A program made the translations under genes and the position numbers. DNA of 64,000 nucleotides from Antedon mediterranea. Its lineage: Eukaryota > Animalia > Echinodermata. The notes under the pieces were generated by a model. It did not search any database. It saw only the letters and a list, made by a program, of their open reading frames with translations, and was not told the DNA's origin. Each line of letters begins with the position of its first letter. Position 1 is the stretch's first letter. The stretch lies in contig NC_092670.1 in assembly GCF_964355755.1 (NCBI RefSeq), forward strand, positions 9,166,201 to 9,230,200, in the 5' to 3' direction. Shown in pieces: positions 1 to 64,000 of this stretch.

Positions 1-678
1 AAAGGTGGAAAACAATAAAAATAATTTCAGATTTTATGTATGCTTTAATGTATTACAAATCGACGTAGAAATACTACACTATTGATGTTTTTATGGAAAA
101 TTGTAAATTGCTGGCATTAAAGTGGGTTTACACCTAATATGGATTAAAGAACATTCTTTAGACTTTCCCTTTTCTTTAACGATTTAATGCTACTGATTAA
201 ATTAAATATTAACAATATTTACAATATTTTTTTCATAAAATATCATACATTACATTTATTATTACCTAGGAAATGAGCTTGACAATATAAAGTAAAATTG
301 ATTGTTTCTAAATATTAGGATAGATTTTTTCCTCTGAGGAATGTAAACTCTTTTTCTCCTATTATCAGAACATCCTAAACCAGGCCTTAATTTGCGTCGA
401 TCTTCATAGAATTTTGCAATAAGCACGAATACATAAAGTTTGTACGCAAACAATGCTTAAATCGTTGTTAAAAAATAATAGGTCTACACAGTGTACAGTA
501 TCCATATAAATATATCAATTCAATTATGAATTAATAATATAATAAGTTTGACACTTTGATAAGCAGCGTCAGAATATATAGAAGATATTGATGTATTGTT
601 TTATGTTTCAAATCGCTGTTGGTTTTGATTGAATAGGCCTAAAATAAAAATAAAATAAAATATATTGTTAGTACTTAC

Positions 679-970
679 CACGTTTAATACGTATGAGTTC
701 TTCACTGAATAACTTGAAGAATGTGGTTTGGGTTTGGCAGATCAACTTCTTATAGAGAATTAATGTTTACTTTGTACGCTTTGTTTATTTTAAAGAGTTT
801 AGTATATTTACTTTCAAATACAGTGATCTTTTATCATTTTTGTGACTTATGTTTGCCGACTAATTCATGTTTTACTGAAAGAGTGGTGATCACAAACTGT
901 TTGTCAGGTCACCTGAAAACTTTCTATGGGAGTGCAGTCCTAAGCTTTTGATGTCGACGCTGGCTTCTTG
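679..970 (-). promoter_or_regulatory. Promoter and non-coding first exon of a third secreted-peptide paralog (coding exons off the left edge)
   Basis: Homologous to 5101-5330 and 12598-12800. TATA-like TATAAG at 754-749, exon ending CGTG|GTAAGT at 679/678, shared TAAAGAGTTT and TGGCTTC motifs. Confidence 0.55.
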
Positions 971-2817
971 GTCAGGAACACGTGCCAAATACTTGCTCTC
1001 TACAATTCACTAATATAAACTCACTGATTTAAATTTTATACATACAAGTACAAAACTGTGTAAATCGGGAAAAATCAAATATGATATATTATTTATGTTA
1101 AATTTGTACCCACTAACAAACTTTTAAGTTTGTAAGTAAAAAATATTTCAACACTATAGTAACAAATCAGCAAGTTATATTGTATTTTAACACTAGTAGA
1201 ATTCCTGTACGCTACAAAGTTGATTTTGAAATCAAGTGTAGGTCAAGTGGATTGACAATGCATATTTGCATATTTCAGGTCAGGTGGGCCATCGTGTAAA
1301 AACTACGCTATAGAATCATTAACCGGTACACTTCGTGTCAACCTTGTTTAAGGGAAGCTTATCCGCCAGACATTATTGCTACGATTGTAAGTAATTATAA
1401 TCATTACGTATATTTTTCATCTAATTATAATGTGACAAACATGTATGTATCGTATTATTTCTATGCTAAACTGATACCGCAGCTCGTCTGTGTAAATTAG
1501 CATTTATACTGTATCATTCATTAAGTATGTTCACCATTGTTGTTGGCTAAGACCTGTACTTCATAGAGAAGATGTGATTGTGTAAAAGACACTTTATCTC
1601 TCTGTTCATCATTCATGATTAGCATTAATATTGTAGTGACAGAACCCCTTTCCCATCCCCTGCAAAATATCATAAATCCGCTGTTTTGCCCATATAACGG
1701 CTTAACAAGTGCCTACATTATATTGAAATTTGCAATAGGCTATAAAGAAAATAAATTCAAACAACGCTTAAACCTAAATACTCTGAATGCCAATTTCAAC
1801 CTATTAAAGTTCATTCATTTAAATATCAATTCGTGCTAATCAATTCTGAACTAAAAGTAAAATAAAAGACATAGGCTACATTGACAATTAATGAAAAGCA
1901 AAATCAAAATAGGAATAGGCCTACTGAATGGTATTATAAAGTGTGGTAGGTAGTTGGAAATTCAGCTTTTTATAGATATTTTTTCCTGGAAATCAATTAG
2001 TGACCACATCGTGTATAACTATGTATAGAAATCCAGTCATATTGCTGTTTGGCAAAAACCGGACTTGGATGTCAGTAAGGTTACAATGGCCTCCCTGTCC
2101 ATGTACAAAGTTGCGGTGAGTTAAGCCGAATCAACAGCACAATGGTAAGTCTGGCTGTATATCAGATTGATTACTGACATTTTAAGTAAGGGGGTCAAAA
2201 TACAATATTGATTGTAATCTTTCAATCTTTTTCAAAGTTTAATTTCTAGTAGACCAGTTTCAAACCTCGGCAAGGTCACGCACCTTCTTGATAAACTATT
2301 TGCCGATGTTGTGTCACCGCCGTGTGAACTCTCGCGAATCAAATAATTGTCTTTTGGGTCCTTTGCATTCAGTCGTGTAATCTTAAGATTAGATAAGATA
2401 GGACAAAATGACAGTCCCGTACCTAGTCGGGATAGAAATCACAAACCTCTCCAAACAGTGGCAAACATAGTTTGCAAGCAAAAGTTCGGCGAAGTTTGCT
2501 ACCTATCCTTATAAACAACGGCCTGACCACAAAGAATGAACAGTTAAACCCATGTTTAAACGAAATGAATTTTATTATATGAAATATAGGCTGTGTAAAT
2601 ATTGGAGTCAATTTCTGCTAAAATTGTGGTATCCGTGACATAAAAGTAAAAAGAAGAAAATCCATTCTAATTTGTGCACAAAACGTAATATTATATTCAA
2701 TTACAAACTACTAATGATCCGATTTGGGATTATATTAAATATATATCTATTATAAATGCTGAAACATTGTTATATAATAATTCTTGTCACAACCAGATTT
2801 ATAGAAGGTATGAGGCA

Positions 2818-3642
2818 TCACTTGCTTACCTGAAAAAAAAACCAAATTTGTCAACTCGTTTAAAATGGGTGTTTTTTATGGGAAAAAACAATTGGTATTT
2901 GTAAAATTGAAACTCACTTTACATAGGTAATTCCCAAGTCCGTAATTTATGCACTGAGCAGCTGCATTACCACATGCACTAACCACGTTGTCACATGGGT
3001 CTGTCATGGAAAAAACCGAGAACATAATGATAATCAACATTTATAAAGAAGCATAAAATCATCGCAAGGCCAAAAGTATATTTGAACAAGCTAGTTTTAA
3101 GAAGAGCTTGCATATTACGTAGGCCTACGTAGAATGACGGATGTGAAATGGAAGGCGTTTGTAAAATAATTTAGTGTGTTTTACTTACTGGAACTTGTTG
3201 AACAGAATGATGTTAACAGACCATTGATAAACATTCCAGCGTAGCAGTATTGCCCTGTTGGGCATGGGTTGCCAACACAATAATCACGCTCTGTGAAACA
3301 AAAAGAGTGACGTATCATGTTTTTTCATCACATTTCCCATTTTCATTCTTACCTCATTTCCCATTTTTATCATAATCAAAATGTTTCCCATTTTCAACAT
3401 TAGGCCTTGGATCATTCTGCATCTTTCGCAAATATAGCTCTTTATCTCTTTATAAACAACTTTATTGATTTACCTTCCAAGCTTTTCCGTACTTTCATTT
3501 CTTGGATTTCATCCAATAGCTCTCGTTTTTCCGCTTCTTCAATGGCATTCACAAGTTCGTCTCTCAAATCAAATGCTGGCTTGCTGAGAGCAACTCCAGC
3601 GCAGAGGACGACACAACACAATACAAAACCAGTTCGAGCCAT
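2818..3642 (-). CDS. Secreted Cys-rich peptide precursor, copy A (121 aa: signal + acidic pro + two 4-Cys EGF-like modules)
   Basis: Coding exons 3642-3474, 3290-3189, 3000-2918, 2829-2818, all GT-AG with consistent phases 1,1,0. Protein: MARTGFVLCCVVLCAGVALS-KPAFDLRDELVNAIEEAEKRELLDEIQEMKVRKSLEER-DYCVGNPCPTGQYCYAGMFINGLLTSFCSTSS-NPCDNVVSACGNAAAQCINYGLGNYLCKVSK*. Confidence 0.8.
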
Positions 3643-4281
3643 AGTGTCCGGTATCTACAAAGAACAAATCTTAACTGGTATAAAATATATTTCAAGATAA
3701 CTGTCTGACAATTAAATTTATACGATATCCCTCTCTTTCTCTTAGTCGAAAAATATTTTCTTGATTTATGATTACTATAATCTACTAATTCTGAGTCTAC
3801 AGAGAACAGTGCTACATTTATAGCATTCAGTTCTATGTAGATTTATTTATGTTGTAGTGAAATCAATTAAGCTGATAATGACCTTGTAAAAGTGATGTAC
3901 AGTAACAATGGAACATTTATTACTGTATATCCTTCACTAGAAAAGAAAAATTGTTTGAAATGATTGATAAAACATCTCGTAACACGACCTATTTCAAATA
4001 CAATCACAACCCTCCTTCCACATACCGTATTAAGCTTAAGTAAAGAAAACTAACAAAGACCCACTGTCAAGTATGTTCAAAGGACAACGTGTGCTTGTTT
4101 GCCAACTAAAGTAATACCTTGCAAACAATTGAATCTGTTCTATTGAACTGGTTTTGATGCCTTTGATCCCTTTTTAGAAATCTTCATAAATATTTCAAAA
4201 ACGTTGTGACTGTTTTAATGATCATAACATAATAGTGTGAATTCAAAGTGTATACGTTTTTCGCTTCCTTAGAAAATGCAA
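3434..4281. repeat. Segmental duplicate of 10474-11236 (signal/pro exon plus upstream intron)
   Basis: Direct alignment by eye; identical over the signal-peptide codons and splice acceptor, and highly similar through the intron. Confidence 0.95.
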
Positions 4282-5100
4282 AGAGAGAGAAACGGATTAC
4301 ATAAAAGTAGTATTTCAACAAGATCCATTTCCCAATTAAAACGATTCAGCAGAGATGCATATACTATTTTAGTTAATCAAACCCACAGCAACAAATCAAA
4401 TCAACCAAACAATTTTCTTCTTATATGACATTATTCTATTTATATTCATAGAACAAAACAAAATTGACCAAAAAAGTTACCAAAAAATCAAGACAACGGT
4501 TTACATTAGATTGACTTAACTAAAAACAATAGCTTCCAACCATTCCATTTTTTCTATACTTTCGATTCTAGAAAATTGTAGTTTACAGTTACGGATAATA
4601 AAATGAACTTTGACAAAGTAAAAAAGAAGTCCATTGAAGTGTTTTACTGTTAAAATAATAAATTACGTTCATTTCCTGAGCTCTCGGTGTAATGTGTTCC
4701 GCTTCGCAAAAAGAAATCGGACTACTATTCGTTGCGCGCGAACAAATTCGCCAAGTGGAAAATATAAATAGTGGCGATAACCACAGGTCAACACATTTTA
4801 GACTAATAATAAGTGATTGTAAAACCAAAATAGTAGGCCCTACTGGGTTTGATCAACTTTAGAGAAGAGTTAAACGATGATGAAGCTCTATAAAAATACA
4901 AATTGTGATGAGATGAATACGGGCTCGTATAGTCACCGTCAGATTATTCTTAGTCAGTACTTTATGAATAATAAAATAATACTAGAAATAAAGCCCTCAA
5001 ATGTTTATTTTAATAAGTTTTAAGAAGATACTTAGATTAAATGGATAATTACAAGTTGATACAATCCAGTTTGTTGATCAAAACAAAAAATAATACTTGC

Positions 5101-5472
5101 CACTTTGAATATATGTATGAGTTCTTTTAACAGGATCACTGTTAAGGTGTGTTTCTGTTAAACCGCTCACCCTTTTAAAGGTTTATTCTGTCACTGTACT
5201 TTACTTTTAAGGTGGTAAAATTTACATAACACAGTGTTTCTAACTTGTTGGTAACTTGTGTTTGCAGACTAATCTGGAATTGAATTTTATTTGTTTGGTT
5301 TATCCCTAGTGGCTTCCTGTTCATTCACTATTCAATATTAAACTGAATGTTTTCTTTCAGTAAAACCAGACAAGCGCCCATTTTCAATCATTTTATTAAC
5401 AAAGGTTATTATTTACATTCCACAAAAGCAGCTTTTAGCTTTCTTATACATTTGTTTAAAAACCTCAAGTTT
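5101..5472 (-). promoter_or_regulatory. Promoter and non-coding first exon of peptide gene copy A (GC-type donor)
   Basis: Homologous to 12598-12990 and 679-970. TTTAAAA about 75 bp upstream of donor GTG|GCAAGT at 5101/5100. The ATG exon has its own acceptor at 3656-3655, so it needs an upstream exon. Confidence 0.6.
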
Positions 5473-5602
5473 GGATCAAAGTGTCAAAACACCAGACACT
5501 TCTGAATAATATACAAAGATGTAGAGATTATTATTATTAGGTGAGATTTTAATGGAAATAGGAGTGATATTTATCACTTTGTTGTTGTTGCTGCTGCCGA
5601 CG

Positions 5603-5809
5603 TTTTTAGTCACGTGGACGCGACTCAATAGTTCACTATGTCGGTCGGTCGGTCTGTCGGTCTGTCTGTCGGTCCGGTATCACTATGCGTTTTATCGCTT
5701 TTCTGTACTTTTTGAACTGTTTTGATGTACAGACAAGTTTTAAAGTACATTACTTTTGAAAGTTCATTTTTTTTCTGAGAGCACGCGACTTATGGCTGTT
5801 GGCCTTGTT
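5603..5809 (+). mobile_element. Non-autonomous Helentron/DINE-1-like element
   Basis: TTTTTAG start, subterminal inverted repeat AGTCACGTG / CACGCGACT, internal (GTCG/GTCT)n microsatellite, CTTGTT end. Confidence 0.5.
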
Positions 5810-5977
5810 ACTTGATCATTTTGATTTAGTAAAAACATTTTCCTCTGGTTTCTTCGATTAGCATTCAGATATAGTTCATTAATTGTAAACCATTAATTCA
5901 TTAACTTAGCTGACGTATCAAGACAGTTTCGTCAAGCTTTCAACTAGATTGTCAGTTGTTTGTTGTGCGATGCCATG

Positions 5978-6095
5978 TTACAACCGCTAATGTAGAAAAC
6001 GCCAGCTAATGTCGAAACAACAACCGTTATTGTAGAATAATCCACCGCTAATGTAGAAACGCCAACCGCTTATGTAGTAACTAGAGAAACGCCAG
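5978..6095. repeat. Degenerate ~20-bp tandem repeat (ACCGCTAATGTAGAA-like)
   Basis: About 6 imperfect units visible. Confidence 0.7.
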
Positions 6096-7057
6096 TGTGT
6101 GTTTTTACGTAGGGTTTTATTTTTCTTGTTGAACAAATATACCTAGGAAGGTCACAATAGTCTTGAACATTCAACAATCGGGTGCATATAATTATACATT
6201 TTCTTTATTATTCAGTTTGGAAGCAAGTATAGGCCTACCAGGTAGATTACAATAAAATAGCGAATTTCTGTGTTGGGTCATTGACTCATGGTTTCCCTTT
6301 TGTGCTATTTGCCGAAAAAATAAGAATTATAATAAATTTCTTTTCATACGTTTTTTTAATTTTCATATTGTATGGTTCACAATTTATACTAAATTGTTTA
6401 CAGTGAATAATTATAACTCATTGTGAAATACTATAGGCCTATATAATATTTTGAGAAACATGTAACATGTAACAGACAGTTGATTAAAATCGGAACGAGC
6501 ATCACAAAAAATAAACATTTTTAAAAATGAAAAAAAAGGTGAAAATATAGAAAATTCAATCAGATCTACTCGTGTAAATTCGAGGAATTTTCATGGATGT
6601 AAATAATCAGGAGTGAGAAAAGGAATTTCGTCGTTCAATGTGCATTAAACAAAGGTTAAGCCTATTTCACTTAATAAACTCGCACACTCTAAATACAGTT
6701 ATCTAATGCACAGCGTCGTACAAAATATTATTCATTACTATTGAAAATAACATAATTAGATATTTATGCTGAACTGAAAGTGTTATCATTTATCTACAAG
6801 TTTTTTTGTGGAGATGTTGAAAAATTATTAGGCCTAGTAGAAGTAGAATTTAATAAAGGGAACACATTCGGGACCCTAAATAGTGGGTTTCGTGCGGGAA
6901 AAAAAATACAAATATACCAAAATGAACATTAATTTAATGAAAACTGTCAAGCCAGAGATAACCATTATGATATTCATGTTTGTATTAATAACGAATATTT
7001 ATAATTATTTGGTTGTTTTTGTGAAGGGAAAACAAATATTATAGGGGTTACGTCAAA

Positions 7058-7240
7058 CAATAAGGTTTATCGCAAATGCCATGATTTCGCGAGAAACGTC
7101 ATTGCACAATGCAAGATCGGAAGGGTTTGGGAGCAATAGCGCCACCGTATAATACAAACTTTATATACTGGTGGTGCCGCTATTGCTCGAAAACCTTTCC
7201 CATTATGCATCGCTCACGCAATTTGCGATAAACCTTATTG
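7058..7240. mobile_element. Foldback MITE
   Basis: Terminal inverted repeat CAATAAGGTTTATCGCAAAT / ATTTGCGATAAACCTTATTG plus inner arms GAGCAATAGCG / CGCTATTGCTC. Confidence 0.75.
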
Positions 7241-7352
7241 GCACACTCAAACCCGATTATAGGGATGTCCAAAAGGAGAGGTTCTACTGTAACTACAACA
7301 CATCTCTCAAACTATTATATCAAATCAAAATAATTATTCTATTATAAGGCAT

Positions 7353-10300
7353 CTAACCGAAGATCTGAAAGCGTGTCGACCGATAGCACCTACGTGGCAC
7401 ATTGGTTGTGTTCGGATCGGATACGATTTTCATTGATGTTCCGGTCTCAAAAGCCTATAAGAAGAATAAATTATTAGGCCCATTAAACGAATTTTAAAAA
7501 CACAACTGTAAACTGTAAATTATACAACATAGGATATATTTAGATTATTAGAATTGCAAATACCTTTAATACGAATTACCTCCGATTATATAAATTATAC
7601 CAGTTATATAAACATGTTCGAAATGCTTCTTCACTTCCATACTCATTAAAAGCGGTATTTTTCTGAAATAAATTATAGATATAATAGGGCCTACTGTTTC
7701 ACAAAAAGTTATTTACATTATAGTAACATTAGTATTTCTATTAATTATTTTTATAACGGAGTTGACAGTACTTTAGAGAATACTGATTTAAGTGTTATTT
7801 CCTTATATAATATACAATTTTATTTATGATTTTAAGAATGAATTGATTATTATTTTGGAGGCTTTTTATATTATTATTTTCATGCTCTTAGGTTGTCTGT
7901 AATACAGACAATCTAACAACAGAACTGAGCTCGACTTGCCAAGATAGGAACTCGTAACAGTCATTTGATATTATGTCCGGCTGCGAAAAATACCACAATA
8001 CTTTAATCTCCGCATCGCGCGGTGTCTGTTAAAGGGCGTGAACTAATCGTATCGGCATCCACAGATAAACCCTTTGATCTCCGGAGCTCAGTCCTATTAG
8101 ATTGCCTTGGTAATATTAATAATACAAAATACATCTTACCCTCTCGTATGAATCTAAGAAAAGAGAAAGAAAACATTTTGATTTTTATTGGTTAATTAAT
8201 TGTTATTTACTAATTTCGTTGGATGGATTTTGATTGATACAACCAATAATACTTCTCGCACCATATAATTTTAAGGCATATTTTGTTTAAATCACGCCAA
8301 TTAATTCATTCAAATGAATTATAGAAACAAGCTCGGACCACCATCTTAAGTTTCGCCCGTATGTAAATGTTTTCACTTATGAAGTAGAAGGAAAAAAGTC
8401 ATAATCTTCAAGATAAAGAACTACTAAAAGTTAAAAAACTAGAGCAAAAATAATTGATAATTATCAATACTCGAGAGTTGGAACCAATTATTATTATTTG
8501 TCAAGAAAACATACCGTACGTAATCTTAAAATACACGTGTACATGACTGACCTGTGTTATATAAACTTTCAAATTAATGAAAGTTATCAAAGTAAATAGC
8601 ACACAGTTTTAGAAGGTTTATTTTTCAGTGTTTCTGAAATATTCCTCCCAACCTAGCAAATTCCGGCCAAATCCGAAGGCTAATTCTAGTTTAGGTTAGT
8701 ATATCAGTTATATCCTTTATATTAGCATAATTACGTTATCTTTTTTGCTTGAACAGCTAAATACAATGTTTGTACGCTGTATTGCTATTTTTAATGTAGT
8801 CTAGATGTATTTGTTGTAATCCAATACTATATACTACGATACAACGCATAATAAGCGTTAATTAATAACGAAGCTCTAACTTTATTAAGTGTCTTATTTG
8901 GTTATCTGGCTGCCTAGGAGACGCGACCGTTATCGAGGGCAGCACACTCAGCCTGGGTGCAATTATTCGTAATGAATCTAGTATTTTTTGTTATTTATAG
9001 ATGAATATTTTTGTTTAAATGTATTTTCTTTTAGTTTTGTTTAGTTGAGGTGAGGAACTCACCATCTGGTCGCTCTTAATAAAAGGAAAAACGCCTAAAT
9101 TTCGAGTATAAAAAGTAAGTTTATACTACATCATTATCACGGTATTCTAAAAATGCCTGGATAGTACAAATTAAACCAGTTATTGGTTACACTAATTATA
9201 CTAATAGCTCACACACTCTTCATAATAAGAGTTGAGTAATAATTATTATTGTTTATTCTAATTACTGTACAGTGAAACAAATCATGACCTGAGCTACAAA
9301 TCAATAAAATAGACCCTTGAGACAATTATGATGTACATTCATTAAATGTTGCGATTACGTTTGTTCCGAACATGATCTGGATGATGACTTAATTTTCCCA
9401 TACTCTGTTTATTACTCGTTCATATTTTTTCAGAAACCTGCTCAAGTTCATGTAGGAGAGGTAGGTGAAAACATTCGACTGTACGTCTAGTCTTCTAAAA
9501 CATAAAGGGAACCGACAATTGAACTAGAAAACAGTTTGCTTTTGTTAAAACAATGAATTTGTTAAGCTTTGTTTTAGACGAAATATTGATATCATTATCT
9601 TAGAAACATTAAGAGAGGCAAAGATCGTCCACAGATTGTGCAGAATTGTAATATTTTGATCATACGATGTAGTCATTAAATTGGTGATTAAACAAGCACA
9701 CACTTATGCGTTTGAATTCATGTAGGCCTACAGCGACAAGGTAAAGGAAACCTGTTTATGATGTTTTTAAAACGTTAAAATTAAAGATTATATAACACAA
9801 ATGTTTACAATAATGTTATTTTAACGTTTTTAAAACCCCATTAAAAACTGATATTTTAGGTTTTTAAAACTCTACAAATTAACGTTTTTTAATACGAAAA
9901 ATAGCGTTTTTAAAACCAAAAACAATACGTCAAAAAACGTTACTTTAACGTTATTTAAATAGCATTATTTCGTTATATATACGTTTTAAATGTGTGCTTT
10001 AAACGTTAAAATAAAACGTTATTGCAACGTTTGCAAAACTCCACAAATTCACGTATTAAAAACGAAATATAACTTTTGTAAACTCAAAAAATATGTTAAA
10101 ATATAGTATTTTAACGTTATTTTATCTAGAAATATTACGCTATAAATACGTTCAAAATTTTTTTTCAAACGTTACAAAACTACGTTATTTCAACGTTTGC
10201 AAAACTCCACAAATTCACGTATTAAAAACAAATATTATAACGTTTTTAAACCAAAAAAATACGTTAAAAATATAGTATTTTAACGTTATTTTATCTATAA

Positions 10301-10682
10301 ATATTACGTTATAAATACGTTCAAAAAACGTTTTAAAACGTTACAAAAATACGTTATTTCAAGGTTCGCAAAACTCCACAAATTCACGTTTTGAAAACGT
10401 TTAATCAAAACGTTTCCAAAACCAAACCAGTACGTTTTTATAACGTTATTTTAACATAAAATTGTTAGCTGGGATAGCACTTTATCTCGTTATAAACAAC
10501 TTTTTTGTTGATTTACCTGGCATGTCTTTCCGTACTTTCATTTCTTTGATTTCAGTAAATAGCTTCCGTACTTTCGCTTCTTCAATGTCATTCAGTTTGT
10601 CTCTCAAATCAAAGGTTGGCTTGCTGAGAGCAACTCCAGCGCAGAGGACGACACAACACAATACAAAACCAGTTCGAGCCAT
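7353..10682 (-). CDS. Secreted peptide precursor, copy B (predicted 97 aa, two microexons, C-terminal Gly)
   Basis: Exons 10682-10517, 9074-9063 (12 nt), 8153-8140 (14 nt), 7454-7353; GT-AG with phases 1,1,0 all consistent. Protein: MARTGFVLCCVVLCAGVALS-KPTFDLRDKLNDIEEAKVRKLFTEIKEMKVRKDMP-ERPD-DSYER-AFETGTSMKIVSDPNTTNVPRRCYRSTRFQIFG*. The first coding exon is secure; downstream exons are inferred from splice signals. Confidence 0.55.
7906..8106. mobile_element. MITE
   Basis: Inverted termini AGACAATCTAACAACAGAACTGAGCTC / GAGCTCAGTCCTATTAGATTGCC. Confidence 0.6.
9763..10473. mobile_element. Non-autonomous DNA-transposon-like element with internal AACGTT-rich ~167-bp tandem repeats
   Basis: About 4 units carrying CAAAACTCCACAAATTCACGT-like cores; sharp right end ...GTTAGCTGGG; left end degenerate. 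Confidence 0.65.
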
Positions 10683-12597
10683 AGTGTCCGGTATCTACAA
10701 AGAACAAATCTTAACTGGTATAAAATATATTTCAAGATAACTGTCTGACAATTAGATTTATACGATATCCCTCTCTTTCTCTTAATCGATAAATGGGTTC
10801 TTTATTTATTACTATAATCTACTAATTCTGAGTCTACAGAGAACAGTGCTACATTTATAGCATTTAGACCCAGTTCTATGTAGATCTATTTATGTTGTAG
10901 TGAAATCAATTAAGCTGATAATTAACCTTGTAAAAGTGATATACGTAAATTCACTTTAAAAAAAAATTGTTTAAAATAATTGATAAAACATCTCGTAACA
11001 CGACTTATTTCAAATACACTGTCAAGTATGTTTAAAGGCCAATGTGTGCTTGTTGTCAACTAAAGTAATACCTTGCAAGCAATTGAATTTGTTTTATTGA
11101 ACTGGTTTTGATGCTTTTGATCCCTTTTTAGAAATCTTCATAAATATTTCAAAAACGTTGTGACTGTTTTAATGATCATAACATAATAGTGTGAATTCAA
11201 AGTGTATACGTTTTTCGCTTCCTTAGAAAATGCAAAATTGCGCAATGTATACGCGATAACAATACCAGAAATAGAAAGATCTGTAAAAATTACATAAAAC
11301 TACATTTTAAATTTTTTTTTTGTGAAAGAAATAAATTTTTTAGGATTATTCAAATATAGCCCCCTTTTGCATGTAAAAGAATAGGAAATTACAAGGTATC
11401 CACCCCCCCCCCCACCCCCCCCCCCCCCCCCAAACGCAAAAAGGCGTGATTTTCAAGAAACTCGTACTCATTGAAAAAAATTTCAAAAAAATATGAAGTA
11501 TGGGGGATGATATTTTTAAATAATAGTTGAAATGTATGAAAAATAGTAATTTTCTGGGTGGGGCTCCACTTTAATGATCATAACATAATAGTGTGAGTTC
11601 AACGTGTATACGTGTTTCGCTTTATTTGGTTACCGTAAAGTAGTATTTCAGCAAGTTTAGATCTACATGTTTGAAGCGAATGCGTAATGATAATTTTATT
11701 TAAATATTCATTCGCCGTTTTTATTTATTAGATTGGTGGAATAAAAACATTGACACACTAAATAGTGCAAATCCAAAAAGAAATCAATTAAAAGAACAAT
11801 AAATGTAGGCCTACTTTTACATACTACTTTAAATACATATTTTTCGCTGGTTAACAATTACAAGTTTTAAAACTATAAAAAAAGAAAAGTAAACAAAGAG
11901 TATCGCGCACTTTCTGACAATCAGAAAGCTAGAGGCATTATTATAAATATAAACCTCTTTTTGTTTTTTTTTTCTCTTGTAAAGGCAGAGACAACTCTTC
12001 TCCAAATACATGTAGGCCTATCATCCTTTTAACTAGTGTATATACAGTCAAATTTAATCAAGTAATGAAGTATTTACACTGAAAGAAAACTAAATATACT
12101 TTTCCAAATTTACCTCATACCAGGCATGAATTCAAGATATAACAAAAGACGGGTACTAACATATTTTTTTAATTCTCTAAAATGGCCTGAAGCATGCGCT
12201 AAAATGATTAGAAATTTATTTTGTACATTTGACATGTTTAAAGCTGGCATACCTCTTACAGAAAATATTTAGTTTCATTGAAAATTGTTTGCTGGTTTCA
12301 AAATTGTGCTGCATGTATTGTATTGTCGTGGACATAAATGATCAGCTTTGCTGGATGGGCTAACCTCGAAATATGGTTAAAAATAAAATCCATACAAATT
12401 CATAAAACCACGCGTACATTACGCTGCGCAACCATGATGTCCATGAAAACCTTATTAGGATATTTTCAGATAAATATTTAAATTCTGGACAAGTTAAAGA
12501 ATATTGTTAACTATGCCAACAAAAACCAAAATTCTGGAAAGAAAGAAAGAATAATCACGAAAAAAAAGTACTGTATACAAAGAAAAGGCCTACTTAC

Positions 12598-12990
12598 CAC
12601 TAACTTTTCACTTAATGAATTTGAAAGTTTGGTTTCTGTTGACCCAGTTCGTCTTCTTTTTAAATGTGTATTCTGCCACTCTCCTCCTGCTTTTAAAGAG
12701 TTTGGTAAAATTTACATAACAGTCTTTCAAAACATCTGATTGTAGATTATTCTGGAATTTCATTTGTCTGATTTATTCCTAGTGGCTTCCTGTCCATTAA
12801 AATGCTGAATTAAATATTATATTATAGTATATTTTTAATTGCCCTACGTGCAAAACCAATGAACGATGTTTTCTTTCAGTAAAACCAGACAAGGGTCCAT
12901 TTCAATCATTTATTAACAAAGGTTATCATTTACATTCCACAAAAGCAACGTTTAGCTTTCCTATAGATTTATTTAAAAACCTCAAGTTTG
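12598..12990 (-). promoter_or_regulatory. Promoter and non-coding first exon of peptide gene copy B
   Basis: Donor GTG|GTAAGT at 12598/12597, TTTAAAAA at about 12664-12657; 12866-12990 is closely similar to 5345-5472. Confidence 0.6.
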
Positions 12991-13574
12991 CTTTATTATT
13001 AATATGAAATAAATAAATATGGCTTTCAACAAATACATTTTCACTAAATAAAACAGATGTCATTGAACAATAAGTGGTTTAATAACGGAAATGGCTAGAA
13101 AGTTAAGGTTTACTGCAATTATAGTGGGGAACCTAATGTTCTAAATACCAATTCCGTGAGATTTTAATGCTCAAGTTGAGTTTTTGGTAGTTTTTGGAAT
13201 CCTTAAGACTAGTAGAATTCATTGCAACTGGGGGATAATTTTTTCCGACCCTATTTTAGCCGCCATCTTTGATTTCAAAATGGCCCCATTTTTTACTCAA
13301 AACTGATAGTAGCTCCTATTTTAAACCACGTACGAACGTAATTTTTTGTGACTTACAATATTATGATAAATCAGTCCAATTGTACAATTTATGATAATAG
13401 CATATGGCAGCCATAATTTGATGATTAAATACATAAATGCATACATTATATACTTTTTTAATGGCGGCCATCTTGGAATCCAATATGGTTGCCATATGCT
13501 ATTATTATAAATTTTACAATTTGGACTGATTTATACAAATATAATATTATAAAACTATATGTATTATACAAACA

Positions 13575-13925
13575 TTATTGGTACCTATATCAGACCTTCT
13601 GTTCTTTCAGACCATCAATCTATTTCGTTGAAAATTATAAATAGTCATGAAAAAAAAGGACCTGGAAATTGGAAATTCAACAATAGTTTTTTGGAGAATA
13701 AAGATTTTAAATGAAAATTAAAATCAAGGAATTCTCGTGTAAATACGTAGTAGGCCTAAATAAGAAAATAAAAAAAAAAATAAAAAATACATTATTAAAG
13801 AAGTGTATGAGTTAAACGATGAGCTTGATTGTGCTTATGATCAAAAGACAGAAAAGATATGTCTTTGAACAATAAGTGGTTTAATAATGAAAATGGTGAG
13901 AAAGTTAGGGTTTATTGCAATTATA
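13575..13925 (+). mobile_element. Decayed L1/Tx1-clade LINE fragment (end of AP endonuclease)
   Basis: Translates IRPSVLSDHQSISLKIINSHEKKGPGNWKFNNSFLENKDF*, matching the SDH...GPGxWKFNNSLL signature of L1/Tx1 ORF2. 13058-13122 repeats its 3' part. Confidence 0.7.
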
Positions 13926-14522
13926 CTTCAGTATCCCTTTTTAGAAAGATGTATTGTCCCCCTGAAAAAATATTATTTTTAGTATAGTGAGATTGTTTTA
14001 GTAGATTAGATGCTATGGTATTGGCCTGTTGTTGTCAGCAGACACGATACTACAGGATGTTTTATTGTCGCTAGACATGATACTGCTGGGGTATCATGTA
14101 TGAGGTGATACTCATTGAAGTGTTTTACACAGGCAAGCATAGCAGCTACATTAGCATAGAATAGTTTTCACAAAAAGTATAGCCCCGTCAAAGATGTATG
14201 TATCAAACAATTATTAATTATTTTTCAAAATAATATAAAGCATCATGTTAATGGCTTCTGGCTGTTTGGATGTGTATTATAATAAATAAAATCAATGTTT
14301 TACATTTCAAAATCTTTTCTGTGTTATTCAGTTTGGTAGGAATGTGTTTGTCCAACATAATTCCTTACAATTTTCTTTCTACAACAGCCATACTGACGCA
14401 ATCTTGTGCAGGGTACTGTTTAAACCAAAGAAAACTCTATATCCACATCCCTGGTTTTCCAGGGAAGCAACATGCGATCATAGAATTGCAACAATTGTTA
14501 AGCATGAATTCATTCAGTGTAT

Positions 14523-34802
<20,280 letters not shown>

Positions 34803-35239
34803 TGTTTGGGGCAAAACCACTACTTTCCACTACAGCGATACAACTCTGAAAGCATAATTTCCTTTGTTTAGTAGCCTAGCCTTTAGTGGTACATCCGTCG
34901 CAAACTGTTCAATTTACTAGGTAAAAGTCTAATATAATTTTTGTGAAAGTACAGCAAAGAGGGGGATCATTACATTTTTGGTTAACAATAAACCATAGTC
35001 AATAGAAAGTTCTATTGACTATGAATAAACATAGAACTCTTTATTCCATAGTTATTAAATGAATGAATTTGATAAACTGATAAAATCCCACACACATAAA
35101 TTACGTAGACTTGCTAAACTGTATCATACAAATGCCTATTTAAATTAAAAACTTCAGAATTCTTCATTACTCTGCCTCTGGACCACGATTATGGAATGGA
35201 CTTAATGACAACTTTTAAGAAACCAAAATATATTAGGCC

Positions 35240-36164
35240 TGTCACACCAAAATCAGTCCGGGCCAAAATCGGTCCGGCGGACCAGTTTTGGCTGCCAAAA
35301 TCAGTCCGGGGGACCATTTATGGCTGCCAAAACCTGTCCGGCCGGACCAATTTTGGCCGCCAAAACTGGTCCGGCCAGGATAAAATCGGTCCGGGTAGTA
35401 GGACTGTTTTTGGCCGCCAAATATGGTCCGGTCTTACAAATATATGGTGCGCAAAATGAGTCATAATGTATATATCATTAAAAAAAGGCCATGATTAGTC
35501 ATTATATTGAAAACTACTCTTTTATTTGTTATTTTAATATTATAAATTAAGCCTGTTTTTTTAATTATTATTATTAGTAGTAACTCATCAATAATTAGTA
35601 CTAATTGTTAGGCTTTTTGTATACAATATGTATCTCTGCCTGTTTTTAATCTATTTTGTTCTTTTTTAACATCTTCGTTTCCCCATGATGTTAAAAACAA
35701 TTTAATTATTAAATATTATTATTATTAACTATTTATGGTTAATCAATCACTATATAAATTCAATACAATTATTATAAAACAATTATCCAATATTGATTAG
35801 GCTGAGGAAGGAAAAAGGCCTCAATCATAAATAAAATCTAGCTGGCAATATCAGCGTCTCATACCCGTTCATGTGAGTGTGTGGCAGGCCGAAATATGAG
35901 TGAACACCTAAGTCATGTTTGTAGATAAAATACATTTATTTATAGTATTTATCCGACAAGATAACTTACTAATATATATCATGGGATATTTTTCTAGCCA
36001 TAAACAACTTAAAACAGCATCATAGGCCTAGTAATTCAATTAAAATCGACAGAAGAAAAGCCCGGACCGATTTAGGCAGTGGCGGACTGCTTTTGGCCAC
36101 AATTTTAGAGCCAAAACTGGTCCGGCCGGACCGATTTTGGCCCCGGACCATATTTATCGTGACA
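35240..36164. mobile_element. Ginger-like non-autonomous DNA transposon (TGT...ACA, 4-bp TSD)
   Basis: Termini TGTCAC / GTGACA flanked by GGCC on both sides; subterminal CCAAAA-(T/C)-GGTCCGG repeats mirrored at both ends. Confidence 0.75.
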
Positions 36165-37425
36165 GGCCTATTGTGTTTCCGGTCAATACTAAAAAAATAT
36201 TTATATAACGATTAATATGATGCCCTACTGCTGTTTACTTTTATTATCATTTATATTATTATTTTTTTACTATTCGATATTTGATTTATTGTCTCATTTA
36301 CTTCATATGTTTAAATAGTTAATTATATTATTTAAGTTAGAAAAGCGTCTTATACGTGACAGAAATAAGTTATTCTTCTAGTATAGATTCTCAATATGAT
36401 TCTGGTTGCTTTATTGTCTATTATGTAAACTTTGTCTGTATTCATGTCATATAACCGTTGACGGCACATTTATATTTCAAAATAAATTGACGAAATACGA
36501 TTTATTTCCAGGTCCTATTCTACTCTTTTTTTATTACCATATAATACATACAATGTTGCTGGAAGCCTATTATCAGACCTTTTTGGACTTTACCGGTACG
36601 GTTTATTAATAGCGTGTTATTTTATGGGCTTTATTGAGCCATATAAATTAATATCTCTATGATTGGCATTGCAGCGAATATTAGATTATTCACAATTGTT
36701 TACAAAATAAAAAAAAAGAAATATATAGACTCTATAACTTACTACAAAAATTGTATAGGCCTAGAATTGTATATATATAGTGAGTTTTGTGACTTTTTAA
36801 AGTTTATTTGTTGTCTTGTTCTGTCCTGATGATTGGTCCTCCAAGCTGTGACCGGGATGTGTAGCATTACCGGTATGTCTATTTTAAATAATAAAAAAAA
36901 ACTCTAATTTTCTTGCTCACCATAATCGTAGGCCTACTCTTCTTCATACTTCTTAATTATTATTAATGACATGTTGTCCGACGGTTTTTATACTATAAAT
37001 AGTTACTAATGAAATTAAAAATAGGAAAATAATTGTCCGTTTTTCAACAGTGCTGAAATCCGGTCCATGTAATACTCATTGAATTATAATTCTAAAGTTG
37101 TTGTGATACTTAAAATGCAATTTAATTGTAAAAATTAATTGTACATTTTCATCTTTGATAATGACTAATCGAAATTTATAAACTGAGCTTCACGTATTTA
37201 TTTCCTAACGTCACAGATGATGCGTGGGTTTACTTGTGCATTAACATAATTACACATCTTCTGGCCATGGAGAGAGGATATCAAAATACTGTACTTATAA
37301 TGCTTAATTCTATTCATAATGTTGTTTTCAAAACACCTGAACCGGATACAGACATTCAATGCCCTACTATTTAACAGTAAAATTGTTTTTCTCAGCAGAT
37401 TCGACCGAGCATCTCTCATAATGAG

Positions 37426-37433
37426 TGACGTCA
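37426..37433. promoter_or_regulatory. Full CRE palindrome TGACGTCA, 1.3 kb upstream of the PTPRN-like ATG
   Basis: Exact motif in a CpG-richer patch of the intergenic region; function inferred only. Confidence 0.35.
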
Positions 37434-38724
37434 CGTAATTATGTATGGAGGCCTACGTGGGATGAATGAGGTCTGTGTGATGACGAACAAGACAATTTAT
37501 TATGAGGTTAAAAACGATTGAAATAGAAGTATTGTTTCTTTTAACTGTTTTCAATTTTATCGGGTAATAAGATGATTTTATGTTACTCAGCTTTTTTGTT
37601 TGTATATAATATAAATTAAAATGTAATATATTTATGAAATATTATTTCCTCCATGGTATTTTTTAAACTGTCGTGTTTTATAATGTTTGGCCTCTTCTCT
37701 TCTGAAGGTTATTTTAAAAATAAAACAATTGTACTGTGATTAGTGCCCTATGGCTATATTTTACACACGGACGGGAATTGATGTGACTGGGGTTCGCAGG
37801 CTGTTCCATTATCAGGAGTGAGAAAACGATCAAATTGATCGAAACGTCAAGACACTCAACAGTTCTTTTCAGAACTAATACACGTGGTGACCGCAAACTT
37901 TATATCTACATTTAAATGATCATCATGTCTTTCAAGTAATTGTACAATCTTGATATGGTAATTTGAAACCTTCTACATGTATTGTCTTCGTGTTAATTAA
38001 ATAATAATTATTTTAGTGTAATAAAAAAATTAATAATTATATTTTCGGAGGAACTGAGGCGTAACTGACAAATGGAATTTTAAATTTAGGCTTCCATCAG
38101 CCTACGGTGTGTCTTGAGGGAAAATATTTTAAATAGCTCTATACCTTAAATCAATTGATGAAAAATAAATGTTAACGATTGAAAAAATGAAATAATGAAC
38201 ATAGTTTTATAGATTTTTGAAGTGATTATAGGCCGTGACAGATTTTTGTTAATGATTAGTGAAATACGGGTGATTATATTGATATAAACGAGAAAGTCTA
38301 AGAATTAAAGATAATGAACGCCTTTGATTTAAGAGGAACAACATTAATTAACAAATATGGAATGCGATAAACCGACAAAACTGTAGAAAGATGGACAGAC
38401 AGCAGACCGACAAAATATTGATTATCGTTAATTCTTGTCGCAGAGGGCGACAGTCGACATGCAAACTTCAATGCACGCTTCACTGGTTGTCGAAAAAAAC
38501 AAGTGCGAGCAATTCAATCAATCAGTGGCAGAGCGCAAAGTGAATTTTCACCCATCAAATTATTTCACTAAATAATATTGTCGCGGCTATAGTTTTTTAT
38601 ATAGCTGTGATGTTATTTCTAGTGGAAATTGAAGTTTGATATTTTTCCTGTTTGTTTTACGTTTAGTTTTTTAGAATGTAGTTTTTGTCACGGATTATAG
38701 GCTAGCCGCATACTAAACACGGGG

Positions 38725-38824
38725 ATGAGCCGGTGTGCGACGGTATACGCAGCGAGGGCTCTCGGGCTGTGTATTCTTATAGGAGTATTACTAATCAGTC
38801 CTTCAAATTCTTCTGGAAATCTTG
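38725..38824 (+). CDS. PTPRN2: PTPRN-like exon 1 (signal peptide)
   Basis: MSRCATVYAARALGLCILIGVLLISPSNSSGNL, donor G|GTAAGT. Confidence 0.82.
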
Positions 38825-41800
38825 GTAAGTTTTTAAAAAAGTGTTATATTTTAATATTGTTATGTATCTTCAAAATAAAATAATAATCATAATAAAAATA
38901 AAAAGGCATTATTTTTTCTCATGAGAGAGTAAGAATAGATGTCGATGATGATGATACATTATTATACAATTACAATACAATGTTTTCATATCATCTCGAG
39001 AATGATTGTTTGTGACATTGAAAACTGCTGTCAACATTATTTCTCCATCATATCACTTCATATTATCTTTTGTACATCTCATTATTCTATCATTATAATA
39101 TAATCGGACAATTACTGCATGCAAGAACTCTCATTAACAACAGTATACATTTGTAATTGTAACATCACTAATTACCAGTAACATATCCGCACCACCATTG
39201 TCTATTGTCATTATACCATTTATTCTATATTTATCATCTTATTATCTGTTTATACCATCAATTTCCTTATCAAATCACAATCATTATTCAGCATTTCCGT
39301 CATCGTCACTTTTTTGCCATCATCATTTCCATCATCACTGTCATTTTTTGTCATAATTTCCATCATCATCATCACTTATTTGTCATAATTTCCACCATCA
39401 TCTCTTTTTTGTCATTATCATCATCATCATCATCACTTTTTTGCTATAATTTCTATCATCCTCTCATTTTTGTCATCATTTCCATCATCATCTCATTTTT
39501 GTCATCATTTCCATCATCTCTTTTTGCCATCATTTCCATCATCACTTTTTTGCCATCTTCGTTCTATCAATTACTGTAGTTTTGATAATGTTGATAATGA
39601 AAAGCAATTATCATCGTCATCATTATCACCCTCACCACCAACGTTTTCCATGAACTCCATCATATTAGTATCATCATTTCCATCATTATGAGTGTTACGT
39701 GGTTTGATCACTCTTTTATTACTGTGTTTTCATTTCATCTGTTGTGTCATAATCCATCATCCTCATTTAATCTTCATTTCTTCTTTAATTCATCATCATC
39801 ATTGTTGTTTCATCGTCACTTTCATCATCATTCTTGTTTTTTCATCAATTCCATCATTATTATCAAATTGTTTTATATCCTTATTTTCACTACCACTGCT
39901 GTCTTGATGTTGATGTTTCATTATATTTTTTATCATCATTGTCAACATCATCATCATCAACATCATCAATCAAATGTACTGCTATGCTCATCCATGACAC
40001 TATCCCTTGATCTTTCTTCTAACACATACAGTACTGCAACTTGCAAGATCATATTTTATTTCATTTATTGTTTTTATAATTTTACATCTTCCGAATCCCA
40101 ATAGGAACCGAATATGATAAGCCTACGCAATTTATCTCTACATTTCATATTCAAATTGTTACTCCTTTCTGATACAATACAACAGTTATGATCAACAACA
40201 CAGTCTTTATCTTTATAAAGAAGAGAGCTTTAATTTATTATACCACCGGATTAATTTAAGTACTTTTATTTGATTATAAATACTTTTCAAGTATTCTACC
40301 ATTTTAATATGGTAATTTGAAACCTTCTAAACTTATTGATTTCATTTTTGAAGGATTAATTATAATGTTGTTTACATTCATCCAGGTAATATTGCATATG
40401 ATACTGTAGTAGGCGACACTGTATTGTACACATTGTAAAGTAATTATCCTTGTCTGAAAGGACCTTTACATTTTTTATACACTTTTTTTCTTGGTATATA
40501 ATAAGGTACAGTAGAAACAAACCAAAGAGGAAAGTATAGTGTGAAAGCATGTCATTGATGGCGTGGTACTGTACTTTAGTTGTGGGCCATTATTCTATTG
40601 CAATTACTGATGCACAGTATTACATTTTGTGTCCTCTTATACATTACATACAGCAGAATAATGTTTACCTGTTAGTGTTAGACTTATCAAATGAGCTTAG
40701 CAAAGATAATTGATTTTACTTAAGTTTTCAAAATATGCAAAAACTATGAGATGACAAAGTCCTTGCATAAGAACTGATTTAAAATAAAGCCTGGAAATTT
40801 TAAGTTTTCACCTTTTCCTTAATTATTTTGTCATTATAGTGAAAAGAAAATTCCAATCCTAGCATTTAAAATATGGCCCTACAGTTTGGTCAAATGACTA
40901 GAAGAAAGACTGAAACTGCCAGACCTGAAAGGCACTGCAGTATTTGAGTATTAAACAAAACCAATAATTATATGAAATTTTCAGGAGATTGAACTGGGTC
41001 AAATACTAATTATAGCCCAGTTTTATGAACATGTCCCATAAACTAGTCAAATGAGGTAATAAAAGTATATCAAGGCTGCTGTAAAGTCTAATGTACAATT
41101 ATAGTTTTTATAAATGGCTTATTTCGCAGCCATCAACCAATCTAAATCCATTTCAGACTAATGCAGTATAATATTATACTGTAATTAATTATCTACTGTA
41201 CATAAATTGCTTTTCACACAGAAATGTTATACTTTGGCTTTCTATACAAAACCAACGAAGCTGGGGATGGTTTCCATGGCTTCAATTGATTATAATAGTC
41301 AATACAGTTGCGAACTATAGGTTTAGCTTAAAATCAAAATTTTGTCTTAATTACTGCTCAAGTGAATTATGAATAGTAGTTCTGGTTTATTTAAAAGTAC
41401 CAACACCTGAAATTGATTAGTTAATTGATAAGTTTGAGAATTTCAGAATTGGTTTTAGTAATATCATATATATCATATCATTTATGTGTTTTGATGTAAT
41501 TATAATATCTCCTTCCGTTTATTATGATAATGGTTCAGGATTAGAAATATGCTTTTCTATCGAATTGCAAACCTTTGATAGATTAATAATAAAGATGACA
41601 TAGTATAAAGATTAATTAATAACTTAATAAATTGATGAATTGTAGGCCTACATAATTACTTATTTTGAAACTTTTTAAGACTCTATTTCTTGCCTAGCTT
41701 ACCTGGATAAACCAATAAATGCCCTATTCTCCTCGAAGAGCGAGATATACTCAAAAAGTAGAAAATTCATTGAACACCCCTCTCCATAAACCACATTCTC

Positions 41801-44800
41801 AAGTGGAAGCATCCCCACAAACCAAACATTTCTTTTCGAGACATGAAATAGACAAAGAGTTTGCAATACACAGTGGATTTGCTGTTTGCAAAATATGTAT
41901 GACAAGAATACTGTATACTCACAACAGAAAAAAAGAAATAGAAAACATGATTTCAAACTGGCCAAATTCCAATTGACTGCATTAACTTATATATGATGTA
42001 GCCATATTTGGTGGTCTCCATCCATGACTTTCTAATGCTGTGATTACATTGGAAGTTGTGCCACTCTATGAAAAATGTATCTATGTCTTCATTTCATCAT
42101 TAAGAAAATATAATTTCCTGAGATATGGATTTTACAAATTATTCTGCTCGTTTTTTTACCAATGTAGCCTCTAGCATTGAATTTATGGTATTGTACAACC
42201 CACCCACTCATCATAGTTAAAAGTTTGAATTTCTGATTTATAGCTTAGCATAAGAAGATAGTCATAACTCTATTTCAGTAGATCCTTGTAATTTTGTTGT
42301 GTGTAAATAATATGGCAAGCGATGCATAAGTAAATAAATAAAAATGTATACACATAATTGTTTAATATCATGCCAGTTATGTGTGGTGCACTACCCTGTG
42401 TATATGAGAACTGTGAAAAATAAACCTCCAAATAATTGGTCGACCTGTTGTCAAAGTGCAAACACTACGCGAAGATATATGCCATTGCAATTATATTATC
42501 AGAGTTCTCAACCTATGATTGATTTCAGTGGTCGTCATAAACATTATCTGTAGTAAATAGAAAAGGTAACAGTAGGTTTTACACGTCTCATCAAACAGTC
42601 TTTCTGCGCATGTTTCTAAACGTGTGTAGAATGATTTTCTGACGCGACAGTCGTATGCTTGGTGCATATTAATGAAAAGGAAAAGCCATACTGTACCTAC
42701 CACGCTGTGTTAAGCATTCATACAATCTGGTAAAACCTGGAAGCAGGGCTTTTTGTAGTGTGGGTCATTGATATGTTCAGAATTTTTGTTGCTGGTTTCC
42801 AATAATTTTATCATAATTTTGCGTAGTTTACAATTAAATGTATTTCAATCTATAGTATTTATCTTAGTTTTGTATTTCTGTAAGTCTATTATTGAGACAT
42901 CATGTATAATGCAGAAAGAACAATTGATTGATAGAGTATGCTAGTCTCACAATGCATGTAGTGTAATGCAGAAAGAACAATTGATTGATAGAGTACGCTA
43001 GTCTCACAATGCATGTATAACAATGAATTTTTAATTAAAAGTAAATAATGAGTATAATAAATTACATCTTGTGTAATTAAGTTTACGTATTTTATTGATG
43101 TATTCAAACTTACACACATTTTTCAAATGCGTCATTTAAATGGTTTTAAGGCTGTAGAAAAGTATGTACAGTACCTCTCATCCATTACTGTAATATAAGA
43201 CTGTGTTATAATATAAAGACTGTGTTGTAATACACAATTAAAGATATTGTTTTTAAAAAAAAGATCAAATTGATACCATATTTGTTTTGCATTCTGGGAG
43301 TGATATTGAAAATAAAAAGACATGAAAAAATAAACTGTAACGAAGCTAAACAAAACTAGAAACTACAATATTTACAAGCAATAATACAATAAATTGATCA
43401 TTGGGAATACTTTAAAGAGGATCGTTTTTCCCAGGCAAATCTTAAATATTTTGTGCAAAATTTATCAAATGATTTGTATGATTTATTAGATAGAGGGACA
43501 GACTCTCCTCATAATATAAAACTTAATTTGTTTTCATCATTTGCATTTACAAATAATGTCTATAAGTCATTATCATAAAAGAGGGTCAAATCATTGTCTA
43601 GGTTTCTTAATTTCTAATGTTATCAAACATGTTACATTTCAAAACAAAAGGTTTAACGATACCTTCCCTACAATTTGTGACACAAATAACACCTATATAT
43701 TATTTTAAAAACATTAAACCAGGTCATTCCTTGTCCTAAATGTACGTTTTATGGTAAATTATGATAAAAAGTGCAAACAAAGTAGCTCGCGGCGATTGAC
43801 CTCTCGTGGACGGTCTTTAGGCCTAGCCTAGGCTTAGTTGTTTTGTAGACCTAGGTGGTAAACATCAGTAACGTACGAACATCGTACGCTAGCTATATAC
43901 CTAGCTTGACGTTGTATAGTTGCTGCATTAATTGTCTTTCTATTTTTGCCAGACTCCGTTGATACAAATTGGGGAAAACCCGGTATTTTCGCTAAAAATT
44001 TTGGATTCTTCCATTTGTTTTGGCCTCACAATTGATCGAAAAGTGGGTAAATTACAGAAGAAGAACAAAAATATGAATCCGCGCGCAATGCATTTTGGGA
44101 TTTATAGCGGGCCGCTATAATTATTAGAATCAACTTATTTTTCACATTTTTAACCATTTAAAGACCAAAAAAGTTATCGCAATAGGACCATATAGTATTA
44201 TTTTTACATTAAATATAGTTTGTGATCTTAAATTAGATCTGAAAAACGTAGGAAAGGTGTCTTTAATATCTTCAAATTCACCATTTTTATTTATTTTTTT
44301 TTTATTTTAACCATATTTAATGAGGGTGATCCATCCAGCATTTGCTGATCATTTGGGACCCTCAAAACAGATACAATATACAAAATACAACAAAAACAGA
44401 AAAGTAAAAGAAAAACAAAAACCAAAAAAATATAATTAATTACATAAGACTAAAAATCTGAATAAGAAAATTTGAAATATAGAAAATAACTGAAATGTTA
44501 AATTAAGCAAAAATATATAATATATATAATAAATATTTATTTAGATCTACTATTTTACAATTTAAATTCTGGAAAAGGATTACATAGTTTTGAGAAAAGT
44601 CATAAGTCTAGTTTTGAAAGAGGAAAAGGATAAGGAATTGCAGATAGATAGAGGAAGATCATTGTAGAAATGAGGAGCTTTGTAGGTGAAGGAGAGTTTG
44701 AAAATTTCAAGAGAGGGTTTTAATAGGAATGTGAAGATTTCCTTTAGAGATTTGACGAGTAGTCATCCTCCCATTGGCAATAATTTTAGTGAGGAGATGG

Positions 44801-47800
44801 CATAAGCCTTGAGCAAGAAGATTTAGGGTTTTGAAAGTAAGACAACCAAGTGGGTAGTGAGTCTTTTCTGAAGAGGAATGGTATGGGACATTGTTACATG
44901 ACTACTGATCAAATCTTAAAAAATTAATCCCAAGGCCAAACAAATTATTAATCTTTTAATCAATAAAAATGAGATTATGCTACATCCTTGATTAACTAAG
45001 TGTACCTTGTATCCTCTTCATGTACACCAATATAGTCTTACCAATTCATCAAATACGGAGTGTCCCTAAAGCTTGGTTCCCACTAGAACGTAACGCAAGG
45101 ACGTAAACACAACGCAAGCGTTTTAACCAATGACAAGCGAAGTTATAGAGGGTTAGCAATCACAAGCGAATAAGCCATCGCTTGTGATTGGTCAATTCAC
45201 TTGCGTTGCGTTACGTCCTTGTGTTGCGTCGCTAGTGGGAACCACGCTTTAGATTAACAGAACCTGTCATCTGAGGTGTATGACAAAAAATACACTACTC
45301 CACTTGTAACAATGAATGTGCATTATCTTGAGTTTATGTTTGTTATGTGAATGGATTGTCACCTATATAGATTTTGACTATTGATAACATTTTCTATTGG
45401 CAATATTTTGTATTGACACCTAATAATACAAATACTGTAGTAGCAGGGGTGGATCGAGTATTATAGATTAGGGGGTGCTAAATATTTCATAAATGACAAC
45501 AACGATCCGTCAGGTTGCAGAAAAATAAAAAAGTTAGGTGGGGTGGGGGGGGGGGGGGAGCTAAAAGCTAAAAGCACCTAAATCCGCCCCTGAGTAGTGT
45601 CAGTTACTGGACTAACTTAGGGTGAATGTCTCCAAAGTTGAATACCCCTTTCAAATAGCCTAGCAAAACTTTTGTGTAATATCATACAAATTGTTAGGTA
45701 AAGCGAAATAGGTGTCAATAAAATATATAATATATGTCAGTTGTCAGTTAAGCCATATGTCAGCCATATATGTCAGTTGTCCGTTAAGCCATATGTCAGC
45801 GCATATATGTCAGTTGTCAGTTAAGCCATATGTCAGCGCATATATGTCAGTTGTCAGTTAAGCCATATGTCAGCGCATATGTCAGTTGTCAGTTAAGCCA
45901 TGTCAGCGCATATTAGATTTAATATCATAATTATTAATAACTAAAATTTTATGAATGAAAATTAAAAATTTATTTATTTATCTGTCAATGTACAATTTTT
46001 ATTTAATTTTTAATTCAATTTTTGGTTTCTGGTTTAGTGATCACCTGTGAAGTTAAGATGATGTCAGAAATATCAATTCATAATAATTTTATCATATCAA
46101 GTAGCATAATCTGCATTAAGTCTACGTCACGGGTTATTACCATTAGCATGTTTACGTACAGTAGTTACGTTGGTCGCATTGAGCAGCCGTGTTGGTGTGT
46201 CTCCTTGAATAACTAGGTTAGACATAATCTTTGGATATTTTATATCTGATTTTGGTTGAAATGAAAACATTATTTTGGGGGAATTTCTAGTGATTAACTT
46301 AAAACTACAAATTAGCAAATTCAAGATTTTATTAATAATTTTTCATGTTTTTTGGGGAAAATACATTTTTAAAGGATAATAGAAGGTAACAGGTATAAAT
46401 TTCTGACTGCTAGCAGACGTTATGCGACTGAAATAAGGTATTAAAGGGGTACAATCAATATTATGCCACCTTACAGACCAAGAAAACCACTGAGGAGAAA
46501 TCATACTGATTAATTAGGCCTGTTATGTATAGAAATATCAGAGAGCAATTTGGCGTAAAATGGTGAGGGTTATCAGATTACAGTATTGAGACTCCTCCCC
46601 CTCATCCTTGGATTTAATATTATTCAATTTCCTGAAAATATACATAGAGTTTATTACGTAAATCTCTGATTCGTAATATCGTGTACCAAGCTCTTAAATG
46701 GTTTAGAATGGGTGACTGAGTCCAGTATGGTTAGTATAAAGGTTTCAACCTGACCATTTTTTCACAAAAAGGCCTTTGACAACCCAGTGGCCAGCACGCA
46801 GATTGTTTCTTCCTGCCACCACCTCACCACTTTATTTCTCATGGCTACATCGTTGTAGTCCGACATATTCTAAACGCAAAATTAAACAATTTTTTATTTC
46901 TAACCATTTTAAATATCAACACTATAACATTGCAACTACACAATTTAATTAAAAAGTAAGAATGGTTGTGAAAAAAACATGACTTCAATACTACAGGTAA
47001 TTTTAATTAAATTAAACGAGTCTCCAACAAACTGAATTATTAAATACTGACTTAATTATGTTAATTTAAATTGCATTACTATATAATTTAGAAAGTTGAT
47101 ATATTTCACAACCTTTTTGTCTACTGTGACGTTCTCGGTCGTTTATTGACGAGTGTACTTCAATCCATTATATAGAATTGAATATATATTATCAAATTAG
47201 ATAAAGATAAAAATGCAGAATGAAGAAATGTAGAGAGTACACACCTTTGGTGACAGTGGTTGTTTTTGTACTTTCTGGTAGCTCAGAGTGACTAGGATTT
47301 GTCTTTGTTATTTACATTATTTTAACAATAATAAGAATGTTCTCTTTCTATTTTAACTATTTATTTATTGCTTGTTACATTTTCCAGCCGACACTGTACC
47401 CTGTAAAACTCAAAGTTCACCAATTTAATACTCGTAACATTTTTTCTCAACTTTCTATCATCTAAAGTTGTAGTTAGTCATGCCTCGGGTTACATTCTAT
47501 GGTCTCCGTACAGGTAGGCTACTACATCAGTACTTCTATGAATGGATGACTAGCCGGTGACAATAACGCTAGTTGGTCATACACAGTACCGTTTTTGATT
47601 TTACGATCATTCGGGAAACCACCTCACGACGATTATACAGGAGGGAATTAACACAGAAAAACAACAGACAAAAATAAAATACAAGATTTATAGTATACTA
47701 AACCAAAGAACTTATAACACAATAAGCGCGTAACAATTTCGAAAGGCAATGTGGGATAGAATAGAGCTATGGGTGGCGCCATTGTGAGCCATGGAGTAGG

Positions 47801-50800
47801 GCGCCTGCATCAAATTAGAAAGTCAAAATCATAGAGGGGATCTGCTAATACTCTAGGGGCGTAGAGTAATTGACTGAGGAGTAGGGCGCCCGCATCAAAT
47901 TAGAAAGTCAAAATCATAGAGGGGATCTGCTAATACTCTAGGGGGTAGAGTAATTGACTGAGGAGTAGGGCGCCCGCATCAAATTAGAAAGTCAAAATCA
48001 TAGAGGGGATCTGCTAATACTCTAGGGGGGTAGAGTAATTGACTGAGGAGTAGGGCGCCCGCATCAAATTAGAAAGTCAAAATCATAGAGGGGATCTGCT
48101 AATACTCTAGGGGGGTAGAGTAATTGACTTCCTAGTTTGGAGGGAGCGCTGCTCCATGCTGTGAAATGGCGTCGCCCAGTTTGACCTTTTAACCCTGTAC
48201 TTCCGATACTGTGTTTTGAATGCAAATTGAAGAACAGGAGATTCTTGTGTTATAAGTTCTTTGACTAAACTACAATATAGATTAAAATAAATATAATCAA
48301 ATTGTACTTTCTGGTAGCTCAGAGTGACTAGGATTTTTCTTTGTTATACATTGTTACATTTACTATGTAGGCCTATCTTCTTTGTCTGAATATGATAATA
48401 ACAATAATAAGAATATGCTCTTTCTATTTTAACTATAATGTAATTTATTTATTCATTGCTTTTATCAATTTTCTAGCCGACACTGTAAAACTCAAGGTTC
48501 ACCACGAGAGAATTAATGCAGAAAAACAACAGATAAAAATAAAGAAACAAAAATAAATAAATAGAGTTAAATTAAACTAAAATATGTTTAAATAAACATA
48601 ATCAAATTATTTCTAAAAACATCTAACTCTGAAATCTCTCTTCTAACGATAATGGTTGCATCCATTTTATTAGATATTATTACGTATTATGTCTTTTTAT
48701 CTTTTAGGTTGTCGCTTCAGTCCGGTGTGTTCTACTCGTGAAGTATGTCGTGAAGGTTAGTAGTGTGATGATATTTACAAATGGAGAATTCTAGGACAGC
48801 TGCTTCTTATCTAGACAATTTCCCCCAGATCAATACACCTCTCCAGGACAAAGACCTCTCCAATCCCTCAAACCCCTCCTACCAAATTTGCATAAAGTAT
48901 GACAGCAGGACAGAAAGTCTGGATATGTAAAATAGAATGGTATTATCCCAGTTGACAATTGGGTATGGATAAGACAACTCAAAAAATATTGGTCGAATAC
49001 CAATTTCCTAATTTTTATGAAGACTTCTTAATACATTGTACTGTACATCGCACAAAGATTGACTTTTTTTTTATACAACATTGAATAATAATTTGTATGA
49101 TTTAAATCAGTATTGTGTAATATTTAAATTAGTACTGTAACAGTTCATTAGCTTTAATGACACCAAAATCAACTTCAAATAAGATTTGACCATTAAAACA
49201 TACAAATTATCGATAATTATACAGTTCGGAAAAACGCTGAATGTTTTACAATTTTTAGTTGTTTTTCAAGTAGTAGCTGCCTTGCCGGATTTTTCAAGAG
49301 TTTTTCCAACTATTTCCTTGATTGCCACCAAAACAAATTTCAAAATTGTCAGGAAAAAAAATTAGAGGTTTAGAAAAATCGAAGGGAGTCTTTACTCATT
49401 GTGTGATAAAATAAGGAATTTAAATGCAGAATTAGTAACGAAAAATACTTGGATTTATTACGGTTTGGTTTTGACTTTGACAGAGAGGTTTAATTAGTGA
49501 TGAATTGATATTCATATTTATTATATTATTACTTATTATAATGTTTAGAGATAGATTTAAAAGATTAAGGCATGTGCTTGTATAGAATGTTAATGATTTC
49601 AAGTGATCATCTTTTGACCATTACCGCTATCTCAGGATTACCTAATTATCATTTGAATCAGGATCTAATGATTAAACAATATTTTCTATATACGTGTCCA
49701 CACTGATTAAAATGTTGAACAATAGTGTATTTATTATGCAGAGCATGCTCATTAAAGTAGCGAGCATTCTGATTGGTCAGTGGATTATGCCCATGGCTGA
49801 CTGGCTTCCTGTTCATTAATGATAGATTGATGACAGTGTACCATTGTTATAATGGATCCCAAGCTCTTCAGCGAATTCTAATCATTTATTATTTCATTTC
49901 CATCTCTTAAAATCTTTTTGTAATCTAACTTGAATATAATTCTGTATAGAATCTATCAATTTGATATGTTATAATCATTAAAATCTCCTTTTTACAAAAT
50001 ACCGATTACTTTTATTTAACATTAGTATTTGTACAGTGCTATTGTATATCATCTATAATACACTGAAAGATAGTGTAGTATTTTAAGGAGAGACAATATT
50101 GTGAAAACTCTAGGAAAATAAGACTCTAAATCACAAAAACTTCATGGAATCTAGACTCTCTGTGACTCCAAAACTCTACATGTCCCCAACTCTCCATGAA
50201 GCTAACTCGACTCCATGATAGGCCTAATAGATACAATGTATGTGATCCTGGGGACTTCAAGGGAGGTAGACACTACAAGGAAAATTACACAATAAAATCC
50301 AGAGATTAGAAGGGAATCATTGTGACTATGCAGTAGGTGATTCTGGGGATCCAATTGAGTCATAGTCAGGGAGACTACAGTACCTGCAGTACAGTATGTG
50401 ATTCTGGAGACTACACATTAATCATGGAAATTCCATGAAGAGAATCATTTAGACTTTATAGAGTATAAGGGAATTATGGAAACTCCAAGAGAATCCTATG
50501 ATGCTGGTTACTCCATGTATTTCACATTGTCACATGTGAAATTATATATTACATAATTTGTTTATGCTTTGACAGATAATATCATACTGGAGACAGTGAG
50601 TATAGAGAACAGGTGCTTAAGATGATTTTTCAACATTCCAAAGAGCCTCCTACATGTTTACATTGTTCTCAGTATATACTGTATACTCTTTTATGCTTTT
50701 ACAGTGCTGTATATCCACATACAGTACTGCAATATCTACCCAGTATTTGGTTATACAGTATCGCATTTGTATCACATGCGGTGCCTGTAGCATGTAAGTT

Positions 50801-53800
50801 TAGGATATGGGTTAGGTTATGGTGTATGATATTTAAAGATACATTAGGAAAAACAGGTAATATTGTTGTATTACCAAATATTCCTATGATACTGGAGAAA
50901 TCTAGATACAGAATCTGGTGCTTTTAAACTTATAACAATTGTTATTTTTTATTTTGATTATAGATAAATTGTTTGGTACGTGCGCACATCGTTCAGCCTC
51001 AGTCTATGCCTACGACCTCGATCCTACAGGGTATATTCAACTAAAAAATGCGATAGAATATTTACTATCTCGAGGGTATGGCTGGCATAATCCTTTTGCC
51101 CAGGTAATACTTGTCATTAGGATTATCCAAATTTCTAGCCATTTCAAGAAAACATGTAAAGAATACTTTCATGGCGTACTGTAGGTACTTCATATTCATG
51201 GCTTCCTTCAGTCGCAAATGAACTGTCATATTCTATTTGAGTATATTTACAACAGACAATTGCCTTTGAATATTACTGACGAAACTACAGAATGCTCATA
51301 GCGGCTCAGCAATAAGGCTGAAATATATGATATAAAATGGTTTAAAGATTTTAAGTTTTGCAAAATATTGAGTTTAAACTAGGATGTTTATACAGTAGAA
51401 GATAAATGTGAAGATATATATCAAATAAAAATTATAATTACTAACTTTTTATAAGTAATAATACTTTTCTTGTTTTCCAGCACTCTTTGAAGGTTGTGTT
51501 AAAACCATACCGACATGAATTAGATTTATACAGTGATAAAAAGCCACCCCTTCTACCAAACGATTCAGATTTTTCATCCGCTGGTATGAACATTATCCTA
51601 AATGATTTGGAAATGTTAGAAACTGCAGAATATGAGAATAATTTAAGAGATAACAGATTAGATGCCTCTTATAACAAACCCCGTCAACAGAAACCCAAAA
51701 AGAAACCACCTCATCTACATAAGTCGAAGACCGATGTAAATAAAATGTCTGATGCTCTTCAAGAGATGTATTATGAAAAATATTTAGAGTATTTAGAGAA
51801 AGTTGCGTTAGAAGAAGAAATAGGTAATATTTACAATGAATTCAGTGTGAACGAGAAGACAGAAGATCAACAATGGCAGATGGATGGCACAGAAGATCAG
51901 GAAGCAGAAGCTGATGAAGCTTGGATGTTTGAAGACATTACTGAAGATGACCAAGGGAATAACTGGATTAAAGAAGATGTGGAAGTGAAGGATGAGGAAA
52001 ATGTTGAAAGTGTCGTTTTTGAGGAAAATGATAAGCAAGATTATGATAGAGAGTCTACCAACCAAAACAGTATTAATGTTCAGAACCTGTTAAATGGTAA
52101 GGTATTTGGTTTACAACTTTGGCACTTTTACAGGGCATTTTAAAGAACGAAGTGCCTTTGATGCAATAAGCTTTGGTTAAAGTTTGAAATAGCATAAAAA
52201 AACAGAATATATATATTTTTTGTTTGCAAACTGAAAGCATAAATCAGACAAAAGTGCTGAAATCTTCAAAGCAACCAATCTTGTGCCTCTCTCAAAGATA
52301 GTGAAGATTCATGAAGATAATGAACAAAGCAAAAACTTGTTTTTGTAGATTGTATTGATATTAAGAAATATAAAGTGACTAGACAAACTTCTTTATGAAT
52401 GTAAAGCTCAGCAAAGATCATAAAGAATATAATCTTCAAAAACAAGTTTTTGTTTTATTCATTATCTTTATGAAATGGCAGTTCTTTGTGGTTATCATGC
52501 TTTTCTCAAGATTAAATTCTGGCTCCAGGATTGTTCTAGTGGCATTTATGGAATAAATGTTTTAATTATTTTACTTTAAAGATCTTTCATTGAAAGATAT
52601 ACAGACGTTGATGAAAAAGTTATACGAATCATTTGCTGATTTTGATCCTACATGGTGGGTGCAGTTGACGGAAGATGAAAAGAGTTTATTGTTAGACCAA
52701 GCTTTGCTAATTCTACTGGATACTTACCCATCACTCACACCAAAACCTATCACAGATGTGGAAATCTTAGAAGATTCTGGTACAGATGGAATAGCAGATT
52801 CAATTGAGTTTACAGAAAATGGAATGATAGTGGATGACCAACAAGAGGAACTATTTGAACCGCAGCTGGAACAACAAGATGCTGGTGAATATGTTGTTCC
52901 TGACAAACAAAGTGAACCGACTGTTTCAATACCTAGGAAAATACATCCAAGACCAACAGGCAAGTAAACAAATATTATTTATATTTTAAACACTATTTAT
53001 TGTTTTTGTTATTTTGGAATAAAAGAAAGATGGAAAAGAATTATAGATAGAAAAGAAGAAAACTCTTGAATTTCTAAAATCAAGGCACCTCTGGTAATTG
53101 TGTACTGCACTGAATATTATAAATATAAAATACCACATTAAAATGGCTATAGAATATAAGACATGCTTTAAAGTGAACACTTTTTTTTGCTGTGGCACCT
53201 GATTTGGTGAACTCAAAATATTCAGGATAGATAGAAAATTAACCATGGAATTTTATTAGGAAAATTAAATGCTGTGAAATAATAGGGGTTGCAAAAATAA
53301 TATGATATCTTAATCAATAGCATTGTTATATAGAAAGTTGTAAGTTATTTGTACAACTTTCTATAAAACAGCACAATTTCAACAGCTTAGTACATAAAAA
53401 ATTACATTTGATGACATAAAACCTGCAACACAATACAATATCGTTAATTAGTACATCATTCGTTATTACGTGCAAATCAGTTTTCTCCCATAAAAAGTAT
53501 CCTTATGAAAATGCAGCCTTTGTTATTCTCTCTGTTTGGCAATAATTTCTGGGAATCCAATTACCATGCGAATGCAGGCTTTCATCTTTGAATATTCTTT
53601 CGAGTGCTATATAAATAAGATACTTGTCTTGCACTAAAAGCATTACCTTGGCAACAGTAACAGTGATTATACAAACTCTTGTTTGACTGTAAATAGATAT
53701 TAAAAGCACATGTGACAACTCCAAGGCTCGGATTAGGAAAATGTATACTTGATAAATGATCCATTGTATTATGTGACTGTGTTTTTAATGTAATTGCAGC

Positions 53801-56800
53801 AATATTTACAGTAGATGATAATAGTATTTTCCTTCCAAGGCAACTCATGGTTATAACAAAGATAAATAAAAGGAGAAGATACAACAGTTCCGTTGGCGGC
53901 GTAAACCACATCCGGGTTACTATTTGCCTACGCCTGAAGGTGGCGCACTTCTTTTTCGCTAGAAGAAGTGCGCCGCCTTCAGGGTAAGGTAAAACTATCT
54001 ATAAAAATGCAAACGATGATTATTTATCAAAATGATTATCAAAATATTAATAATATCAAAATTAGTAGAGCACAGACGCGAGAACACATCAGATCATCAC
54101 GATCCATCCAAACGTGGAATTAGACGGGAACCATATCTAGAGCCCGCCGTCGTTCCGCTGCTGGATTCTTACGCGTCCATGAAAGCACGTCCGCGTTTCC
54201 TATCCTTCTATATATAACAGCGCGTACTGTTGATTCTTTACCTATTTATATTCTTTGGTTATAACTAGAAACATCTTGACAATTGTCTTAAAGCTCAGGC
54301 ACTCGCTTATAATGAAAAATGCACTATTGATGTCACATGGCTTCAATAGAGTATTTATTGAATATCATGTGACCCACTCTAATCAAATGCTAAACTATCA
54401 AACTTTATGTGACAAAAAAATGTGATGTGCCCATGGATGGACATGGATGGTGTTGTATCACTACCATATTTAAGCATATCACTACCATATTTGAGCACAT
54501 CACACTTTTTGATAGTGTAGACAGAGCTTTAGGCTATGTTCAGACTGACAGCATTTTGAGTCAATGAGTTCACACACAATAATAATTTACTTTCCTATGC
54601 TGTGTTTTTTTGAGTATCATACTGTCCTGGACATGCCATCTGGTCTATGCTATAGAACTCCATACATCCCATACACGATCAAGAGCTTCTTTCTGTCTAC
54701 CATTAAGGCTCGATCAGAATGCGTAGTTGGTATCTATAAGTCTATATCGTGCCTAGCTTACCTGTATAAACCGACAATAGCCCGTTCTCTCCAGAGGGAG
54801 GGCTTAGATACGAAAGTGAAAAGTTCCTAGAACACCCCTGTATTATAATGGACCCGTCCGCAACCACGCCCTCATGTGGGAACGTACCAACGTACCACCG
54901 TCATCATTTTCTTTCGTAACGTGAGAACGTTACGACGTGTGAGAAAAGGATACGCTAAGTGTTAGTAGTTGGTATCTATAAATAAATGTGTTATTCATAT
55001 TGTTTTTCGAGCTGTTATAACTTAATTGTAGGTTTATACTATTACAATAAATTTAATCTAAATATCCGTAAAGAACAGCCATGTTCGATAGGTCCATTTA
55101 ATTATAATAATAATAATTTACTGTACTGTAATGTAATGTAATCTTCAGTTTTGTTAAATATCTTTACATATAGGCTGTTTACAATGTATTGTTTTTTTAT
55201 ACAAACTGCAACGACATCCTCACAATTTCAGCCTAGATCTAAGCTGTAAACAAATTAAATTGTCAAATTCTAAAATCAATTGTAATTAAATATAGTGTTT
55301 CTATTTAAATTATTTTCACAATCAATTGTGTTTTATAGCAAAACACCAATTCCGCAACAAAAGATATTTACTGTAAATATCGGTGCAGACTGTTGATGTG
55401 ATTTCACAATGACGTATAATACGCATTAAAAACACCCACACTCAAATACACGAAACTAACCCCATATCCGACACACCCACTCAATAATACTTCAATAGTA
55501 ATATACTTAATCAATAGTAACTAAATTAAAATTCATTTCATATTTTAGTATTGTACATTATAATGCTTTTCAAATACTGTATGTATTTTACCATTGCATA
55601 ATAAATTATCTTCCTAGAAACAGTGAAAGAAATATCGTTTCTTATTGTCAACCAGTTTTAATTTGGTCGCATGTGAGCACTCAACCTTTAGAGTAAAATT
55701 AAAAATACTCTATTAAGAGTACATTATAATACTTTTCAAATACTGTATGTAAATACTATTACATAATAAATTATCTTCCTAGAAACAGTGAAAAAAATAC
55801 CGTTAATTTGTCAACCAATTTTCATTTGGTTGCATATGAGCACTCAACCTTTAGAGTAAATTTAAAATACATATCTCCTTAAAAATTGTTAACTAATTAG
55901 CTTTGTTTAAATGATCATTAATTTAATAATGTTTCTGTTTTTTTAGAGTTTCTGATTTTCCAAATCTGCTCATTTTCGATGAATTTCTGTATTTGGGAGA
56001 ATTTTGATTTTCCAAAGAGTTTCTGATTTTTTCTGGGAGTTTCTGATTTTTTCTGGGAGTTTCTGATTTTCCAAGAGTTTTTGATTTTCTAATAGTTTCT
56101 AATTTTCCAAGAGTTTCTGATTTATTTATGTGCTTTCATATTAATTATTTTTTTAGAATATTTCTGATTATTATGTAATTTATACAGCAGCTATCAAATT
56201 TAGGGGTTAATTTATGAAAGTTATCACAGTCAAAAGTTTACATTATAATGATCATCACCCAATTCACACGGGATGTATTTGAGCGCTTGATCAATTCCTT
56301 GTCTTAAGTTGCAAGTGTTGTGTTACAAATGATCATCAAATGTCTGAACTCGTTACACATACTTCATTCGGTACAAGTGCGAAAAATCCTTTTCAGGACA
56401 GGTCACGTCAGTCAAGTTCGATGTTCATTGTTCCCATCATGCCAGCTATATTTTGTTTTGATCTGTTACTTTTTTGGGGTCTGTAGACCTATAGGCCAAG
56501 ACTAGAGGCTTACGTAACCAATGATCTCCCTCTTTTCCTAAAACCTTCTTTCAGTTTGATCCTATAAACAAAAGCCCTGCTAGACATTGATTTTAAAAGT
56601 AGAATATTCTGTTCAAAACAAATAGATAAATTTTTGCTGTAATAAAAGGATGGGATAATAATTACTGTAGAACATAGAGTACAAGGTTTATGTATTGATA
56701 AATTCTTACCTGTATATATACTTGTCTTATTCAATTTAACTTTTTTCTAAAGATTTTATCTAAAAGTAGAATATTCTGTTTATTTAAACAAAAAAATAGA

Positions 56801-59800
56801 TGAACGTTGCTATAATAAAAGGATGGGAAAATAATTACTGTAGAAGCTACAAGGTTTATGTATTGAAACGTTCTTACCTCCCCTATACTTATTATTCAAT
56901 TTATCTTTTTTCTAGAGATTTGATTTATCTTTTTTCTAGAGATTTGATTTATCTTCCATGTGAATAGTGAATGCGCATTATCTGATAGGCATAATAAAAA
57001 TTTATCATCAGTTTAGAAAAAGCAGTAAAATTCAAAGGTTGCGCGAGAAAATGGAGCACAAGATCAAAAAGTGTGATTATCCCTGCAAAAGCGGGACACA
57101 TGGAATCTGTGTCGTCTTCATGAAATACGTTGCTTCTACTAAAAGTACAGTTTATAGCACAATTACAGTAGTACACAGTATGGTTAATGTATAACTACAG
57201 TAGGTAATATTTGTGTGCCAAACCTCTGTTGTGTACTGGCAATAGTAAAAATATAGCAATATAATAATTATTTTATAGTAACAGTAGTGGTAACAATAGG
57301 CCAACTCCAATTTAATAACCACATTTTGATCCTATTGTGATACAGTATTTCTTATATTCCTGTTATATATTCCTTTTACTATACTGTAGATACTTAATAC
57401 AATATGTACCTGCATGACCTAAACTACATTATGTAATCATTATATAGTATAAAGGTCTGCAATCGATATTGATAAAAATGTTATAGATGAGTGAGATGAT
57501 GAGTTTTATTTTTTATTTAACTATGAAACAATTGTCACTCATGTGGACTTTTTAAGATTGATTTTACAAGTAACCAAGACAAGATGATTCATCAAGTCAT
57601 GATTGGTCAAATTAGTTGCCTTGTGCTTACATCCTTGTACTTACAAAGTGACCGTATGGGATATATTTTTATAGATTGTCATCCTTTTTTTTTAACACAA
57701 GCAAACTCTCCCAATCCTTTCTCAAGGTTCAAAAGGTCCTAAATTTTTGTTAACATTGAAATTCCGAATACCACAGCCCAAATGCGTCCAGTATTGGAAG
57801 AGTTGACTAGTATAACATTTTTTTCTGCATAAAACTCTTTGTTCCAGAAGCATCTAATTTTGGTACAAAGTAAATGTACATTCTGTCCACATCAGCTCAT
57901 CTTTAACCTCATTATTAATTTTGATGCCATCTATAGTTCATTCAAAAAACCATTTCATAAGATGTTAAAAGTTCAACTATCCATCAATCTTTGATAAGTA
58001 TTTACTAAAGTGATCTTATGTTTCTTGAATTCCGGCCGATGTAATGGAGCGGGAATGATAAAGTAAGATTACCATCTTTAAGAGAGCAATTTGTCAAAAT
58101 AATTATTGAGGAGAACAACATGAGAAAGTGTGTTTTTGATTAACAAAGCAGATCTGAGTAGAACATCTTTTTTGGAATACAGGGTCACCCCTATTAAGGG
58201 GATACTTTCACATGACAGGAAGAGGGAGAAATGTATGTTTTAACACTATGTCCAACCCCTATTCAGGCAACGCACCTATCAAGGGGACATTTTTTGGGGT
58301 GTTAATACCCAGGAGGCTATAAACACCTACAAACTAGATATGTTACATGTACACACATTATAAAAATTTCTGTGAAAAGTGCAATGAAATAAGAAAAAGT
58401 TCAAATCAATTATGGGAGGAAGTAAAATGTTATGTCCTGTTTCACCAAATATAAAATGTTGCATTATTTAACGCATCTATTTACAGGGAGTGTTAATTTT
58501 TATCATCTGGAATAATGTTTATTATAAAAGAAAATATAAACAGATTTTATCTTAAAACATAGATTTTATACCTAGAGATGATTTTTTTTAGACATAAGCT
58601 ATTATCTCAGTGATTTTCGAGTAATTAGAAATATTCTAAATAAGGCATTGTTGTTTTCATAGCACCATTATCATTAACACAGCTAAATTCTTCATCACAG
58701 CAATAATCTTTTGCCTTCCCAGGTGAATTTCAACCGATTTAATTGCAATTATTATTTCGCTTGACTCGGCACTGAAGAAAAATTTGATTGCCTTCGAAAA
58801 CAACTTGAAAAACACATTTTCAAGTGTTAATTAGTGGAGAGTATTTTAATGAGAATATTATGTTAATTGTACTTTTGATGATGATATTGCATAATGTTGT
58901 ATGGTACTTAAAGAAACAAGGGATATTTATTATAGACATACAGTACAAGGATATAGATATTACTATAAAGGAAAGTATAAATCGAACCTGAAAATGTATT
59001 AATTTTAAAATGATGATTATGAAATCTGTGAGAACGATCGAAAAGAACAAGATTCAAAATCTGAAACTGCAGATGTCTCAACCATTAGACCACTGGGGTT
59101 TTCATGGCATTGTCCTATTGGATAGGAACTCTTTAACACCCTCGGCATGGTACAGTAGAACAGCGCTAGCTCAAAATCATATGCGCACGCAAGAGATCAA
59201 ATTGATACGCCCTCAACTTTTAGTATATTAATTCACAAAGCGGTTAAATTTACTAAATAAAAGAAACCAGTTTTATATTACCTTTCGTGTAATAATAATA
59301 ATTTTGAAAAATATCTATTTTGGCACAATGTATTTCACAGAAATTATAGATATTGTAAATATAATAAAGATTATATATATTAAATTATATTATTTAAGCG
59401 ATCAATGAATTCAAGACTGTTAAAAATTACTTATTTACTTCAAAATATATAACGTTTATTCTACTATAATATTAATAATGATAGCAAGATTTTTATTACA
59501 TCTCTAATGCATTTGTCAAATGGATCGTGTTGAATGAATCCCATTCAATTCAACATGCATGCTTTTTAGCGAGCTGTTTGTCGTGCATAATGATTTCGTT
59601 GCCATGGAAATCACTCCATCATCTCTAATGCATTTGACATTTGTACTGTTAATAATAGTGATGTCATGACTGACTAATTTCCTAGAAGTCGATGACGTAA
59701 GACTATGGGCCAAATATAATAAAGATTTTGAATCAACGAAAACAAATATTTAAATAGATTTGTGGTTGTTTCTTGCTAAATTTAAGGTATTATCACATTT

Positions 59801-62115
59801 TAGTGGTGAACTGTTCTAAGATAAAAATCTAAATTGGCTGCCAGCCAATGTAAGGTTTTATATATTTTTTTTACACTAATCTGTCTATAAATCAGTGGAT
59901 TTACATATTATTGTTTTTCCTTTCTTAATGATAATTAGCTACTATAATATATAAGTAAATGTAAATGACTTTTGTAAGTTTAAAGAATGTATGAATATTA
60001 TTTTAGTTTTAGTACAGTAGTATTTTTATTTAACAAGACATAAAATGTCATAAAATTGTTTTTAAAAATCTGACCAATTTTCAATTGAAGCTATGCTTGG
60101 TCAACTTAAATAGTAAGATTAATATATATTTTCATAAAGAGAAAACGATTAAGATTTTTATGAATTGTTAAAGGATTTTCTCATCTTTATAATTTAATGA
60201 TTTTCTCATTTTTATAATTTTCTTCCATCATCTATCCAACTTCAATCCCACCACATGCGAACAACCCATTTCCAAATCATTTATTCCTAAATCAATTACA
60301 GTTACTAGATAATTTGGTTCCGTTTAAGTAATTTATTGTGTATAACGTTTTTGTGTAATTTTTTATAGTGTGTATAATGTATGAATATAGTTTGTTTCTT
60401 AAAATAGTGTACAAAAAACAAATTTCTGATATGTTTTATTGGACCAAATAAATGCTGTGAGAGCAGTGCATTATCATTATCATTTATCTTTTTACATTAG
60501 TAAATATTCAATAAATCGACGACATATCAATATTGATTCATCTACATCCGATTATTTCAGCATGTTTAATTTCTTTACTTTAATGGTGTTGTAGATTTAT
60601 GTAACATTAAATCATTACCATTTAGCACACAAGTAAATGATATATTGACATGGCAGAGAGTTTTCGCTTAAAGATATTGACGGGTCAATAGATTGCTTGG
60701 GGCGTATAAATAGGTCATCATTAATAGTATATATATAGTATGATACAAATTAAAAACTAATAAACGTTAACAGATGTATTGTCCCTCTGAAAAAAAAAAT
60801 GTATCCACATTTTTTGTTGAATATGCCATTTTGATGTTCCATAATAGTTATTCACATGACCAAAAATTAGATCAAAACAAAAATTATTAATTGAAAAAAA
60901 ACTAAAAGCAAAAAATAGCAAAATTTACTGCTAGCCAATGGTTTTGGTTGAATTTAATCGTTTAAAACTACAGTACAAATAAAATGACCTACTGTATTCA
61001 ATATTTGATTTGATTAACCTTCATTTTTCATATTTTTTGAGGACAATACAGTACATCTGTTTATTATTATGATGATGTCATAATGAATATTTTTTTTTTT
61101 ACAATATAGAGAGTAATTCATTTGAAGAAGTGGTAAAACAAGACAATGAAAAACCTTTGGAAGTTAATATGGAAAAAAAAGAACATGGTATGTATCATAT
61201 GAAGGGCTCCCTCGTTGATATACATCACATAACAAATGATAAAGTTTAGACTTTCTGGGCTAATTTACAGAAAGAACATTTTAAGAAATAAAAAAGATCC
61301 ATTGTTATTTTAAAATAAGTCTTGGTGGAAGTTTAATTACTTTCACAATATTTCAATATCATGTTTTGTTTTTCTATCTACTAGTGTCTCTATAGATTTG
61401 TTTTAATTCTGTGCACATGAATTCTGGCTATTTTAGTTTTTAAAAGCTTGTTATGTTTTCAGAAATCCTCATTTTCAACAAAGGCCCGGCATCCTTAGTT
61501 CTTGAATATAGAAGTCCAGCTGCAAATACTATTGGTTCACATATATTTTAGTCCTAAAAATAGTAAAGCTTTTTGAAGATAAAATTGTTTTTTTTTTTTC
61601 AAGATTACCTGACAAAAGACTGATAGGGATTAAGTCCTCTTTCAATTCTTTAATCTAAAAGAAAAACTCATCATTCATTTTTTTGTCATTTGTTTTAATG
61701 AATCTAAAGAAAAGAAATGTTTAAAATTGAAAAATTGTTTATGTTGTGAAAAGGGGTTAGTCATCCTAAGGGTGTAGTAAAAACTGTTTCAGATAATACC
61801 AGCATGGCTCATAACACTATTGTTAAGATCATTGACATGTTACAAACATATTTTAATGTTTGTTTTGTTTTTTAGCAACATTTTATGTATAGGCTTTTTT
61901 TTATCTCTATTATATTACTTATCGGTATAATCTAAGCTAATAATATAGTAAGAAATAAAAAAGAGTCTTTGTTGTTATTGTGTTTTTTCAGATTTATTTA
62001 ATGTCCACAACAATCCAGACACAGAGACTACTATAAAAGTGGCAGTTACATCATCAAGACCTGCCAAGAAAAATGAAAGACTTAAAAACAGAGTATTCAT
62101 CATAACAAACGAGAG
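38725..62115 (+). CDS. PTPRN2: Receptor-type tyrosine-protein phosphatase N / IA-2 / phogrin (PTPRN/PTPRN2) ortholog, 5' part; gene continues beyond the window
   Basis: Exons 38725-38824, 48708-48755, 50964-51103, 51481-52096, 52582-52959, 61110-61187, 61992-62115 (phases 1,1,0,1,1,1,2). Signal peptide, then the RESP18-homology motif GCRFSPVCSTREVCREDKLFGTC...YAY...L...L...GYGWHNPFAQ (cf. human PTPRN2 [24 protein letters not shown]...GFTWQDDYTQ), a long acidic pro-region, a KK site, and VFIITNE at the start of the mature ectodomain. Confidence 0.88.
39190..39975. repeat. Degenerate (CAT)n low-complexity tract
   Basis: TCATCA/CATCAT-rich tract; source of spurious His/Ile/Ser ORFs. Confidence 0.9.
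42900..43018. repeat. ~57-bp tandem duplication
   Basis: TAATGCAGAAAGAACAATTGATTGATAGAGTA(T/C)GCTAGTCTCACAATGCATGTA twice. Confidence 0.9.
44290..44915 (-). mobile_element. Decayed CR1/L2-group LINE 3' end
   Basis: Minus strand reads TTRQISKGNLHIP/KPSLEIFKLSFTYKAPHFYNDLPLSICNSLSFSSFKTRL, the typical CR1/L2 ORF2 C-terminus, followed by a 3' tail and an A-rich end. Confidence 0.7.
45067..45251. mobile_element. Palindromic Harbinger-like MITE
   Basis: TAAAGCTTGGTTCCCACTAG / CTAGTGGGAACCACGCTTTA with mirrored AACGCAAG repeats. Confidence 0.8.
45444..45592. mobile_element. hAT-like MITE
   Basis: CAGGGGTGGAT / ATCCGCCCCTG termini, internal poly-G. Confidence 0.65.
45729..45912. repeat. ~35-bp minisatellite, about 5 copies
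   Basis: ATATGTCAGTTGTCAGTTAAGCCATATGTCAGCGC units. Confidence 0.95.
47793..48129. repeat. 84-85-bp tandem array, 4 near-identical copies, inside a small TIR element (47768-48180)
   Basis: Units start at 47793, 47878, 47962 and 48047; flanks ATGGGTGGCGCCATT / AATGGCGTCGCCCAG are inverted. Confidence 0.92.
48708..48755 (+). CDS. PTPRN2: PTPRN-like exon 2
   Basis: (G)CRFSPVCSTREVCRE; TTTTAG acceptor, G|GTTAGT donor. Confidence 0.88.
50964..51103 (+). CDS. PTPRN2: PTPRN-like exon 3 (RESP18-homology domain)
   Basis: DKLFGTCAHRSASVYAYDLDPTGYIQLKNAIEYLLSRGYGWHNPFAQ. Confidence 0.9.
51481..52096 (+). CDS. PTPRN2: PTPRN-like exon 4 (acidic pro-region)
   Basis: Lies in the longest ORF of the window; TTTCCAG acceptor, G|GTAAGG donor; HSLKVVLKPYRHELDL...QNLLN. 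Confidence 0.88.
52582..52959 (+). CDS. PTPRN2: PTPRN-like exon 5 (GC donor)
   Basis: DLSLKDIQTLMKK...KIHPRPT; donor CAG|GCAAGT. Confidence 0.85.
54388..54528. mobile_element. Harbinger-like MITE copy
   Basis: Same family as 18279, 21997 and 27232. Confidence 0.75.
55548..55868. repeat. ~170-bp tandem duplication
   Basis: CATAATAAATTATCTTCCTAGAAACAGTGAAA and TGAGCACTCAACCTTTAGAGTAAA each occur twice. Confidence 0.88.
55945..56122. repeat. ~18-20-bp minisatellite GAGTTTCTGATTTTCCAA
   Basis: About 8 imperfect units. Confidence 0.88.
56594..56915. repeat. ~167-bp tandem duplication
   Basis: TAAAAGTAGAATATTCTGTT...TAATAAAAGGATGGGA...ACAAGGTTTATGTATTGA twice. Confidence 0.88.
60768..61063. mobile_element. 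MITE with A(C/A)AGATGTATTGTCC termini and TTAA-like flanks
   Basis: Left AACAGATGTATTGTCCCTC; right GAGGACAATA(CAGTA)CATCTGTT; a related end occurs at 13946-13980. Confidence 0.65.
61110..61187 (+). CDS. PTPRN2: PTPRN-like exon 6
   Basis: (E)SNSFEEVVKQDNEKPLEVNMEKKEH; poly-T acceptor, G|GTATGT donor. Confidence 0.8.
61992..62115 (+). CDS. PTPRN2: PTPRN-like exon 7
   Basis: (D)LFNVHNNPDTETTIKVAVTSSRPAKKNERLKNRVFIITNE; AG|GTAAGT donor. Confidence 0.83.
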
Positions 62116-62394
62116 GTAAGTTTACCACCTACATTTTGTATTGGTACGCTATTTTTGTGGTACTAAACAGATTTGTTGAATGTGATGGGATTATGTATAT
62201 AGTCAGGCTCAAACTACTAGAACTTGTTGGCAATTCTCACCAATGTACATCATGCTATGTTTTGGAAAGTTCCTGAATATTCATTGTTTATATTTAAGAT
62301 TCAAGAAAATTTATTTGTCCACTTAAACAGAAATTGAAATTCACTTTGCTTGCTTTGCATCATAACACCAATAAAAATAAAATAAAATATATGC

Positions 62395-62765
62395 AACAAA
62401 TAGCTAAAACACTGATGATGATTACTGCCTCTCCGCTGAAAATTCTGCCAACATTTCTGCTTGGGCTGCTCCGTATATCTCTTTTACCAATTTCTTCCAA
62501 TCGGGTCTTTCATTGGCTAGTTGTTTAAGTTGTTTGATGTCTTTCTTGGTTTTCAAATGTCTGGGATACTTGATGTTTGTGTTCTGCTTATAAATGGTGA
62601 GTAGGTCGTTGCTGAGAGTTATTGGTAGGGTGGTACTCGGTCTTCCTCAAAATTTTGTATTGGTAGTGTTGATGAAATAATAGCTTATTAGCTGTGTTAG
62701 CTGGTGTACATGGGTCTTGTCTGAGTATGTGACCCAATAGTCTCCATTTTGTGTTCACAATTTTA
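62395..62765 (-). mobile_element. Decayed RTE-group LINE 3' end
   Basis: Minus strand reads KWRLLGHILRQDPCTPA.../GRPSTTLPITLSNDL...LANERPDWKKLVKEI, matching the RTE-type RW.GH..R / GRP / DR..W motifs, with stops and a frameshift. Confidence 0.7.
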
Positions 62766-64000
62766 AGAATAAATAAGGTAAAATGTTAAAATATTGTCAA
62801 AAATGATTAGAATTCATAAAAAAAATCAGAAAATGTACAGATAGATGCTGATACCTAATATTAAATATCGCCCTCTTGTGTCTGGATGTAATTGTTTAAA
62901 ATGCTAGTGCCCTCAATGGTTTGGTCATACTTTATACAGTATTATAAAGTCATCCGATATTTAATTTTTCCAAGTTTGGACCACCCTCTTCTAATGTAAA
63001 CTAATATCAAACAATATAATATTCAAAATTGTACACTGAATGTTGTACTGTATTGATTTGACTCCGACAGAAAAAAAAACAGAAATAATTTTCAGTGAGC
63101 AGATGTTTTGTAAATGGAAAAATTACCGGATTATAATTCTACATGTAAACCTCATAACATGAAATATTATGAAACGATTTAATTGAAATTAGCAATTTGT
63201 GATGCATAGATTTCAAATTCTGTAAGCTCTGTGTAAGCCATGAATGCTTGCCACTACACGAAATGTGTTTTCAATTTAAAAATCTCTTATTATGATTATT
63301 GATAAGATATAAATTGCTATTTTTATTATTTTCTCTGCAAAGTCTTGTAATTTATATAATCTTCTTCTCGTAGCCATTTTTCATTTTCAGGGTCACCATA
63401 TCAAATAATGTATTTCATTTTCTCTATATTATTTCTTTTCACGCACATTTTTAACTTTTTGTTTTTTACTTTTGCCTAAGAAACCTATCTATCCATTAAT
63501 TTCTAAAAACATTTAATTAATTTCAGAAGTCATCATTTGCATTTCTTTCTAGATTCCTCCTTCCCTGAACTCCTCTTCTTTTACTTCTAAAAATTCATCT
63601 TCAGCAAGTTTCTAATAACTTTTATAACATTCAATATATATTATATAGCAAATAAATATCTTCAGATAGTTTCCTTTTCAGAAGTCTTCCATAGCAAATC
63701 ATTATCTTAAATCCCTGGTCATTCAATATTTTCCTTTTTCACCAAACCAATTACTGTTTCCATCTCTTTCCAATTCTATTTGTTTCCTCCATCCTCCTTT
63801 TCCTCCTTTATATGATCCATTACACACTTTCTTTACTTACTCATTACTCTCTCTCATATCTTCTTCCCATAATATTCATAACCTCCACTTCTGTCCTTTC
63901 CACCACATGAAACATTTTTCTTTCATCTCTCCCTGCACTGGCTGCATCTTCTTTCTCTGTGTGACAAATCCATCATCAGAAAGTTTCCATTGATCATCTT

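Follow-up and report, generated by a model that had tools for sequence, protein, structure and literature searches.

The question raised by this locus of the feather star Antedon mediterranea, analysed over a 64,000-nt stretch (the window), is whether one secretion module has been joined to many unrelated mature peptides, as the initial annotation proposed. On balance we favour reading it as a small tandem cluster of genes from one feather-star family, in which gene A is a spliced gene for a conserved 8-Cys peptide that is likely secreted and gene B carries a recent copy of the gene A signal/pro exon predicted to splice onto unrelated exons (Table 1).

Table 1. Coordinates of the units, exons and repeats in the window
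Feature	Positions	Strand	Description
Unit U1	669..866	-	Upstream/first-exon homology block, GT donor at 678; rest of gene beyond the left end of the window
Gene A exon 5	1918..2829	-	Final three codons with the stop, then 3' UTR; from X5/X9 contigs and splice sites
Gene A exon 4	2918..3000	-	Second 4-Cys module, C-6-C-6-C-9-C; enters in phase 1, leaves in phase 0
Gene A exon 3	3189..3290	-	First 4-Cys module, C-4-C-5-C-13-C; phase 1-1; conserved Arg ahead
Gene A exon 2	3474..3654	-	12-nt 5' UTR, signal peptide of 20 codons (ATG 3642) and an acidic, helical pro-region
Unit U2	5091..5473	-	Upstream block with gene A non-coding exon 1 (ends 5101, GC donor; extends at least as far as 5163)
Predicted gene B terminal coding exon	7353..7454	-	33 codons, phase 0; one Cys after RR pair, Gly end; acceptor best of 16 candidates
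Predicted gene B 14-nt microexon	8140..8153	-	Enters in phase 1 and leaves in phase 0
Predicted gene B 12-nt microexon	9063..9074	-	Phase 1-1
Tandem repeat	9866..10398	.	169-bp unit, partly palindromic, within gene B intron 2; begins where A/B homology ends
Copied block	10474..11236	-	Homologous to 3434-4282; spans the 3' portion of intron 1, exon 2 (10694-10517; ATG 10682) and 40 nt of intron 2
Unit U3	12591..12990	-	Upstream/first-exon block, GT donor at 12597; 71% identical to U2

The claim of three homologous upstream units proved real. U1, U2 and U3 all lie on the minus strand, closed by splice donors at about 679, 5101 and 12598, and their local alignment scores of 105, 77 and 339 exceed both the shuffle maxima (70, 54 and 60, with 300 shuffles each) and the maxima of 54-61 reached by 224 real control windows.

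Gene A, a spliced gene with a conserved cysteine domain

The spliced model of gene A equals a 121-aa RefSeq protein that has no name (P0003), for which RefSeq gives three isoforms with one protein. All four predicted introns were seen spliced in RNA-like contigs from X5 and X9, runs from two studies that were taken as RNA from their splice joints, with contigs compared over window positions 500-5600 and the low-depth pieces of X10 left out. Junctions 3290/3474 and 3000/3189 were present in contigs of both runs, with X5 additionally providing the junction at about 2827/2916, and the joint of exons 1 and 2 coming from X9, so that the RNA check suggested at the outset bore gene A out. The depth over exon 2 is wholly explained by the gene A contigs (expected 105.5 and 161.6; observed identical). 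An X5 contig spans 5111-5479, placing part of U2 in an RNA-like contig, and U1 showed background depth only within the positions compared. As contigs prove presence and not absence, and the tissue is unrecorded, these depths were not counted against gene B or U1.

The gene A product is likely a secreted precursor, secretion and cleavage being judged from hydropathy and by analogy. Hydropathy peaks at 3.3 within the first 20 residues and the pro-region is acidic, with 11 D/E against 7 K/R. The mature region carries eight Cys in 63 residues, four per exon module, and is neutral (charge 2+/2-). The initial annotation had described a double mini-EGF, of which the eight Cys in two modules stand, while EGF is a resemblance only, with four Cys per module and no match in Pfam, EGF included. 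No PDB sequence matched at E<=10, solved KASH2 chains included, and single-sequence structure models (pLDDT 53 and 69) returned nothing at E<=0.001 in Foldseek, where EGF-containing rows head the list at weak values (E 0.67-3). The best VIA-align match was not significant (Z 3.7, rmsd 3.1 over 53 residues), nor was internal homology between the two Cys modules, and searches of ESM Atlas and Rfam gave nothing usable. PCNP18, which also has eight Cys, was rejected as a relative on its different sequence. Searches of the literature by accession and motif found no paper, and topic searches gave no description of the family among the matches listed, in keeping with the earlier suggestion that it may be undescribed or confined to one lineage, and it is known from feather stars. 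On these comparisons gene A defines a disulfide-rich peptide that is undescribed, restricted to crinoids and conserved in two genera of feather stars.

The ortholog in Anneissia japonica keeps all eight Cys at the spacing 4-5-13-6-6-6-9, with 39/61 aligned residues the same in the mature Cys domain and 19/45 in the prepro (Fisher P=0.03). In the transcript of a close relative the Cys exons differ from gene A at 1/190 nt, against 10/175 in prepro exon 2 (P=0.004) and 26/850 in the 3' UTR (P=0.04). A second expressed paralog has the same Cys exons, with 17/101 and 13/63 differences, and the same junction. Judged from these comparisons, the Cys domain is the conserved part and under purifying selection, and the prepro is the variable part. 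The single Arg ahead of the first Cys module is kept in the Anneissia ortholog, from which the gene A dibasic pairs KR 39-40 and RK 52-53 are absent.

We propose that signal cleavage would follow residue 20 or so, and that processing at the conserved Arg directly before the first Cys module would detach the acidic helical pro-segment. The product would be a neutral peptide of 63 residues with two exon-encoded hairpin modules of four Cys each, which we take, from general resemblance, to be probably truncated EGF-type. Because the Cys domain is conserved and not cationic, the peptide most likely targets a host partner, as a coelomic or epithelial signal or a KARTESH/CHUPA-like wound-response factor, rather than serving as an arms-race toxin.

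The copied signal exon and predicted gene B

The copied block of about 850 bp confirms the alignable signal and pro-regions with a phase-1 intron noted earlier: the 20 signal codons of A and B are identical (60/60 nt), the pro-regions agree at 87/105 nt (83%), the intron parts at 512/536 (95%), and both exons finish at a phase-1 GT donor. The 5' halves of intron 1 are unalignable (score 47 against a control median of 44.5, n=48). Downstream, A and B have no similarity, as had been claimed, with a search of the B region for remnants of A exons 3-4, introns or UTR giving scores within the range of 18 controls, and a profile of A and its ortholog finding the four known exons alone. The block would have been copied from A recently, its pro-region then changing fast: 18/105 positions changed in the B pro-region against 24/536 in the introns (P=2e-5), 16 of the changes non-synonymous and two synonymous, with the frame surviving a 3-nt indel and the net charge of the pro-helix going from -4 in A to +2 in B. 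Part of this change may reflect a few multi-base events or copying within the 36-nt internal repeat of the pro-region, which would weaken the case for selection.

Exon 2 of B, the two microexons and the terminal exon form an open, in-frame chain predicting a 97-aa precursor with an RR pair and a terminal Gly, a chain picked after inspection with 15 alternative terminal acceptors present. Between B exon 2 and U2 lie two G|GTRAG donors, each preceded by a strong acceptor at 12-14 nt (2/2), such an acceptor occurring at 2/40 of the other G|GTRAG donors in the window, and the terminal exon has branch motifs and a coding-like GC in the top 2% of the region. Direct phase-1 splicing into the Gly-ended exon at 7454-7353 was tried and rejected, with 0/210 AG sites giving a 1-Cys, Gly-ended phase-1 reading. 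Reaching this exon takes two microexons and a phase-0 entry, so the cargos are not phase-1 exons that could be interchanged, contrary to the plug-in phase-1 cargo first envisaged. Of the two complete genes initially described, gene A is spliced and matches an annotated protein, while gene B is a predicted chain only, its protein absent from the annotated protein collection (lengths 30-97 and 99-2000 aa).

Tentatively, gene B could be a live young gene arisen by export-exon capture, in which an unrelated amidated peptide, joined on through microexons, is secreted by means of the recently converted A signal/pro block, and the pro-helix has flipped from acidic to cationic under selection. The putative promoters would have been duplicated long ago (about 71% identical), a later ectopic conversion or local duplication would have put the 850-bp A-type block behind U3, and the pro-helix would then have changed fast, from a net charge of -4 to +2. 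The present product of gene B would be an exported precursor of 97 aa whose end is a short peptide, possibly amidated. This is a candidate for one captured-exon event, with a library not demonstrated.

It is rather unlikely that copy B is instead an orphan partial duplicate lacking function, or an alternative exon that goes unused within a longer U3-driven isoform of gene A, with the microexon chain a chance or dead remnant and the locus an ordinary small paralog cluster. Such a reading would account for the lack of an annotated B protein and for A/B homology stopping 40 nt into intron 2, at the repeat insertion; alternative first exons could explain the three RefSeq isoforms of A with one protein, and frog peptide clusters contain orphan signal exons (PMC13128954). 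A dead exon should, however, drift at the intron rate (4.5%), whereas 17% of the pro-region has changed while its frame stayed intact, and the signal differs at 0/60. The coincidence of splice signals (2/2 against 2/40) also counts against it, as does a predicted terminal exon with coding-like GC, branch motifs and the top-ranked acceptor.

Cargo diversity and significance of the cluster

Improbable is the initially proposed defence/toxin library, with a fixed promoter-signal-pro module joined to many unrelated phase-1 cargo exons: identical signal exons do stand ahead of unrelated DNA, there are three sister upstream units, and language-model neighbours are toxin-like precursors at only 0.75-0.84, as high as a third of shuffled proteins score, but the ortholog and paralog keep their cargo and differ in the prepro, the one relative found in an HMMER scan of 1.84 billion representative proteins carries the same cargo, the predicted last exon of B is in phase 0, and purifying selection acts on the mature domain, which is neutral. 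The same scan found no B-type prepro with other cargo among these representatives, and none of the protein searches showed many copies with diverse cargos. What remains of the proposal is the precursor anatomy and the shared signal exon, the hypervariable-cargo library being contradicted in every verified member. A conserved prepro with a hypervariable mature region is reversed in the ortholog and holds in form for A against predicted B only; three of the four members seen have one common mature domain, an outcome that the initial annotation had itself named as refuting, with only predicted B fitting the plug-in arrangement. This result covers the window and protein collections in which small or microexon genes may be unannotated.

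Identical tandem signal exons can arise by recent local copying and need not imply a toxin-type library. If gene B is a true capture, donor, recipient and breakpoints lie side by side, offering a directly testable case of a shuffling step put forward for frog skin peptides and presented there as undemonstrated (PMC13128954). If B is expressed the locus shows a secretion exon passed to new cargo, and if live it is a rare snapshot of the birth of a new secreted peptide. Gene A itself is a candidate ligand and adds a small, new scaffold to a class in which few peptides have been characterised.

Comparison with known secreted peptide systems

Gene A shares with EGF-like repeats a phase 1-1 module exon and the motifs D-x-C-x-x-N-P-C at the start and C-x-N-x-G-x-x-x-Y-x-C at the end, with four Cys per module where EGF has six. 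In conotoxin-type precursors the prepro is conserved, while the mature part, on a fixed Cys frame, is hypervariable and usually cationic, a pattern that gene A reverses, its mature part being conserved and neutral and its prepro variable. Predicted gene B resembles amidated neuropeptide precursors in its signal peptide, basic cleavage sites and C-terminal Gly; 0/5 motifs were found in seven files of neuropeptide precursor supplements. Mussel MgCRP-I is like gene A lineage-restricted and a small prepro-peptide that is secreted and keeps its Cys frame fixed, but with the conserved prepro and the hypervariable, usually cationic mature part that are reversed in gene A, where the mature part is neutral (PMC4558851).

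For ranid frog skin-peptide genes an 'export exon' hypothesis has been put forward, its shuffling step yet to be demonstrated, and their loci resemble this cluster in a non-coding exon 1, a separate conserved signal exon, clustering and possible homogenisation through gene conversion (PMC13128954). Unlike the frog genes, verified members of the A family keep one cargo, only predicted B having new exons, via microexons, and the signal exon of A and B also carries the pro-region, the part that changes fast.

KARTESH (KASH1/2) and CHUPA of the sea star Asterias rubens are echinoderm-restricted and injury-responsive, with function unknown (PMC11891777). The comparison rests on that source and the solved KASH2 chains. 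Like gene A they have a signal peptide, a region that is acidic and a small mature peptide rich in Cys and based on four-Cys units; unlike them, gene A has two tandem 4-Cys modules, in 63 residues against 26-48, and its conserved cleavage candidate is a single Arg where KARTESH/CHUPA have a dibasic site (PMC11891777). The I-III, II-IV disulfide pairing of the DDH fold in KARTESH/CHUPA is also the pattern predicted for the gene A domain. Gene A is a new crinoid example of the signal/acidic-pro/Cys-peptide kind, closest to sea-star KARTESH/CHUPA.

Structure and transcription of gene A

Gene A, a minus-strand gene of five exons, is a real gene as the initial annotation had held, its spliced model equalling its RefSeq protein (P0003) and its introns being crossed by contigs from X5, of organism A, and X9, of the closely related organism B, two sequencing runs judged to be RNA by their splice joints. 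Exon 2, carrying signal (start codon at 3642) and pro-region, had a single 100% protein match, to an uncharacterised RefSeq protein from the feather star Antedon mediterranea, 121 aa long and with three isoform accessions. Among the contigs of four of 10 runs, compared over 500-5600, introns 2 and 3 were skipped in both X5 and X9, intron 4 in an X5 contig, and exon 1 was joined to exon 2 in an X9 contig. At 2783-2913, in the last-intron region, the organism B transcript makes a skip with 39 other letters between, and the C-terminal tail may thus differ between species.

The product begins with 20 hydrophobic residues, followed by an acidic pro-region predicted to be helical and two exon-encoded four-Cys modules, whose likeness to mini-EGF is a resemblance only; the mature part has 2 basic and 2 acidic residues. 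The pro-region (3475-3582) contains a 36-nt internal repeat corresponding to a 12-residue gap in the Anneissia ortholog, indicating that the pro-helix was lengthened by internal duplication.

Gene A exon 1 belongs to one of three upstream units (U1, U2 and U3, ending at donors ~679, 5101 and 12598). Their homology was borne out by local alignment, with scores of 105 for U1-U2, 77 for U1-U3 and 339 for U2-U3 exceeding every maximum from shuffles (70, 54 and 60, respectively) and from real windows (54-61, n=224). A splice donor closes each unit, GT in U1 and U3 and GC (5099-5100) at gene A intron 1 in U2. The so-called promoter block at 5111-5479 is covered by an X5 contig of 1027 nt, in which 651 additional upstream letters without a match to 5480-5600 could represent a further upstream exon, a structural allele or transcriptional read-through. 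The cluster of genes A and B comes directly after a bromodomain-ending gene on the minus strand, presumably the histone acetyltransferase KAT2/GCN5-PCAF, which provides a useful synteny anchor.

Other features in the window
Feature	Position	Strand	Basis	Remark
Bromodomain-ending gene, exons	14523-34829	minus	Pfam	directly upstream of the A/B cluster
Pair of long acidic reading frames (232 and 133 codons), one gene	51445-52967	plus	ORFs	
Inverted-repeat elements	7037-7261, 13358-13542, 17228-20004, 33604-34181		repeat analysis	probably miniature transposons

Conservation of the mature and prepro regions

HMMER scanning of 1.84 billion representatives returned one relative, an Anneissia japonica protein, and no annotated prepro relative with different cargo; since any relatives of more than 50% identity are subsumed under this one entry, family size is not countable by the scan. 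In the Anneissia ortholog the eight Cys are all retained at unchanged spacing, as are 39/61 mature residues, against 8/20 signal and 11/25 aligned pro residues plus the gap (mature versus prepro, P=0.03). The organism B transcript differs at 1/190 nt in the Cys exons, 26/850 in the 3′ UTR and 10/175 in exon 2. A second, paralogous transcript in both X5 and X9 matches exons 3 and 4 with 17/101 and 13/63 differences and shares their junction, its upstream part giving no alignment to exon 2 at 80%; none of six listed differences falls at a Cys and two equal the Anneissia residue. The paralog locus is absent from the window; it could be the gene of U1 or a separate one. In X7, a DNA run, the paralog exon-3 contig over 3189-3290 has a depth of 203 against ~135 for the contigs beside it, hinting weakly at two or more paralog loci.

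In ortholog, near-ortholog and paralog alike, the cargo is therefore retained and the prepro region varies, the reverse of the conotoxin pattern, leaving the proposed library of hypervariable cargo on a fixed prepro module unsupported. A toxin evolving in an arms race and a cationic antimicrobial are likewise both disfavoured by the conserved, neutral mature part. The product would enter the ER and lose its pro-helix at a conserved Arg, releasing a neutral four-disulfide peptide that would probably act on a host partner.

The shared block and the predicted gene B

Genes A and B have ~850 bp in common (3434-4282 and 10474-11236), with identities of 512/536 in intron 1, 11/11 in the 5′ UTR and 35/38 at the start of intron 2. 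Within it the signal codons are identical (60/60 nt) and the pro-regions alignable (87/105 nt), while nothing aligns downstream, in keeping with the initial description on both points. The 5′ halves of intron 1 are unalignable. In B intron 1, at the copied block's edge, a 53-nt direct repeat (11168-11220 and 11570-11622) flanks ~350 nt including a poly-C tract, possibly a breakpoint scar.

The Gly-ended peptide envisaged as directly joined phase-1 cargo was allowed by 0/210 acceptors. Only two G|GTRAG donors lie between U2 and B exon 2, both preceded at 12 or 14 nt by a very strong acceptor, a pairing found at 2/40 of the remaining such donors in the window. The two predicted microexons chain in frame to 7454-7353 in an open 97-codon model, the chain having been picked after looking. 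Of 16 candidate acceptors, that of this terminal exon is the best; the exon also comes with branch-like motifs, and its GC of 48% ranks in the region's top 2%.

That the B exon is dead would agree with the protein collection, in which no gene B protein was found, but a dead exon is not expected to give a pro-region with four times the intron divergence (P=2e-5), 16 non-synonymous to 2 synonymous changes (a count possibly inflated by multi-base events and the 36-nt repeat) and a net charge changed from -4 to +2. As predicted from sequence, the odds that gene B is live are about even, and one exon-capture event is plausible, in which upstream units would have been duplicated long ago and the export block copied recently to a place behind U3, where new exons follow downstream.

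Comparison with known systems

Comparisons with Pfam, PDB sequences, known folds, the Atlas and Rfam yielded no assignment, literature searches by accession and motif gave no matching paper, and gene A is absent from predicted crinoid neuropeptide precursors (PMC9793003). Gene A is a real, undescribed crinoid secreted-peptide gene, secretion being predicted. Its precursor works like the sea-star KARTESH/CHUPA precursors, a likeness short of established membership (PMC11891777), the gene B arrangement resembles that of the 'export exon' hypothesis for frogs, whose shuffling step is there called undemonstrated (PMC13128954), and mussel MgCRP-I has a pattern opposite to that of the gene A family (PMC4558851).
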